From NCBI GenBank assembly GCA_025060455.1, contig JANXBY010000019.1, positions 1,492-65,491 on the forward strand: 64,000 bases of DNA. Direction: 5' to 3'. Within the stretch, counting starts at the first letter, position 1, and each line of letters begins with the position of its first letter. Source of the stretch: Armatimonadota bacterium. GTDB taxonomy: Bacteria; Sysuimicrobiota; Sysuimicrobiia; Sysuimicrobiales; Sysuimicrobiaceae. Shown in pieces: positions 1-64,000 of this stretch. The position numbers and the translations under genes were made by a program. A model generated the notes under the pieces. That model did no database searches, was not told the DNA's origin, and worked only from the letters and a program-made list of their open reading frames with translations.

Positions 1-216
1 TACGGGCGAGAGGCGATCCGCAGCTTCGGGGTGGAGGATCCCAGGCCGTTTGCCGGGCTGTTCCCAGGCCTGAGCCGGCGGGCGGTGTTCGTGGTGGACC
101 CGCAGGGAACGGTGGTGTACCGGTGGGTGTCCGAGGATCCCAAGGTAGAGCCTCCCTATGAAGACGTAGAGCGGGCCGTGGCCTCCGCGGCGCAAGCCAG
201 CCGCGGGGTGCGTTGA
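1..216 (+). CDS. Peroxiredoxin/AhpC-TSA redoxin family protein, C-terminal fragment (5' end outside window)
   Basis: Frame open from base 1; SRRAVFVVDPQGTVVYRWVSEDPKVEPPY is a typical Prx C-terminus. Confidence 0.8.
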   Translation, partial: YGREAIRSFGVEDPRPFAGLFPGLSRRAVFVVDPQGTVVYRWVSEDPKVEPPYEDVERAVASAAQASRGVR

Positions 217-234
217 GCCGCCGTAGCTGGGCTG

Positions 235-241
235 GTACAAT
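235..241 (+). promoter_or_regulatory. Extended -10 element (TGgTACAAT) for tRNA-Cys
   Basis: TACAAT preceded by TG, about 20 nt upstream of the tRNA. Confidence 0.55.
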
Positions 242-260
242 GGCCCGGGACGCAGTTGGG

Positions 261-334
261 GGCGACGTAGCCAAGAGGCAAGGCAGGGGTCTGCAAAACC
301 CCGATCCCCGGTTCGAATCCGGGCGTCGCCTCCA
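261..334 (+). tRNA. tRNA-Cys (GCA)
   Basis: Cloverleaf: GGCGACG/CGTCGCC acceptor stem, GGGGT-CTGCAAA-ACCCC anticodon arm, CCCGG-TTCGAAT-CCGGG T arm, discriminator U, encoded CCA. Confidence 0.97.
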
Positions 335-340
335 CCTCGG

Positions 341-1345
341 CTAGGGACTTACAGGGCCTGGGCGCCACAGCAGCCACAGGAAAAACGGTACCCCGACCAG
401 GGCGGTGACCGCGCCGACCGGGATCTCCAGAGGAGGGGCCACGGTTCGCGCCAGGAGGTCCGCCCACACCACCACCGCCGCTCCCCACAGCGCCGCGGCG
501 GGTAGGAGGGTCGCGTGGGCCGGGCCGCTCAGCCGCCGCACCGCGTGCGGCACCACCAACCCCACGAACCCCACCAGGCCCGCGGAGGCCACCGCGGCCG
601 CGGTCATGAGGGTCGCAGCGGTCACCAACAGGCCCCGGGCGCGCCGCACCGCCACCCCCGCGGAGGCGGCTTCCTCCTCCCCGAGCAGCAGCACGTCCAG
701 CTCTCGGGCGCTGCCGCGGGCCAGGGCGTAGCCCGCCAGAACCACCGGCCCGGCCAGCCGCACGTGCTCCCACCCACGCCCTCCCAGACTCCCCAACAAC
801 CACGCCAGGGCCTGCTGAAGGGATCCGTGGGAGAGCACCAGCACCACAGACAGCACGGCGGCAAAGAACGTCCCCGCGGCCAGGCCCGACAGCAGCAGGT
901 CCTCAGGCCCGCGTCCGCGGGACGCCGCGAGCCGGTACACCAGGAACACCGCAGCCCCCGCGGAGGCGAACGCCGCCAGGGAAACCGCCACCCCCCCTAA
1001 CCCCGCCGCGATCGCCACCACCGCGCCCAGGGCCGCTCCCGGGGCCACGCCGACCACGTACGGGTCGGCCAGCGGGTTCCGGAACAGGGTCTGGTAGACG
1101 GCGCCCGAGGTCGAAAGGGCAACCCCCACCACCACCGCCAGCACCACCCTGGGTAGCCGGAGCTCCACCACGATGGCGTAGGCCGCACCGTCCGCCGGGG
1201 CGGCGCGCCTGGCGGCGTCGGAAAGGGCCCGCAACACCTCCCCCAGGCTGATGGGAACCGAGCCCGCGGCCAGAGCACACACCATCGTGGCCGCCAGCCA
1301 GCCCCACCCCGCCGCCAACAGCCACCGGGGCCGCCGGGTGCGCAC
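341..1345 (-). CDS. FecCD/BtuC-family iron-chelate or cobalamin ABC permease
   Basis: LRLPRVVLA, QTLFRNPLADP, GFVGLVVPH and EIPVGAVTALVGVPFF motifs. Confidence 0.92.
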   Translation of the reverse strand: MRTRRPRWLLAAGWGWLAATMVCALAAGSVPISLGEVLRALSDAARRAAPADGAAYAIVVELRLPRVVLAVVVGVALSTSGAVYQTLFRNPLADPYVVGVAPGAALGAVVAIAAGLGGVAVSLAAFASAGAAVFLVYRLAASRGRGPEDLLLSGLAAGTFFAAVLSVVLVLSHGSLQQALAWLLGSLGGRGWEHVRLAGPVVLAGYALARGSARELDVLLLGEEEAASAGVAVRRARGLLVTAATLMTAAAVASAGLVGFVGLVVPHAVRRLSGPAHATLLPAAALWGAAVVVWADLLARTVAPPLEIPVGAVTALVGVPFFLWLLWRPGPVSP

Positions 1346-1362
1346 CGCAACGGCCGCCGCCC

Positions 1363-1974
1363 CTACCGGCTGCGGATCAGCGATAGGAACTCCGCCCGGG
1401 TGCGCGCGTCGTCACGGAACAGGCCCCGCATGGCGGAGGTAACCATGAGGCTGCCGGGCTTTTTCACCCCGCGCATGGTCATGCACAGGTGCTCCGCCTC
1501 GATGACCACCGCGGACCCCTTGGCCTTCAGCTCGTCCACCAGGAGGTCCGCGATCTGGGAGGTCAGGCGCTCCTGCACCTGGGGCCGGCGCGCCAAGGTC
1601 TCCACCACCCGCGCCACCTTGCTGATGCCCACGATCCGGCCGTTGGGCACATACCCCACGTGCGCCACGCCGTGGAAGGGCAGCAGGTGGTGCTCGCACA
1701 GGGAGTAGAAGGGGATGTCCTTGAGCACCACCATCTCGTGGTGCCGCTCCTCCTCGAACCCTACCCGCAGGTACTCGCCCGGATCCCGGTGCAGCCCGCT
1801 GAACAGCTCCGCGTACATGGCCGCGATGCGCCGAGGTGTGTCGCGGAGCCCCTCCCGGTCGGGGTCCTCCCCGATGGCCTTCAGGATCTCCACCACCGCG
1901 GCCTCGATGCGCGCGCGGTCCACCGCGGACCGGGGCCGGCTTACCACCTGCCCTGTCACTTCCCGTCGGTCCAT
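1363..1974 (-). CDS. folE: GTP cyclohydrolase I
   Basis: [16 protein letters not shown] and HLCMTMRG motifs. Confidence 0.96.
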
Positions 1975-2001
1975 CTGCGCCCTCCTTCTCCCCGTTCGCA
2001 G

Positions 2002-2892
2002 CTAGCCGGGACCGGTCTGCCGGACGAAGGACTCCGTGGTGTCGGGTACGGGCACCATGCCCAACAGCGCCTCCAGGGTTCTGACCAAGCGTACCGTGAA
2101 CCGCACGTCGTGGGTGCGGACCACCCGTGCGCCCCGCTCCACACCCAACACCACCGCGGCCGCGGTGGCCTCCAGCAGCTCCTCGGGCGGAAGCCGTAGG
2201 ATGTCGCGCAGGTAGTTCTTGCGCGAGGTGGCCAGGTACACCGGGTAGCCCACCGCCAGCAGCTCGTCCAGCCGCCGCAGGAGCTCCACGTCGTGGGCCG
2301 GCGTCTTCCCGAAGCTGAACCCAGGGTCCACCAGGATCCGGTCTGGTGGGAGCCCTGCCTGGCGCGCGCGGCCGGTGCGCTCCCGCAGGAAGCCGTACAC
2401 CTCCGCGAACACGTCGTCGTAGCGTGGATCCACCTGCCGAACCTTGTGGGGGCCGCGGCGGTGCATCACCACCAGCCCTGCCCCGTACTCCGCGGCCAGC
2501 TCTGCCATCTCCGGGTTTTCCAGACCGCTGACGTCGTTGACCGCCACCGCACCGGCCAGGAGGGCCTCCCGCGCCACCTGGGGCTTCACCGTCTCCACCA
2601 CCACCGGCAGGCCCAGCTCGGACCGAACGCGCTCCACCACCGGAACCACGCGCCGGATCTCCTCCTCCGCGGGGACGTGGGGGCCCGGCCGCGCCGACTC
2701 CCCTCCCACCTCGATCAGGTCGGCGCCCTCTTCCGCCATCTCCCGGGCCCGGGCCAGGGCCGAGGGCAGGTCAGGGTGGCGGGCGGCCGCGTAGAAGGAG
2801 TCCGTGGTAATGTTGAGGATCCCCACCACGTACACGCGCCGGGTGAGGTCCAGGACGAGATCGCGAAGCCGCAGCAGGCCCTGGCGCTCCAC
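2002..2892 (-). CDS. folP: Dihydropteroate synthase
   Basis: GILNITTDSF, GGESARPG, DPGFSFGK, SRK and RTHDV motifs. Confidence 0.93.
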   Translation of the reverse strand: MERQGLLRLRDLVLDLTRRVYVVGILNITTDSFYAAARHPDLPSALARAREMAEEGADLIEVGGESARPGPHVPAEEEIRRVVPVVERVRSELGLPVVVETVKPQVAREALLAGAVAVNDVSGLENPEMAELAAEYGAGLVVMHRRGPHKVRQVDPRYDDVFAEVYGFLRERTGRARQAGLPPDRILVDPGFSFGKTPAHDVELLRRLDELLAVGYPVYLATSRKNYLRDILRLPPEELLEATAAAVVLGVERGARVVRTHDVRFTVRLVRTLEALLGMVPVPDTTESFVRQTGPG

Positions 2893-2984
2893 GGTCCCCC
2901 CTATTGTATCCGGCGCGGTTGTGCGTCCCCGTCGTCTAGCAGGGGGCGGGGGCGCGGGCCGCGAAGGTGGGCCGGGTGGCGCGC

Positions 2985-4067
2985 ATGGACCCTCAGGCCA
3001 GGCCTATCCTGCGGGAGGTGCCCGCGTACGTCTCGGGCAGGCGTCACGCCGCCGGGGTACCGTGCGACGTGCTCCTGGCCTCCAACGAAAACCCCCTCGG
3101 CCCCTCTCCTCTCGCCCTGGAAGCCCTGGAACGCGCGCGGCTGGGGTGGGCCCGCTACCCCGAGGACGACTGCGCAGATCTGCGGCAAGCCCTCGCAGAC
3201 CGGCTCGGTGTGCCTCCCGCCTGCGTGGCAGTCGGTGCGGGTAGCACCGCCCTGCTGAAGCTGCTGGCGGAGGCGTACCTGGACCGGCACCGGTTGCTGG
3301 TGTGCGCCTGGCCCAGCTTCCCCTATTACCCGGTGGTGGCGCAGCTGCAGGAAGCGCGCACGGTATCCGTTCCCCTGGACGGCCAAGGGCGACACGACCT
3401 CCCGCGGATGGCGGACCACGCCGCGGCTGCGTCGGTGGTAGTGGTGTGCAACCCCAACAACCCCACCGGCACCTACGTGAGCAAAGCGGAGCTCGAGGCG
3501 TTCTTGGACCGTCTGCCGGACCAGGTCCTGGTGGTCGTAGACGAGGCGTACGGGGAGTTCGCGCGGGCGGCGGCGGCCGACTACCCGGACGGGGTCCGGT
3601 GGGTGCGGGAAGGGCGCAGGGTGGCGGTGCTGCGCACCTTTTCCAAGGTGTACGGGCTGGCAGGGCTGAGGGTGGGCTACCTGGTGGCGCCCGCGGAGGT
3701 GGTGGAGGCGGTGAGGCGGGTACAGGAGCCCTTCCAGGTGTCCTCGCCCGCTCAGGCCGCGGCCCTGGCAGCCTTGGAGGACTCCGAGCACGTGGCCCGC
3801 ACCCTCCAGGTGGTGGCCGAAGGGCGGCAGCGGCTGCACCAGCTGGCCCGCCAGCTGGGCCTTGGCACCTATCCCAGCGTGGCCAACTTCGTGTGGATGG
3901 ACGTGCGGCGCCCCGCCGAACAACTGGCGGCCCAGCTGATGCGCCACGGGGTCCTGGTCCGCCCGGGGCCGCCGGGGACCACGTGGGTGCGCGTGTCCGT
4001 GGGGACGCCGGAGGAGATCGGTCGGTTCGAGGACGCGTTGCGGGCCGCACTGGGCGCTTCCGGTTGA
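2985..4067 (+). CDS. hisC: Histidinol-phosphate aminotransferase
   Basis: LASNENP, NPNNPTG, DEAY and RTFSKVYGLAGLRVGY (PLP lysine); start at ATG 2985 estimated. Confidence 0.88.
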   Translation: MDPQARPILREVPAYVSGRRHAAGVPCDVLLASNENPLGPSPLALEALERARLGWARYPEDDCADLRQALADRLGVPPACVAVGAGSTALLKLLAEAYLDRHRLLVCAWPSFPYYPVVAQLQEARTVSVPLDGQGRHDLPRMADHAAAASVVVVCNPNNPTGTYVSKAELEAFLDRLPDQVLVVVDEAYGEFARAAAADYPDGVRWVREGRRVAVLRTFSKVYGLAGLRVGYLVAPAEVVEAVRRVQEPFQVSSPAQAAALAALEDSEHVARTLQVVAEGRQRLHQLARQLGLGTYPSVANFVWMDVRRPAEQLAAQLMRHGVLVRPGPPGTTWVRVSVGTPEEIGRFEDALRAALGASG

Positions 4068-4139
4068 CGGCAGGGGTGGTTGGAAGCGGCGGAGAATTAG
4101 AAGCCGCTGCACAGAACCTGCGGGAAGGGGGAACGGTGT

Positions 4140-5375
4140 ATGGCCGCTCGTCGATGGTGGGTGCTGCTGGCGGTGGGCGCGCTGGCCGCGGCCTCTGTGG
4201 CGGGTGCAGGGGCCGCGCCCGCGGTCCGGTTCGACCGCAACATCAAGGTCGGGGTGGTGGACACCTACAGCGGGCCGCCCGCGGTGTTCGGCAACGACGC
4301 CCTGAACGGCTTCCGCCTTGCCCTACAGGAGATCAACCGGGACGGGATCCACGGGGCCCGCATCGAGTTCGTCACCCGGGACGAGCGCTTCAGCCCGGAG
4401 ATCGGGCTCAGCATGGCGCGGGAGCTGGTGCTGCAGGAGCGGGTGGACCTGCTGGTGGGCACCATCAACAGCGCCACGGCCCTGGCCATTTCCGCCTTCG
4501 CCCGGGAGCAGCGGGTTCCCTTCATTGTGTGGATCTCCAAGAGCGAGGACATCACCGGCGCCCGCGGGCACCGGTACGTTTTCAGCACCACGGAGAACAC
4601 CGCCATGGCGGGCAAGGCGCTGGCGGAAGCGGTGGCGCGTCGCGGCTTTACCCGGTTCTGGCTGGCGGCGGAGGACTACGAGTACGGCCACCGGGTGACC
4701 AACTCCTTCTGGCGCTTCATGAAGCGGGCCAAGCCCGAAGCAACCCTGGTGGGACAGACGTGGTGGCGGACGGGGGAGCCGGACCTGGTCCCCTACCTCA
4801 CCCAGATCCTGCAGGCCCGGCCGCAGGCGGTGTTCTTCGGCACCGGGGGCGCGGGAATGGCAAACGTGTTGCGGACCATGCAGGTAATCGGGTTCGCCCA
4901 GCGGGTGCCCTCGGCCATCCACACCGCCATCGACGTGACGGTCCTGAGGCCCCTGGGTGCCGCGGCCCCAGAGGGGGTGTTCGGCACCACGGACTACCTG
5001 TACTACTACCCGGACACGCCCGCCAACCGGAAGTTCGTCCAGGACTTCCAGGCCGCGTACGGCTCCCCGCCCGGCTTCCCCGCGTTCCATGGGTACATCA
5101 CCGCGTACTTCATCGCGGAGGCGTACCGCAAGGCCCGGTCGCTGGACCGGGACCGGTTCGTGGAGGCCCTGGAGGGGCTGCGGATCCAGACCCCCGTGGG
5201 CGAGGTGGAGATGCGGGCGTGCGACCACCAAGCGGTCCTCCCCATGATCTTCGGGGTCACGCGCCGCGACCCCGGGTTCCCCCACCTGGTGGCCGGCGAC
5301 CCCGTTGTCCTCCCCGGGCGTGACGTGATGCCCACGTGTGACGACGTCCGACGCGCCCGGGAGCAGGCCCGGTAA
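4140..5375 (+). CDS. Branched-chain amino acid-type (Liv/Peripla_BP_6) ABC substrate-binding protein
   Basis: Signal peptide, VGTINSA, DYEYG and MRACDHQ motifs; first gene of a Liv operon. Confidence 0.9.
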   Translation: MAARRWWVLLAVGALAAASVAGAGAAPAVRFDRNIKVGVVDTYSGPPAVFGNDALNGFRLALQEINRDGIHGARIEFVTRDERFSPEIGLSMARELVLQERVDLLVGTINSATALAISAFAREQRVPFIVWISKSEDITGARGHRYVFSTTENTAMAGKALAEAVARRGFTRFWLAAEDYEYGHRVTNSFWRFMKRAKPEATLVGQTWWRTGEPDLVPYLTQILQARPQAVFFGTGGAGMANVLRTMQVIGFAQRVPSAIHTAIDVTVLRPLGAAAPEGVFGTTDYLYYYPDTPANRKFVQDFQAAYGSPPGFPAFHGYITAYFIAEAYRKARSLDRDRFVEALEGLRIQTPVGEVEMRACDHQAVLPMIFGVTRRDPGFPHLVAGDPVVLPGRDVMPTCDDVRRAREQAR

Positions 5376-5378
5376 GCG

Positions 5379-6257
5379 GTGGACGCTGCTGCCCTCTTGG
5401 GCCAGCTGGTGGTGGGCCTCAGCCGAGCGATGATCCTGTTCATCGTCTCGGCGGGACTCACCCTGGTCCTGGGGGTGCTCCGGGTCCCCAACGTGTTCCA
5501 CGGTTCCCTGTACATGTTGGGAGCGTTCGTGGCGTGGACGGTGGCGGAGGCCGCGGGCTTCCACCCCGCCGCCTTCTGGCTAGCCCTGGCCGCGGGCCCC
5601 GTGGCCACCGCGCTGGTGGGCCTGGCGGTGGAGCGGGTGTTGCTGTCGCGGCTGTACCACCGGGAGCACCTGATGCTGATCCTGTTCACCTTCGGGGTGA
5701 TGCTGATCCTCAACGACCTCGTGAAGCTGCTGTGGGGCCCCACCTACCGGTCCCTGGTGCCACCGCCTTCCCTGCAGGGGGCGGTCACGGTCCTGGGGGT
5801 TGCCCTGCCCAAGTTCAACCTGGTGCTGCTGGCCGCCGGCCCCCTGGTGGCATGGGGGCTGTGGCTGTTCGCCCACCGCACCCGCGCGGGCAAGGTGGCC
5901 CGCGCTGCCGCCACTGATCGGGACATGGTGGCGGTGCTGGGCACCGACGTCAGCCGCGTGTTCGGCATGGCGTTCGCCCTCGGGTGCCTGCTGGCAGGGC
6001 TGGGCGGGGCCCTGGTAGCTCCCACCACCAGCATCACCCTGGGCATGGACCACAGCCTGCTCATCGACAGCTTCCTCATCGTGATCGTGGGCGGACTGGG
6101 CAACCTGTGGGGTGCCCTGGTGGGCTCCCTGCTGTTCGGCGTGACGCAGTCGGTGGGACTGCTGGTGTGGCCGCAGTTCGCGGTGGCGTTCCCGTACGCG
6201 GTCACCGCGGCGGTGCTCCTGATCCGGCCCACAGGGCTTTTGCGGTCCGCGTGGTGA
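5379..6257 (+). CDS. livH: Liv-type ABC permease (LivH-like)
   Basis: GLTLVLGVLRVPNVFHGSLYMLG and IVGGLGNLWGA motifs; hydrophobic. Confidence 0.85.
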   Translation: MDAAALLGQLVVGLSRAMILFIVSAGLTLVLGVLRVPNVFHGSLYMLGAFVAWTVAEAAGFHPAAFWLALAAGPVATALVGLAVERVLLSRLYHREHLMLILFTFGVMLILNDLVKLLWGPTYRSLVPPPSLQGAVTVLGVALPKFNLVLLAAGPLVAWGLWLFAHRTRAGKVARAAATDRDMVAVLGTDVSRVFGMAFALGCLLAGLGGALVAPTTSITLGMDHSLLIDSFLIVIVGGLGNLWGALVGSLLFGVTQSVGLLVWPQFAVAFPYAVTAAVLLIRPTGLLRSAW

Positions 6258-7210
6258 GCGGCTGGATCCTGGTGGGGCTTCTGGCGGCTGCCCTGGCGGT
6301 GGCGCCCGTGGTACTGCCGCCCTTCTTGCTGTACCTGCTGGCCCTGATCCTGGTGACCGGCCTGCTGGCCACCAGCCTGAACCTGGTGCTGGGCTACGGC
6401 GGGCTGTACCAGTTCCACCACGGGGTGTTCTACGGGATCGGCGCGTACGTGGCCGCGGTGGCCATCACGCGGCTGGACTGGCCGGCGTGGCTGGCGTTCG
6501 CTGCGGGTCCCGTGGCCGCCGCGGCCGCGGGCCTGGTGATCGGGTTCTTCTGCGTGCGCCTCTCGCGGCTGTACTTCGGAATGCTCCAGCTGTCCCTGGG
6601 ATCGTTCGTGTGGATCGTGGCCCTCCGATGGTACCCCGTAACGGGCGGGGACAACGGGATCCACGGCATCCCCGTCCCTGCTGCCCTGCAGAGCCTCCCC
6701 GCCGCCTACGCTCTGGTGGCGGTGGTGGTGGCGGGCTGCCTGGCAGCCCTGTGGGCGGTGGTCCGGTCACCCTTCGGGCTCACCCTGCAGGCCATCCGGG
6801 ACAACCCCCAGCGCTCGGAGGTCATGGGGGTCGACGTGCGGGCGCACCAGCTGGCCGCGATGGTGCTCGCGGCGTTCTTCGCGGGCGTGGCGGGGGTCCT
6901 GTACGTGGCGCTGGAGCGGTCGGTGTTCCCGAACATGCTGTTTTGGGTGCTGTCCCTAGAAATCCTGGTAATGTGCCTGCTGGGCGGGTGGTTCACCTTC
7001 TCCGGCCCCCTGGTGGGTGCGGCGGTGGTGGTGGGGCTGCGCACCCTGGTGGGACGGTACACGGAGTACTGGACGCTGGTGCTGGGCGTGCTGCTCATCC
7101 TCCTGATCTTCTTCCTACCGGAGGGGATCATGGGACATCTGCAGCAGCGGTGGGGTGCGCACCGTACCGTGGCCCCACGGCCGGCCCCCGCGGGGGACGC
7201 CCGTGGCTGA
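6254..7210 (+). CDS. livM: Liv-type ABC permease (LivM-like)
   Basis: SLNLVLGYGG, TGGDNGIHG and SPFGLTLQAIRDN motifs; GTGA overlap with the previous stop. Confidence 0.85.
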   Translation: MSGWILVGLLAAALAVAPVVLPPFLLYLLALILVTGLLATSLNLVLGYGGLYQFHHGVFYGIGAYVAAVAITRLDWPAWLAFAAGPVAAAAAGLVIGFFCVRLSRLYFGMLQLSLGSFVWIVALRWYPVTGGDNGIHGIPVPAALQSLPAAYALVAVVVAGCLAALWAVVRSPFGLTLQAIRDNPQRSEVMGVDVRAHQLAAMVLAAFFAGVAGVLYVALERSVFPNMLFWVLSLEILVMCLLGGWFTFSGPLVGAAVVVGLRTLVGRYTEYWTLVLGVLLILLIFFLPEGIMGHLQQRWGAHRTVAPRPAPAGDARG

Positions 7211-8687
7211 CCTGCTCCGCGTGCAGGACCTGTGGAGGTCCTACGGCGGCTTCCCGGCGGTCCGGGGCGCCTCCCTGCGCGTGGCCGCGGGGGAGGTGGT
7301 GGCCGTCATCGGGCCCAACGGCGCCGGAAAGACCACTCTGTTCAACCTGATCACGGGGGTTCTGCTGCCCGATCGGGGCCGGGTGTGGTTCGCCGGGGCG
7401 GACGTGACCCGCTGGCCGGCCCACCGGAGGTGCCGCGCGGGGGTCGGGCGCACGTTCCAGATCGCCAACGTGTTCCCCCGGCTGTCGGTGTTCGACAATG
7501 TGCACGCCGCCTGCCTGGCGCATGCCCGCAAGGGCTTTGAGCTGCTCCGGGCCGCGCGGCGGTTCGCGGTGGACGAAGCCCGGCGGATTTTGCAGCTCAC
7601 CGGCCTGGAGGCCTACGCGGACCGGCTGGCGGGAACCCTGTCCCACGGTGACCAGCGAATTCTGGAGATCGCCCTGGCCCTGGCCAGCCGGCCGCGGCTG
7701 CTGGTGCTGGACGAGCCCACCGCGGGCATGTCCCCGGAGGAGACCATCTCCACCCTCCAGCTGATCGCACGGCTGAACCGGGAGCACGGGCTGTCGGTGC
7801 TGTTCTGCGAGCACGACATGGAGGTGGTATTCTCTACCGCGCACCGGGTGGTGGTGATGCACCAGGGCCGGACCATCGCCGAGGGGACTCCGGGCGAGGT
7901 CCGCTCCAATCCCGAGGTGCAGCGGGCGTACCTGGGAGGGGAGGAAGCAGAGGCCGCGGAGGCCCGTACGCGGACGGAGCGGTCCGGGGGCCCCGTAATG
8001 CTGGACGTAGAAGGGGTGCACGCGTACTACGGCCTCAGCCACGTGCTGTTTGACGTCTCCCTGCAGGTGCAGGAAGGCGAGGCGGTGTTCCTGCTCGGCC
8101 GGAACGGCGCGGGCAAGAGCACCACCCTGAAGAGCGTGGTAGGGTTGGTCCCGCCGCGGCGCGGGTCGGTGCGGTACCGGGGCCACGACCTGACGGGTCT
8201 TTCCCCCCACCAGGTGGCCCGGTTGGGCGTGGGCTACGTCCCTGATGACCGCCGCATCTTCCCGGACCTGACGGTGCTGGAGAACCTGGAGGTGGCCGCC
8301 CGCGGGACCGGGTACTGGACGTTGGAGCGCGTCTTCGAGCTGTTCCCGGTCCTGCGGGAAAAGCGCCACCACCGCGGCAGCCACCTGTCGGGCGGGGAGC
8401 AGAAGATGCTGGCCATCGCCCGGGCCCTGGTGGGCAACCCGGACCTGCTGTTGCTGGACGAGCCCATGGAAGGGTTGGCCCCGAGGTTGGTCCGCGTGCT
8501 GGAAGAGCGCATCCAGCAGCTGAAGGCCCAGGGGCTGACGGTGCTGCTGGCCGAGCAGAACGTGGCTTCAGCCCTGCGGCTGGCGGACCGCGGCTACGTC
8601 ATCGACGACGGCCGGATCCGGTTCGAGGGGTCGGTCCAGGAGTTGCGGGAAAACCACGAGGTGCGGCGCCGGTACCTGATGGTGTGA
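7203..8687 (+). CDS. Liv-type ABC ATPases LivG + LivF present as one in-frame ORF (second domain starts at ATG 7998)
   Basis: Two Walker A motifs (GPNGAGKT, GRNGAGKS) and two Walker B motifs (LDEP), with no stop between them. Confidence 0.85.
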   Translation: MADLLRVQDLWRSYGGFPAVRGASLRVAAGEVVAVIGPNGAGKTTLFNLITGVLLPDRGRVWFAGADVTRWPAHRRCRAGVGRTFQIANVFPRLSVFDNVHAACLAHARKGFELLRAARRFAVDEARRILQLTGLEAYADRLAGTLSHGDQRILEIALALASRPRLLVLDEPTAGMSPEETISTLQLIARLNREHGLSVLFCEHDMEVVFSTAHRVVVMHQGRTIAEGTPGEVRSNPEVQRAYLGGEEAEAAEARTRTERSGGPVMLDVEGVHAYYGLSHVLFDVSLQVQEGEAVFLLGRNGAGKSTTLKSVVGLVPPRRGSVRYRGHDLTGLSPHQVARLGVGYVPDDRRIFPDLTVLENLEVAARGTGYWTLERVFELFPVLREKRHHRGSHLSGGEQKMLAIARALVGNPDLLLLDEPMEGLAPRLVRVLEERIQQLKAQGLTVLLAEQNVASALRLADRGYVIDDGRIRFEGSVQELRENHEVRRRYLMV

Positions 8688-9600
8688 CCCCGTACACCCG
8701 CGGCCGGGCACTCACCAACGCCACCCCGCCTGCGACGAGCGGCAGCCCCGCGATGGGTTGGGCCCCACAGGCACTCCCAGCAGCAGCCACCCCCACGATG
8801 CCGCGGTGGCCCGGTTCAGGTAGGTCACCAACGCGGTCTGGGTGGGGCTCACGTGGAGCACCAGGTGGTCGCAAAGCAGGTCGCCCACCGCGCTGCCGAA
8901 CACGGACAGCGCCAGAGTGCTCCCACCGCCTCGCGGGACGGGCGCGCCGGCCAGCCGCCGGCGGCCGCGGCCGGGGCCATGGCCAGGGCACCGCCCAGCA
9001 GCGACCCCGCGGCCAGGGACACCGGGCCGGTGCGGGGGAAGGTGCGCCGGGCGTGCAGGATGCCCCACGCGTACAGCGCCGAGGCCAGCACCACCGCCCC
9101 TGCACCCAGGACGTCCGCAGCCCGAGCACTAGCGGGGTCTGCGCCCACCAACCTGACGCCCACACCCAACAGCTTCGGGACCTCCAAGGGCTCGGTGCGG
9201 GTTCCGCCCCCCAGCAGCACGGCCCACAGCGGCGTGGTGGCCTTTTAGGATAGAGGCGGCGCCGCTGGTGATGGTGCGCTCGCCCCACGCGATCAGGCTG
9301 ATGGCCGACACGTGGTGGTGGATCGCCTTCGCGACCGCGCTCGCCCCACGCGATCAGGCTGATGAGATCCCCCGCTGACCGCACCGAGGAACACCAGCCG
9401 GGCCCCCGTGGCGGGGAGGCGTCGGAAGGGTCGGCGTTGCGCTGCCACCACCGCGGCCAGCAACAGGCCGGCAAGGCCCAGCCGCACGGCCACGAGGGTT
9501 GTGGGCGGGAAATCGCCCACCGCCACTTGATCGACAGGTAAGACGTGCCCAGAAGAGGCCCCAGTCCCAGCAGCGCCGCCCAGTCCTTCCGCCGCACCAC
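8684..9600 (-). pseudogene. EamA/DMT-family transporter, multiply frameshifted
   Basis: Fragments in different frames: GTSYLSIK / VGDFPPTTLVAVRLGLAG / SLIAWGERTITSGAASIL / VSPTQTALVTYLN; contains a 61 bp insertion-duplication. Confidence 0.85.
9276..9364 (+). repeat. Exact 28 bp direct repeat (GCGCTCGCCCCACGCGATCAGGCTGATG) flanking a 33 bp unique insert
   Basis: Copies at 9276-9303 and 9337-9364; flanking bases differ on both sides; insert at 9304-9336. Confidence 0.93.
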
Positions 9601-9631
9601 CGTCCCCAGGGCCGGCGCAGGGCGTACGCGC

Positions 9632-11518
9632 TCAGCGGGCCGCCTCCTCCCGGTAATGGGGCAGCTCGTGCGCCCGCAGGTACTCCAGCACCCGGCGGGC
9701 GGCCGCCCGGCCCACCACCGCAGCCACCTCCTCCTCGGTGGCCTCCCGGATGCGCCGGACTGACCCGAAGTGGCGGATGAGGTCGCGTTTGCGCTTCTCC
9801 CCGATCCCCGGCACCTCGTCCAGCACCGAGTACACTACCCGGCGGCCCCGGAGCTGCTGGTGGTAGGCGTGGGCGAACCGGTGCGCCTCGTCCCGGACCC
9901 GTTGCAGCAGCTGCAGGGCCGCGGAGTCCCGGGGTAGGCGCAGGGGCTCCTCCTGCCCCGGCCGGAACACCAGCTCCTCCCGCTTGGCGAGGGCTACCAC
10001 GGGCACCTGCACGTTGTACTCGAACAGCACCTCCAACGCCGCGGACAGCTGCCCGCGACCGCCGTCGATCAGGATCAGGTCCGGCAGCACCGACCACTTG
10101 GGCTTGACGGACTCGTCTCGGTCCAGCCTGTCCTGCTCCTCCCGGGCGTTCTGGAACCGCCGGCGCAGCGCCTCCTGCAGCATGGCGTAGTCGTTGGGCC
10201 CGGGAGTGAACCGGATGCGGAACCGCCGGTACGCGTCCTTGCGGGGCCGCGCGCCCTCGAAGGTCACCAGGGAGGCCACCGCCTCCCCGTGCTGAAGGTT
10301 GCTCACGTCGTAGCCCTCGATGCGGAAGGGCGGCTCTTCCAGGTCCAGGACCTGCTGGAGGGCCCGCACCGCCGCACCCTCGCGCCCGGCGAGGCGTGCC
10401 CGTTCCTGCTCCAGGTGCAGCCGGGCGTTGTCCCGGGCCATATCCACCAGCCGCTTCCGGTGGCCGCGGGCCGCCACCACCACCCGGACCGGGGAACCCC
10501 GGCGGTCCGACAGCCACCGGGCGATCACCTCCTGACCTTCCACAGCCTCCGGGATCACCACCTCCGGCGGCAGGGCTGGTGCGTGCTCGTAGTACTGCTC
10601 CAGAAACGTGCGCAGCACCTCCGCGGTGGGGTGCCCGTGCGCGCCCGTGAGAAAGAAGTGCTCCTGACCCGACAGACGGCCCGCGCGCACGAAGAACACC
10701 TGGGCGCAGGCATCATCGCCGTCCACGTGCACCGCCACCACGTCTCGGTCGTCGAGGCTCGCCGCGGCGGTCCGCTGGCGCTCCGCGATGGCCTCCAGGG
10801 CCTGGATCTGGTCCCGCAGGGCCGCGGCCCGCTCGAACTCCAGCCGCTCGGCGGCTTCCCGCATCTGCTGGCGCAGCTGGTCCAGCAGCGCCTCCTGGTG
10901 GCCCTGAAGGAACAGCACCGCGTTCCGCACCTGCTCCGCGTACTGCTCCCGGGAAGCGCCCCACGCCACGCACGGGGCGGTGCACTGCCCGATGGCGTAG
11001 TCCAGACACGGCCGGGGAAGCCGGGTGTGCTCCACGTCCACCTGGCAGCTCCGCAGTTTGAACAGCTTGCGGATGGTCCGGATGGTCCGGCTCACCAGCT
11101 TCGGCTCGTGGTAGGGGTACGGGCCGAAGTAGTGGGCACCATCCCGGACCACCCGGCGGGTCATCACGATGCGCGGGTAGGGTTCGTGGGTGATCTTCAC
11201 GTACGGGTAGGCCTTATCGTCCGCCATCCGCACGTTGTACTTGGGCCGGTGCTGCTGGATCAGGTTGGTTTCCAGGATGAGGGCCTCCACCTCGTTGGCA
11301 CAGGCCACCACGTCGAAGTCGAACACCTTGGTCATGAGGTGGCGGACCCGCGGGGAGTCCACGGAGGACGGGTTCTGAAAGTAGCTGCGGACCCGCTGGC
11401 GCAGGGAAGCCGCCTTGCCCACGTAGATCACCTTGCCCGCGCGGTCCCGCAGCAGGTACACGCCCGGTCGCGGCGGCAGGGCCCGCAGCTTCTCCTCCAG
11501 GTTGGCCACGCGCGCCAT
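9632..11518 (-). CDS. uvrC: Excinuclease ABC subunit C
   Basis: GIY-YIG domain (PGVYL...YVGKA), UVR domain, RIEGYDVSN, IDGGRGQL, HhH GIG motif. Confidence 0.97.
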   Translation of the reverse strand: MARVANLEEKLRALPPRPGVYLLRDRAGKVIYVGKAASLRQRVRSYFQNPSSVDSPRVRHLMTKVFDFDVVACANEVEALILETNLIQQHRPKYNVRMADDKAYPYVKITHEPYPRIVMTRRVVRDGAHYFGPYPYHEPKLVSRTIRTIRKLFKLRSCQVDVEHTRLPRPCLDYAIGQCTAPCVAWGASREQYAEQVRNAVLFLQGHQEALLDQLRQQMREAAERLEFERAAALRDQIQALEAIAERQRTAAASLDDRDVVAVHVDGDDACAQVFFVRAGRLSGQEHFFLTGAHGHPTAEVLRTFLEQYYEHAPALPPEVVIPEAVEGQEVIARWLSDRRGSPVRVVVAARGHRKRLVDMARDNARLHLEQERARLAGREGAAVRALQQVLDLEEPPFRIEGYDVSNLQHGEAVASLVTFEGARPRKDAYRRFRIRFTPGPNDYAMLQEALRRRFQNAREEQDRLDRDESVKPKWSVLPDLILIDGGRGQLSAALEVLFEYNVQVPVVALAKREELVFRPGQEEPLRLPRDSAALQLLQRVRDEAHRFAHAYHQQLRGRRVVYSVLDEVPGIGEKRKRDLIRHFGSVRRIREATEEEVAAVVGRAAARRVLEYLRAHELPHYREEAAR

Positions 11519-11655
11519 CGCCACCATTCTACGTGCGGAGGACGACCGGAGTCCCCAAGTGGCGCCCTCTGGGCGGTCCGTCGGGGCCGCAGACAGGGTT
11601 GCGCGGCCCGGGTAGACTAGGAGCCAAAGCGGTACGTATGCCAACGGAGGGTTGC

Positions 11656-12825
11656 ATGTCCTGGACCTCGCGCCGCGCCCGCGCCATCCCCCAGTCGGTG
11701 TTCCTCCTCATGGACCGCGCCAAGCAGGAGGCCCGGAGCTCGGGGCTGAGCATCATCGACCTGTCCCTGGGCTCCAGCGATCTTTCGCCTCCTGCGCCGG
11801 CGTTGCAGACCCTGGCGGAAGCCCTCGCGGACCGGGCCACGCATCAGTACACCCTGCGTTCCGCTACCCGGCCCTTCCTGGAGGCGGCCGCGGGGTGGTA
11901 CGAGCACCGGTACGGCGTCACCTTCGACCCCGACGCGGAGATGCTGAGCCTCATCGGCAGCCAGGAGGGCATCGGCCACCTGCTCCTGGCGCTCACGGAC
12001 CCGGGAGACTTGGTTTTGATCCCGGAGGTGGCTTACCCGCCCTACTGGGGCATGGCCGCCCTCGCAGGGGTGGAGGTGTTTCCCGTGCCCCTGAGGGAGG
12101 ACCTGCTACCCGACCTGGAGGCGGTGCCGGAGGAGGTGGCCCGCAGGGCGCGCGTGCTGATCCTCAACTACCCCAACAACCCCACCGCCGCGGTGGCGGA
12201 CCTGGGGTTCTTCATGCAGGTGCTGGACTTCTGCAGGCGGTACGAGGTGTTCCTGGTGCACGACAACCCGTACGTGGACATGGTGTTTGACGGCCCGGCG
12301 CCGTCACCCTTGGCCCTGCCAGGCGCCCGGGAGCGGTGCGTGGAGTTCTTCACCCTGTCCAAGTCCTACCACATGGGCGGGTTCCGCCTGGCCTTCGCGG
12401 TCGGCAACGCGGAGGCCATCGCGGCCCTCGAGACGGTGAAGTCCGCCCTGGACTTCAACCAGTACCAGGGCGTGCTGCGCATGGGGATCACCGCCCTGCA
12501 GCAGCCCGAGGCGTGGGTGCGGGAACAGGTGGCGGTGTTCCGGGATCGGCGGGACGTGTTGGTGCGGGCCCTCCGGGACGCGGGATGGGAAGTACCACTG
12601 CCTCGGGCCACCATGTACCTGTGGGCCCGGGTCCCCACGGACGTGGACGACGTGCAGTTCGCGGTGCAGCTGTGCCGCAACACGGGCGTGGCCGTGTCCC
12701 CAGGGCAGGGGTTCGGACCCGGAGGCAAGGGGTACGTGCGGATCGCCCTGGTCCAGCCCCCGGATCGCCTGGAGGAGGCCGCCGCGCGCATCGGCGACTT
12801 CCTGCGCGCTTCCGTGCGCATGTAG
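11656..12825 (+). CDS. Class I/II PLP-dependent aminotransferase (LL-diaminopimelate aminotransferase-like)
   Basis: GSQEG, NYPNNPT and FFTLSKSYHMGGFRLAF motifs; GGAGG RBS upstream. Confidence 0.88.
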   Translation: MSWTSRRARAIPQSVFLLMDRAKQEARSSGLSIIDLSLGSSDLSPPAPALQTLAEALADRATHQYTLRSATRPFLEAAAGWYEHRYGVTFDPDAEMLSLIGSQEGIGHLLLALTDPGDLVLIPEVAYPPYWGMAALAGVEVFPVPLREDLLPDLEAVPEEVARRARVLILNYPNNPTAAVADLGFFMQVLDFCRRYEVFLVHDNPYVDMVFDGPAPSPLALPGARERCVEFFTLSKSYHMGGFRLAFAVGNAEAIAALETVKSALDFNQYQGVLRMGITALQQPEAWVREQVAVFRDRRDVLVRALRDAGWEVPLPRATMYLWARVPTDVDDVQFAVQLCRNTGVAVSPGQGFGPGGKGYVRIALVQPPDRLEEAAARIGDFLRASVRM

Positions 12826-12829
12826 GGGT

Positions 12830-15800
12830 TCACAAAGCTCCGGCGGGGGCGGAAGCCCCCACCCTCCTCAGCAGGGCACCGAGCGGCCCGACCTCCACCG
12901 CAGCTCCGTCCTTGAACACGATTCCCACTCCCGTGGAGGGTGGCAGGCGGTCGCCCGGGACCAGCACCCCCACCAGGTTCAGGGGGTCGGCCGCGGACAG
13001 CACCACCGTCTCGTCCCTGGCTACGGTCCGGCGCACGGCCCGCAGGGCTTCCACAGCCTCGGGGAGGGCAAACTGCTCCCCCGCGAACCCTGAAACGAAC
13101 CGACCTCCACGGATGCGCCCCTGGGCCTCCCACCGGCGGAAGATCCTTACCAGCTCCCTCCACGGCGGTGCGGCCCGTTCCCGGGTCAGTACCTCCCGGA
13201 ACACCACCCCGTAGCGGCGCAGCATCTGCTCCGCCAGCCGTTCCAGCCGCTCGGAGTCAGGGATCGCCGGCGCCTCACCCCACGGCGCCCACCTGCCGGC
13301 GGGCGGGGGCAGCCTGCCCGTGAGGACGCGCAGTCGGCCGCGCCGGGGGCGGCGCTGGCCCCGCCACAGCAAGGAGCGCAGGCCGTCCATGCCGTCGCCC
13401 GTTGCCCGACCTGCGGCCACCAGCTCCCAAAGGGCTTCCTCCACCTCCGCGGCCAGCCTGCCCAGCGCCCGGGCCACATCTGACAGGAAGCACGCACCCC
13501 GGGAACGCAACCACGCGTCCACCTCTCGGGCCAAGGGCGATAGCCTCGCCGGGGGAGGTACTGGGAGCAGGTAGGCGGAAAGTTCCTCTCGCAGCACGAA
13601 GGCGATGGGGGTGTTTCGGGCCAGCCGCGGCGGACGCGTGGCCTCGCGCGCTTCCTCCACACTGCCGGGCTGGATCCGGCCCCACGCCACCAGCCCCGCC
13701 AGGCACAAGGAATCCAGCTCCCGCGGGTCGTAACGGGCCAGCCGCGCGGGCAGAACCCACTGCTCCCAGGCCCCTGCAGGAAGCTCAAAACCCTGCAGCT
13801 GCCGTAGGATCTCCAGCAGCCCCGCGCGGCCGTGCAGCTGGGTGCCGGGGTGTACGTGCTGCCAGCGCAGCAGGAAGCGTACGAAGTCCGCGGGGCTGGT
13901 GGGTTCCATCTCCCGCCGAAGCTTTTCCACGGTGAGCCGGTGGATCCGGCTCAGAAGCCGCCGCTCGCACCACTCCTCCTCCGCTTCACTCGGGGTGAAC
14001 CGCCCGCGCAGCACCACCCCAAGCCCTTCCAGGGCTGCCAGCCCCACCCGCACATCTTCCGGGGCCAGTCCGAGCCTGGCCCCAAGCTGCGAGGCCGTAA
14101 CCGGCCCCGTGTACAACATCCAGCCCGCCACCAGGTCGCGCAGGGCCCGCTCCCGCTCCTGCTCCGGCTGAATGGGCACATCCGGCCAGACCCTGGCGGC
14201 GGGCCAAAGGAGGTGGACCGCGGCCGCGCGCTCCCGCGCCGCGTAGCCGGAAAGGCCAGGTGCCTGCACCCGCACCGCCCGGCCCATCCGGACTAGCTCC
14301 CGGGCCGACTCCTCCCACGGCTCGGCTGCCGGGTCGGGCAGGAAGACCACCGTCTGCAGCAGGTCGTGTAGCTCGTCCGGGTCGCGCACGTCCGGCTGTG
14401 CCTGCGCCCTCACCTCCTCGATGGCTTCTGGATCCAGGGCTCCGGGCCCACTGGCCAGCTCGGGGTCCACCCTGCGTAGGCGGACGGCCCGGGCACGGCG
14501 CTCCTCCAGGGGCGCGTCATCCAGGAAGGCGTACGGGTTTGCGCTGAGGATCTCGTGGGAGGCCGGCGAGGGCTGCGGGGTGTCCACCGCCACCGTCTGG
14601 ATGTCTCCCCGCTCCACGGCCTCGACCACCGCCACCAACCCCTCCAGATCCATCGCGTCTTCCAGGCAGTCCAGCAGGGTCTGGTTCACCAAGGGGTGGT
14701 CGGGCGGGTCGATGGGGCCTGTGTGGTTGTCCTGGCAGCCCACCTGTTCGGGGAAGATCGCGGCCAGCAGGTCCTCCGCCCGCATGCGTTGGATTTGGGG
14801 CGGTACCCGCCGGCCTCCCCAACGCCTGGGGACGGCCAGGGCCCGGTTGGCGGCCTGGCGCCACCGGGTGGCAAACAGGGGCGACTGCAGGGTAGCCTGC
14901 AGCAGGTCCTTACGCGCGGTGTGGGGCCGGACGAACCCGAAGATGGCCTCCAGGGGGAAGCTGTGCTGCTGGCCCAGCGAGAGCACCACGCCATCGTCTG
15001 TGGCCGCGGCCTGCAGCTCGAAGTCGAAGGTGAGGCAGAAGCGCTTGCGCAGCGCAAGGCCCCACGCGCGGGTAATGCGTGCGCCGAACGGTGCGTGCAG
15101 GACCAGCTGCATCCCGCCCGCCTCGTCGAAAAACCGCTCGGCCACCACTCTCCGCTGAGTGGGCACACAGCCCAGCACCGCCAGGGTCTCACGCACGTAG
15201 TCCACCACCTGCTGCGCACCAGCCCAGTCCAGGCCCGCTTCCTCCACCAACCACTGGGCTGCGGACTCCGGGTCCGCAGCCCTCCGGGCCACCTCCTCCC
15301 GCAGGTCGCTGACCGCCTGCGAGAGCTCCGGGGTGCGGGCGGGGGCTTCCCCCAGCCAGAAGGGGATGGTGGGAGGGGCACCCCCCGCCGCCTCCACCCG
15401 CACGCGGCCCGACGATTCCACCCGCCGCACCCGCCAGCTGGTGTTGCCCAGCAGGAACACGTCCCCCGCCTGGGACTCCACCGCGAAGTCTTCGTTCACC
15501 CGGCCCACCGGCTTCTCATCCGGCTCTGCGACCACGTCGTACTCGAAGGTCTCGGGGATGGCGCCTCCAGAGGTGAGAGCCAGGGTCCGGGTGCCGCGCC
15601 GGCCGCGGACGATACCGGTGGTGCGGTCCCAGTGCACCAGGGCTCCGGCCCGGCCCCGTGAGGGCGCCACGCCGTCCGCCAGCATGGCCAGCACCTGCTC
15701 GAACTCCTCCCGCCGGAGTTCGCGGTACGGGTAGGCTCCGCGGGCCAGCCGCCACAGGTCTTCCACGTGGCACGGCTCCGCAGCCGCCTCCGCGGCCAGC

Positions 15801-17044
15801 TGCTGCGCGAGCACGTCGAGGGGTTTGCGGGGAATCCGCACCCGGTCGAGCTGGCCGGCGCGGACCGCACGCACCGCGGCTGCGCACTGCACCAGCTCGT
15901 CGCGGGTCAGCGGGAACAGCACGCCCCTGGGGGTGCGGTCCACCCCGTGCCCCGAGCGCCCCACCCGCTGCAGCAGGGTGGCAATGGACCGGGGTGCCCC
16001 CACGTGGCAGACCAGGTCCACCGACCCGATGTCGATGCCGAGCTCCAACGAAGCCGTGGCCACCACCACCCGCAGGTCGCCGTCTTTCAGCCGCCGCTCC
16101 GCCTTCTCTCTGAGGGAGCGGGCCAGGCTGCCGTGGTGGCTGGCCACGCGGCCCTCGCCCAGGCGCAGGGTCAGCCGGTGGGCCAGGCGCTCCGCCAGGC
16201 GCCGCGTGGCCACGAACACCAAGGTGGTGCGGTGGCAAGACGCCAGCTCCGCGATGCGGTCGTAGACCTCCGCCCACACCTCGTGGGTGGCCACCGGTCC
16301 CAGGACCTGCCGCGGCACCCACACGGCCAGGTCCCACTCGCGCTGCCAGCCCACGTCCACCACCGCGCACCGGGGCCGCCCGTCGGGTCCGGTGCGCCCG
16401 GTCCCCACCAGCAGGCCTACAAGCCCCTCCACGGGATGTGCGGTGGCGCTCAGCCCGATGCGCTGCGGGGGACGAGCGGTTACCCGCTCCAGCCGCTCCA
16501 GGCTCAGGCTCAAGTGCGCGCCCCGCTTGTCCTGGGCCAGGGCGTGCAGCTCGTCCACGATCACCGTCTGCACGGTGCGGAGGAGCCCCCGGCTGCCCGG
16601 AGCCGTGAGCAACAGGTACAAGGACTCGGGGGTGGTGATGAGCACGTGGGGCGGCCTGCGCTTCATGCGCTCGCGGTCCCGGGCCAGGGTGTCGCCGGTG
16701 CGCACCGCCACCCGCACCTCGGGCAGCTGGTGGCCCAGGGCGCGGGCCGGCTGCCGGATCTGCCGCAGGGGCTCTTCCAGGTTCCGCTGGACGTCGGCGC
16801 TCAGGGCCCGCAGGGGAGAGACGTACAGCACACGGGTCTCGTCGGGGAGGGGGTCGGTGGACACTAGCTCGCTCAGGGCCCACAGGAAGGCAGCCAGGGT
16901 CTTGCCCGACCCCGTAGGCGCCACCAGCAGGGCGTGCTGGCCGGAGGCCACCACCTGCCAGCCCTGCTCCTGCACCGGCGTGGGACGGCCGAAGGTGCTG
17001 ACGAACCAGTCCAGGATCGCGGGGTGGAAGGACGGGAGGGTCAC
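12830..17044 (-). CDS. lhr: Long-form Lhr SF2 helicase with C-terminal AlkZ/HTH_42-like region
   Basis: APTGSGKT, DELH, GLSAT, SLELGID, QRVGRSGH motifs; C-terminal RYGVVFR and IRGGRFV. Confidence 0.92.
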   Translation of the reverse strand: MTLPSFHPAILDWFVSTFGRPTPVQEQGWQVVASGQHALLVAPTGSGKTLAAFLWALSELVSTDPLPDETRVLYVSPLRALSADVQRNLEEPLRQIRQPARALGHQLPEVRVAVRTGDTLARDRERMKRRPPHVLITTPESLYLLLTAPGSRGLLRTVQTVIVDELHALAQDKRGAHLSLSLERLERVTARPPQRIGLSATAHPVEGLVGLLVGTGRTGPDGRPRCAVVDVGWQREWDLAVWVPRQVLGPVATHEVWAEVYDRIAELASCHRTTLVFVATRRLAERLAHRLTLRLGEGRVASHHGSLARSLREKAERRLKDGDLRVVVATASLELGIDIGSVDLVCHVGAPRSIATLLQRVGRSGHGVDRTPRGVLFPLTRDELVQCAAAVRAVRAGQLDRVRIPRKPLDVLAQQLAAEAAAEPCHVEDLWRLARGAYPYRELRREEFEQVLAMLADGVAPSRGRAGALVHWDRTTGIVRGRRGTRTLALTSGGAIPETFEYDVVAEPDEKPVGRVNEDFAVESQAGDVFLLGNTSWRVRRVESSGRVRVEAAGGAPPTIPFWLGEAPARTPELSQAVSDLREEVARRAADPESAAQWLVEEAGLDWAGAQQVVDYVRETLAVLGCVPTQRRVVAERFFDEAGGMQLVLHAPFGARITRAWGLALRKRFCLTFDFELQAAATDDGVVLSLGQQHSFPLEAIFGFVRPHTARKDLLQATLQSPLFATRWRQAANRALAVPRRWGGRRVPPQIQRMRAEDLLAAIFPEQVGCQDNHTGPIDPPDHPLVNQTLLDCLEDAMDLEGLVAVVEAVERGDIQTVAVDTPQPSPASHEILSANPYAFLDDAPLEERRARAVRLRRVDPELASGPGALDPEAIEEVRAQAQPDVRDPDELHDLLQTVVFLPDPAAEPWEESARELVRMGRAVRVQAPGLSGYAARERAAAVHLLWPAARVWPDVPIQPEQERERALRDLVAGWMLYTGPVTASQLGARLGLAPEDVRVGLAALEGLGVVLRGRFTPSEAEEEWCERRLLSRIHRLTVEKLRREMEPTSPADFVRFLLRWQHVHPGTQLHGRAGLLEILRQLQGFELPAGAWEQWVLPARLARYDPRELDSLCLAGLVAWGRIQPGSVEEAREATRPPRLARNTPIAFVLREELSAYLLPVPPPARLSPLAREVDAWLRSRGACFLSDVARALGRLAAEVEEALWELVAAGRATGDGMDGLRSLLWRGQRRPRRGRLRVLTGRLPPPAGRWAPWGEAPAIPDSERLERLAEQMLRRYGVVFREVLTRERAAPPWRELVRIFRRWEAQGRIRGGRFVSGFAGEQFALPEAVEALRAVRRTVARDETVVLSAADPLNLVGVLVPGDRLPPSTGVGIVFKDGAAVEVGPLGALLRRVGASAPAGAL

Positions 17045-17053
17045 CGCCGTTCC

Positions 17054-19954
17054 TTACCGTCCCGCCACGCCGGCACCCACCGCGCCCGCCCGCGCGCGCA
17101 GCCGGCGCCGGGCCTGCTCCACCTTCTCGGGGTCCAGCATCTTCCGGAGGAACTGCCCGGTGTACGACTCCTCTTGGGCCGCCACCTCCTCCGGCGTACC
17201 CTCCGCCACCACGCGCCCGCCCAGCTCCCCGCCCTCCGGGCCCAGGTCGATGACCCAGTCCGCGGTCTTGATCACGTCCAGGTTGTGCTCGATCACCACC
17301 ACGGTGTTGCCCGCGTCCACCAGCCGGTGGAGGACCTGCAGCAGCCGCTCCACGTCTGCGAAGTGCAGCCCCACGGTGGGCTCGTCCAGGATGTACACCG
17401 TGCGGCCGGTGTCGCGCCGGGACAGCTCCGCGGCCAGCTTCACCCGCTGTGCCTCGCCGCCGGACAGGGTGGTGGCGGGCTGGCCCAGCTGGATGTAGCC
17501 CAGCCCCACGTCCTGCAGGGTCTGCAGCTTCCGCCGCAGGCGGGGGATGGCGGAGAAGAACTCCAGCGCCTCGTCCACGGTCATCTCCAGGACGTCCGCG
17601 ATGCTCTTCCCGCGGTACAGCACCTGGAGGGTCTCCCGGTTATAGCGCTTCCCCTTGCACACCTCGCAGGGCACGTACACGTCCGGCAGGAAGTGCATCT
17701 CGATGCGGACGATCCCATCCCCCTCGCAGGCCTCGCACCGCCCGCCCCGGACGTTGAAGGAGAACCGGCCGGGCCCGTAGCCCCGCAACCGTGCCTCCGG
17801 GGTGGCGGCGAACAGCTCCCGGATCAGGTCGAAGGTCTTCGTGTAAGTGGCGGGGTTGCTGCGGGGCGTGCGGCCGATGGGCGACTGGTCGATCTCGATG
17901 ACCTTGTCCACCAACTCCCAGCCCTCCAGGCCGTCGTGGGCGCCGGGACGGGTCCGTGTCCCCATGACCTTCTGGGCCAGGGCACGGTACAGGATCTCAT
18001 CCACCAGGGTGGACTTTCCGGACCCCGACACCCCCGTGACGCACACGAACAGACCCAGGGGGAAGGCCACGTCGATGCCTTTCAGGTTGTGCTCCCGGGC
18101 CCCGCGGACCACCAGCCACCTGCCCTGCGGGGGCCGGCGCACGGCGGGCACGGGGATCCGCCGCTCCCCCGACAGGTACCGCCCTGTGACGGACCGCTTC
18201 TCCCGGATCACGTCCTCCAGGGTGCCGGACACCACGATCTCGCCCCCGTGCTTGCCCGCCCCCGGGCCGATGTCCACGATCCAGTCCGCGGATCGGATGG
18301 TGTCCTCGTCGTGCTCCACCACGATGATGGTGTTGCCCAGGTCCCGGAGGCGCTTGAGCGTGTCGATGAGCCGGTGGTTGTCCCGCTGGTGGAGGCCGAT
18401 GCTGGGCTCGTCCAGCACGTACAGCACCCCCATGAGCCCCGAGCCGATCTGGGTGGCCAGGCGGATGCGTTGCGCCTCCCCGCCCGAGAGGGTGTTGGCC
18501 ATGCGGTCCAAAGTCAGGTAGTCCAGCCCCACGTTCACCAGGAAGCCCAGCCGGCTGCGGATCTCCTTCAGCACCTGGTGGGCGATGAGCTCCTCCCGCT
18601 CCGACAGCCGCAACGTCTCGAAGAACTCCAGGCACTGTCGCACCGTGAGGGCGGTAACCTCCGCGATGTTGCGGCCGCCCACCCGCACGCTCAGGCTCTC
18701 CCGCTTCAGCCGCGCGCCCCGGCACTCCGGACACGGCACCAGGCTCATGTACCGCTCGATCTCCTCCTTCACCGCCTCCGAGTCCGTCTCCCGGTACCGC
18801 CGCTCCAGGTAGTAGACCACCCCCTCGAACTCCGTCTCGTACGACCGCAGGATCCCGTAGCGGTTGTGGTACCGGAGCCGGATGGGCCGGTCCGACCCGT
18901 ACAGCAACACCTTCACGAAGGACCGGGGCAGCTGGCGCAGGGGCGTCCTCCAGTCCACCCCGTACGCCTGGGCCAGGGACCGCAGCAGCTGCTCGTAGTA
19001 CTCCGCGGTGCTGGCCGCCCACGGCACCACCGCGCCGTCAGCCAGGGACTTGTCTGGGTCCAGGACCAGCTCGGGATCCACCTGCTGGCGGTAGCCCAGG
19101 CCGGAGCACTTCGGGCAGGCCCCGTAGGGGCTGTTGAAGGAGAAGATGCGGGGCTCCACCTCCGGCAGGCTGGTGCCGTGCTCCGGGCACGCGAAGGCGG
19201 TGGAGAAGGTCAGCAGCTCGCCGTCGGGGGCGTCCGTCTGCCGCCACACGTACGCCAGGCCCTGGCCCAGCTTGAGGGCGGTTTCCACGGACTCGTGCAG
19301 CCGGGAGCGCGCCTCCGGCTTGGTGACCAGCCGGTCCACCACCACCTCCACGTCGTGCTTGCGGTTCTTGTCCAGCACGATGGATTCCGACAGGTCGTAC
19401 AGCACCCCGTCCACCCGCACCCGGGCGAAGCCCTGGCGCCGCAGGTCTTCGAACAGCTGGCGGTACTCCCCCTTGCGCCCCCGCACCACGGGGCCGAGAA
19501 CATAGATGCGGCTGCCCTCCGGCAGCGCCAGCACCCGGTCCACGATCTGCTCCGGGGTCTGCCGGGCGATGGGCCGGTCGCACACCGGGCAGTGGGGCTG
19601 CCCGATGCGGGCGAACAGCAGCCGTAGGTAGTCGTAGATCTCCGTCACGGTCCCCACCGTGGACCGGGGGTTGCGGGGGGCGCCTTTTTGGTCGATGGAT
19701 ACCGCGGGGGACAGGCCGTCGATGCTGTCCACGTCGGGCTTCTCCATCAGGCCCAGGAACTGCCGGGCGTACGCGGAAAGGCTCTCGACATACTTGCGCT
19801 GGCCCTCCGCGTAGATGGTGTCGAAGGCCAGGGTGGACTTGCCGGACCCCGAGATCCCCGTGAACACCACCAGCTTGTCCCGGGGAATCTCCACGGTCAC
19901 GTTCTTGAGGTTGTGCTCTCGTGCACCGCGAACGACGATGCGATCTAGGGGCAT
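17054..19954 (-). CDS. uvrA: Excinuclease ABC subunit A
   Basis: GAREHNLK, two GxSGSGKS motifs, LSGGEAQR, zinc fingers. Confidence 0.98.
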
Positions 19955-19968
19955 GGTCCCTCCGAACT

Positions 19969-20397
19969 TCAGGGCGCGGTGGCCAAGGCCTCCTCCGGGA
20001 ACGCTTCCTCCAGCTCCCACTCCTGCGCGGGGCCCTCCTCCGCCATGAGCTCCACCTGGTTGCCGAACGGGTCCCAGCAGAACAGCCGCCGCACGCCGGG
20101 CCGCGGGGGTGCGTCCTCCACGCGAACCCCGTGGGTGGCGAGCAGGGCTCGGGCCGCCTCCAGGTCGTCCACCTCAAAGCAAACGTGGCGGCGCGAGGGT
20201 GGGCTTCCCGCACCCGGTTCGATGTCCACGTGGACCTCGCAGTTGGGGGTCCAGAACCACACCCCGCCCCGCTCCCAAAGCGGCGCCGGCTTGGGGATCT
20301 CCCGCAGGCCCAGCAGCCGGCCGTAAAACCACCGCGCCTGCGCTTCCCCGCCCGGCGGGGCTGTGATCAGAACGTGGTTCACCCGCACCACCCGCAT
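19969..20397 (-). CDS. VOC (glyoxalase/bleomycin resistance) family protein
   Basis: [23 protein letters not shown] and DPFGNQVEL motifs; strong RBS. Confidence 0.88.
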
Positions 20398-20502
20398 GGC
20401 CTCCCACCTCCAGCACCCGGCGGGCCGGACCTCCCCACAATCGCCGCGCGATTTTGGGAACCCGGTCCACACCGCCGGTTCCGCGTTCCATCGGACAGGA
20501 GC

Positions 20503-22629
20503 CTAGCGACGCCCCCGGCTCCGGCCCGGCCGCCCCCCGCGCCCGGCACCCCGCCCGCCCGCGGGCGCGAAGTAGGGCTCCCCCAGGCCCTTTTTCAGCT
20601 CCGCGATCTGGTCCCGCAGCTTGGCGGCCTTCTCGAACTCCAGGTTGGCCGCGGCCCTGCGCATCTCCCGTTCCAGCCGATCCACGGTCGCCTGGAGTTC
20701 TTCCGGGCTGAGGAGGAGCAGACGCGCCACCTCCCACGGGACCGTGGCGCCCTGCTCTTCCACAAGCCGCACCATCTCCTCCGCCGTCAGGATCTCGCCC
20801 GACCGGGGATGGTACTCCTCCTGGGGTTCGGCCACCTGCTCCAGCTCGATGAGGTCCCGGATGGGCTTCTGAACCGTCTGGGGGGTGATGCCGTGCTCCT
20901 CGTTGTATCGCAGCTGGATCTGGCGGCGGCGGTTGGTCTCCTCGATGGCCCGGCGCATGGACTCCGTGACCTCGTCCGCGTAGAGGATCACCCGGCCGGA
21001 CACGTTGCGGGCCGCCCGGCCCATGGTCTGAATGAGGGCGGTCTCCGACCGCAGGTAGCCCTCGCGGTCCGCGTCCAGCACCGCGACCAGGGACACCTCC
21101 GGCAGGTCCAACCCCTCCCGCAGGAGGTTGATCCCCACCAGCACGTCGTAGGTGCCCAGCCGCAGGTCCTTGAGGATCTGCACCCGCTCCAGGGTGTCGA
21201 TCTCCGAGTGCAGGTAGTGCACCTTCAGCCCCATCTCCTGCAGGTAGCTGGTCAGGTCCTCCGCCATGCGCTTCGTGAGGGTGGTCACCAGGGTACGCTC
21301 TTTCCGCTCCACCTGGGCCCGGATCTCCGCCAGCAGGTCGTCCACCTGGCCCCGCGCGGGACGTACTTCCACCTGCGGGTCCACCAGCCCCGTGGGCCGC
21401 ACGATCTGCTCGACCACCCGCCTGCTGACCCCCAGCTCGAACGGCCCCGGGGTGGCGGACACGAACACGCACTGGTGGATCAACTGCTCGAACTCGTCCC
21501 ACCGCAGGGGCCGGTTGTCGTAGGCGGAGGGCAGCCGCCAGCCGTAGTCCACCAGGTTCTTTTTCCGCGCCCGGTCGCCCTCGTGCATCCCCTTGATCTG
21601 TGGCACGGTGACGTGGGACTCGTCGATGAACATCAGGTAGTCTCGGGGGAAGTAGTCCAGCAGGCAGCCCGGCCGCTCACCCGGAGCCCGCCCGTCCAGG
21701 TGGCGGGAGTAGTTCTCGATGCCCGGGCAGTAGCCGGTCTCCCGGAGCATCTCCATGTCGTACCGGGTCCGGAACTCCAGCCGCTGCGCCTCCAGGAGCT
21801 TGCCCTGGGACCGGAACCACGCCACCCGCTCCTGGAGCTCCGCTTCGATGCTCCGCAGGGCCCGCTCCAGGCGGTCCTCCGTGGTGACCCAGTGCTTGGC
21901 GGGCCAGATGGCCACCACATCCTTCTCCTCCAGCACCTCCCCTGTGAGCGGGTCCAGCTCCAGGATCCGGTCCACCTCGTCCCCGAACAGCTCCACCCGC
22001 ACCGCCCGCTCCTCGTAGCTGGGGAACACCTCGATCACGTCTCCCCGGGCCCGGAACCGGCCGCGGGCGAAGTCCACGTCGTTTCGCTCGTACTGCACGT
22101 CCACCAGCCGCCGCAGGATCTCCTCGCGGGTCCGGCGCTCACCCCGCCGCAGCACCAACACCACCTCGCGGTAGTCCTCCGGACGGCCCAGGCCGTAGAT
22201 GCAAGACACGGAGGCCACCACGATCACGTCCCGGCGCTCCATGAGGGCCTTGGTGGTGGCATGGCGCAGGCGGTCGATCTCGTCGTTGATGCTGGCGTCC
22301 TTGGCGATGTACAGGTCCGTCTGCGGGACGTACGCCTCCGGCTGGTAGTAGTCGTAGTACGACACGAAGTACCGCACCGCGTTGTGGGGGAAGAACTGCC
22401 GGAACTCGCTATACAGCTGCGCGGCGAGGGTCTTGTTGTGGGCAATGACCAGGGTGGGCTTCTGGACCCGCTCGATGACCCGAGCCATGGTGTAGGTCTT
22501 GCCGGAGCCCGTGACCCCGAGCAGGGTGGTGTACCTGTGCCCGGCCCGCAGGCTTTCCACCAGCTGCTCGATGGCCTTGGGCTGGTCGCCCCGGGGCGGC
22601 AGGTCGGTGACCATCTGGAACCGGCTCAC
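20503..22629 (-). CDS. uvrB: Excinuclease ABC subunit B
   Basis: [22 protein letters not shown] beta-hairpin, DESH, C-terminal UVR domain. Confidence 0.98.
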
Positions 22630-22655
22630 GGCTCGATCCCCCAGCGTAACAGTGA

Positions 22656-22661
22656 ATTATA
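22656..22661 (-). promoter_or_regulatory. Consensus -10 (TATAAT) upstream of uvrB
   Basis: ATTATA on + strand about 27 nt upstream of the uvrB start, in an otherwise GC-rich context. Confidence 0.55.
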
Positions 22662-22710
22662 TCCCTCCGCCGCGGCCGCCTTCCACGCGCCGGCAGGATC
22701 CCGCGCGCCT

Positions 22711-23316
22711 CTAAGGGTCCCGGGACACCGCTTCCCATACCGCCCGCACCTGCTCCGCGGTCCGGTGCAGGTCCCCGTCGTTGTCCACCACCCAGCGGGC
22801 GTGCTCTAGCTTTTCCCGCAGCGGCCGCTGTGCCCCCAGCCGGCGCTGGGCTTCCTCCTCCCCCAGGCCGTCCCGCTGCTGCAACCGCCGCAGCTGGGTC
22901 TGGGGCGAGGCGTACACCACGATGGCGGGTAGCCCCTCCACCTCGGGAAGCGGTACGTCGAACAGCAGGGGGATGTCCAGCACCACCACCGCGTCCGGCC
23001 TTCTCTGGCGGATGTGTTCCACCTCCTCGCGCATCCGGTCCCGCACCCGCGGATGCACGATGGCGTTGAGCTGCTGGCGGCGCTGGGGGTCCGAGAACAC
23101 CACCTCCGCCAGCTTCCTGCGGTCCAGCTCGCCCGTGGGCAGGAGGAACTCCGGGCCGAAGGCCGCCACGATCTCCCGCAGCGCGGGGCTGCCAGGTGCG
23201 ACCACCTCCCGGGCCAGGGCGTCGGCGTCCACCACCTCCGCGCCCAGCTGCCGGAGCATGCGTGCCACCGTGCTTTTGCCGCTGGCGATGCCGCCCGTGA
23301 GGGCCACCAGCTTCAT
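22711..23316 (-). CDS. coaE: Dephospho-CoA kinase
   Basis: LTGGIASGKS, DAD, IVHP and DIPLLF motifs. Confidence 0.95.
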   Translation of the reverse strand: MKLVALTGGIASGKSTVARMLRQLGAEVVDADALAREVVAPGSPALREIVAAFGPEFLLPTGELDRRKLAEVVFSDPQRRQQLNAIVHPRVRDRMREEVEHIRQRRPDAVVVLDIPLLFDVPLPEVEGLPAIVVYASPQTQLRRLQQRDGLGEEEAQRRLGAQRPLREKLEHARWVVDNDGDLHRTAEQVRAVWEAVSRDP

Positions 23317-24251
23317 CCGGCCGCGTCCACGAGCTCCACCAGGTCCCCGGCCCGCACCACGCCGCATCGTTCCACCCGGGCGTACACCCGCGCCTCCCCC
23401 GGGTGGTGGTCAGGGTGTACGCGCGCGATGTTTCCACCCAGGAAGCTGTGCCGGATGGTAGCACACGGGGTGGTGTAGCGGGTCACCGCCAGCTCCACCC
23501 CGCCTACCCGCACCCGCGCACCAGGCCGTACCCTGGCCCAGCTCAGGCCCGCCACGGTGAGGTTTTCCCCCAAGCTCCCGGGACGCACGGGGTGGCCTTC
23601 CGCCCGCAGCCTCTGCAGGACTTCCAGGGAGAACAGGCACACCGCCCGCTCTGGGCCCCCGTGGTGGCGGGTGTCGTTGTGGAGGTCGCCCTCCAGGCCC
23701 TCCAGCCCCACCCGCGCTTCCCACACCGGGCTCTTGGGAACCCCGCCCCGGGACACGTTGAGCCGGTAGGCCACGCCCACCTGGCGCCCTAGCTCCACTA
23801 CACGGCCCTCCTCCAGGTGCTCTGCCCGTCCGTCGAACCGGAACTCGGCCCACACCCGCCGCCCCTCCAGCACCCTCGGGAGCCAGAACCGGTCGTCCTC
23901 CCACATGGCGTCCAGGGGGAGGTCTTCCATCCGGTACCAGCCCAGCGTGCCCTCGCGCCCCGCCACCGGAGAGCCGGAGAAACGGTGACATGTGAACACG
24001 TACACCACCCACGAGGGCAGCTCCTCGTCGCCGAAGCGGAACCGGAGCACCCCCGCGAAGCTGAGGTCCTGGACGGCCAGGCCCGTCTCCTCCCACACCT
24101 CTCGGGCTGCCCCGTCCTCCGGGTCCTCGCCGGGCAGCAGCTTTCCGCCCGGGCCGTTCCACTTCCCCCCGCCCCACAGGCCCTCCGCCTTCCTCAGGAG
24201 GAGCACCTGCCCGTCCCGCACCGGAAAACACAGGGTGGCGTACGTGGTCAT
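23313..24251 (-). CDS. Nudix hydrolase (MTH1/8-oxo-dGTPase-like) fused to a MOSC (YiiM-like) domain
   Basis: N-half: GKWNGPGGKLLPGEDPEDGAAREVWEETG and MWEDDRFW; C-half: GGVPK, GLEGD, HGGPERAV, GENL, PC and RAGD; ATGA overlaps with both polA and coaE. Confidence 0.88.
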   Translation of the reverse strand: MTTYATLCFPVRDGQVLLLRKAEGLWGGGKWNGPGGKLLPGEDPEDGAAREVWEETGLAVQDLSFAGVLRFRFGDEELPSWVVYVFTCHRFSGSPVAGREGTLGWYRMEDLPLDAMWEDDRFWLPRVLEGRRVWAEFRFDGRAEHLEEGRVVELGRQVGVAYRLNVSRGGVPKSPVWEARVGLEGLEGDLHNDTRHHGGPERAVCLFSLEVLQRLRAEGHPVRPGSLGENLTVAGLSWARVRPGARVRVGGVELAVTRYTTPCATIRHSFLGGNIARVHPDHHPGEARVYARVERCGVVRAGDLVELVDAAG

Positions 24252-26896
24252 GCGGGCGCTCCCCCCGCGGCCGCCACCTCGGACGACACCGTCCCCAGGT
24301 GCTCCAGGTCGTTCCAGTTGCGACCCACCCGCAGCTCTACCTGAATGGGCACCGAAAGCGGAAGGGCGTGGGCCATCACCTCCGCAGCCCGGCGGCCCAG
24401 AGCTTCCGCCTGGTCGGGGTCCAGCTCGAAGACCAGCTCGTCGTGCACCTGCAGGATCATGAGGGCACCCGGGAACTGTGGCAGGACCTCCCGGTGGATG
24501 CGGATCATGGCCAGCTTGATCAGGTCCGCCTGGCTGCCCTGGATGGGGGTGTTGATGGCCACCCGCTCCGCCGATTCCCGTACCACGCGGTTGCGGCTGT
24601 GCAGGTCGGTCAGGTAGCGGCGCCGTCCCAGCAGCGTGGAAACGTACCCCGTGCGGCGGGCCTGCTCGATGGTGCGGCGCACGTATTCCCGCACCCCGGG
24701 GTAGCGGGCGAAGTAGCGCTGGATGTACGCGTCCGCCTCTGCGGGGGTGGTGCCGATCTGCTGGCTCAGCCCGAACCCGCTGATGCCGTAGGCGATGCCG
24801 AAGTTGATGGCCTTGGCCCGGCGGCGCTGTTCCGGGGTCAGCCGGTCCCGCGGCAGGCCGAACACCTCCGCAGCCACCTCCGCGTGGATGTCCCGCCCCG
24901 CCCGAAACACCTCCTGCAGGGCCGGATCCCCGCTGATGTGGGCCAGCAACCGCAGCTCGATCTGGTTGTAGTCCGCGCTGAGCAGCACCCGCCCGGGCGG
25001 GGCGATGAACGCCCGGCGGATCCTCCTTCCCTCCTCGGTGCGGATGGGGATGTTCTGGAGATTCGGGTCCTGGGAGCTCAGGCGGCCGGTGGCGGCCACC
25101 GTTTGGTTGAAGGTGGTGTGCACCCGGCCGGTCTGCGGGTGCACCAGCCGGGGGAGGACCTCCACGTACGTGGACAGCAGCTTGGCGAGCTCCCGGTGCT
25201 GGAGGATCTTGGCCACCACCGGGTGGTGGGCAGCCAGGGTCTCCAGCACGTCCGCGTCCGTGGAGTAGCCTGTCTTGGTCTTCTTCAGAGGCGGTAGCCC
25301 CAGCTTCTCGAACAGCACGAACCCCAGCTGTTTGGGCGAGCTCAGGTTGAACTCCACCCCCACCGTGGCGTAGATCTCCTCCGCCAGGGCCTCCAGCCGC
25401 GCCCGCAGCTCGCCGGCCAGCTGCTCCAGGTACGGCACGTCCACCGCCACCCCCGCCATCTCCATGTCCGCCAGCACCGGGACGAGAGGCATCTCGATCT
25501 CGTGGTAGACCCGCTCCACCTCCCGCTCGCGCAGGGCCGTGCGGAGCCGCGGGGCGACCCGCTGGAGGGCGTCGGCCTCCTCGCACCGGCGCTCCCACGC
25601 CTCGCGCGCGTCCAACAGGTCTTCCGCCTCCTCGCCCAGGCGCCAGCCGATCTGCTCCCACGCCACCGTCTGCAGGTCGTGGCTGCGCCGGCCGGGGTTC
25701 AACAGGTAGGAGGCGATGCCCACGTCGAACTCGAACCCCCGGGGATTCAGCCCTGCGCGCCGCAGCCGCACGAGGTTTGCCTTTGCGTCCTGGCTGATCT
25801 TCCGCACCGCCTCCGACTCCAACAGGGAAGCCAGGGCCGCAGGCATGTGGGAACCCACGGGGACGTACACCGCGCGGCCTGGCCGGTCCGACAGCGCCAC
25901 CCCCCGGATGCGGCCGTCCATGGGCTTGCCCTCGGCGTCAAGGCTCACCGCCACTTCCACGGACCGGTAGCCCGCCACCGCCGCGGCGTCTGCGCGCTGG
26001 TAGTGCCCCCGCTCGTGGACTGCGCCCACCCCCAGCCGCTCCAGGAGGCTCTTGAACTCCAGGTCCTGGAACAGCCGCACCACCCGGTCCCGGTCGTACG
26101 GCCGGACCCGCAACGCGTCCCAGTGCACCTGCACCGGCACGTCCCGGACCACCGTGGCCAGGCGCTTGTTCTGCAGCACCACCTCCGCGAACTCCCGCAG
26201 GCGGGACTGCAGCTTGGGCGGGGCTTCCTCTACCCGCTCCAGGAGGGACTCCACCGTCCCGAACTGCCGTACCAGCTCCGCGGCGGTCTTGTCCCCCACG
26301 CCGGGGATACCCGGCAGGTTGTCCGTGGGATCTCCCCGCAGGGCTTTGAAGTCCGGCAGCTGCTCCGGCTCGATCCCGAACCGGCGCCGCACCGCCTCCC
26401 GGTCGTACGCGGTCGTCTCCGTGATGCCGCGGCTGGTGACCACCACCGTGGTGCGGTCGCTGGCGATCTGCAACAGGTCCAGGTCGCCGGTCACCACCAC
26501 CACGGAGAAGCCGTCCTGCTCCGCGCGGGATGCCAGGGTGGCGATGACGTCGTCCGCCTCGTAGCCCTCCACCTCGAAGGCGGGGATCCGGAAGGCCTCC
26601 ACCACCTCCCGCACCCACCGCATCTGGGGCCGCAGGTCGTCGGGCATGGTGGGCCGTGTGGCCTTGTAGGCGGCAAAATCCTCGTGCCGGAACGTGGGAG
26701 CCGGGCGGTCGAACGCCACCCCCAGGTGGGTGGGGTCCTCCTCCTCCCGGACCTTCAGCAGCATGTTGGTGAACCCGTAGACCGCGTTGGTGGGTCGGCC
26801 GTCGCTGGTGCTGAAGTACGGGAGGGCGTAGAACGCCCGGTACACGAGCCCGTTGCCGTCCAGGAGGACCAGCTTGCGCCGTTCGACCGCTCCCAC
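24248..26896 (-). CDS. polA: DNA polymerase I
   Basis: 5'-nuclease domain (RAFYA, YEADD, GDxTDN), motif A DYNQIELR, motif B KAINFGIAYG, motif C QVHDE. Confidence 0.98.
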   Translation of the reverse strand: MGAVERRKLVLLDGNGLVYRAFYALPYFSTSDGRPTNAVYGFTNMLLKVREEEDPTHLGVAFDRPAPTFRHEDFAAYKATRPTMPDDLRPQMRWVREVVEAFRIPAFEVEGYEADDVIATLASRAEQDGFSVVVVTGDLDLLQIASDRTTVVVTSRGITETTAYDREAVRRRFGIEPEQLPDFKALRGDPTDNLPGIPGVGDKTAAELVRQFGTVESLLERVEEAPPKLQSRLREFAEVVLQNKRLATVVRDVPVQVHWDALRVRPYDRDRVVRLFQDLEFKSLLERLGVGAVHERGHYQRADAAAVAGYRSVEVAVSLDAEGKPMDGRIRGVALSDRPGRAVYVPVGSHMPAALASLLESEAVRKISQDAKANLVRLRRAGLNPRGFEFDVGIASYLLNPGRRSHDLQTVAWEQIGWRLGEEAEDLLDAREAWERRCEEADALQRVAPRLRTALREREVERVYHEIEMPLVPVLADMEMAGVAVDVPYLEQLAGELRARLEALAEEIYATVGVEFNLSSPKQLGFVLFEKLGLPPLKKTKTGYSTDADVLETLAAHHPVVAKILQHRELAKLLSTYVEVLPRLVHPQTGRVHTTFNQTVAATGRLSSQDPNLQNIPIRTEEGRRIRRAFIAPPGRVLLSADYNQIELRLLAHISGDPALQEVFRAGRDIHAEVAAEVFGLPRDRLTPEQRRRAKAINFGIAYGISGFGLSQQIGTTPAEADAYIQRYFARYPGVREYVRRTIEQARRTGYVSTLLGRRRYLTDLHSRNRVVRESAERVAINTPIQGSQADLIKLAMIRIHREVLPQFPGALMILQVHDELVFELDPDQAEALGRRAAEVMAHALPLSVPIQVELRVGRNWNDLEHLGTVSSEVAAAGGAPA

Positions 26897-26960
26897 GCCC
26901 CTGATTGTACCCTCCGCCCGCCCCGGCGGCCCGCAGGCCCCGACCGTCCCGCGTCTGCGC

Positions 26961-27338
26961 TCACGCCTCCTGGCCGGCCGCCTCCGCGAAGAAGCCTTCC
27001 CCCAGCAGGACCACGCCTTCCGTGGCTACCGCCCGCGCCAGGGGGTTCCCCCGGCGCCACGCACGGCGGAACTCCCCGGGGGTGAACCCCACCGGCTGCA
27101 CCCTCCCGGGCGCGTCCGCCAAGAGCAGCGCCGCCCGCTCGGGGGCCCGCTCCGGAAGCTCCTCCGCCACCACGACCACGTCCACGTCGCTCCACACGTT
27201 GAAGTCTCCCCGGGCCACCGAACCCACCACCGCCGCGGCCACCACGCTCAGACGCGCCTTCAGCCGTCCCACGTAGGAGCGGGCGAGAGCGAGAAGCTCT
27301 TCGCGGTCCTGATGGCGTCGGACCACCACGTCAGCCAT
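26961..27338 (-). CDS. Minimal nucleotidyltransferase (MNT) domain protein
   Basis: GSVARGDFNVWSDVDV (GS...DxD); overlaps the HEPN gene. Confidence 0.9.
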   Translation of the reverse strand: MADVVVRRHQDREELLALARSYVGRLKARLSVVAAAVVGSVARGDFNVWSDVDVVVVAEELPERAPERAALLLADAPGRVQPVGFTPGEFRRAWRRGNPLARAVATEGVVLLGEGFFAEAAGQEA

Positions 27339-27750
27339 CCAGAGACCCCCACACCCGGTCCACGTAGTTCAGAAGTCGCTGCGCGTCGGCCACGGCTTCC
27401 TGCGCGTCCTCTGGACCGTAGTGGGCGCCTGGGGAACCGGCGGCGTGGGCGTCTGGGTATCGGGAGGCGATGTAGTGCCGCCCCAGGCGCCGCAGGGCTG
27501 CCCAGACCTCGTCGGGCACGTCGAGGCCCGCGGCCTGTGCCATCTCGCCGAGACGGACCAGATCGTGACCCCACGGGCCGCGGCCGAGGCCATGGAGGAG
27601 CGCCTTGAGCCCGAGTTGGCCTGCCTGTTCAGCGGCGAAGCAGGCCCAGTTGTGCAGCCCAGACTCGGCCTGCAGACGCGCCGCCCGCAGGGCGCGGTCT
27701 GCCTCCTGCCGCCAGCGCTGGAACTCCTCACGGTCCAACGGTGCAGTCAT
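27331..27750 (-). CDS. HEPN domain protein
   Basis: WACFAAEQA..LKALL, WGHDL and RHYIASRYPD motifs. Confidence 0.9.
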   Translation of the reverse strand: MTAPLDREEFQRWRQEADRALRAARLQAESGLHNWACFAAEQAGQLGLKALLHGLGRGPWGHDLVRLGEMAQAAGLDVPDEVWAALRRLGRHYIASRYPDAHAAGSPGAHYGPEDAQEAVADAQRLLNYVDRVWGSLDG

Positions 27751-27791
27751 CCCTCAGCTCCTGCCGCCGCTCCGCCCGCTTCTACTACCCG

Positions 27792-30700
27792 CTACTCCTC
27801 CCACACCGCCCCTTCGCCCAGGAGCACCTCCAGCTCCCGGACGAACCCTGGGTCTGCGGGCACGCCCCTGCGCAGCCGGTGCACCGACTCTCCCTGCAGG
27901 GTCACCACGTGCGCGTAGGCTTCCCGAGGGCCTGACCGGCCCTGCAGGAAGTCCGCCAGCTGGAACAGCTCTTCAGAGGTGGCCACGCGCACGTGCAGGG
28001 GCCTTGGGCCGTTGTGGGCCTGTCCGTTCCTCCCGCCCCGCAGGCCTTCCACGGGCAGCACCTCGTCGGCCACCACGCGGGGCCGGGCCTCTGCCGCCTC
28101 CACCCGCCCGCGCACCACCACCACCGCGTCCACGTGCAGGGCCTCGGAGTACCGCTCGTACGCCTTCGGCCAGACCACCACCTCCACCGCGCCCGACAGG
28201 TCCTCCAGCTGCGCCACCGCGAACCGGCTGCCGTCCTTCTTGGACGTCATGGGGCGCACCTGGGTCAGCACCCCGCCCACGGACACGGAGGATCGGTCCT
28301 CCAGCTCCCGCAGGTCCGCGACCCGGTGCCGCACATGGTCCCGCAGCACCGCCTCCCACGCCCTCACGGGGTGGTCGCTCACGTACAGCCCCAACATCTC
28401 CCTCTCCATGCGCAGCAGCTCCCGACGGTCCAGGGGCGGCACCCGGGGCAGTTCGGGAGGGGGTTCCAGCTGGTCTGCGTCCCCGAACAGCCCCGTCTGC
28501 GCAGAGCTCTGCTGGCGCTGCCGCCGCGCTCCGTATTCCAGGGCCTCGTCCAGGGCGGCGAGCAGGGCCGCCCGGTCTCCCAGGGAGTCGAGCGCCCCTG
28601 CCTTGATGAGGCTTTCCACCACCTTGCGGGTGACCACCCGCCCGTCTACCCGGGCGCAGAAGTCAAACAGCGACCGGAACGGACCCCCTTCCTGCCGGGC
28701 CCGGACGATTTCCTGGGTGGCCGCCTCCCCCACGTTCTTGATGGTGCCCAGGCCGAACCGGATGGTGCGGTCGTCCACCACGGTGAACTCCGGCTCGGAC
28801 TCGTTCACGTCCGGCGGCAGGACCGAAATCCCCATGCGGCGGCACTCCTCTACCTCCAGGGCCACCCGCTCCAGGTTGCCGCTGTCGGCGCACAGCAGGG
28901 CGGTCATGTACTCCGCGGGGTAGTTGGCTTTCATGTAGGCGGTGTAGTAGGCCACGAGCCCGTAGCACGCCGCGTGGGCCCGGTTGAACCCGTAGCGGGC
29001 GAACGGCTCGAACTGCTCGAAGACCCGATCCACTACCTCCTTGGGGATGCCCCGCTCCAGGGCTCCCCGCTCGAACTTCTCCCGCTGCGCCAGCAGCTTG
29101 TCCTTGACCTTCTTGCGGATGGCGTAGCACAGGACGTCCGCCTCCGCCAGGGTGTAGCCCGCCATGGCCTGGGCTGTGGTCATGATGTCCTCCTGGTACA
29201 CCATGACGCCGTAGGTCTCCCGCAGCACCGGTTCCAGGACCGGGTGCAGGTAGGTGACCGGCTCCAGGCCGTGCTTGCGGCGGATGTACGCGGGGATGTT
29301 GGCCATGGGGCCGGGCCGGTACAGGGCCACCATGGCCATGATGTCGTGGATGCTGGTGGGCCGCAGCTCCTGGAGGTAGCGGCGCATGCCCGCAGACTCC
29401 AGCTGGAACACGCCCACGGTCTCGCCCCGGCCCAGCAGGGCGTAGGTGTTGGGGTCGTCCAGGGGCAGGCGGCGCAGGTCCACCCGCACGCCCCTCCGCC
29501 GCTCCACCAGCTCCATGGCCCGATGCAGGATGGTGAGGTTGGTGAGCCCCAGGAAGTCGAACTTGACCAGCCCGATGGCGGCCACGCTGTCCATGTCGTA
29601 CTGGGTCATCACGGTGTTGTCCTTGCCGCGGGTGAGGGGAACCAGGTCGGTGAGGGGGTCACGCGAGATGACGACCCCTGCCGCGTGGGTGCTGGCGTTG
29701 CGGGCCACCCCCTCCAGCCGGCGGGCCAGCTCCACCAGCCGCCGCACCCGCTCGTCGTCCTCCACCTGCCGCCGCAGCTCGGGGTCGGCCTCCAGCGCCT
29801 GGTCCAGGGTGGCGGTGGGCGGGATGCGCTTGGCGATCCGGTCCACCTCCCCGTAGCTCATCCCCAGCACGCGCCCCACGTCCCGCACCGCCTGCCGGGC
29901 CTTCATGGTGCCGAAGGTGATGATCTGAGCCACCCGGTCGTGGCCGTACTTCTCCATCACGTACCGGATCACTTCGTCCCGGCGGCTGTCCATGAAGTCC
30001 ACGTCGATGTCCGGAAGGGTGTACCGCTCCAGGTTCAGGAACCGGTCGAAGGGCAGGCGGTAGGCGATGGGATCCACATCCGTGACCCCGCAGGCGTAGA
30101 GGACCAGGGACCCCGCCGCGGATCCCCGCACGGTGGTGAGGATCCCCCGGGAGCGGGCGAAGTTCACGAAGTCCTGCACGATGAGGAAGTACGGCGCATA
30201 TCCCATGCGCTCGATGACTTGCAGCTCGTAGTCCAGCCGCTGCTGCAGCTCCGGGGTGATCTCGCCGTACAGGCGCTCCAGCCCCTGCTCACACAGCCAC
30301 CGCAGGTATGACTGCGGCGTGAAGCCCTCCGGCACCGGGAAGTCCGGGAGCCTCGGACGGTCCAGCTCCAGGTACAGCTCGCACCGCCGGGCGATCTCCA
30401 CGGTGTTGCGCACCGCCTCCGGCAGCTCCCCGAACAGGGCTTTCATCTCTCCGGGGCTCTTGAGGTAAAAGTGCGGGACATCCCCCATCCGGGGGCGGTC
30501 GGGGTCGTGCACCGTCTTGTTCATCTGCACGCACATGAGGACGTCCTGGGCGGGGGCGTCCTCCGGCAGGACGTAGTGCACGTCGTTGGTGGCCACCAGG
30601 GGCAGCTTCAGGTCGCGGGCGATGCGCACCAGCTCCGGGATCAGGCGGCGCTGCTCGGGCAGGCCCTGGTGCTGGATCTCGATGAAGAACTGGCCGGGCT

Positions 30701-31199
30701 CGAACAGGTCCCGGAACTGGGCGGCGGCCTCCCACGCGCCCTGGAGGTCTCCGCTCAGGATGCGCTGGCAGACCTCGCTCTGCAGGCAGCCGGAAAGCCC
30801 CACCAGCCCCTTGCTGTGGCGGCTCAACAGCTCCTTGTCGATGCGGGGGCGGTAGTAGAAGCCGTCCAGGTGGGCCTTGGTGGCCAGCCGGATCAGGTTG
30901 CGGTAGCCCTCCTCGTTGCGGGCCAGGAGGGTGAGGTGGTAGCTGGAGGCGTCCAGCTTCGGGTCCCGGTCCGTGTGGCGCCGAGGGGCCTGGTAGGCTT
31001 CCATCCCGAGGATGGGGCGCACCCCTGCTACCTGCGCCTCCCGGTAGAACTCCACCGCCCCGTACAGCGCCCCGTGGTCGGTGATGGCCAGGGCTTCCAT
31101 GCCGAGCTCGCGGGCGCGCTGCAGGAGGGGCCGGATCCGGCTGCACCCGTCCAGCAGGGAGTACTCGGTGTGCACGTGCAGGTGGACGAACTCCGACAT
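27792..31199 (-). CDS. dnaE: DNA polymerase III alpha subunit
   Basis: PHP domain HLHVHTEYSLLDG, RGSAAGS, PDIDVDF, YGFNRAH, C-terminal OB fold. Confidence 0.98.
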   Translation of the reverse strand: MSEFVHLHVHTEYSLLDGCSRIRPLLQRARELGMEALAITDHGALYGAVEFYREAQVAGVRPILGMEAYQAPRRHTDRDPKLDASSYHLTLLARNEEGYRNLIRLATKAHLDGFYYRPRIDKELLSRHSKGLVGLSGCLQSEVCQRILSGDLQGAWEAAAQFRDLFEPGQFFIEIQHQGLPEQRRLIPELVRIARDLKLPLVATNDVHYVLPEDAPAQDVLMCVQMNKTVHDPDRPRMGDVPHFYLKSPGEMKALFGELPEAVRNTVEIARRCELYLELDRPRLPDFPVPEGFTPQSYLRWLCEQGLERLYGEITPELQQRLDYELQVIERMGYAPYFLIVQDFVNFARSRGILTTVRGSAAGSLVLYACGVTDVDPIAYRLPFDRFLNLERYTLPDIDVDFMDSRRDEVIRYVMEKYGHDRVAQIITFGTMKARQAVRDVGRVLGMSYGEVDRIAKRIPPTATLDQALEADPELRRQVEDDERVRRLVELARRLEGVARNASTHAAGVVISRDPLTDLVPLTRGKDNTVMTQYDMDSVAAIGLVKFDFLGLTNLTILHRAMELVERRRGVRVDLRRLPLDDPNTYALLGRGETVGVFQLESAGMRRYLQELRPTSIHDIMAMVALYRPGPMANIPAYIRRKHGLEPVTYLHPVLEPVLRETYGVMVYQEDIMTTAQAMAGYTLAEADVLCYAIRKKVKDKLLAQREKFERGALERGIPKEVVDRVFEQFEPFARYGFNRAHAACYGLVAYYTAYMKANYPAEYMTALLCADSGNLERVALEVEECRRMGISVLPPDVNESEPEFTVVDDRTIRFGLGTIKNVGEAATQEIVRARQEGGPFRSLFDFCARVDGRVVTRKVVESLIKAGALDSLGDRAALLAALDEALEYGARRQRQQSSAQTGLFGDADQLEPPPELPRVPPLDRRELLRMEREMLGLYVSDHPVRAWEAVLRDHVRHRVADLRELEDRSSVSVGGVLTQVRPMTSKKDGSRFAVAQLEDLSGAVEVVVWPKAYERYSEALHVDAVVVVRGRVEAAEARPRVVADEVLPVEGLRGGRNGQAHNGPRPLHVRVATSEELFQLADFLQGRSGPREAYAHVVTLQGESVHRLRRGVPADPGFVRELEVLLGEGAVWEE

Positions 31200-31275
31200 C
31201 TTGAGCCCCAAGAGAGAAGAGCTACCACATATTGTAGGAGCTTCCGCCTGCCCGTCACCTCCGGCCAGGACCCGT

Positions 31276-31305
31276 GGAGGGCTCCGGGCGCCGCGGGAGC
31301 CCTCC
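31276..31305. terminator. GC-rich hairpin between gabT and dnaE (possible terminator, no U tract)
   Basis: GGAGGGCTCC...GGAGCCCTCC 10 bp stem. Confidence 0.35.
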
Positions 31306-31337
31306 CTCCCGCCTCCGGACGCTCCCGCTCCGCCGTT

Positions 31338-32669
31338 TCAGCCCGTCTGGAGCTCGGGCCGGCGGCAGGCTTCCCGCAGGCAGTCCCCGAGCACCGACAC
31401 GGACCGGCTCAGCTCCTCCTCCCGCAGGACGAGGGGTGGGAGGAGCCGGATCACGTTTCGGAACACCCCTGCCCGCAGGGCCAGCGCACCCCGCTCCGCG
31501 GCCCGGCGGAGCACAAACCCCACGTGGTCCGGCGCGGGCGTCTTGCGGTCGCGGTCGGTCACCAGCTCCACGCCCACCATGGCCCCCAGCCCCCGCACCT
31601 CGCCCACCAACGGGCACTCCAGCTGCAACGCGCCCAGGCCCTCGTGCAGGGCCTGTCCGATGGTGCGGGCACGCTCCAACAGCCCTTCCTCCTCCAGCAC
31701 CTCGAACACCGCCAGGGCCGCGGCGCAGCTGAGCGGGTTGCCTACGTACGTGCCCCCGATGCCCGCCTCGCGGACCGAGTCCACCACCTCTGCGCGCCCC
31801 ACCACCGCGGAGAGCGGAAGCCCCGCGGCCAGGGACTTGCCCACCACCATCAAGTCCGGTTCCACCCCCACGTGCTCGCTGGCCCACATGCGTCCCGTGC
31901 GCCCCATGCCTGTCTGCACTTCGTCCACCACCAGGAGGATCTCGTGGCGGCGGCAGATCTCGCGAAGCCTGGGCAGGAAGGAGGCGGGAGGAACCACCAC
32001 CCCACCTTCCCCCAGGACCGGCTCCACCACCACCGCGGCCACCCGCTCCGGCTCCACGTGCAGGGTGAACAGGTCCTCCAGCCGTCGCAGGCAGAACTCC
32101 ACCGTCTGTTCCTCGGTGGGAAACGGGCTGCGGTACGGGTAAGGGTAGGGAACCCGATACACCTCCGGGGCGAACGGGCCGAAGCCTGCCTTGTACGGCA
32201 CCACGCGGCTGGTCAGCGACAGGGCCATGTACGTGCGGCCGTGGAAAGCGCCTTCGAAGGCCACCACCGCGCTCCGGCCGGTGTACGTCCGGGCGATCTT
32301 CACCGCGTTCTCCACCGCCTCCGCGCCCGAGTTGAACAGGGCGGCCTTCTTCCGCCACCGCCCCGGGGTGGAGGCGCACAGCCGCTCGCACACCGCCACG
32401 TAGCCCTCGTAGGGGAACACCACGTAGTCCGTGTGAAAGAACCGCGCCGCTTGGTCCTGCACCGCCCGGACCACCTTGGGGTGCGCGTGGCCCACTGCCA
32501 GGCAGCCCACGCCTCCTGCAAGGTCCACGTACGGGCGGCCGTCTACGTCGAACAGCAGCGCCCCTGCTCCCCGCGCCGCGAAGGCCGGCCACTGCGGGGC
32601 CAGCGCGCGCGCCACGCTGGCCTGCGCCCGTGCCCACAAGACAGCACTAGCCCCGCCGCCCGGCTGCAC
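31338..32669 (-). CDS. gabT: Class III aminotransferase, 4-aminobutyrate aminotransferase-like
   Basis: NSGAEAVENAVK, FHGRT, YKAGFGP, DEVQTG and GKSLAAG motifs; start uncertain. Confidence 0.82.
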   Translation of the reverse strand: MQPGGGASAVLWARAQASVARALAPQWPAFAARGAGALLFDVDGRPYVDLAGGVGCLAVGHAHPKVVRAVQDQAARFFHTDYVVFPYEGYVAVCERLCASTPGRWRKKAALFNSGAEAVENAVKIARTYTGRSAVVAFEGAFHGRTYMALSLTSRVVPYKAGFGPFAPEVYRVPYPYPYRSPFPTEEQTVEFCLRRLEDLFTLHVEPERVAAVVVEPVLGEGGVVVPPASFLPRLREICRRHEILLVVDEVQTGMGRTGRMWASEHVGVEPDLMVVGKSLAAGLPLSAVVGRAEVVDSVREAGIGGTYVGNPLSCAAALAVFEVLEEEGLLERARTIGQALHEGLGALQLECPLVGEVRGLGAMVGVELVTDRDRKTPAPDHVGFVLRRAAERGALALRAGVFRNVIRLLPPLVLREEELSRSVSVLGDCLREACRRPELQTG

Positions 32670-32743
32670 CGTCCACCCCCGGGCCACCGCCCGGGGCGGC
32701 CCGCCCGGTCCCACAGCAGGGTCTGCCCTTCACAAACACGCCC

Positions 32744-34192
32744 TCAGCCCCCCAGCAGCCCCAGCCGCTCCCGCAGGAGCCGCTGGACCAGGGCAGGGTT
32801 GGCCCGGCCCTGCGTCCGGCGCATCACCTGCCCCACCAGGAAGGCCACCGCTTTCTCCTTGCCGGCCAGTACGTCCCGCACCGGCCCGGGGTTGTCCTGG
32901 ATCACGGCCTCTACCGTCTCCCGCAGGGCGGCCTCGTCCGAGATCTGCACCAGGCCCTGCCGGTCGACGATGCTGCGGGGGCTATCACCCGTCTGCAGCA
33001 TCTCCGCGATCACGTCCTTGGCGATCCGCCCGCTGATGGTGCCGTCCTCCACCAACCGCACCAGCTCCGCCAGCTGCGCGGGGGTGATGCGGAGCTGCTC
33101 GATCTCGAGGTTGTGCTCGTTCAGGTAGGCGCTCACCTCGCCCAGCATCCAGTTGGCGATGGCCTTGGGGCTAGGGTGGGCCGCCACCGCGGCCTCGAAG
33201 AAGTCCGCGGTGGCCCGGGTCTGCACCAGCAGCTCCGCGTCGTACCGGCCCAACGCGTACTGCGCCATGATCCGGTCCCGCCGGGCGTCCGGGAGCTCCG
33301 GCACGCCCCGGCGCACCTCCTCCAACCACTCCGGGGTGACCTCCACGGGGACCAAGTCCGGCTCGGGGAAGTACCGGTAGTCCTCCGCCTCCTCCTTGGA
33401 CCGGGAGGCGAAGGTGACGCCGCGCCGCTCGTCCCAGTGCCGGGTCTCCTGCACCACCGCCTCCCCCCGCTCCAACAGCTCCCGCTGCCGGGCCACCTCG
33501 TAGGCCAGAGCCCGCTCCACGGACCGGATGGAGTTCATGTTCTTTACCTCGGTGCGCACCCCCAAGGGCTCGCCCGGCCGGCGGAGGGAGACGTTGGCGT
33601 CGCACCGCAAAGTACCCTCCTCCATCCGGCCGGTGCTAACCTCCGCGTACTGGAGCACCTGCCGCAGCTTCAGCAGGAACGCCCGCGCCTCCTGGGGGGA
33701 GCGCAGGTCCGGATAGGTGACGATCTCCATGAGGGGGACCCCGGAGCGGTTGTAGTCCACCCAGCTCACGTTGCCCTCCTCCGGGTGCACCAGCTTTCCT
33801 GTGTCCTCCTCCAGGTGCACCCGGCGGATGCCCACCCGCCGCCGCTGCCCGTCCACCTCGATCTCCAGGTACCCGTCCGTGGCCAGGGGCGGATGCTCCA
33901 GGTATTGGTACTGGGAAATCTGGTAGTTCTTCGGTAGGTCGGGGTAGTAGTAGTTCTTCCGGTGGAACTGGGAGGTGGGGTGCACGGTGCAGTGGAGCAC
34001 CAGGGCCGCCCGCAGGCCCAGCTCCACCGCGCGGCGGTTGATGACCGGTAGAGCGCCCGGCAGGCCCAGGCAGACGGGGCACGTCTGGGTGTTGGGCGGT
34101 GCGCCGAACCGCGTGCTGCACCCGCAGAACATCTTGGACTGCGTGAGCAGCTGCACGTGGATTTCCAACCCGATGACCGTCTCGTAGTCCAT
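32744..34192 (-). CDS. gatB: Asp/Glu-tRNA amidotransferase subunit B
   Basis: [27 protein letters not shown] and [10 protein letters not shown] motifs. Confidence 0.98.
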
Positions 34193-34195
34193 CCG

Positions 34196-35662
34196 TCACC
34201 CCCGGAACAGGGGGCACCGGTGGCGGTGCCAGTCGGTGGCCTGCTCGTAGGCGTACGCCACCCGCAGTACCGTGACCTCGTCGAAGGGGCGGCCCACCAC
34301 CTGCAGCCCCACGGGCAGCCCGTCCACAAACCCGCACGGCACCGAGATCCCGGGCAGCCCCGCGAGGTTCACGGGGATGGTGTACACGTCCGCCAGGTAC
34401 ATCTGCAGCGGGTCTGTGGTCCGCTCGCCGAGCCGGAAGCCCGCCACGGGGGAGGTCGGGGTGGCCAGCACGTCCACCTTCTCGAAGCACCGGTCGAAGT
34501 CGCGCCGGACCAGGGTCCGCACCTGCTGGGCCTTCTTGTAGAACCCCTCGTAGTAGCCCGCGGACAGGGCGAAGGTACCCAGCATGATGCGGCGCTTCAC
34601 CTCCGGGCCGAAGCCCTCCGCCCGCGTGCGGGCGTACAGGGTGTACAGGTCCCGGGCCCTCGGGCTCCGGTACCCGTACGCCACACCGTCGTACCGGGCC
34701 AAGTTGCTGCTGGCCTCCGCGCACGCGATGAGGTAGTACGTGGGCAGGGCGTACTCGAGGGTGGGCAGGGTCACCTCCTCCACCACCGCCCCCAGCCCCT
34801 CCAGCACCCGCACCGCGTCCAGCACCGCGTGCCGCACCTCCGGCTGAAGTCCTTCGCCGAAGAACTCCGTGGGCACACCCACCCGAAGCCCCCGTACCCC
34901 CGCTTCCAGGGAGGCGGCAAAGTTGGGCACCGGTACCTCCACGGAGGTGGAGTCGCGAGGGTCACGGCCGCTGATGGCCTGCAGCACCAAAGCGCAGTCC
35001 CGCACGTCCAGGGCGAGGGGGCCGATCTGGTCCAGGGAGGAGGCAAACGCCACCAGGCCGTAGCGGGACACCCTACCGTACGTGGGCTTCAGCCCCACCA
35101 CCCCACACAGGCACGCGGGCTGCCGGATGGAGCCGCCGGTGTCGGACCCCAGGGCCGCCAGCGCCTCGCCCGCGGCCACCGCGGCCGCAGACCCACCACT
35201 GCTGCCGCCCGGAACGTGGTCCAGCCTCCACGGGTTGCGGGTGGGGAAGAACCCGGAGTTCTCCGTGGACGACCCCATAGCGAACTCGTCCAGGTTGGTC
35301 TTCCCCAGCACCACCGCCCCCGCCTCCCTCAGCCGCTCCACCGCGGTGGCGTCGTACGGGGGCACGAAGGACTCCAGGATGCGGGACCCGCAGGTGGTGC
35401 GCACCCCCCGCGTGCAAAGGTTGTCCTTCACGGCCACGGGCATTCCCGCCAACGGTGGAAGCGGCTCCTTCCGGGCCAGGCGGTCGTCCAGCGCCCGCGC
35501 CTGCTCCCGGGCCTGGTCCGCGGTGACGGTGAGGTAGGCCCGCACCTGTCCGTCGAAGGCCTCGATGGCATCCAGGTACGCCTCCACCAGCTCCCGCACG
35601 GAAAGATCCTTGCCCAGTCGGGCACGGAGCTCGTGGTACGGCCGTCCGACGAGCTCCCTCAC
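34196..35662 (-). CDS. gatA: Asp/Glu-tRNA amidotransferase subunit A
   Basis: Amidase signature GGSSGGS and [20 protein letters not shown]; GTGA overlap with gatC. Confidence 0.97.
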
Positions 35663-35955
35663 TCCTCCGCCTCCAACACCCTGGGCACCACCACGAACCC
35701 CTCGTGAGCCTGAGGGGCCATGGCCACCACCTCCTCCACGGGCAAGGAGGGGGTGACCTCGTCGTCCCGGAACACGTTGGCCACCCGGATGGCGTGGGAG
35801 GTGGGCTCTACCCCCTCCGTGGCCAACCGATCCAGGCGCGCGAAGTACTCCAGGATGCTCGACAGCTGCCACGCGAAGGTGGCCCGCTCCTCCGCGCTGA
35901 GCTCCAGGCGGCTCAGCCGCGCCACCCGCTCCACCACCTCGGGCGTGATCCGCAT
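35659..35955 (-). CDS. gatC: Asp/Glu-tRNA amidotransferase subunit C
   Basis: [18 protein letters not shown] and VVPRV motifs; upstream of gatA. Confidence 0.95.
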
Positions 35956-36022
35956 CGGTTCCTCCCCGCAGGCCTCCGGTATGGTAGCATGCCGCGGCGC
36001 GCGCCCAGCAAGGGTGCTGGGA

Positions 36023-36295
36023 TCAGCTGCCCGCCTGGAAGTGCTCCCGTAGGGCGCGCTCCACCTCGGGCACGATGGCGTCCCAAGGCGCGTCCGGCTG
36101 TCGGGTGACGGTGACGAAGTCGTTGAGCAGGAACACCATCCGCACTCCCGGGATGCGCAGCAGCCGCAGCGCCAGGGGGGAAGCGGCGGCCTGCTCCAGC
36201 GAGGTGTACGTCTCGCTGCGACCCTCCGTCACCCGCCGGTCCAGGGTGAACTTGAGGGCGTGGACGTTCGGGGTGGGCTGGACCTCGATGCGCAC
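36023..36295 (-). CDS. NifU N-terminal (Nfu_N) domain protein
   Basis: QPTPNVHALKF, SPLA..L..IPGV and DFVTVT motifs. Confidence 0.85.
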   Translation of the reverse strand: MRIEVQPTPNVHALKFTLDRRVTEGRSETYTSLEQAAASPLALRLLRIPGVRMVFLLNDFVTVTRQPDAPWDAIVPEVERALREHFQAGS

Positions 36296-36309
36296 CGCCG
36301 ACCTCGCCG

Positions 36310-37761
36310 CTAGGCCAAGCCCCGGAGGGCTGACCGACCGCCCTCTGCCAGGTCGCGGCGCAGCCGGCGTACGGAGGAGGGTGGGATCCCCACTTCCTCC
36401 CGGTACTTGGCTGCGGTCCGGCGTGCGATGGGCATCCCCTCCCGCCGGAGCCGGAGGGCGATCTCACGGTCCGTAAGGGGGGATTGGGGATCCTCCTCCT
36501 GCACCAGCTGCCGGATACGCTCCTTGACCGGCAGGGAAGCGTCGAAGAACACCTCGCAGGACACCACCCGGCCGTTGGGCAGCAGCACGTACTTCCCATC
36601 CAGAGCGCGGCTCACGGTGGACTCGCTGACCCCCACCCGGGCCGCCACCGTGGCCATGGTAAGGGGTTTCAGGTGCCGGGGCCCCAACTCCAGGAACTCC
36701 CGCTGCACCTCCACGATAGCCTCTAGGATGGCCTTCAGGGTCCAGTTGCGGCGTTTAACGGTCTCGATGAAGAGTTTCGCGCGCGTCACGTACTCGTGGA
36801 TGTGCCGCGCTGCGTTGGGCGCGAACTCGTGCGGGTGACGGCGCGCCCGCAGGTACAGGTCCCGGTACAGCTCGTTCACCCGCAGGCCCATGGTGGGGGA
36901 CCCCATGACCTCCACCGCGAACCCGCGTGGCGTGCGCACGATGGCCGCGTCCGGGCGCGGCACCTCCTGCGGTTTCAGCCGGCCGCCCCCGACCCGCTCC
37001 GCCTCGTACCGGTCCGCGGGGTAGGGGTACAGGTGGCGTCGGATGTAGTCGTGCACCTCCCGCACCTCCTGCGGTGAGGTGCCCAGCCGCTGCCCGATCT
37101 TCGCGTACTGGCCCCGGGCCAGTTCCTCCAGCAGCCCCTGTTGGACCAGCTGGCGGGCCAGAAGGTTGTGGGGGCGAGGCTCTAGGGCCTGGAGCTGCAG
37201 CAACAAGCACTCCTCCACGGTGCGGGCGGCTACCCCCACCGGTTCGAAACCCTGCACCACGCTCAACACCTCCTCCGCCACCCGCAAGGACAGCCGGAAG
37301 CGGTTGGCGGCCTCCTGGAGGTCGCAGGTCAGGTAGCCCCGGTGGTCCACGCAGCCCACCAGGTACTCCGCCAGCTGGCGGCGCCGTCCCTTGAGATCCT
37401 GAGCCGCCACCTGCAGCATCAGGAACTCGTGCAACGACATCTCCGCGGCCAGCTGGGAGGTGGGGTCGAAGTCCTCGTCGGGGTTGGACCGCGGGGCCGG
37501 CAGGGAGTCGTCCACCAGGGGTTCTCCCGGCACGTGGCCGCAGTTCGCGCACACGCCGGCGGTGACCTCCGCCCCGCACCGAGCGCAGAAGACCTCCTCC
37601 CGCTCCAGGGCAGGGTTGCTGTGCAGCTCTTCCTCGATGCGCGCCTCCAGCTGAGGCAGTGGGAGTACCAAGACGGCACTCACCGCCATGAGCTTGGGGA
37701 CCATCCGCTGCTGGGGCAGCGGGCTGACCTCGAGGCCAGGACGGATCTCCAACGTGCTCAC
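36310..37761 (-). CDS. rpoN: RNA polymerase sigma-54 factor
   Basis: Region [25 protein letters not shown], RpoN box ARRTAAKYR; GTGA overlap with the upstream gene. Confidence 0.93.
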
Positions 37762-39134
37762 CGTCCGCCGGAGCGGCCTGCCGCGGGCAGCTGAACCCCG
37801 TGCTGGTCCAAGCGCCGGCGCAGCTGCGCGGGGCTCAACCCGAGGATGCGGGCCGCCTCCTCCAGGTTCCAGTCGGTGCGCTGCAACACGTGCACCATGT
37901 GCTGCCGCTCCACCTCCGCCAGGGTGGGCAGCCGCTCCTCCGCGGGCTCGGGCCCTGTGCCGCCCAGCCACAGGTCCTCCGCCCAAATCTCCGGAGTCCG
38001 GCACAGGATCACCGCCCGCTCCACCGCGAACTCCAGCTCCCGGACGTTCCCGGGCCACGGGTACCGGCGCATCTTACGCATGGCCTGCGGGGTGAACCCG
38101 GTCACCGGCTTCCCGTACTTCGTCCGGTACTTATCCAGGAAGTGCTGGGCCAGCAGCGGGATGTCCTCCGGCCGCTCCCGCAGGGGCGGCAGCTCGATGG
38201 GCACCACGCTCAGGCGGTAGAATAGGTCTTCCCGGAACCGTCCGTCCCGCACCATCTGGCGCAGGTCCTTGTTGGTGGCCGCGATCACCCGCACATCCAC
38301 CCGGACGGGCTTGTTGCTCCCCACCCGCTCGAAGGTGCGCTCCTGGAGCACCCGGAGGAGCTTCACCTGCATGGCGGGGCTCATGTCCCCCACCTCGTCC
38401 AGGAAGATGGTCCCTCCGTCCGCGGCTTCGAACTTCCCGATGCGGCTGACGGTGGCGCTGGTGAACGCCCCCTTCTCGTGGCCGAACAACTCCGTCTCCA
38501 GGAGGGTCTCGGGGATGGCCCCGCAGTTGATGGCCACGAAGGGGCCCTCAGCCCTCCGGCTCTGGTCGTGGATGGACCGCGCCAGGATCTCCTTGCCCGT
38601 CCCCGTCTCGCCGTAGATGAGCACGGTGGCGTCCGTGGGCGCCACCGCGGCCGCCACCCGCAGGATCTCCTGCATCTTCGGGGAGCTGCCCACGATGCCG
38701 TCGAACTTGAAGCGCGCCCGCAGCTCCTCGTGCAGCTTCCGGTTCTCCTCCCGCAGCTGCTCGTGCTCCAGGGCCCGCCGGACCTTCAGCAGCAGCTCGT
38801 CTTTTTTGAACGGCTTGGAGATGTAGTCGAACGCACCCTGCCGCATGGCCTCCACGGCCATCTCCAGGGTGGCGTACCCGGTGACGATCATCACCACCGC
38901 GCCCGGATCCTCCCGGCGGATCTCCCGCAGGACTTCCATTCCGTCCTTCTCGGGGATCCGCACGTCCAGCAAGACCAGGTCGAACTCCCCGGAGCTGGCC
39001 CGGCGCAGGGCGGTGGTTCCGTCCGCGGCGGTCTCCACTTCGAAGCCCTCCTGTCGGAGGATCTGACTCATCAGGTTCCGGACGTTCTCCTCGTCGTCCA
39101 CCACGAGGACTCTACGCCTCACCACCTCGGTCAC
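37758..39134 (-). CDS. Sigma-54-dependent response regulator (NtrC/AtoC family; REC-AAA+-HTH)
   Basis: Receiver DD/D/K residues, [37 protein letters not shown]. Confidence 0.95.
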
Positions 39135-39234
39135 CGTCCCGGCCTTGGCTTGCCTCCGTTCTATGTTTCGGCCTGGCTCGACGAACTCCTGTGCGCGCCG
39201 GATCCATCCCCTTGGATGCGAACGCGTGTACGGG

Positions 39235-40134
39235 TCAGTGGAGCCGCGCCGCCTCCCCCACCGTGGGCATCTCCGTCACCCAGCTGGCCACACGGGCGAA
39301 CTGCAGCAGGGCGTGCAGGTAGGTGCGCAGCAACAGGAGCACCCGCTCGGGACTCGCCACGGAGTCCGCGGTCACCAGGTTCCACCGGGTCTCCACCACC
39401 GCGCCCAGCCACAGGGCGTGCTCCGTGGTGACCAGTCCCAGGTCCGCCAGGGGCAGGAACACCTGCCACCGGCGCGGTGGCCGCTCCACCTCGTAGGTGG
39501 TCAACATGGCCTTGGCGATCCCGGTGGCCGCGCCCGCCCCGTTGCTGAACCAGCCCACCACCTGGTTCACCCGTTCGGCGTCCTTCGCGGTCTCCTCCAC
39601 GTCCCGCGTGGCCACCTCGATCACCGCCACGGAGGCCAGCAGCCGCCCCAGCCGCCAGCCGACCCGCAAGGGATCCAGCATGCGCAGGGGCTGGCCGGGC
39701 CAAGGGCGGAACTCCGGGATTCCCTCCCCCAGCCGGCGCGCCTGCTGGAGCACCTCCCGCGCCTCCTCCAGCAGCTTGTCCCGGCCGGCCTCGATCTTCA
39801 GCTGGCTGTCGCGCAGGAAGCGGGCGTGGGCGTCCCGGTCGTTCTCCACCAGCAGCTGGCCCCACCCCAGCATCTCGTACACCACCGGCAGCACGTGCTG
39901 GTTCAGCACAGACGGGAGGAGGATCCCCTGAGCGGGCCCCAGGGGATTGTCCTCGGCCAGGCGCTCCAGAAAGGAGCTCACCTCCTCCTCCGGCGTCTCC
40001 GGCGGGAACACCAATCCCAGCTCGATGTCGGTGTCCGGATAGGTGGCGCCGCTGGGGTACCGCCCGTACAGGTACACCGCGCACACCTCCCGCGTGCGGG
40101 AGAAGTACGCGCGCAGCTCCTCCAACGCCCCCAT
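39235..40134 (-). CDS. Fused MNT-like + DUF86/HepT-like HEPN protein with degenerate active sites
   Basis: N-half [27 protein letters not shown] resembles MntA; C-half (from M at 39681) resembles HepT, with RWNLVTA in place of RNxLVH. Confidence 0.65.
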
Positions 40135-40183
40135 CTCGCCCCTATGCTACTGCCCGTCTGGGGCGGCCGGAAGGCGGACCATT

Positions 40184-40202
40184 CCATAGAGGAAATCTAT
40201 GG
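40184..40202. promoter_or_regulatory. LysR-type operator (CCATAGA-GGAAA-TCTATGG; ATAG-N7-CTAT)
   Basis: Perfect 7 bp inverted repeat with a T-N11-A core between the divergent LysR and MNT-HEPN genes. Confidence 0.8.
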
Positions 40203-40224
40203 CACGTGTCGAAACCCTGGCGGT

Positions 40225-41160
40225 GTGGAGCTGCAGAACCTCGAGGCGTTCCTCCAGGTGGCGCGGGAGCGGAGCTTCACCCGCGCGGCGGCGGCCCTGT
40301 TCCTGACCCAGCCCTCCGTCACCGCCCGCATTCAGGCGCTGGAGCAGGAGATCGGGCGGCCTCTGTTCGAGCGCCGGGGCCGCACCGTGCGGCTCACCGA
40401 GGCGGGCGAGGCGTTCCTGCCCTACGCCCAGCGGGCCCTGGAACTGATCCAGGAGGGCGCCACCGCGGCCCGTGAGACGGAAGGCAAGGGGACGGTGCTG
40501 GTGGGCGCCACGGTGTCCGCGGCCACGGCCATCCTGCCCGACCTCCTGGAGGCCTTCCGGCGCGACCGGCCAGGAGCCAGGGTGGTGGTGCGCTACGGCC
40601 ACTCCAACGAGGTAATGGAGATGCTGCGGGACGGGCTTGCGGACGTGGGCTTCGTGGTCCGCCCTCTCCACGAGCCCCTCATCACCGTGGAGCCCTTGGT
40701 GGCGGACGACATCGTGCTCCTCACGCCTCCTCGACACCCCCTGGGCAGCCGCCGGCGCCTGACGCCGAAGGACCTGGTAGGACACACCCTCATCTCCATG
40801 CAGTGGGGCGAGGGGTTCGAGGAGTTCGAACGGTGGATGCAGGAGGAGCTCGGGCTGAGATCCGCCATCGAGGTGGACGGGATCCCGCTGGGCGTCATCC
40901 TCATCTCCCGGGGGATGGGCGTGGGATTCGCCCCGCAGCGGTCGGTGGCGGCGTACGTGCGGGCCGGGATGGTACGGGTGCGGACCGTGCAGGAGCTACC
41001 CCACGTGCGGCGGGAGGTGTTTTTGGCCCTGCGCCGGGCGGCGCGGCTATCCGGCACCGTACAGGCCTTCGTGGACCTCGCGCGACGGCAGTTCCGCTCC
41101 TCCCCTGAGGGGGAACCCACCGTCCGCACCCGGCGCACCCCCTCTGCAACCTCCCGCTAG
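40225..41160 (+). CDS. LysR-family transcriptional regulator
   Basis: SFTRAAAALFLTQPSVTARIQALE...LFER...LTEAG HTH plus substrate-binding domain. Confidence 0.95.
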   Translation: MELQNLEAFLQVARERSFTRAAAALFLTQPSVTARIQALEQEIGRPLFERRGRTVRLTEAGEAFLPYAQRALELIQEGATAARETEGKGTVLVGATVSAATAILPDLLEAFRRDRPGARVVVRYGHSNEVMEMLRDGLADVGFVVRPLHEPLITVEPLVADDIVLLTPPRHPLGSRRRLTPKDLVGHTLISMQWGEGFEEFERWMQEELGLRSAIEVDGIPLGVILISRGMGVGFAPQRSVAAYVRAGMVRVRTVQELPHVRREVFLALRRAARLSGTVQAFVDLARRQFRSSPEGEPTVRTRRTPSATSR

Positions 41161-41239
41161 ACCGCCATCCCCAACCATGGCGCCAGCCGTTTCAGCTGTG
41201 GGTGGAGCGGCCGCAAGCCGCGGCCTCGTCCTCAGAAGG

Positions 41240-42138
41240 TCACAAGATCCGCTTTCCCAAAGCCGACGCCACAAGCTCCGTGGCCAGCCGGGCGGTGCGG
41301 TTGTGCTGGTCCAGGATGGGATTGACCTCCACCACGTCCAGGCAGACCAAGCAGCCCCAGTCTGCCACCAGCTCCATGGCCAGGTGTGCCTCCCGGTACG
41401 ACAGGCCGCCGGGGCAGGGGGCGGCCACCCCGGGTGCGTGGGCCGGGTCCACCACGTCCAAGTCCAGGCTCACGTGCAGGGGCCTCCTTCCACCGCTGGT
41501 CGCCCACTCCAGGGCACGCAGCATAACTTCCCCGATCCCCTGGCGGTCTACGTCCTTCATGGTGAACACACGCACCCCGCTTGCTTTCAGCAGCTCCCGC
41601 TCACCGGGTTGCAGCTGCCGGGTGCCCACCAGGGCGCACCGCTGCGGCACAAGCTTCGGCCCGAACCCTCCCACCCGCACCAGGACCGGAAGCCCGAGCC
41701 CCAGTAGACAGGCCAGGACCATGCCGTGCACGTTGCCCGACGCGACGTTTCAGGCGTGTTGAAGTCCCCGTGGGCGTCCAGCCACAGCAGGCCCACCTCG
41801 GGATGCTGCCGCACCACCGCCGCGAAACTGCCCAGGCTGAGGCTGTGGTCTCCGCCCACCACCAACGGGAGGGCACCCTGCCGCAGGGCTGAGCTCGTGG
41901 CCCGGTCCACCTCCTCACAGACCCGCACGATGGCGTCCGCGTAGCGGGCCCGGGGGTTTCCTTCCTCCAGCTGTTCGGGCACGGAGAAGCTCACGTTGCC
42001 CAGGTCGGTGACCCGACATCCGAGGCTTTCCAGCCCCGCCTGCAGGTGCGTGTACCGCACCGCGCTGGGGCCCATGTCGGTGCCCCTCCGGCCCGCACCC
42101 AGGTCCAGGGGAACGCCCACCAGGGCCACGTGGCTCAC
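41240..42138 (-). pseudogene. rocF: Arginase, split by a single frameshift near 41745
   Basis: GGDHS and DAHGDFNTPETS in one frame; GNVHGM, SLDLD and EVNP in another. Confidence 0.85.
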
Positions 42139-44156
42139 GGCCTCTCCCGGCGCAGGCCTGCGGAGGCCCCGCTAGTGCGCGGGGCAGTGGAACTGCGGCG
42201 TACTAGCTGGGCTGCGGCCGCCCCCGCCGCGGCCACAAGCCCCGCGGCGTCCAGCCACGGGTTGTGCAGGACCAGCACCACCGCGGCGCCCGCCAGCACC
42301 AGTCGTTCCAGCGGGTGAGCGGGCCCGAACAAGTAGCCCGCCACCGCCGCGGACAGGAACACGATCCCTGTGATCGCGGAGGCCACCGCCACCAGCTGGT
42401 CCGGCCACGAGCCGCTCAACAGGAGCAGCTCGGGGGAGTACACGAAGGCGAAGGGGACCAGGATGGCAGCCAGGGCGTGCCGCGTGGCCTCCAGACTTAC
42501 CGGGAACGGAGCGGTGCGGGCGATGCCCGCCGCCGCGTACGCCGCCAGGGCGTCGGGCGGGGTGAGGTCCGCGATGACGCCGTAGTAGAAGATGAACAGG
42601 TGGCCCGCGATCTGCGACACCGTGACACCCGGGGCTACCTCCGGTCCCTTAGCAGGCAGCAGGGCCTCGATGGCGGGCACCGCCAGGGCAGCCAGGATGA
42701 TGTAGGTGGCGGTGGTGGGGATACCCGAGCCGATGATGGTGCACGCCACCATGACCAGCACCAGGGTTAGGAACAGGTTGTGGCGGCCCAGCAAGGTGGT
42801 CACCGCGACCAGGGCGTTGCCGATGCCCGTGAGGGTCACCACGCCGATGATGACCCCGACCACTGCGCAAGCCAGGGCGACCGTGAGGGCGTTGCGGGCA
42901 CCGTACTCGAGCATGCCCCACAGGTCGCGGGGATACTCCCGCAGCCGGCGTTCGCGGGCGCACGTCACCAGGTGGACTGCCGCGGCCAGGGCGATGGCCA
43001 TGAACGCCGCCCGGGCGGGGGAGAAGCCCCGCACCAGGTACAACACCATGACCAGCAGGGGGATCACCAGGTACCACTTCCGCACCACGGTCCGCCGCAG
43101 GTCGGGGAGTTCGTCCCGCCGCAGCCCCCGCAGGTCCAGGCGTCTTGCCTCGAAGTGGATCACGAAGAACAGCGACACGAAGTACAGCAGGGCGGGGACG
43201 ACCGCCGCCTGGACCACCGTGAGGTACGGGACGCCCAAGAACTCCGCCATCACGAAGGCCGCGGCCCCCATCACCGGCGGCATGATCTGGCCTCCCACGG
43301 AGGTGGCTGCCTCCGCGGCCGCCGCGAACCGCGGGTGGTAGCCCAGGCGTTTCATCAGGGGGATGTTGAACACCCCGTCCGCCACCACGTTGGCCACGGA
43401 GGAACCCGACACTGTGCCCAGCAGAGCGCTGCTGAACACCGACACCTTCGCCGGGCCCCCGTGCATCCAGCCCGCCAGGGCCATGGCCACCTCCACGAAC
43501 AGCTGGCCCAGGCCGGTGCGTTCCAGGAACGCGCCCAGCAGCACGAACAGGAACACGTAGGTCGCCGAAACCCCCAGAGGGATGCCGAACACGCCCTCCG
43601 TGGTGTACCACATGTGCTCGATGACGCGCTCCACGGGGAACCGGCGAACGGCGAACAGACCCGGGATGTGCTCTCCTATGAAGGGGTAGGCCAGCAGCGC
43701 CGCGGCGATGAAGGGCAGCACCCCCATCACCCGCCGCCCCGCCTCCAGTACCAGGAGCACGCCCAGGGCGCCCACCAGGAGGTCGGTGCGGCCCAGCTGC
43801 CCCGCCTGAAGCATCAGGCGGTCGTGGTGCCACAGGAGGTAGCCCACGCAGAACAGGCCCGCCAACGCCAGGGCCGCGTCCCACCACCCGAAGAAGCTCT
43901 GGCCTGCGTGTCTGCGGCGCATGGGGTACAGGAGGAACACCAGGGTGAACACGAACCCCAGGTGGACGGCCCGCTGTTTGAGGGCCAGGAGGGTGCCGAA
44001 CCCCGCGGTGTATAGGTGAAACGCGGCCATCCCCACCGCCACCACGGCCGCGGCCGTGGCGAACGGCCCCGTCAGCCGGCGGTACCCGAACTCCGGGTCC
44101 GCGCTGGCCAGCAGCCGCTCGATCTCCTCCGGGCGCGGGGGTGGTTGCTGGGCCAT
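42135..44156 (-). CDS. TRAP transporter fused permease (4TM/12TM, TAXI-associated type)
   Basis: EGVFGIPLGVS, GSSVANV, GGQIMPPVMGAAAF, GIPTTATY and LTPP motifs. Confidence 0.93.
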   Translation of the reverse strand: MAQQPPPRPEEIERLLASADPEFGYRRLTGPFATAAAVVAVGMAAFHLYTAGFGTLLALKQRAVHLGFVFTLVFLLYPMRRRHAGQSFFGWWDAALALAGLFCVGYLLWHHDRLMLQAGQLGRTDLLVGALGVLLVLEAGRRVMGVLPFIAAALLAYPFIGEHIPGLFAVRRFPVERVIEHMWYTTEGVFGIPLGVSATYVFLFVLLGAFLERTGLGQLFVEVAMALAGWMHGGPAKVSVFSSALLGTVSGSSVANVVADGVFNIPLMKRLGYHPRFAAAAEAATSVGGQIMPPVMGAAAFVMAEFLGVPYLTVVQAAVVPALLYFVSLFFVIHFEARRLDLRGLRRDELPDLRRTVVRKWYLVIPLLVMVLYLVRGFSPARAAFMAIALAAAVHLVTCARERRLREYPRDLWGMLEYGARNALTVALACAVVGVIIGVVTLTGIGNALVAVTTLLGRHNLFLTLVLVMVACTIIGSGIPTTATYIILAALAVPAIEALLPAKGPEVAPGVTVSQIAGHLFIFYYGVIADLTPPDALAAYAAAGIARTAPFPVSLEATRHALAAILVPFAFVYSPELLLLSGSWPDQLVAVASAITGIVFLSAAVAGYLFGPAHPLERLVLAGAAVVLVLHNPWLDAAGLVAAAGAAAAQLVRRSSTAPRTSGASAGLRRERP

Positions 44157-44278
44157 CCCGTCTCCTCCGCTGGCTGGCTTTCGTGGTCCCCCACCCAGAT
44201 CCTCTCCGCACAGCTCAAGGAGGCCTGAGGGGGGACCGATTCGTATATTGGAGGTGGAAGCGTTTGAGGGGGAGGGTC

Positions 44279-45091
44279 ATGGCGCACCCGTACGGAGAAC
44301 AGGACCTGCGCTTCATCGCCACGACCCTGGCGGAGCGGCCGGAGCAGGTGGAGGTGCTCCTTGCCCAGCTGCGGCGGCCCGACTTCCTGGAGGTCGCCCT
44401 GGAGGACGGCCGGCTGGTGGAGCGGATTCGCACCGACCCCGACATCACCCTCAAGATCTCCCCCCGGCTGCTGTTCGCCGTCCTCCTGCGGCAGGTGGCC
44501 CGGGACGTCCGGCACGCCCGCTACACCATGGAGCGCGTGGGCCTCAAGGAGTCGGTCCCCATCTTCGACACCCCGCGCGTGAACCAGCTCCTGGATGACG
44601 AGGAGGTGCTGGACTACCTCAGCGCCATGCTGGCCTCCTTCGTGCGGACGGAGACGTACGTGGTGCACGTGTGGCACCGCGGCCGGCTGCACCGGCTGCG
44701 ATTCTCCGATCTCAGCATGGACGACATGGTGCGGCTGTTGAACCTGGTGGACGAGCCGTACCGATTCCCCCTCCTGCGGCGGATCGCGGACATCGCCCTG
44801 TTCGTCACGGGCTTGTTCCCCGGCTATGTGCTGTCGCGCGGGGCGTACGCGCGCGGCGTGCGGCCGGGACGGTTCCTGGGGTCGGAGTGGCGCAGCCTGG
44901 AGGAGTACGAGCAGCAGGGAGCCACCTTCTACCGGCTGGCGGCGGAGCACCGGGACGCGGCCGAGTACGGGCTCCGCAGGGTCCTGGAGCGGCTGTCGGA
45001 GGACTTCCCCGCGGCGCGCAAGCCGCTGTCCCTGCTGGCGGACCGGTACCTGCGCTGGCAGCACCTGCGCCTGTTCTGGCAGCTGCAGTAG
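44279..45091 (+). CDS. Hypothetical protein (all-helical appearance)
   Basis: Strong RBS (GGAGGG), host-like GC3 codon bias, RRIADIALFVTGLFP segment; no family recognised. Confidence 0.75.
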   Translation: MAHPYGEQDLRFIATTLAERPEQVEVLLAQLRRPDFLEVALEDGRLVERIRTDPDITLKISPRLLFAVLLRQVARDVRHARYTMERVGLKESVPIFDTPRVNQLLDDEEVLDYLSAMLASFVRTETYVVHVWHRGRLHRLRFSDLSMDDMVRLLNLVDEPYRFPLLRRIADIALFVTGLFPGYVLSRGAYARGVRPGRFLGSEWRSLEEYEQQGATFYRLAAEHRDAAEYGLRRVLERLSEDFPAARKPLSLLADRYLRWQHLRLFWQLQ

Positions 45092-45092
45092 C

Positions 45093-45698
45093 GTGCGCAT
45101 CTACGCCACCGCGGACCTGCACGGCCGCCCGGACCGAATCCAGGCGGTGCGGGAAGCCGTGCATCGGCTGCACCCGGAGGTGGTGATCCTGGCCGGCGAC
45201 CTCACCCACTCCGGACGCGGCCGCGAGGCCCTGGAGCTCCTGGAGCTTGCCGACGCCCTGGTCCTTGCTATTCCGGGCAATATGGATCCCTTCGACGTCG
45301 ACGAAGCCATCGTCCGCAGCCGGGCCCGCAACCCCCACCGGGGCGTGGTGGACTACCGCGGGGTCCGGTTCGGGGGGCTGGGGGAGGAGCCCACCGACGT
45401 ACTGGTGGTACACGAGCCGCCCCGGGGAGTGTTGGACCGCGCTTGGAACGGCGCCCACATCGGTTCTGGGGCGGTGCGGGACTACGTGGAGCGTCACCGG
45501 CCCCGGGTGGTGGTGTGCGGCCACGTGCACGAGTCGCCCGGCATCGCCCGTCTGGGCCCGACCACGGTGGTCAACTGCACCATGGGCAACGACCGGTACG
45601 TGGGCGCCCTCATCACCTGGCAGCTGCCGGAGCCCGCGGTGGAACTACTACCGCGGCCGTCCCCGCAGTCGCCCGGACGGGAAGGAGCTGGGGTGTAA
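45093..45698 (+). CDS. Calcineurin-like metallophosphoesterase
   Basis: DLHG, GDLT, GNMD, HEPP and GHVHE motifs. Confidence 0.9.
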   Translation: MRIYATADLHGRPDRIQAVREAVHRLHPEVVILAGDLTHSGRGREALELLELADALVLAIPGNMDPFDVDEAIVRSRARNPHRGVVDYRGVRFGGLGEEPTDVLVVHEPPRGVLDRAWNGAHIGSGAVRDYVERHRPRVVVCGHVHESPGIARLGPTTVVNCTMGNDRYVGALITWQLPEPAVELLPRPSPQSPGREGAGV

Positions 45699-45721
45699 GT
45701 TTCACATCCGGGGTCGATCCC

Positions 45722-46110
45722 GTGCAGGTGTACGAGTACCTGGCGTCTGCGCGGGCGCGCCTGTTCGATTGGGTCGCCCGGCTCACCGTGGACAAGTACG
45801 CCCGGAAGTTCCCCGTGGGCCACGGCAGCGTCCGGTCCACGCTCGTGCACGTGGCCGGGGCGGAGTGGGGCTGCGTGCGACGCCTGCGGGGTGAACCGGG
45901 GAACGGCCGTTTTTCCGATACGCGACGGAGCCATTTCCGCCCCTGCGGGAGGCGTGGGAGGTGCAGGCGGAGGAGACCCGGCGCGCCCTGCGTCCACCAC
46001 CGCGCCCAGGTCATGTTCATGCTGCAGCAGCTGGGCCAGCGCTCCCAGAACCTGGACTACTCCGCGCTCCGGTTCGAGGTGGAGGAGCTGGACCCGCAGG
46101 GAAGCACCTG
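45722..46110 (+). pseudogene. DinB/YfiT-family protein, eroded
   Basis: GSVRSTLVHVAGAEW and HHRAQVMFMLQQLG retained; middle scrambled and shortened; reading frame runs on into the convergent gene. Confidence 0.65.
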
Positions 46111-46542
46111 GCCGCGCGCCGCCTCCACGGCCACCCGCGCGCACAGGGAGCCGCAGCGGACGGCCTCCTCCAGGTCCTCCAGCTGGCCAAACCGCCAGGC
46201 CACGTAGTAGGTGGCGGAGGCCTCCTCCGGCGCGTCCGGAAGTCTTGGTACGTCCCGCAGCTCGGCCTCATACACCGCCATGTGCAGACGGTAGCCGGGG
46301 CGGTCCTGCACGCCGCGACCCAGGACGCGCCCCAGGCGGACCGGGCATCCCAGCTTCTGGAGGCCCACCCGCAGCGCCGCCGCCTCCTCGGTCTCCCCGG
46401 GCTGCAACGTGGCCGCGGGAAGCCCCCACACTCCGGGCAGCTCCTCGCCCGGTGTTTGCGGCCTGAGCACCAGCAGGACCCGCCGCGGGTCGCCGGGTGC
46501 GCGAACCAAAAGCGCCACCGACTGCTTGATGGGGTGGCCCAC
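46057..46542 (-). CDS. Nudix-fold protein with degenerate Nudix box
   Basis: VLLVLRP...PGVWGLPAATLQPGETEEAAALRVGLQKLG. Confidence 0.75.
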   Translation of the reverse strand: MGHPIKQSVALLVRAPGDPRRVLLVLRPQTPGEELPGVWGLPAATLQPGETEEAAALRVGLQKLGCPVRLGRVLGRGVQDRPGYRLHMAVYEAELRDVPRLPDAPEEASATYYVAWRFGQLEDLEEAVRCGSLCARVAVEAARGQVLPCGSSSSTSNRSAE

Positions 46543-46545
46543 GAG

Positions 46546-46559
46546 GCCAGTATACTGGC
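46546..46559. promoter_or_regulatory. Perfect 14 bp palindrome GCCAGTATACTGGC giving a TATACT -10 on both strands
   Basis: Lies in the 57 bp gap between divergent genes. Confidence 0.65.
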
Positions 46560-46599
46560 GCCAGGTGCCCGGGAAGGCAACGCCGCGGGGCGCGCGCAG

Positions 46600-46944
46600 A
46601 TGCTGCGGGTGACGTTCCTGTACTGGGAAGGCTGCCCCTCCCACGAGGAGGCCCTGGAGCGGGTGCGGGAGGCCATCCGGCTGGAAGACGTGCAGGCGTC
46701 CGTGGAGGTGGTCCGGGTGGACACGGAGGAGGACGCACAGCGGTGGAAGTTCCCGGGTTCGCCCACCATCCTCGTGGAGGGGGAGGACGTGGCGCCCCGG
46801 GAGGGCGTGCCCTCCCGGCTGACGTGCCGGGCGTACGTGCTCGAAGACGGCAGAATCTCGCCCTTGCCCAGCGTGGACCAGATCCGCTCGGCCCTCCGGC
46901 GGGCCAGGGCGATGCAAAGCATGACGCGGCGGGAGGAGGTGTGA
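46600..46944 (+). CDS. Small thioredoxin-fold protein (DUF2703/DF-family-like)
   Basis: LYWEGCPS, FPGSPTILVEG and CRAY motifs. Confidence 0.75.
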   Translation: MLRVTFLYWEGCPSHEEALERVREAIRLEDVQASVEVVRVDTEEDAQRWKFPGSPTILVEGEDVAPREGVPSRLTCRAYVLEDGRISPLPSVDQIRSALRRARAMQSMTRREEV

Positions 46945-46946
46945 AC

Positions 46947-47507
46947 GTGGCAAACCTGACCATCGGCGACCCGGCGATCCCCTTCCGGCTCCCGGGCGTG
47001 GACGGACGGGAGCACGGGCTGGACGACTACGCGGACCGACCCGCGGTGGTGGTGATCTTCAGCTGCAACCACTGCCCCTACGTGCGCGCGTGGGAGGACC
47101 GAATGGTAGCCATTCAGGCGGACTACGCGGCGCGCGGCGTGCAGTTCCTGGTGATCAGCAGCAACGACCCCGAGCAGTACCCGGAGGACAGCTTCGACCG
47201 GATGAAGGAGCGGGCCCGGGAGAAGGGGTACAACTTCCCGTACCTCTACGACGCCACCCAGGAGGTGGCCCGGGCGTACGGCGCACAGCGGACCCCGGAG
47301 GTGTTCGTGTTCGACCGGGATCGCCGGCTACGGTACCACGGGGCCATCGACGACAACTACGAGGACCCCAAGCGGGTGGGCCGGCACTACCTGCGCGAGG
47401 CCCTGGATGCGGTCCTGGAAGGCCGGCAGCCGGAGGTGACCGAGACGCCGCCTGTGGGCTGCACCATCAAGTGGCGCCGGGAGCCCGCCTCCCAGGCGGC
47501 GCGCTAG
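46947..47507 (+). CDS. AhpC/TSA-like thioredoxin family protein
   Basis: FSCNHCPYV, YPEDS, TPEVFVFD and VGCTIKW motifs; GGAGGAGG RBS. Confidence 0.9.
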   Translation: MANLTIGDPAIPFRLPGVDGREHGLDDYADRPAVVVIFSCNHCPYVRAWEDRMVAIQADYAARGVQFLVISSNDPEQYPEDSFDRMKERAREKGYNFPYLYDATQEVARAYGAQRTPEVFVFDRDRRLRYHGAIDDNYEDPKRVGRHYLREALDAVLEGRQPEVTETPPVGCTIKWRREPASQAAR

Positions 47508-48253
47508 CTCGGCTGCGTTCCCAGCAGCAGCTCCAGACCCTCCACCGCGCCGCACCGCAAGGACAGGTGGGCCAGGGGCGTGAGGGGCGTGGCCTCCGGG
47601 TTCACCTCCACCAGGTAGGCGCCGGCCCGTCGAGCCACCCTCCCCAGGGAGGCCGCGGGCTCCACCACCGCGCTGGTGCCCACCACCAGGGCCACCTCCG
47701 CAGCCTGGAAGGCCTCGTGCGCCACCCGGTACGCAGCCGCGGGCAGCAGTTCGCCGAACCAAACCACGTCCGGGCGCGCACGGGATCCGCACCGGGGACA
47801 GTGGGGCGGCGGGACGAACCGGTCCGGCGGCGGCAGCGCAAACCGCTCGCCGCACGCTTCACAGCGCGCGCGGTGCAGGGTGCCGTGCAGCTCCACCACC
47901 CGCTGCGAGCCCGCACGGCGGTGAAGGCCGTCCACGTTCTGCGTGACCAGGAGAAACCCGTCTCCCACCGCCCTTTCCAGGGCCACCAGGAGCTCGTGGG
48001 CGCGGTTGGGGGACGCCTCGCAGGCCATGCGGTACCTCCAGGCGTACCAAGCCCACACCCTGTGAGGGTCCCGCGCGTACGCTACGGGGGTTGCGAGCTC
48101 CTCCGGCCGGAACTCCTCCCACACCCCACCCGGCCCGCGAAAGGTGGGCAGGCCGGAGGCTGCGGAGATCCCGGCCCCCGTCAGCACAGCCACCCGCCGG
48201 GCTTGTGCCAGGCGTCCACGAGCTTCGTCCACCTGACCGCGCAACCCGCTCAC
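47504..48253 (-). CDS. cobB: NAD-dependent protein deacylase (sirtuin)
   Basis: TGAGISAASG, TQNVDGLH, HG, CxxC...CxxC, RPDVVWFGE and GTS motifs. Confidence 0.95.
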   Translation of the reverse strand: MSGLRGQVDEARGRLAQARRVAVLTGAGISAASGLPTFRGPGGVWEEFRPEELATPVAYARDPHRVWAWYAWRYRMACEASPNRAHELLVALERAVGDGFLLVTQNVDGLHRRAGSQRVVELHGTLHRARCEACGERFALPPPDRFVPPPHCPRCGSRARPDVVWFGELLPAAAYRVAHEAFQAAEVALVVGTSAVVEPAASLGRVARRAGAYLVEVNPEATPLTPLAHLSLRCGAVEGLELLLGTQPS

Positions 48254-48406
48254 CCGCCGGAACCTCCGCCTGCCCTGGAATCTGTACGCATCCCTTCCTA
48301 ACTTCTACCCGAGCCATAGCGGCTGCGGGGCGGCGTGTGGTGAACGCGCGCGGGAGGGATTGTGAACGTTGCGTGAAGGCTGCCGGTCCCCTACCCTGCC
48401 CTTGGG

Positions 48407-49762
48407 ATGGCGGGCTTCCAAAAGGGCCAGGAACTCCAGCTTCGCGTCGATCGGCTGTCCTACGGCGGGCGCGGGGTGGCCCGCGCGGACGGTTACGTGG
48501 TGTTCGTCCCCTACACGGCCCCCGGGGACATGGTGCGCGCCCGGCTGGTGCGCGCCAAACGCTCCTTCGGGGAGGCGGAGGTGGTGGAGGTCTTGCAGCC
48601 CTCCCCTGACCGGGTCCCGCCGCCGTGTCCGTACTTCGGCCGCTGCGGCGGCTGCACCTGGCAGCACCTGCGGTACGAGGCGCAGCTTTCGGCCAAGGAA
48701 CAGATCGTGCGGGAGAGCCTGGAACGCCTGGGCGGGTTGCGCCACCTGCCCCTGCGGCCCGTGGTGCCGGCCCCGTCGCCGTTCCACTACCGGAACAAGA
48801 TGGAGTTCGCGTTTCACCCCGAGGCCACCCTCGGCCTGCACTTGCGGGGCCACTTCGACCGCGTCCTTGAGATCGACGACTGCCTGCTGCCCTCCTCCAC
48901 CGCTGGCCAGCTGCTGCGGGAGGTAAAGGCCTTCGTCCGGGAGCGCGGCCTTCCGTGCTACGACCACCGCACCCGCCAGGGCCTGCTGCGCCACCTAGTG
49001 TACCGGGAGGGAGTGCGCACGGGCCAGGTTCTGGTGGGGGTGGTCACGGCTCCAGGTCCTTTCCCCGACGGCCCGGCCCTGGCCGAACACGTGGCACGGC
49101 GCTTTCCCCAGGTGCGGGGGGTGGTATGGGCGCAGTCGGGTGCGCTGTCCGATGCGGTAGTGGTAGACCGGCTGGAGGTGCTGTGGGGCGAAGCCACCAT
49201 CGAGGAGGAGTTGGGCGGGCTGCGCTTCCGCATCGGCCTGGAGACCTTCTTCCAGACCAACACGGACCAGGCCGACCGCATGGTCCAGCTGGCTCTGGAG
49301 ATGGCCGACCTGCGGGGAGGCGAGCGGGTGGTGGATCTCTACTGCGGGGTCGGCACCTTCACCCTGGCCTTCGCCCGGCACGCGGAGTTCGTGTGGGGCG
49401 TGGAGGTGGTCCCCGCGGCAGTGGAGGCAGCTCTGGAGAACGCGGCGCGCTGCGGTATGGGCAACGTGGAGTTCCTCCAGGGGGAGGTCCGGCACGTGCT
49501 GCCGCAGCTGGTGGCCCGGGTGGGCCGGCCAGATCTCGTGATCCTAGACCCTCCCCGCGCGGGGGCGGGCGGCAAAGTGATGCGGAAGGTGGGCCGGGCC
49601 GCCCCCCGGCGAGTGCTGTACGTGTCCTGCAACCCCACCACCCTGGCCCCCGACCTGAAGGAGCTGATCCCCTTCGGCTACCGGGTGGCGCTGGTGCAGC
49701 CGGTGGACCTGTTCCCGCAGACCTACCACGTGGAGAGCCTGGTGTTGTTGGAGCAGGCATAG
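48407..49762 (+). CDS. rlmD: 23S rRNA (uracil-5)-methyltransferase RlmD/RumA
   Basis: TRAM domain, CPYFGRCGGC, FFQTN, DLYCGVG, DPPRAG, YVSCNP and DLFPQTYHVE motifs. Confidence 0.93.
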   Translation: MAGFQKGQELQLRVDRLSYGGRGVARADGYVVFVPYTAPGDMVRARLVRAKRSFGEAEVVEVLQPSPDRVPPPCPYFGRCGGCTWQHLRYEAQLSAKEQIVRESLERLGGLRHLPLRPVVPAPSPFHYRNKMEFAFHPEATLGLHLRGHFDRVLEIDDCLLPSSTAGQLLREVKAFVRERGLPCYDHRTRQGLLRHLVYREGVRTGQVLVGVVTAPGPFPDGPALAEHVARRFPQVRGVVWAQSGALSDAVVVDRLEVLWGEATIEEELGGLRFRIGLETFFQTNTDQADRMVQLALEMADLRGGERVVDLYCGVGTFTLAFARHAEFVWGVEVVPAAVEAALENAARCGMGNVEFLQGEVRHVLPQLVARVGRPDLVILDPPRAGAGGKVMRKVGRAAPRRVLYVSCNPTTLAPDLKELIPFGYRVALVQPVDLFPQTYHVESLVLLEQA

Positions 49763-49766
49763 CCGC

Positions 49767-50420
49767 CTAGCGGGGGTGGGAGTACAGCCAGCGGTAAACG
49801 CCGTAGGACTCGAGGACCCTCCTCACGTAGCCGCGGGTCTCCGAGTAGGGGATGCGCTCCGCGAACTCTTCCTCCCCGAGGGCCCGGAGGGCCGACAATC
49901 GGCGGGCAGCCGCCCGCGTTGTACGCCACCAGAGCCGGCACCAGGTCCCCGCGGAACTCCCGCAACCGCTTCGCCAGGTAGGTGGCTCCCAGCCCCACGT
50001 TCACCAACGGATCTGTGAGGGCCTGCGGGCTCACCGACGGGTCCAGCTCCGGCGCGGCAGAGGGGAGCAGCTGCATGAGTCCCACCGCTCCTGCCCAGGA
50101 CGCCGCATCCGACCGGAAGCGGCTCTCCTCGCGCACCACCGCCAACACCAGCGGCGGATCCACCCCGCGACGCCAGACCACCGCCACACAGCCTCCCGGT
50201 AAGCCAGAGGGTAGCTCGACCTCCACAAGGCGGCGTCCGCGCGGCTTGAACCCGGCCTGCCCGGCGCTGCGGAAGCCTCCGCCACCGCCGCGCTGCCGGC
50301 CAGGTCTCCTGTCTGGGCCCGCGCCCACGCCGCCCCACGCATTCCTCCAGGGGGTACGCAGGACGCTGGACCGCAGCCGCCGCGGCCCGGGTGCGGCAAG
50401 CGCCACCGCCAGAAAGGCGG
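49767..50420 (-). pseudogene. Slt-type lytic transglycosylase, eroded
   Basis: YPLAY / VVREESRF...AVGLMQL...AYNAG / IPYSETRGYVRRV lie in different frames; N-terminal part largely deleted. Confidence 0.8.
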
Positions 50421-52940
50421 TCAGACGGGCAGCCGCTGGGCCGACGTGAGGATGTCGTGCCACGGGTCTCCCCGCTCCCGCAGGCGCGCCGGCACCGTCC
50501 GGGCGTTCCACTGGAGCGGGTCAAAACCCCTCCGCAGCTCTTCCCATGTGACCGGGACGCTCACCGTGGCCTGCGGGGTGGGCCGCAGGCTGTAGGCCGC
50601 AGCCAGGGTCTTGCCCCGCACGTTCTGGTTGTAGTCCAGGAACACCTTGCCCACGCGGTCCCGCACGCGCCACGCCACGGTCAGCAGCTCCGGGTGGCGC
50701 CGGCTCAGCCACCCGCACACCGTCTTGGCGAACGCGTGCGTTTCCCGGTAGGTGTACTCCCGGCGCACCGGCACGAACACGTGCAGCCCCGTCTTGCCCG
50801 AGGTCTTCACGTAAGCCCGCAGCCCCAGCCCCGCCAAAGCCTCCTCCAGCCACAGGGCCGCCTGTCGGGCCGCCTCGAACCCTCGGACGGAAAAGTCCGG
50901 ATCGCTCTCCCGACCCCGGCGACGAAGCCCTTCCCCCTCGGGCACCAGGAACGGGTCCAGGTCGAACACGACGAAGTCCGGGTAGTTGAGGACGCTGCGT
51001 TCTACCGCCTGCTCCGACCCCGAGAACTCCGTGGAGGCCTCCACCCCCGGGATGGGCGTGACCCGGGAGAAGGCCGCGTGCACCTCCACGCAGCCCATCT
51101 GCACCAGCCACAGGAGCGTGGCCTCGTCCTGGCAGACCACCATGGTCACGTCGCGGCGGCCCTGGTCCGACCACACGCGCACCGTGCGCACGAACTGGGG
51201 GGCGTCGGAGGCGTCCTTCTGGAAAAAGTCCGGCCCGTGGATCCCTTCCGGGAACCGGCGGAGGGTGAGGGGGCGGTCCTGGAGGTGGGGCAGGATCCAA
51301 GGGGCCACCGCCCTGTAGTACGCCACCACGTCGCCCTTGGTGAGGCCCGCCTCCGGGAAGTACACCTTGTCCACGTTGCTGAACGCAAAGGGCAGGGCGA
51401 CCTCCGGTGCCCACACGTCTTCCGGGGTGCGATCCTCCCGGACCCGGACGAACACCGGAAACCGCAGCTTCCCGTCCGCGGTGCGACCCGCGTGCTCCAC
51501 CTCCACCACCACCTGCGGCCGTACCCACCGCACGGAATTCGGCACATCCTCGGCCTGCGGGAGGGGACTGGCCTCCACCTGAAGCGGCTCCAGCAGCGCC
51601 CGCAGGTGCCGCACCTCCTCGTCCCGGAACCCTCCACCCACCTGCCCCACGTGCACCAGGCGGCCGGAGGGGTCTCGCTGTGCCAGCACCAGCGCCCCGA
51701 AGGTGGCCTGCCGGTGGCCACGCCCGCGGGTGAACCCCACCACCACCGCTTCCTCTGTCTGCCGGGCTTTCACCTTCCGCCACCGGTCGCTGCGGACCCC
51801 GGGCAGGTAAGGGGAGTCCGCGCGCTTGGCCACCACGCCCTCCAACCCGTGCGCGCGGACCGCGGCAAACAGAGCCCTGCCTTCCCCCCGCACGACCTGC
51901 CCGCGCAGCAGTGGCACCTGCACCGGAATCCCCTCCAGTACCTGGCGACGCTCCTCGAAGGGCCTGGACCGCAGGTCGCGCCCGCCCCAGTACAGCACGT
52001 CGAACACCACGTACCGGACCGGCAGCTCGCGCACCAGCCGATGTACCTCCGAGCTCGTCGTCCGGTGCATCCGCTGCGCCAGCCGGCCGAAGTCGGGGCG
52101 CCCCTGCTCGTCGGGCGCGATCACCTCGCCGTCCAGCACGCACGGGGGAAGGCGCGACAGGGCGTCCGCCACTTCCGGGTAACGGTCCTCCACGCGCCGC
52201 AGGGAACGGCTGAACAGCCGCACCGTGCCTTCGCGAACGAAGGCGAGGGCCCGCAGGCCGTCCCACTTGGGCTCGAAGTACCACCCAGGGTCGTCGAAGG
52301 GTTCGGGAGCGCTGGAAGCCAGCATGGGCGGAAAGGGCTCTGGGAACGGGTCTTCGGCTACCGCGCCGACGGGTGCAGGGTCCGCCCGCCGGATCCCCTC
52401 CACGGTCCGACCGCTGAGTACCGACCGGGTGCCCGAGGGGTCGTAACCGGGCACCGCGTAGGCGTCCTGCGCTTTGAACAGCAGCCAGTCACGGCCTCCG
52501 TGCCGCCGGGTGCGCACCAGGTGGAACTCGCCCCGGAGCTTGTGGCCGTGGAGGACCAAGGTCATCTTGCCGCGCCGGAACGCCTCCGCGGGGTCGCCCT
52601 CGCGGCACTCGTACGTCCCGCGGTCCCACACCATCACCGTGCCTGCGCCGTAGTTTCCCGGGGGGATAACGCCCTCGAAGTCCGCGTACTCCAAAGGGTG
52701 ATCCTCCACCAGGACCGCGAGCCGTTTTACCGCAGGATCCAACGAGGGCCCCTTCGGCACCGCCCACGACCGCAGCACCCCTTCCATCTCGAGCCGGAAG
52801 TCCCAGTGCACGGTGCGGGCGTGGTGCTCCTGGACCACGAACAGGCGTCCACTCTGTTCGGCCACGGTACCCCCTTCTGGTTCCGGGGTGCGTTCGAACC
52901 GGCGCTTCGTGCGGTACGCGCGGAGATTGAGGTGCGCCAC
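50421..52940 (-). CDS. ligD: NHEJ DNA ligase D (phosphoesterase-ligase-polymerase)
   Basis: VQEHHARTVHWDFRLE (PE), EPKWDG and EGVVAK (ligase), FDLDP, KTSGKTGLH and DYNQN (polymerase). Confidence 0.95.
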   Translation of the reverse strand: MAHLNLRAYRTKRRFERTPEPEGGTVAEQSGRLFVVQEHHARTVHWDFRLEMEGVLRSWAVPKGPSLDPAVKRLAVLVEDHPLEYADFEGVIPPGNYGAGTVMVWDRGTYECREGDPAEAFRRGKMTLVLHGHKLRGEFHLVRTRRHGGRDWLLFKAQDAYAVPGYDPSGTRSVLSGRTVEGIRRADPAPVGAVAEDPFPEPFPPMLASSAPEPFDDPGWYFEPKWDGLRALAFVREGTVRLFSRSLRRVEDRYPEVADALSRLPPCVLDGEVIAPDEQGRPDFGRLAQRMHRTTSSEVHRLVRELPVRYVVFDVLYWGGRDLRSRPFEERRQVLEGIPVQVPLLRGQVVRGEGRALFAAVRAHGLEGVVAKRADSPYLPGVRSDRWRKVKARQTEEAVVVGFTRGRGHRQATFGALVLAQRDPSGRLVHVGQVGGGFRDEEVRHLRALLEPLQVEASPLPQAEDVPNSVRWVRPQVVVEVEHAGRTADGKLRFPVFVRVREDRTPEDVWAPEVALPFAFSNVDKVYFPEAGLTKGDVVAYYRAVAPWILPHLQDRPLTLRRFPEGIHGPDFFQKDASDAPQFVRTVRVWSDQGRRDVTMVVCQDEATLLWLVQMGCVEVHAAFSRVTPIPGVEASTEFSGSEQAVERSVLNYPDFVVFDLDPFLVPEGEGLRRRGRESDPDFSVRGFEAARQAALWLEEALAGLGLRAYVKTSGKTGLHVFVPVRREYTYRETHAFAKTVCGWLSRRHPELLTVAWRVRDRVGKVFLDYNQNVRGKTLAAAYSLRPTPQATVSVPVTWEELRRGFDPLQWNARTVPARLRERGDPWHDILTSAQRLPV

Positions 52941-52982
52941 GGTTCAGTGTAGCCCTCGGGAGGGGCGCTGGGGGCCCGATCC

Positions 52983-53945
52983 TCAGCCGGGGCGCACCGG
53001 TTCCACGTCTGGCGGGTAGCGCAGCGGCGGGAGCTGCGACTCGATCCGTGCCCGGTACGGCTCCAGCCAGGGAGGCAGCACGAGGGAGGAGCCGAGCCGG
53101 TCCACCTCCTCGTCCACTGCGAACCCCGGACCGTCCGTGGCCAGCTCGAACAGCACGCCTCCCGGCTCGCGGAAGTACACGGACTTGAACCAGAACCGAT
53201 CCACGGGGGGCGTGGGGTTTCTCCCCGCCCAGCTGACCCGCCGCCTCACCTGCGCCTGGTGTGCGTCGTCCCGCACCCGCCAGGCCAGGTGGTGCACGCC
53301 GCCCACGCCCCACCGTCCGGGTTCCCCCAAGGGGTCCTCCTGCACGTCCAGCCAGCAGCCCGAGCCTCCCGGCCCCGCGGCGAAGCGCACCCAGCTGCCC
53401 TCCTCCGCCACCCGGCGGAAGCCCAGCACGTCCGTGAGGAACTGCTCCGTGGGTCCCAGAAAAGCCACCCGCACGGTGGCCGCGTGCAGCCCCCGCACCT
53501 GCCACGAGGCCGGAACCGGGCTTTCCTCCCACGGCACGAAGGGCCGGTCCTGGACCTCCACCAGCCGCAGGGGAAGGCCGTCGGGGTCAGCAGCCACGAG
53601 CGCGCGCTCTCCGAACCGCACCTCCTCCCCCCGCAGCGCCACGCCGAACCACCGAAGCCGCTCAGCCCAAAACCCCAGGCTTCCGTGGGGGACCGCCAGG
53701 GCCACCTCCACCGCCAGTCCCACACCCTGCCGGGCAGGAGGTAGGTCCGGCCACGGGAAAAAGGTCAGGTCGGTCCCGGGGCTACCGTGCCCGTCCGCAT
53801 AAAACAGGTGGTACGTGCCCGGGTCATCCTGGTTCACGCTGCGCTTCACCAGCCGAAGACCCAGGACGCCCGCGTAGAAGTCCACGTTGGCCTGCGGGTC
53901 CCGGGCGATGCAGGTGATGTGGTGAAGCCCTCCGACCGCTTCCAC
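52983..53945 (-). CDS. Ring-cleaving dioxygenase / two-domain VOC protein (MhqO-like)
   Basis: GLHHIT, SVNQDDPGTYHLFY, GVHHLAWR and DRFWFKSVYFREPGGVLFELATD motifs. Confidence 0.92.
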   Translation of the reverse strand: MEAVGGLHHITCIARDPQANVDFYAGVLGLRLVKRSVNQDDPGTYHLFYADGHGSPGTDLTFFPWPDLPPARQGVGLAVEVALAVPHGSLGFWAERLRWFGVALRGEEVRFGERALVAADPDGLPLRLVEVQDRPFVPWEESPVPASWQVRGLHAATVRVAFLGPTEQFLTDVLGFRRVAEEGSWVRFAAGPGGSGCWLDVQEDPLGEPGRWGVGGVHHLAWRVRDDAHQAQVRRRVSWAGRNPTPPVDRFWFKSVYFREPGGVLFELATDGPGFAVDEEVDRLGSSLVLPPWLEPYRARIESQLPPLRYPPDVEPVRPG

Positions 53946-53958
53946 CGCTCCCTCCCGT

Positions 53959-54687
53959 TCAGCAGGCCGGAGACGCTTCCCGCGCACACAGCTGCATCAG
54001 GGCACGCGCGAACTTGACCGCCTCCGGCCCCGTGTCGTGGGTGAAGTAACAGAACACCTGCGAGACCGGAGCCTCCCGCAGTCTCTGAGCCCACGCCAGC
54101 AACTCGTCGCGTCCGTATCGCAGGCGGTGCAGCCTCAGGTACCCGAAGGGAGCTGTCCACACCACGGGGTCGCAGCCCTCCTCGTCCTCCGCGGCGCACA
54201 GGGCCACCCGGTACCGCCGCAGCCGCTCATAGGTGTCCTCCTGGAACCACGAGGGGTGGCGGAACTCCAACGCCACCCGCGGGAAGGGCGGCAGGCTCGC
54301 CAGGAAGTCCTCCAGTAGCTCCGGGTCCCTCCGCAGGGACGGCGGGCACTGGAACAGCACCACCGCCAGGTGGCTCCCCAGCGCCTCCAGGCGTTCGGCG
54401 GTCCACCGCAGCTCGGAGTCCACCCGGTGCAGCCGCTTGAGGTGCGTGATGCGCCGGTGGGCCTTGACCGCGAACTGGAAGCCCGCGGGGGTCTGTTCCG
54501 CCCACGCCCGCAGGGTGGCTTCCGGGGGCATCCGGTAGAAGGTGGCGTTCACCTCCACCGTGGGCAACTGGGCGGCGTAGTACTGCAGGAACCTGTCCTC
54601 GGGTAGGTCCTGGGGGTAAAACCGCCCCCGCCACTCCGGGAAGGCAAACCCGGAAGTTCCCGCCAGCACCTGTGGCCGTGGGTCCAC
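53959..54687 (-). CDS. DUF72 family protein
   Basis: GTSGF, VEVNATFYR, FQCPPS, EFRHPSW and YLRLH motifs. Confidence 0.9.
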   Translation of the reverse strand: MDPRPQVLAGTSGFAFPEWRGRFYPQDLPEDRFLQYYAAQLPTVEVNATFYRMPPEATLRAWAEQTPAGFQFAVKAHRRITHLKRLHRVDSELRWTAERLEALGSHLAVVLFQCPPSLRRDPELLEDFLASLPPFPRVALEFRHPSWFQEDTYERLRRYRVALCAAEDEEGCDPVVWTAPFGYLRLHRLRYGRDELLAWAQRLREAPVSQVFCYFTHDTGPEAVKFARALMQLCAREASPAC

Positions 54688-54704
54688 GTCTCTGGCCGCG
54701 CGGC

Positions 54705-55544
54705 TCACTTGTGGCGTTCCCGCATGGCGGCCACCCGCTTGGGCGGCGGGGAGCCCTCCACCCGCCGGGCGCGCTGCTGCTTGGCCATCTCCAGGCTGCG
54801 GCGCAGCGCCTCCATGAGGTCCACCACCTTTTCCTCCGCGGGCGGCGCCGCCTGTGGGGGCGGGGCACCCTCCGCCTTCGCCCGGATCACCCGTAACAGG
54901 GCCTCCCGGTACTCGTCCCGGTACTCCCCTGGGTGGAACTCCATGGTCATCCCTTCCACCAGCTGCACCGCCATCTTGCGTTCGTTGGGGTGCACCTTGA
55001 CCTCCAAGGGGAACTCCGGGAGGTCTGAAACCGCCCGGATCTCGTCCGGGTAGTACAGCACCTCCATGACCAAGGTGTCCCCGTACGGGCGCAAGGCCAC
55101 CAGGTGTTCCTTCTCCCGCAACGCCACCTTGCCTACACCCACTCGCCCGGAGGACGCCAGGGCCTCCTGCAGGAGCTTGAACGCCTTCGCGCCACCCACG
55201 TCGGGCGCCAGGTAGTACGCCCGCTCGTAGTACAGGGGGTCGATGTCCTGCAGCTGCACGAATCCGAACAGGTCCACGGTGCCCTTCGTGGGCAGGGGCA
55301 CGGACTGCAGGTCCTCGTCGGTGACCGGGACGAACCGTCCCTTCTCGTACTCGTACCCGCGCACCACCTCGTCCCACTCCACGTCCCGCCCGCAGCGGGG
55401 GCAGCGCCGCACCTGCTTGATGGGCGTCAGACAGGCCGCGTGCAGCTGCCGGAACCGAACGTCCTTGGCCTCCTGGGCCACGTACACCCGCACGGGGATC
55501 GTGACCAGGCCGAAGGCAATGTGCCCCTTCCAGATCGGACGCAT
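54705..55544 (-). CDS. ku: NHEJ Ku protein
   Basis: WKGHIAFGLVTIPV, GYEYEKG, YRDEY and VVDLMEALRRS motifs. Confidence 0.96.
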   Translation of the reverse strand: MRPIWKGHIAFGLVTIPVRVYVAQEAKDVRFRQLHAACLTPIKQVRRCPRCGRDVEWDEVVRGYEYEKGRFVPVTDEDLQSVPLPTKGTVDLFGFVQLQDIDPLYYERAYYLAPDVGGAKAFKLLQEALASSGRVGVGKVALREKEHLVALRPYGDTLVMEVLYYPDEIRAVSDLPEFPLEVKVHPNERKMAVQLVEGMTMEFHPGEYRDEYREALLRVIRAKAEGAPPPQAAPPAEEKVVDLMEALRRSLEMAKQQRARRVEGSPPPKRVAAMRERHK

Positions 55545-55577
55545 GCGCAGCTCCCCGGCAGGCACCTACCCGCACGT

Positions 55578-56522
55578 CTATGGTACGTCCTGGCGTCCAG
55601 CCCGTCCGTACTCCCGGAACCACGCCACCGTGCGGGCGATGCCCTCCTCGAGGGGCACGCGGGGCCGCCACCCGAGCACCTGTTCGGCCCGGGTGCAGTC
55701 CAGGGCGATCCTTCGCACGTCACCCGGACGCGGGGGCCCGTAGCGGGGTTCCCCCTCGTACCCTGTGGCCTGACGCAGCAGGTCGAAGATCCGACGGGTG
55801 GAGGTCTCCACCCCGGTGCCCACATTAAACACTCCCGCCGCGTCCGCCTCCAGGGCAAGCCGGTTGGCCCGTGCCACGTCCTCCACGTACACGTAGTCCC
55901 GCGTGTGGAGTCCGTCCCCGAAGATGACGGGCTGTCGGCCGTGCAGCATGGCCACGCAGAAGATGGCCACCACCCCCGCCTCACCGTACGGGTCCTGCCG
56001 CGGGCCGTAGACGTTGCCGTAGCGCAGGCTCACCCACCGGAGCCCGTGCAGGCGGCCGTACACGGCGAGGTGGTGCTCCGCGCACAGCTTGTGCACCCCG
56101 TACGGGCTCAAAGGACGCGCCGGGTGGTTCTCGGAAACCGGGACCACCTCCGGTTCGCCGTAGATGGCGCCCCCGGTGCTGGCGAACAACACCCGGCCCA
56201 CCCCGTAGCGCACGCAGCACTCCAGCAACTGAAGGGTCCCCAGTACGTTCACCCGGGCGTCGTGCAGGGGGTCCCGGACGGAGACTGCCACCGAGGCTTG
56301 CGCGGCGTGGTGGCACACCACCTCCGGCCGCTCCTGCTGGAACACCTCCTCCAGCTGCGGGCTCGCCACGTCCACCCGGTAGAGGGGCACCCCCGGAGGC
56401 ACGAACTGCGCACGCCCGCCCTCCAGGGTATCCACCACCGCCACCCGGTGGCCTGCCTGGCGCAACGCCGCCACCACATGCGACCCGATGAAACCCGCTC
56501 CGCCGGTCACCAGGACCCGCAC
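55578..56522 (-). CDS. NAD-dependent epimerase/dehydratase (UDP-glucose 4-epimerase-like)
   Basis: TGGAGFIG, STGGAIYG, YGVHK (YxxxK) and NVYGPRQDP motifs. Confidence 0.93.
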   Translation of the reverse strand: MRVLVTGGAGFIGSHVVAALRQAGHRVAVVDTLEGGRAQFVPPGVPLYRVDVASPQLEEVFQQERPEVVCHHAAQASVAVSVRDPLHDARVNVLGTLQLLECCVRYGVGRVLFASTGGAIYGEPEVVPVSENHPARPLSPYGVHKLCAEHHLAVYGRLHGLRWVSLRYGNVYGPRQDPYGEAGVVAIFCVAMLHGRQPVIFGDGLHTRDYVYVEDVARANRLALEADAAGVFNVGTGVETSTRRIFDLLRQATGYEGEPRYGPPRPGDVRRIALDCTRAEQVLGWRPRVPLEEGIARTVAWFREYGRAGRQDVP

Positions 56523-56612
56523 CGACGCCTCCCACGAGGACTCCCGCGTCCTCCGCCAGAATACTCTTTCAACCTTCGCGAAACCCGCGCGGCCTCCTGG
56601 GCAGCTGGCGGG

Positions 56613-57206
56613 GTGTCCGTGGACCGGGACGAGCACGCGTACGCGCTCTTCCGGCAGGCGCTGGTGGATGGCGATCCGGACGCCTGGCGGGAGCTGTACG
56701 CCCGCTACGAGAACCTGGTGGCCGCCTGGGTCCGGCGTCACCCCGGGTTCCTCCAGACCGGCGAGACGGTGGCCTACTTCGTCAACCGGGCTTTTGACCG
56801 CCTGTACACCGCCGTGGGCCGGGAGAAGTTCGCACGGTTTCCCAACGCGGGCAGCCTCCTCCGCTACCTGAAGATGTGCGTGCACGCCGCCATCCTGGAC
56901 GCCGTTCGGCAGCAAGAGCGACGTGCCTTCGAAGAGCCGTCCCGCGTCAGCGAAGCCGCGGACCCGGAGGCGGAAGCGGTGGCCAACCTGGAGCGGGAGG
57001 AGCTGTGGGCGGTGGTCCAGTCCGCGGTGCGGGACGAGCGGGAGCGGATCCTGGTGTACGAGTGCTTCGTGTGTGGCGCCACACCTCAGCAGCTGCACCG
57101 CCGCCACCCGCAGCTGTTCCCTTCCACCGAAGCGGTGTACCTGGCCAAAAGAAGCCTCCTCCAGCGGCTGCGCCGCCACCCGCGCATCCAGGCGCTCCAT
57201 GGATAG
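56613..57206 (+). CDS. ECF-like sigma-70 family factor
   Basis: GDPDAWRELYARY (region 2.1-like), LLRYLKMCVHAAILDAVR (region 2), C-terminal HTH-like segment; start 56613 or 56619. Confidence 0.7.
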   Translation: MSVDRDEHAYALFRQALVDGDPDAWRELYARYENLVAAWVRRHPGFLQTGETVAYFVNRAFDRLYTAVGREKFARFPNAGSLLRYLKMCVHAAILDAVRQQERRAFEEPSRVSEAADPEAEAVANLEREELWAVVQSAVRDERERILVYECFVCGATPQQLHRRHPQLFPSTEAVYLAKRSLLQRLRRHPRIQALHG

Positions 57207-57257
57207 AGGGGTAGGCCCCAGACCTGAAGCCGGGTTGTGAACCCCTTTGCGGCTGCC

Positions 57258-57292
57258 AAAAAGCCAGCGGCGGCCGCGAGGGCCGCCGCTGG
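57258..57292 (-). terminator. Intrinsic terminator
   Basis: 12 bp stem CCAGCGGCGGCC/GGCCGCCGCTGG followed by TTTTT on the minus strand. Confidence 0.75.
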
Positions 57293-57342
57293 TGGGGGGT
57301 GGGGCATCACCCTCGGCCGGGGGAGCCGAGGGGTGGGGTGGC

Positions 57343-57720
57343 CTAGGTTTGGGCAACTGCGGGCTGCACGGCCGCCGGACGCGCCGGCGCCTCAGCCCGA
57401 GCCCGTGCGCGCTGCGCCCGCATCTGCTGGATATGTTCGTACAGCGCCACCAGCTTCAGCAGCCACGCGTTCTCCTGTAGCGCCCGTCGGTGGGCGTCCA
57501 GACCGTCCCGCGCCAACCGCTTGGCACCGTCCAGGACCGCCCGGTGCTCACCGCGGTACGCGGCGTGGGCGGAGGCGTACTGTGCCAACTCGTGGCGAAC
57601 CCGGGCCCGGCGGCGGCGCTCGCCGTCCAGCACCCTCCGGTAGTCCCGTCGGTGGTCCTCCCGAGCCGCCACCATCTCCCTCCGGACCTCCCACAACGCT
57701 TCGCGGTGCACGCGCAGCAT
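57343..57720 (-). CDS. Hypothetical Arg/Ala/His-rich helical protein (125 aa)
   Basis: GGAGG RBS 5 nt before ATG 57720; upstream promoter and downstream terminator. Confidence 0.55.
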   Translation of the reverse strand: MLRVHREALWEVRREMVAAREDHRRDYRRVLDGERRRRARVRHELAQYASAHAAYRGEHRAVLDGAKRLARDGLDAHRRALQENAWLLKLVALYEHIQQMRAQRARARAEAPARPAAVQPAVAQT

Positions 57721-57843
57721 CGCTTCCTCCAACAGCGGAGCCGGCTGCCCGACTCCCTCATCGGGTGCCGGCCCTGTTCCGCTCCACAAACGCCGACGCG
57801 GTCCCGGCGGCCTCCGTGTCCGCCGAGCACCGCGTCCGCTGTC

Positions 57844-57871
57844 ATCGTACCATGGGTTGCCTGCACGTCAA
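57844..57871 (-). promoter_or_regulatory. Sigma-70-type promoter TTGACG-N16-TACGAT (with TG extension)
   Basis: Near-consensus -35 and -10 in the intergenic region. Confidence 0.6.
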
Positions 57872-57915
57872 CCTTCTTGGGCTAGAACCTTTCGATGGAA
57901 TGTCCGGGGTGCGTT

Positions 57916-59187
57916 CTATGGGTCTGGAAGGGCGCCGGCGGCGCACACCGCCCCGTACACGGACGCGGAGGGACGCGGCCGGCGGCGCTGCGACGCGGGG
58001 TCCACGGCGAACAGGCCGAACTTCATGCGCCAGCCCTCCGTCCACTCGAAGTTGTCCACCAACGACCAGTGGTAGTACCCGAGCACCGGAATACCCTCCT
58101 CCACCGCCCGGTGCACGCAGGCCAGGTGGTCCAGCAGGAACCGGGGCCGCCAGCGGTCCTCCGCGTCCGGGAGCCCGTTTTCCGTCACGTACACGGGCCT
58201 TCGGTAGCGCCGCCACGCCTCCCGCAACACCCGCAGCAACCCTTCGGGGTACAGCTCCCCGTAGCCGAAGTCGCTGGTGGGCGCTCCCGGAGTCGGCCGG
58301 TGCAACCCGAAGCCCAGGTGGGGTGCCCCCGGGCTGAACCGCACGCGGTCGCGCGTGTAGTAGTTGACGCCCACGAAGTCCAGGGTGGCCGCGCACTCCG
58401 GGATCCTCCCCAGCACCCACCGACCGCGCGCCCGGCCTCGCTGCAGGACGTCCAACCACGCCCAGTTGAACCACTCGCTGTGCCAGCGGGCTACCCACCG
58501 GTCCAGGGGGTTTTGGGGCCGGAGCGGGTCCATGGGACGCAGGTGGTGGGCGATCCCCACCCGCGCGTGGGGCTGCAACTCATGAACCGCGTGGTAGGCG
58601 GCCGCGTGGGCCCGCAGCAGGTGCCGGGCCGCCACCACGGCCCTGCGCAGGCTCCGCACGGCCGGCGGGTGTCGGCCCTGCAGGTAGCCCAGCACCACCA
58701 CCAGGTTGGGCTCGTTGACTGTCACCCACACGTCCACCAGGTCTCCGAACCACTCCGCGCACCGCCGCGCGTGGGTGCGGAACCACTCCACCGCGTCGGG
58801 GTTCTCCCACCCTCCCGCCTGAGCCACCCACAGGGGCAACGTGAAGTGGTGCAGCGTCACCATCGGTTCGAGGCCACGGTCCCTCAGTCCCAGCAGCATC
58901 TGGCGGTAGCGGCGCACCGCGGCCTCGTCCACCCTTCCCAGCTCGGGTTCCAGCCGGCTCCACTCCACCGACATGCGGTGGGCGGTGAGGTGGAGCGCCA
59001 CCATGCGGTCGAAGTCCGCCTCGGCATGCCGCCACCAGTCGCACGCCCGGCCGGACCGGTGGCCGCCGTAAATGCGGCCCGGGTGTTGCTCGAAGGCCCA
59101 CCAGTCGTTGTGGCGGTTGCAGCCCTCCACCTGGTGGGCGCTGGTGGCCGTGCCCCACCGGAAGCCCCTCGGGAAGCGCCGCGCCAC
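57916..59187 (-). CDS. Glycoside hydrolase family 1 (beta-glucosidase-like)
   Basis: WGTATSAHQVEG, TVNEP, VTENG and WSLVDNFEW motifs. Confidence 0.95.
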   Translation of the reverse strand: MARRFPRGFRWGTATSAHQVEGCNRHNDWWAFEQHPGRIYGGHRSGRACDWWRHAEADFDRMVALHLTAHRMSVEWSRLEPELGRVDEAAVRRYRQMLLGLRDRGLEPMVTLHHFTLPLWVAQAGGWENPDAVEWFRTHARRCAEWFGDLVDVWVTVNEPNLVVVLGYLQGRHPPAVRSLRRAVVAARHLLRAHAAAYHAVHELQPHARVGIAHHLRPMDPLRPQNPLDRWVARWHSEWFNWAWLDVLQRGRARGRWVLGRIPECAATLDFVGVNYYTRDRVRFSPGAPHLGFGLHRPTPGAPTSDFGYGELYPEGLLRVLREAWRRYRRPVYVTENGLPDAEDRWRPRFLLDHLACVHRAVEEGIPVLGYYHWSLVDNFEWTEGWRMKFGLFAVDPASQRRRPRPSASVYGAVCAAGALPDP

Positions 59188-59208
59188 GGGGTGCGCCTTT
59201 GGCCGCGT

Positions 59209-60279
59209 TCACTGGGGCAGGATCAGCCGCAGGATGCGGTCGTCCGCGTCCGCGGGCCGCCCTCGGCCATCGCGGTTGCTGGTCAGGACGTACACCGCAC
59301 CGTCGGGCCCCTCTACCACGTCCCGGAGCCGCCCGAACCCCGACAGCACCACCTCCTGCCGCTCCACCCGGCTGCCGTCGTGGCTGAGGACGAAGGCGCG
59401 CAGGTGTGCTCCCCGCAGGTTGGCCACCAGCAGCCGGCCGCGCCAGCTCCCCCGCCGCACGAACTCCGCACCGGAAGGGGCCCAGGTGTCGTCCCCGCTG
59501 CACGCGAGCGGATCCACGAACTCCGGCCGGCTGCCCTCGCTGCACACCACCTCCGGCCACCCGTAGTTGGCCCCGGGCCGGATGAGGTTGACTTCGTCGT
59601 GCGCAAACCCCCGCTCCCCCGAAGGACCGTGCTCGGTGCTGTAGAGGCGGCGCGTCTGCGGGTGCCATGCCAACCCCTGCACGTTCCGGTGCCCCAGGGA
59701 GTAAACGGGGGAGCCAGGGAACGGGTTGTCCGCCGGGACGCCTCCGTCGGGGGTGACGCGCAGGATCTTGCCCGCCAGGGAGCGCGGGTCCTGGGCCAGG
59801 GACGGCTGGCGGGCGTCGCCCGTGCCCACGTACAGCATGCCGTCCGGTCCGAACCGGATGCGGCCACCGTCGTGCACGAAGGCGCCGGGGATGTCGTCCA
59901 CCACCACGCGGTCCCGCACCAGCCTGCCGCCCTGCTCCCGGAAACGCTCCACGCGGTTGCGCAGCCCGTCCTGCTGGTACGTGTAGTACAGGTACACGTA
60001 CGGGGGGTTGGGGAACCGGGGGTGCAGAGCGATCCCCAGCAGGCCCCCTTCGCCCACGTGCGCCACCGGCAGGATGGCCGCGGGCTGCGGGTCCACTCGG
60101 CCGTCCCGCACCACCCGCACGCGGCCCGGCCGCTCCGTCACGAAGGCGCGGCCGTCCGGAGCAAACGCCAGCGACCAAGGGATCTCCAGCCCCCGCACCC
60201 ACTCCACCACCTGCGGCCGTGCGGGGGATGTCGCCCCCAGGGTCAGGAACAGGCCCACAGCCGCCGCCAGCCAGCGCAT
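59209..60279 (-). CDS. PQQ-dependent sugar dehydrogenase (soluble GDH family), exported
   Basis: Signal peptide, GEGGLLG, HDGGRIRFGPDG, GHRNVQG and NYGWP motifs. Confidence 0.93.
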   Translation of the reverse strand: MRWLAAAVGLFLTLGATSPARPQVVEWVRGLEIPWSLAFAPDGRAFVTERPGRVRVVRDGRVDPQPAAILPVAHVGEGGLLGIALHPRFPNPPYVYLYYTYQQDGLRNRVERFREQGGRLVRDRVVVDDIPGAFVHDGGRIRFGPDGMLYVGTGDARQPSLAQDPRSLAGKILRVTPDGGVPADNPFPGSPVYSLGHRNVQGLAWHPQTRRLYSTEHGPSGERGFAHDEVNLIRPGANYGWPEVVCSEGSRPEFVDPLACSGDDTWAPSGAEFVRRGSWRGRLLVANLRGAHLRAFVLSHDGSRVERQEVVLSGFGRLRDVVEGPDGAVYVLTSNRDGRGRPADADDRILRLILPQ

Positions 60280-60387
60280 CCGCCACCTCCACCGGGTATT
60301 CTGCAGACCGCGTTTCGACGCTGCCGGAGGTTTTCCCCAGGAGGAGTTCCGCCCCTGGGGCCCCGAAGGCCTCCAAGGGGTGCTGCC

Positions 60388-61023
60388 ATGGACCTATTCC
60401 ACGCCCGGCTAATGCCGTACCTGGAGTCCCTGGTGCCCCCGCGGCACCCGGTGATGGAGGAGATGGAGGCCCGCGCCCGCGCCACCGGCTTCCCCATCGT
60501 GGGCCCCGCGGTGGGCCAGCTGTTCTACGTGCTCACCCGGCTGGCTGGGGCGCACCGGGTGTTCGAAATGGGCTCCGGGTTTGGCTACTCCACCGCGTGG
60601 TTCGCCCTGGCCGTGCGGGACAACGGGGGCGGAGAGGTGCACCACGTGGTGTGGGACGCTCAGCTTTCCCGGGACGCGCGCGGTTACCTGGACCGCATGG
60701 GGCTCCTGCCTGTGGTGCGGTTCCACGTGGCGGAGGCGGTGGCGCAGCTGGCTTCCATGGACGCCACCTTCGACGTGGTGTTCAACGATATCGAGAAGCC
60801 CGCCTACCCCGCGGCCCTGCCCGTGATCAAGGCCCGGCTCCGCCCTGGCGGGTTGCTGTTGGCGGACAACGTGCTGTGGTACGGACGGGTGCTGGACCGC
60901 CGGGCGCGGGACGAGGCCACGGAGGCCATCCGCGCCTTCACCCGCGCGGTGTCCGAGGACCCCGAGTTCGCCGCCACTGTGGTCCCCCTGCGCGACGGCG
61001 TGCTGGTGGCGTACCGGCGCTGA
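60388..61023 (+). CDS. O-methyltransferase (Methyltransf_3 family)
   Basis: FPIVGP, EMGSGFGYS, FNDIEK and ADNVLWYG motifs. Confidence 0.9.
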   Translation: MDLFHARLMPYLESLVPPRHPVMEEMEARARATGFPIVGPAVGQLFYVLTRLAGAHRVFEMGSGFGYSTAWFALAVRDNGGGEVHHVVWDAQLSRDARGYLDRMGLLPVVRFHVAEAVAQLASMDATFDVVFNDIEKPAYPAALPVIKARLRPGGLLLADNVLWYGRVLDRRARDEATEAIRAFTRAVSEDPEFAATVVPLRDGVLVAYRR

Positions 61024-61028
61024 GGGAC

Positions 61029-61745
61029 TCACCCCTCCCGGCGGAGGAGGTCGCGGAACCGCAGGGCGTCCTCCCACATGCTCACGTTGTTGAACAGGAC
61101 GTATGCGGGTGCCGTGCAACGCCCTCGCAGCTGCCGCAGGTCCTCCTCCGTGTACCGGTAGCGGTATCCGCCGCGCCCGTGGAGCCGGTAGTAGCGCACC
61201 CGCCCGTACACGCTGGGAGCGGCCAGCGGGTCGGTACAGTGGATCAGGTCCAGGTCCTGGCACAGCTGGCGCACCAACCCCTCGGGCCAGGGCCCCCGGG
61301 GCTCCCACGCGAGCTGCAGCCCGTCCCGGGGCGCGCGGCGGAAGAAACGCCGGAGGTTTTCCACGTGGGCCGGCGTGGGCGTGAAGCTGGCCGGGCACTG
61401 GAACACCACCACCGCGGCCCGCAGCGCCCGTGCCACCTCCAGGGTTCGGGCCCACGCCTCGTGGACTTCCTCGGTGGGCGCGAAGAACCCGTAGCGGTCC
61501 AGCTGGGACGCGGGGACCGGCCGGCTGAGACGCCGGTACGTGGGGCTGGTGGGCGGGTGGGTGACCAGCTGCCACGCCTTCAGGGTGAAGACGAACCCGT
61601 CCGGCACCCGGCGCCGCCAGCGCTCCGCCGTCCTCACCTGCGGAGGTTGGTAGAAGGTCTGCTGCACCTCCACCACGGGCAGCTCCCGCGCGTACTCCTC
61701 CAGTTTCCGCGCAAACCCGCAGCAGCCCACCCAGATGTGCTCCAC
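61029..61745 (-). CDS. DUF72 family protein (second, divergent copy)
   Basis: VGCCGF, VEVQQTFY, FQCPASF, WEPRG, YYRLHG and FNN motifs. Confidence 0.9.
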   Translation of the reverse strand: MEHIWVGCCGFARKLEEYARELPVVEVQQTFYQPPQVRTAERWRRRVPDGFVFTLKAWQLVTHPPTSPTYRRLSRPVPASQLDRYGFFAPTEEVHEAWARTLEVARALRAAVVVFQCPASFTPTPAHVENLRRFFRRAPRDGLQLAWEPRGPWPEGLVRQLCQDLDLIHCTDPLAAPSVYGRVRYYRLHGRGGYRYRYTEEDLRQLRGRCTAPAYVLFNNVSMWEDALRFRDLLRREG

Positions 61746-61818
61746 CCCGTGTGGGGTTCACCCATCCGCCGCGGGAAATCCTGCAGGGGAAGGGCAGGCC
61801 ACCTCGAACACGCCCACC

Positions 61819-62505
61819 GTGGCCGCCGGTGTGTGGCCCACCACCCGCGACGAGCTCCTCCGGGAGCAGGAGTGCCTGGGCAAGATGCGGCCCCTGCCGT
61901 GGAAGCCGGAGGGGACGTGGACGGCGGGCGCCTGCTTCGCCTGCTACCCCCTGGGGCGAGAGGGAGCCGGCGGGACGGGTGAGACGTGCTGGGCCGCCGC
62001 GGTGCTGTGGACTCCTGAAATGTCGCACCCAGTGGTGGTCGTCCAACGTGTGGAGGCTCCGTACGAGCCAGGGCTGCTGGCCCTCCGGGAGGGCCCCGTG
62101 CTGGAGGCCGCGGTCCGTCGGCTCCCCCGCCTTCCAGACGTGCTCCTGGTGGACGCCACCGGGCGGGACCACCCCCGGCGCGCCGGCCTTGCCCTCCACC
62201 TGGGCGCGGTGCTGGGAGTGCCCACCGTGGGCGTCACCGACCGCCCCCTGGTGGCGCGGGGGCCGGTGCCGGAAGACCGGCGCGGTGCCCGGAGTGCCCT
62301 GGTGCTGGAGGGCGAAGTGGTGGGCTACTGGGTCCGCACCCGGCCGCGGGTTCGCCCCGTGTGCGTGCACGCGGCATGGCGCACCGACCCGGAGACGGCT
62401 GTGGAGGTAGTGCTACAGTTGGCCGCCCGCTACCGCACCCCGGAGCCTGTCCGGCGGGCCCGGGAGGCTGCTCGGGCAGCCCGGGCCGGGCGCCTCGCCT
62501 ACTGA
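61819..62505 (+). CDS. nfi: Endonuclease V family protein, atypical active site
   Basis: PYEPGLLALREG, PDVLLVDATGRDHPRRAGLA and YRTPEP motifs; start uncertain (61819 or 61831). Confidence 0.8.
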   Translation: MAAGVWPTTRDELLREQECLGKMRPLPWKPEGTWTAGACFACYPLGREGAGGTGETCWAAAVLWTPEMSHPVVVVQRVEAPYEPGLLALREGPVLEAAVRRLPRLPDVLLVDATGRDHPRRAGLALHLGAVLGVPTVGVTDRPLVARGPVPEDRRGARSALVLEGEVVGYWVRTRPRVRPVCVHAAWRTDPETAVEVVLQLAARYRTPEPVRRAREAARAARAGRLAY

Positions 62506-63548
62506 CCCCTCACCTGCTTGAGGGCCGCCTCCACGAACCGCGTCTCGTACGTCTTCGCCAGGTCGATGCGCGCGCGTCCCACCTGCGGGTCGAACTGGGA
62601 CAGCACCCGCAGCACGTTGGCGGGGCCTGCCTCCAACATCCGGCCGTCCGGGGAGTACGACTGCAGCATGTTGCGCACCGCCCGGGTGTACACCTCGCGG
62701 TTACCCTGGTAGTACTCGGACGGCATCAGGTTCACGATGTCCTCCACGGAGTTCCGGGACCGGATCCACCGTAGGGCCTTCACCATGGCCACGGTGAGTG
62801 CCTGCACGGTGTTGGGGTTGCGGTCGATGAACTCGCCCGTGGCGTACAGGCACGCGGCCGGGTACGGACCTCCGAAGGTCCGCAGGGTCCCCGTGGTGGT
62901 CCGGGTGTCCGCGAGCACCACGATCTCCCCGCCCGACTCCAGCAGGGAGATCACCGGGTCCACGTGGGACAGGGCGTCCACCTGGCGGTTGCGCACCGCG
63001 GCCACCGCGGTGGCCCCCGCACCGATGCCCACCACGGAGAAGTCGCCCAGGGACGCCCCAGCCTTGGTCATGAGGAAGTTCGCGAAGAAGTGGGTACTGG
63101 AACCCGGGGCGGTCACCCCGATGCGCTTGCCCCGCAGGTCCAGGAAGGTGCGAGCCCCCGCGTCGTACGCGGCCTTCGTCACCGCCAGCACCAGTCCCGG
63201 GTAGCGCTGCTGCATCACGAAGGCCCGGATGTCCCGGCCCTGCGCCTGCATCTGGATCGTGTGGTCGTAGAACCCGCTCACCACGTCCGCGCTGCCGCCC
63301 ACCAGCGCCCGCAGGGCCTGTCCCCCACCCGCGAAGTTCTGGATGTCGATCTGGATGCCGGTCTCCCGGAGGTAGCCCAGCCGCTCCGCCACCGTGAGCG
63401 GCAGGTACACCAGCGCCTCCTTGCCACCCACCGCCAGCACCAGCCGGCTGCGCTCCGGTCGGCCCTGCTGGGCCGTGGCGGGCAGTGCCAGCGCCACCAC
63501 CAGTCCCAACGCCCACAGCCACACGCCTCGCGTGCGCACCACCACCAC
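62499..63548 (-). CDS. NitT/TauT-family ABC substrate-binding protein
   Basis: Signal peptide, YLPLTVAE, GFYDHTIQMQ and IGVTAPGSST motifs. Confidence 0.9.
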   Translation of the reverse strand: MVVVRTRGVWLWALGLVVALALPATAQQGRPERSRLVLAVGGKEALVYLPLTVAERLGYLRETGIQIDIQNFAGGGQALRALVGGSADVVSGFYDHTIQMQAQGRDIRAFVMQQRYPGLVLAVTKAAYDAGARTFLDLRGKRIGVTAPGSSTHFFANFLMTKAGASLGDFSVVGIGAGATAVAAVRNRQVDALSHVDPVISLLESGGEIVVLADTRTTTGTLRTFGGPYPAACLYATGEFIDRNPNTVQALTVAMVKALRWIRSRNSVEDIVNLMPSEYYQGNREVYTRAVRNMLQSYSPDGRMLEAGPANVLRVLSQFDPQVGRARIDLAKTYETRFVEAALKQVRGQ

Positions 63549-63552
63549 CTCC

Positions 63553-64000
63553 TCACACCACTTCTTCCACGTGGGCCGGCGGTTTCCATCTTAGCAGCCG
63601 CCGCTCCACCGACGTCACCAGCAGGTCCACGGCCAGCACGAACCCCGCCAGCACCACCAGCCCCGCGAACACCCCCGTGGTGTCGAACAGGGCCTCCGCC
63701 TGCTGGATGAGGTAGCCCAGGCCCCGGGCCGACCCGAGGTACTCTCCCACCACCGCGCCCACCAGGGCCAGCCCCACGCTGGTGTGCAGGCTGCTCAGGA
63801 TCCAGACCAGGGCCGAGGGAAGCAGCACGTGCCGGACCAGGTCTCCCTCCGTGGCACCCAACATCCGGGCGTTGTTCAACACGTTACGGTCCACCTCCCG
63901 GACCCCCTGGTAGGTGTTGAAGAACACCACGAAGAACACCAGGGTTACGCCGAAGGCCACCTTGGACAGTACGCCCAGACCGAACCACAAGGTGAAGATG
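63553..64000 (-). CDS. NitT/TauT-family ABC permease, partial (5' end outside window)
   Basis: WFGLG, ARMLGA (EAA-like loop) and GAVVGEYLGSARGLGYLI motifs. Confidence 0.9.
   Translation of the reverse strand, partial: IFTLWFGLGVLSKVAFGVTLVFFVVFFNTYQGVREVDRNVLNNARMLGATEGDLVRHVLLPSALVWILSSLHTSVGLALVGAVVGEYLGSARGLGYLIQQAEALFDTTGVFAGLVVLAGFVLAVDLLVTSVERRLLRWKPPAHVEEVV

Follow-up and report, generated by a model that had tools for sequence, protein, structure and literature searches.

The insertion described here lies within a transporter pseudogene of a metagenome-assembled genome (MAG). We analyzed one window of this genome, a stretch of 64,000 nucleotides that corresponds to positions 1492-65491 of contig C36. 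The assembly comprises 80 contigs and 2.26 Mb at 71% GC, and the MAG is 95% complete. The pseudogene sits between a gene for a fused ABC ATPase and uvrC, and both of these neighbors are intact. A second genome from the same genus (G004) keeps these three genes in this order, and its EamA gene is intact at 314 aa. The features of the locus, in window coordinates, are as follows:

7155-8687, plus strand: fused ABC ATPase gene
About 8599..9600, minus strand: EamA/DMT transporter pseudogene that hosts the insertion, delimited by a tblastn search that used the intact ortholog of G004
9276..9303: target-site duplication copy 1 (28 bp), EamA coding sequence that reads ISLIAWGER on the minus strand; recognized as an exact repeat, by its single equivalent copy in G004 and by the joint in the run contigs described below
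9304..9336: 33-bp insert for which no source was found; unique in the genome and absent both from G004 and from the X1 and X2 run contigs
9337..9364: target-site duplication copy 2 (28 bp), an exact repeat identical to copy 1
9283..9291 in copy 1 and again 9344-9352 in copy 2: CCCCACGCG (minus strand CGCGTGGGG), equal to positions 13-21 of the type I-E repeat of genome G056, in register, on the minus strand
9632-11644, minus strand: uvrC

The ORF at 7155-8687 (510 aa) looks like two ABC ATPase domains fused together, with two nucleotide-binding-loop motifs, and by eye it is of the branched-chain amino-acid transporter type. A 494-aa ORF is conserved in G004. In both genomes, the ABC ORF runs at its 3' end into the EamA frame, with an overlap of about 89 bp.

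We confirmed from the sequence that 9276-9303 and 9337-9364 are identical 28-nt direct repeats with 33 nt between them (9304-9336), for a period of 61. The 28-mer occurs nowhere else in the assembly, and the 33-mer is present once. Given the base composition, 28 matching bases are expected by chance at about 1e-15 per pair, or about 3e-7 pairs genome-wide. The ISLIAWGER peptide has a direct counterpart, IGLIAWGER, in the intact EamA ortholog of G004. In a DNA search against that genome, query positions 23-283 aligned to G004:C9:11177-11440 and query positions 317-909 aligned to 10593-11204. Exactly 28 bp of the G004 sequence fall in both ranges, so that a single 28-mer in G004 stands for the two copies in the MAG, and the 33 bp align to nothing there. 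The alignment to an intact ortholog thus bore out an earlier proposal, made in a first-pass annotation of this DNA, that ordinary EamA coding sequence had been duplicated at a target site. The structure at 9276-9364 is a 61-bp insertion, made up of a 28-bp target-site duplication and 33 bases of foreign DNA.

An empty version of the same site is present in environmental sequence data. The region is carried by one hot-spring metagenome study, and we compared the Logan contigs of two of its runs (X1 and X2, with word depths of 6.9 and 17.3) with the MAG over positions 8900-9800. Each run provided one contig that showed 0 other letters and 0 gaps over 840 flanking bases, except for a joint that connects 9275 directly to 9337. 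This joint skips 61 letters, and the 28 letters of the repeat fit on either side of it. The run contigs have no depth over 9303-9333; that lack is by itself not evidence, but the joint across 9303-9333 is. At k = 31, two words of the empty allele could not have come from the filled allele, which means that the empty allele must be present in the reads. G004 and the empty allele each contain one 28-mer and no insert, which identifies the repeat as a target-site duplication around foreign DNA and the empty site as the ancestral state.

In both runs, the empty-site allele already has five frameshifts in its EamA sequence. The insertion is accordingly very recent and not fixed. The only other possibility, precise reversion of a filled allele through the 28-bp repeats, is less parsimonious. 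These contigs can show the presence of an allele and not its absence, and the MAG itself is the one place where we saw the filled allele; this allele may be a minor or sample-specific variant. The event had been described as fixed in a natural chromosome, a description that the empty site in the contigs of two runs contradicts.

The insertion did not inactivate the transporter gene. A tblastn search with the G004 protein as query placed frame switches near 9526, 9370, 9243, 8913 and 8766, in addition to the 61-bp insertion. Outside the insertion, the run contigs reproduce the EamA region with 0 differences. Since independent contigs reproduce all five frameshifts, they are not sequencing noise, and since the frameshifts also occur in the empty allele, the gene was already dead when the insertion arrived. 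We conclude that the insertion was neutral. The suggestion that CRISPR adaptation acted here as an insertional mutagen therefore does not hold for this gene.

We compared the insertion with type I-E CRISPR arrays from related genomes. A search of 61 genomes (60 relatives and this MAG) with the type I-E Cas1 model, TIGR03638, returned matches over the cut-off in two, G035 and G056, both of which belong to another family of the same order; none of the 11 genomes searched in the same family scored over the cut-off. The G035 array (L019 16359-19457) has a 29-nt repeat that ends in G, and the listed spacings are 61 in 23 of 29 cases and 62 in the other 6. At a contig end in G056, a 29-nt repeat (L021 10363-10391) is followed by a 32-nt spacer and then by the start of the next repeat. 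The spacing of these arrays indicates that 28 + 33 = 61 is type I-E geometry in this order. The proposed type I-E geometry of the unit thus agrees with the arrays of same-order relatives.

The 28-mer shares part of its sequence with these repeats. In register, it matches the G035 repeat at 13/28 positions on either strand and the G056 repeat at 13/28 and 12/28. Matches of this quality are common over the whole repeat: 3.9% of 4.52 million genomic 28-mers match the G035 repeat as well as 13/28, and the whole-repeat tails range from 3 to 8%. The first half matches better. Repeat positions 1-16, read in register on the plus strand, agree at 11/16 for both G035 and G056 (tails of 1.4e-3 and 1.2e-3), in line with the earlier remark that the 5' half of the 28-mer resembles I-E repeats. 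Positions 13-21 on the minus strand agree at 8/9 for G035 and 9/9 for G056 (tails of 9e-4 and 2.65e-5), a window chosen after seeing the data, as were all matching windows other than positions 1-16. The motif in question, CCCCACGCG, has 120 occurrences in the genome. A longer match of 15/20 can be obtained by including four G035 leader bases (TGGT at the leader end), but the G056 leader does not match and we discounted it.

The duplicated sequence does not behave like a CRISPR repeat in other respects. Its folding energy relative to shuffled sequences gave z-scores of +0.57 and +0.75, compared to -3.74 for the G056 repeat, and an Rfam search of the 28-mer returned three chance-level matches, with no CRISPR family among them. 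A 28-mer that has neither a leader nor a repeat hairpin points to a scar and not a working mini-array. The locus had been put forward as a candidate natural neo-CRISPR; it is not a functional neo-CRISPR, and it is not the mutation that killed the EamA gene.

We searched for the source of the 33-bp insert. G or C occupies 11 of 11 third positions (3, 6 ... 33) when the insert is read directly from the sequence, which suggests that it is probably a piece of high-GC coding DNA. The insert does start with G on its plus strand, as the first-pass annotation had pointed out in support of a type I-E prespacer. However, G is also the first base on the minus strand, and a G at the start of both strands is not discriminating in a 71% GC genome where G is common. 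The MAG contains no donor, the best match being 16 nt exact or 22/25. Among 94 genomes of the phylum, a search at up to 3 mismatches recovered the locus itself, with no match in the other 93. Exact searches of viral and metagenome contig collections gave 0 matches, although such collections may leave out this genome and its near relatives, and a pattern with every third base free also gave 0 matches in viral, genome and metagenome collections. Phage and plasmid collections yielded chance-level partial matches only, the best of which (E 0.006, 25/26 bases) falls in a plasmid pgsA gene. No protospacer for the 33-mer, and hence no adjacent AAG-type PAM of the kind expected for a type I-E spacer source, was found in the MAG, the 94 phylum genomes, the viral, metagenome and genome collections, or the phages and plasmids searched.

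We also looked for the machinery that such an event would require. Profile searches of the MAG for Cas1, Cas2 (two families), Cas7e, RAMP, Cas6 and Cas6e gave no match, a genome-wide repeat scan found no CRISPR array, and no MAG sequence lies within 6 mismatches of the G035 or G056 I-E repeat. Cas3_HD gave one sub-threshold match (21.5 bits against a cut-off of 23.1), located at G000 C15:9409-9729 in a 579-aa frame that probably encodes a generic HD-domain protein. The first-pass annotation had itself stated that its reading would be refuted if the lineage lacked type I-E adaptation genes and the insert source lacked a PAM. As far as our searches reached, no type I-E cas1 or cas2 gene scores over the cut-off in this 95%-complete assembly, and no source was found.

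The significance of the missing cas genes depends on how well such loci assemble in this genus. Of the 7 other species of the genus, 2 have cas1; the contigs that bear it measure 3.2 and 2.0 kb, and the arrays are not assembled in those genomes. It would thus be easy for this bin to have missed a cas locus. Taking the incompleteness of the MAG and the unassembled arrays together, the absence of cas genes counts against a Cas1-Cas2 origin, but weakly. One same-genus cas1-cas2 contig, L024 (G006:C56), begins at 1-36 with a candidate that resembles a truncated CRISPR repeat and ends in ...GGGGATTGCGA on the other strand; this pattern has a single occurrence in 8 genomes.

The insertion in EamA is not the only such structure in the assembly. 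Two unbiased genome-wide scans for repeat pairs of this kind recovered 12 pairs in one scan and 9 pairs in the other. Five distinct pairs consist of a unique insert and a duplication, and the remaining pairs are in-frame coding repeats. Across the five units, the duplications measure 28, 36, 37, 38 and 38 bp and the inserts range from 33 to 40 bp. Besides the unit in EamA, they are:

C73:39928-40041: 37-bp duplication, 40-bp insert; splits a permease gene
C72:73837-73952: 38-bp duplication, 40-bp insert; at a gene junction
C52:462-571: 38-bp duplication, 34-bp insert; at a stop codon
C9:4014-4121: 36-bp duplication with one mismatch between copies, 36-bp insert; in frame, adding 24 codons to an aconitase-family gene

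All five units are absent from same-genus orthologs. For the additional four, one target copy and no insert were found in 7/7 same-genus genomes (C73), at least 4/7 (C9), at least 5/7 (C72) and 6/7 (C52). Three of these other inserts had 0 matches in the viral contig collection, and the C73 insert had 0 matches in the genome contig collection. A separate 36-nt near-exact repeat with a period of 78, at G000 C38:4268-4381, lies in a membrane-protein gene where the peptide VVDGLVNLVGW is repeated in frame, which makes it an internal duplication at the protein level and not a foreign insert.

The four additional units bear on both the enzyme and the subtype. The first-pass annotation had suggested looking for other isolated 28-33-28 units in the genome; the scans did uncover more insertions with duplications, but their geometry differs (36-38 bp duplications and 34-40 bp inserts). 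The 36-38 bp targets are unlike the candidate genus repeat from G006. Lengths of 28 and of 36-38 are two common CRISPR repeat-length classes, and the fact that the duplications fall into these classes favors spacer integrases in general. The different geometry of the four units would imply either a second system besides type I-E, and hence two integrases, or one less specific process. A broader reading, which we regard as unlikely, is that a lineage whose assembly shows no cas gene over the cut-off repeatedly took up 33-40 bp of foreign DNA at five unrelated sites with 28-38 bp duplications, at least one of these events being still polymorphic. Such activity would reflect either frequent misfires of adaptation integrases encoded on unbinned or transient elements, or a so far undescribed integrase that works without cas and causes a background of insertional mutation.

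Our preferred explanation is that the 61-bp insertion is the scar of an off-target Cas1-Cas2 integration of any subtype, to which we assign a probability of roughly 0.55. Type I-E Cas1-Cas2 specifically is a tentative assignment that we place somewhat below even odds. In the proposed model, an integrase loaded with a 33-bp prespacer would have attacked the two chromosome strands 28 bp apart, at a site that offers one I-E-like inverted-repeat arm (CGCGTGGGG) at the I-E repeat's distance from the cut. Subsequent gap repair would have left a copy of the 28 bp on either side of the insert. The event would be a recent, strain-specific misfire of Cas1-Cas2, most likely with type I-E geometry. Having landed in a transporter gene that was already dead, the insertion would be neutral.

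The alternative that survives best, though we judge it unlikely, is that one undescribed process independent of cas made all five units by inserting 33-40 bp of foreign DNA with a staggered duplication of 28-38 bp. Under this explanation, the match to I-E geometry at 9276-9364 is a coincidence. Such a process would account for five events where no cas gene of the assembly exceeds the cut-off, for duplication lengths that vary from unit to unit (28, 36, 37, 38, 38) and for 36-38 bp targets that do not resemble the sole candidate repeat of the genus. Against it, the duplication lengths belong to two CRISPR repeat classes, and the unit at 9276-9364 has an I-E-like motif in register. The absence of cas genes from a MAG is in turn weak evidence. 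Apart from Cas1-Cas2, we are aware of no enzyme whose products are 33-40 bp inserts flanked by duplications of 28-38 bp.

We considered whether the MAG assembler could have built a structure that no cell carries, and we find this slightly less probable still. The contigs of two runs from the probable source study lack the 61 bp, and no run contig covers the insert. The ends of the MAG contigs also bear what we read as the mark of MEGAHIT: 66 pairs of contig ends overlap by exactly 141 bp, 4 by 125 and 2 by 40. The 141-bp overlaps suggest MEGAHIT with a maximum k of 141 and could be used to join many of the contigs. The default k list of MEGAHIT includes 29 and 39, and duplications of 28 and 38 bp would equal k-1. 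Against this explanation, the contig overlaps that we observed equal k rather than k-1, and the five duplications include one of 36 and one of 37 bp, which is why we did not adopt an assembler k-mer artefact. In addition, a de Bruijn path that runs from the 28-mer through the insert to the 28-mer requires reads covering both junctions, the 28-mer occurs nowhere else in the genome, and the insert has a coding-like periodicity. De Bruijn assemblers are reported to make unsafe joins at low coverage (PMC9528984), but the artefact, as that source presents it, joins two repeat copies and makes no short novel insert.

Repair of a chromosome break could in principle also give an insertion together with a duplication, and we consider this quite improbable. 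A staggered double-strand break might be filled in and capture a stray fragment through Ku-dependent end joining, or a replication fork might switch templates and return 28 bp upstream. The window encodes a Ku-domain protein at 54981-55514 on the minus strand (PF02735, E 1.5e-49, 286-aa frame), and the organism therefore probably has end-joining repair. However, end joining gives no reason for five events with staggers of 28-38 nt and fillers of 33-40 bp. A template switch requires a donor, and none exists in the genome (best exact match of 16 nt) or in the other 93 phylum genomes at up to 3 mismatches. Templated insertion by template switching or MMBIR was rejected for lack of a donor copy in the MAG's own genome, where the best candidates are those of 16 nt exact or 22/25 noted above. 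A transposon footprint was also tried and rejected on the basis of the ortholog alignment, the search for the insert in its own genome and the run contigs.

Simple slippage that duplicated native EamA sequence has a negligible probability and was rejected: the direct repeat itself is all that speaks for it, whereas the 33 bp are found neither in the G004 ortholog nor in the empty allele, the sequence after the second 28-mer copy is not a second copy of the insert, and 61 is not a multiple of 3.

Off-target spacer integration is a known but rarely seen kind of event. It is a proposed birth route of new CRISPR arrays and a hidden cost of adaptive immunity, and most of its documentation comes from laboratory work with over-expressed integrase. 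A natural case with a filled and an empty allele in one sample set would let the misfire rate, the target rules and the fitness cost be measured in the wild. The 9276-9364 insertion falls short of such a natural test: its filled allele comes from the MAG only, EamA was already dead, and the integrase and prespacer are parts of a model.

We compared the insertion to known products of spacer integration. The canonical type I-E arrays of G035 and G056 and this unit have in common a period of 61, a duplication of 28 nt plus a terminal G, and the arm CGCG(T/C)GGGG at positions 13-21. The real I-E repeats are palindromic (-16.8 kcal/mol, z -3.7), whereas the 28-mer has one arm only and 12-13/28 identities. 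Shmakov and colleagues reportedly described, in 2020, isolated mini-arrays that had arisen de novo from off-target integration. Those cases resemble this one in having a single spacer between two non-CRISPR copies, away from cas genes, in a natural genome. They differ in that a matching cas locus and repeat were reportedly present in the genome itself or in a close one, a link that is absent here.

Off-target integration by Cas1-Cas2 has been established experimentally. The Pyrococcus furiosus enzyme is reported to integrate off-target in vitro at sites with repeat features (PMC6698737). As in our case, its non-CRISPR targets have specific repeat features at a fixed spacing, although that system is of another subtype, has 30-bp repeats and was assayed on a plasmid in vitro (PMC6698737). 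The closest parallel comes from Escherichia coli, where over-expressed type I-E Cas1-Cas2 creates "neo-CRISPR" loci (Nivala, Shipman and Church 2018, Nat Microbiol); according to a citing paper, the same study presents circumstantial evidence of off-target integration in two other species. In that study the integrase is over-expressed and known, whereas here the assembly contains no cas gene over the cut-off in the eight families searched and the insert has no source that we could find. The locus in this MAG also has no hairpin and no leader and is thus not a nascent array. The E. coli loci, as reported, otherwise correspond to ours: a spacer-sized insert, a repeat-length duplication of ordinary chromosomal DNA and a partly repeat-like site, with the same 28 + 33 = 61 bp geometry. 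Those loci were produced by over-expression in the laboratory; the unit described here is a natural polymorphism in an uncultured hot-spring bacterium.
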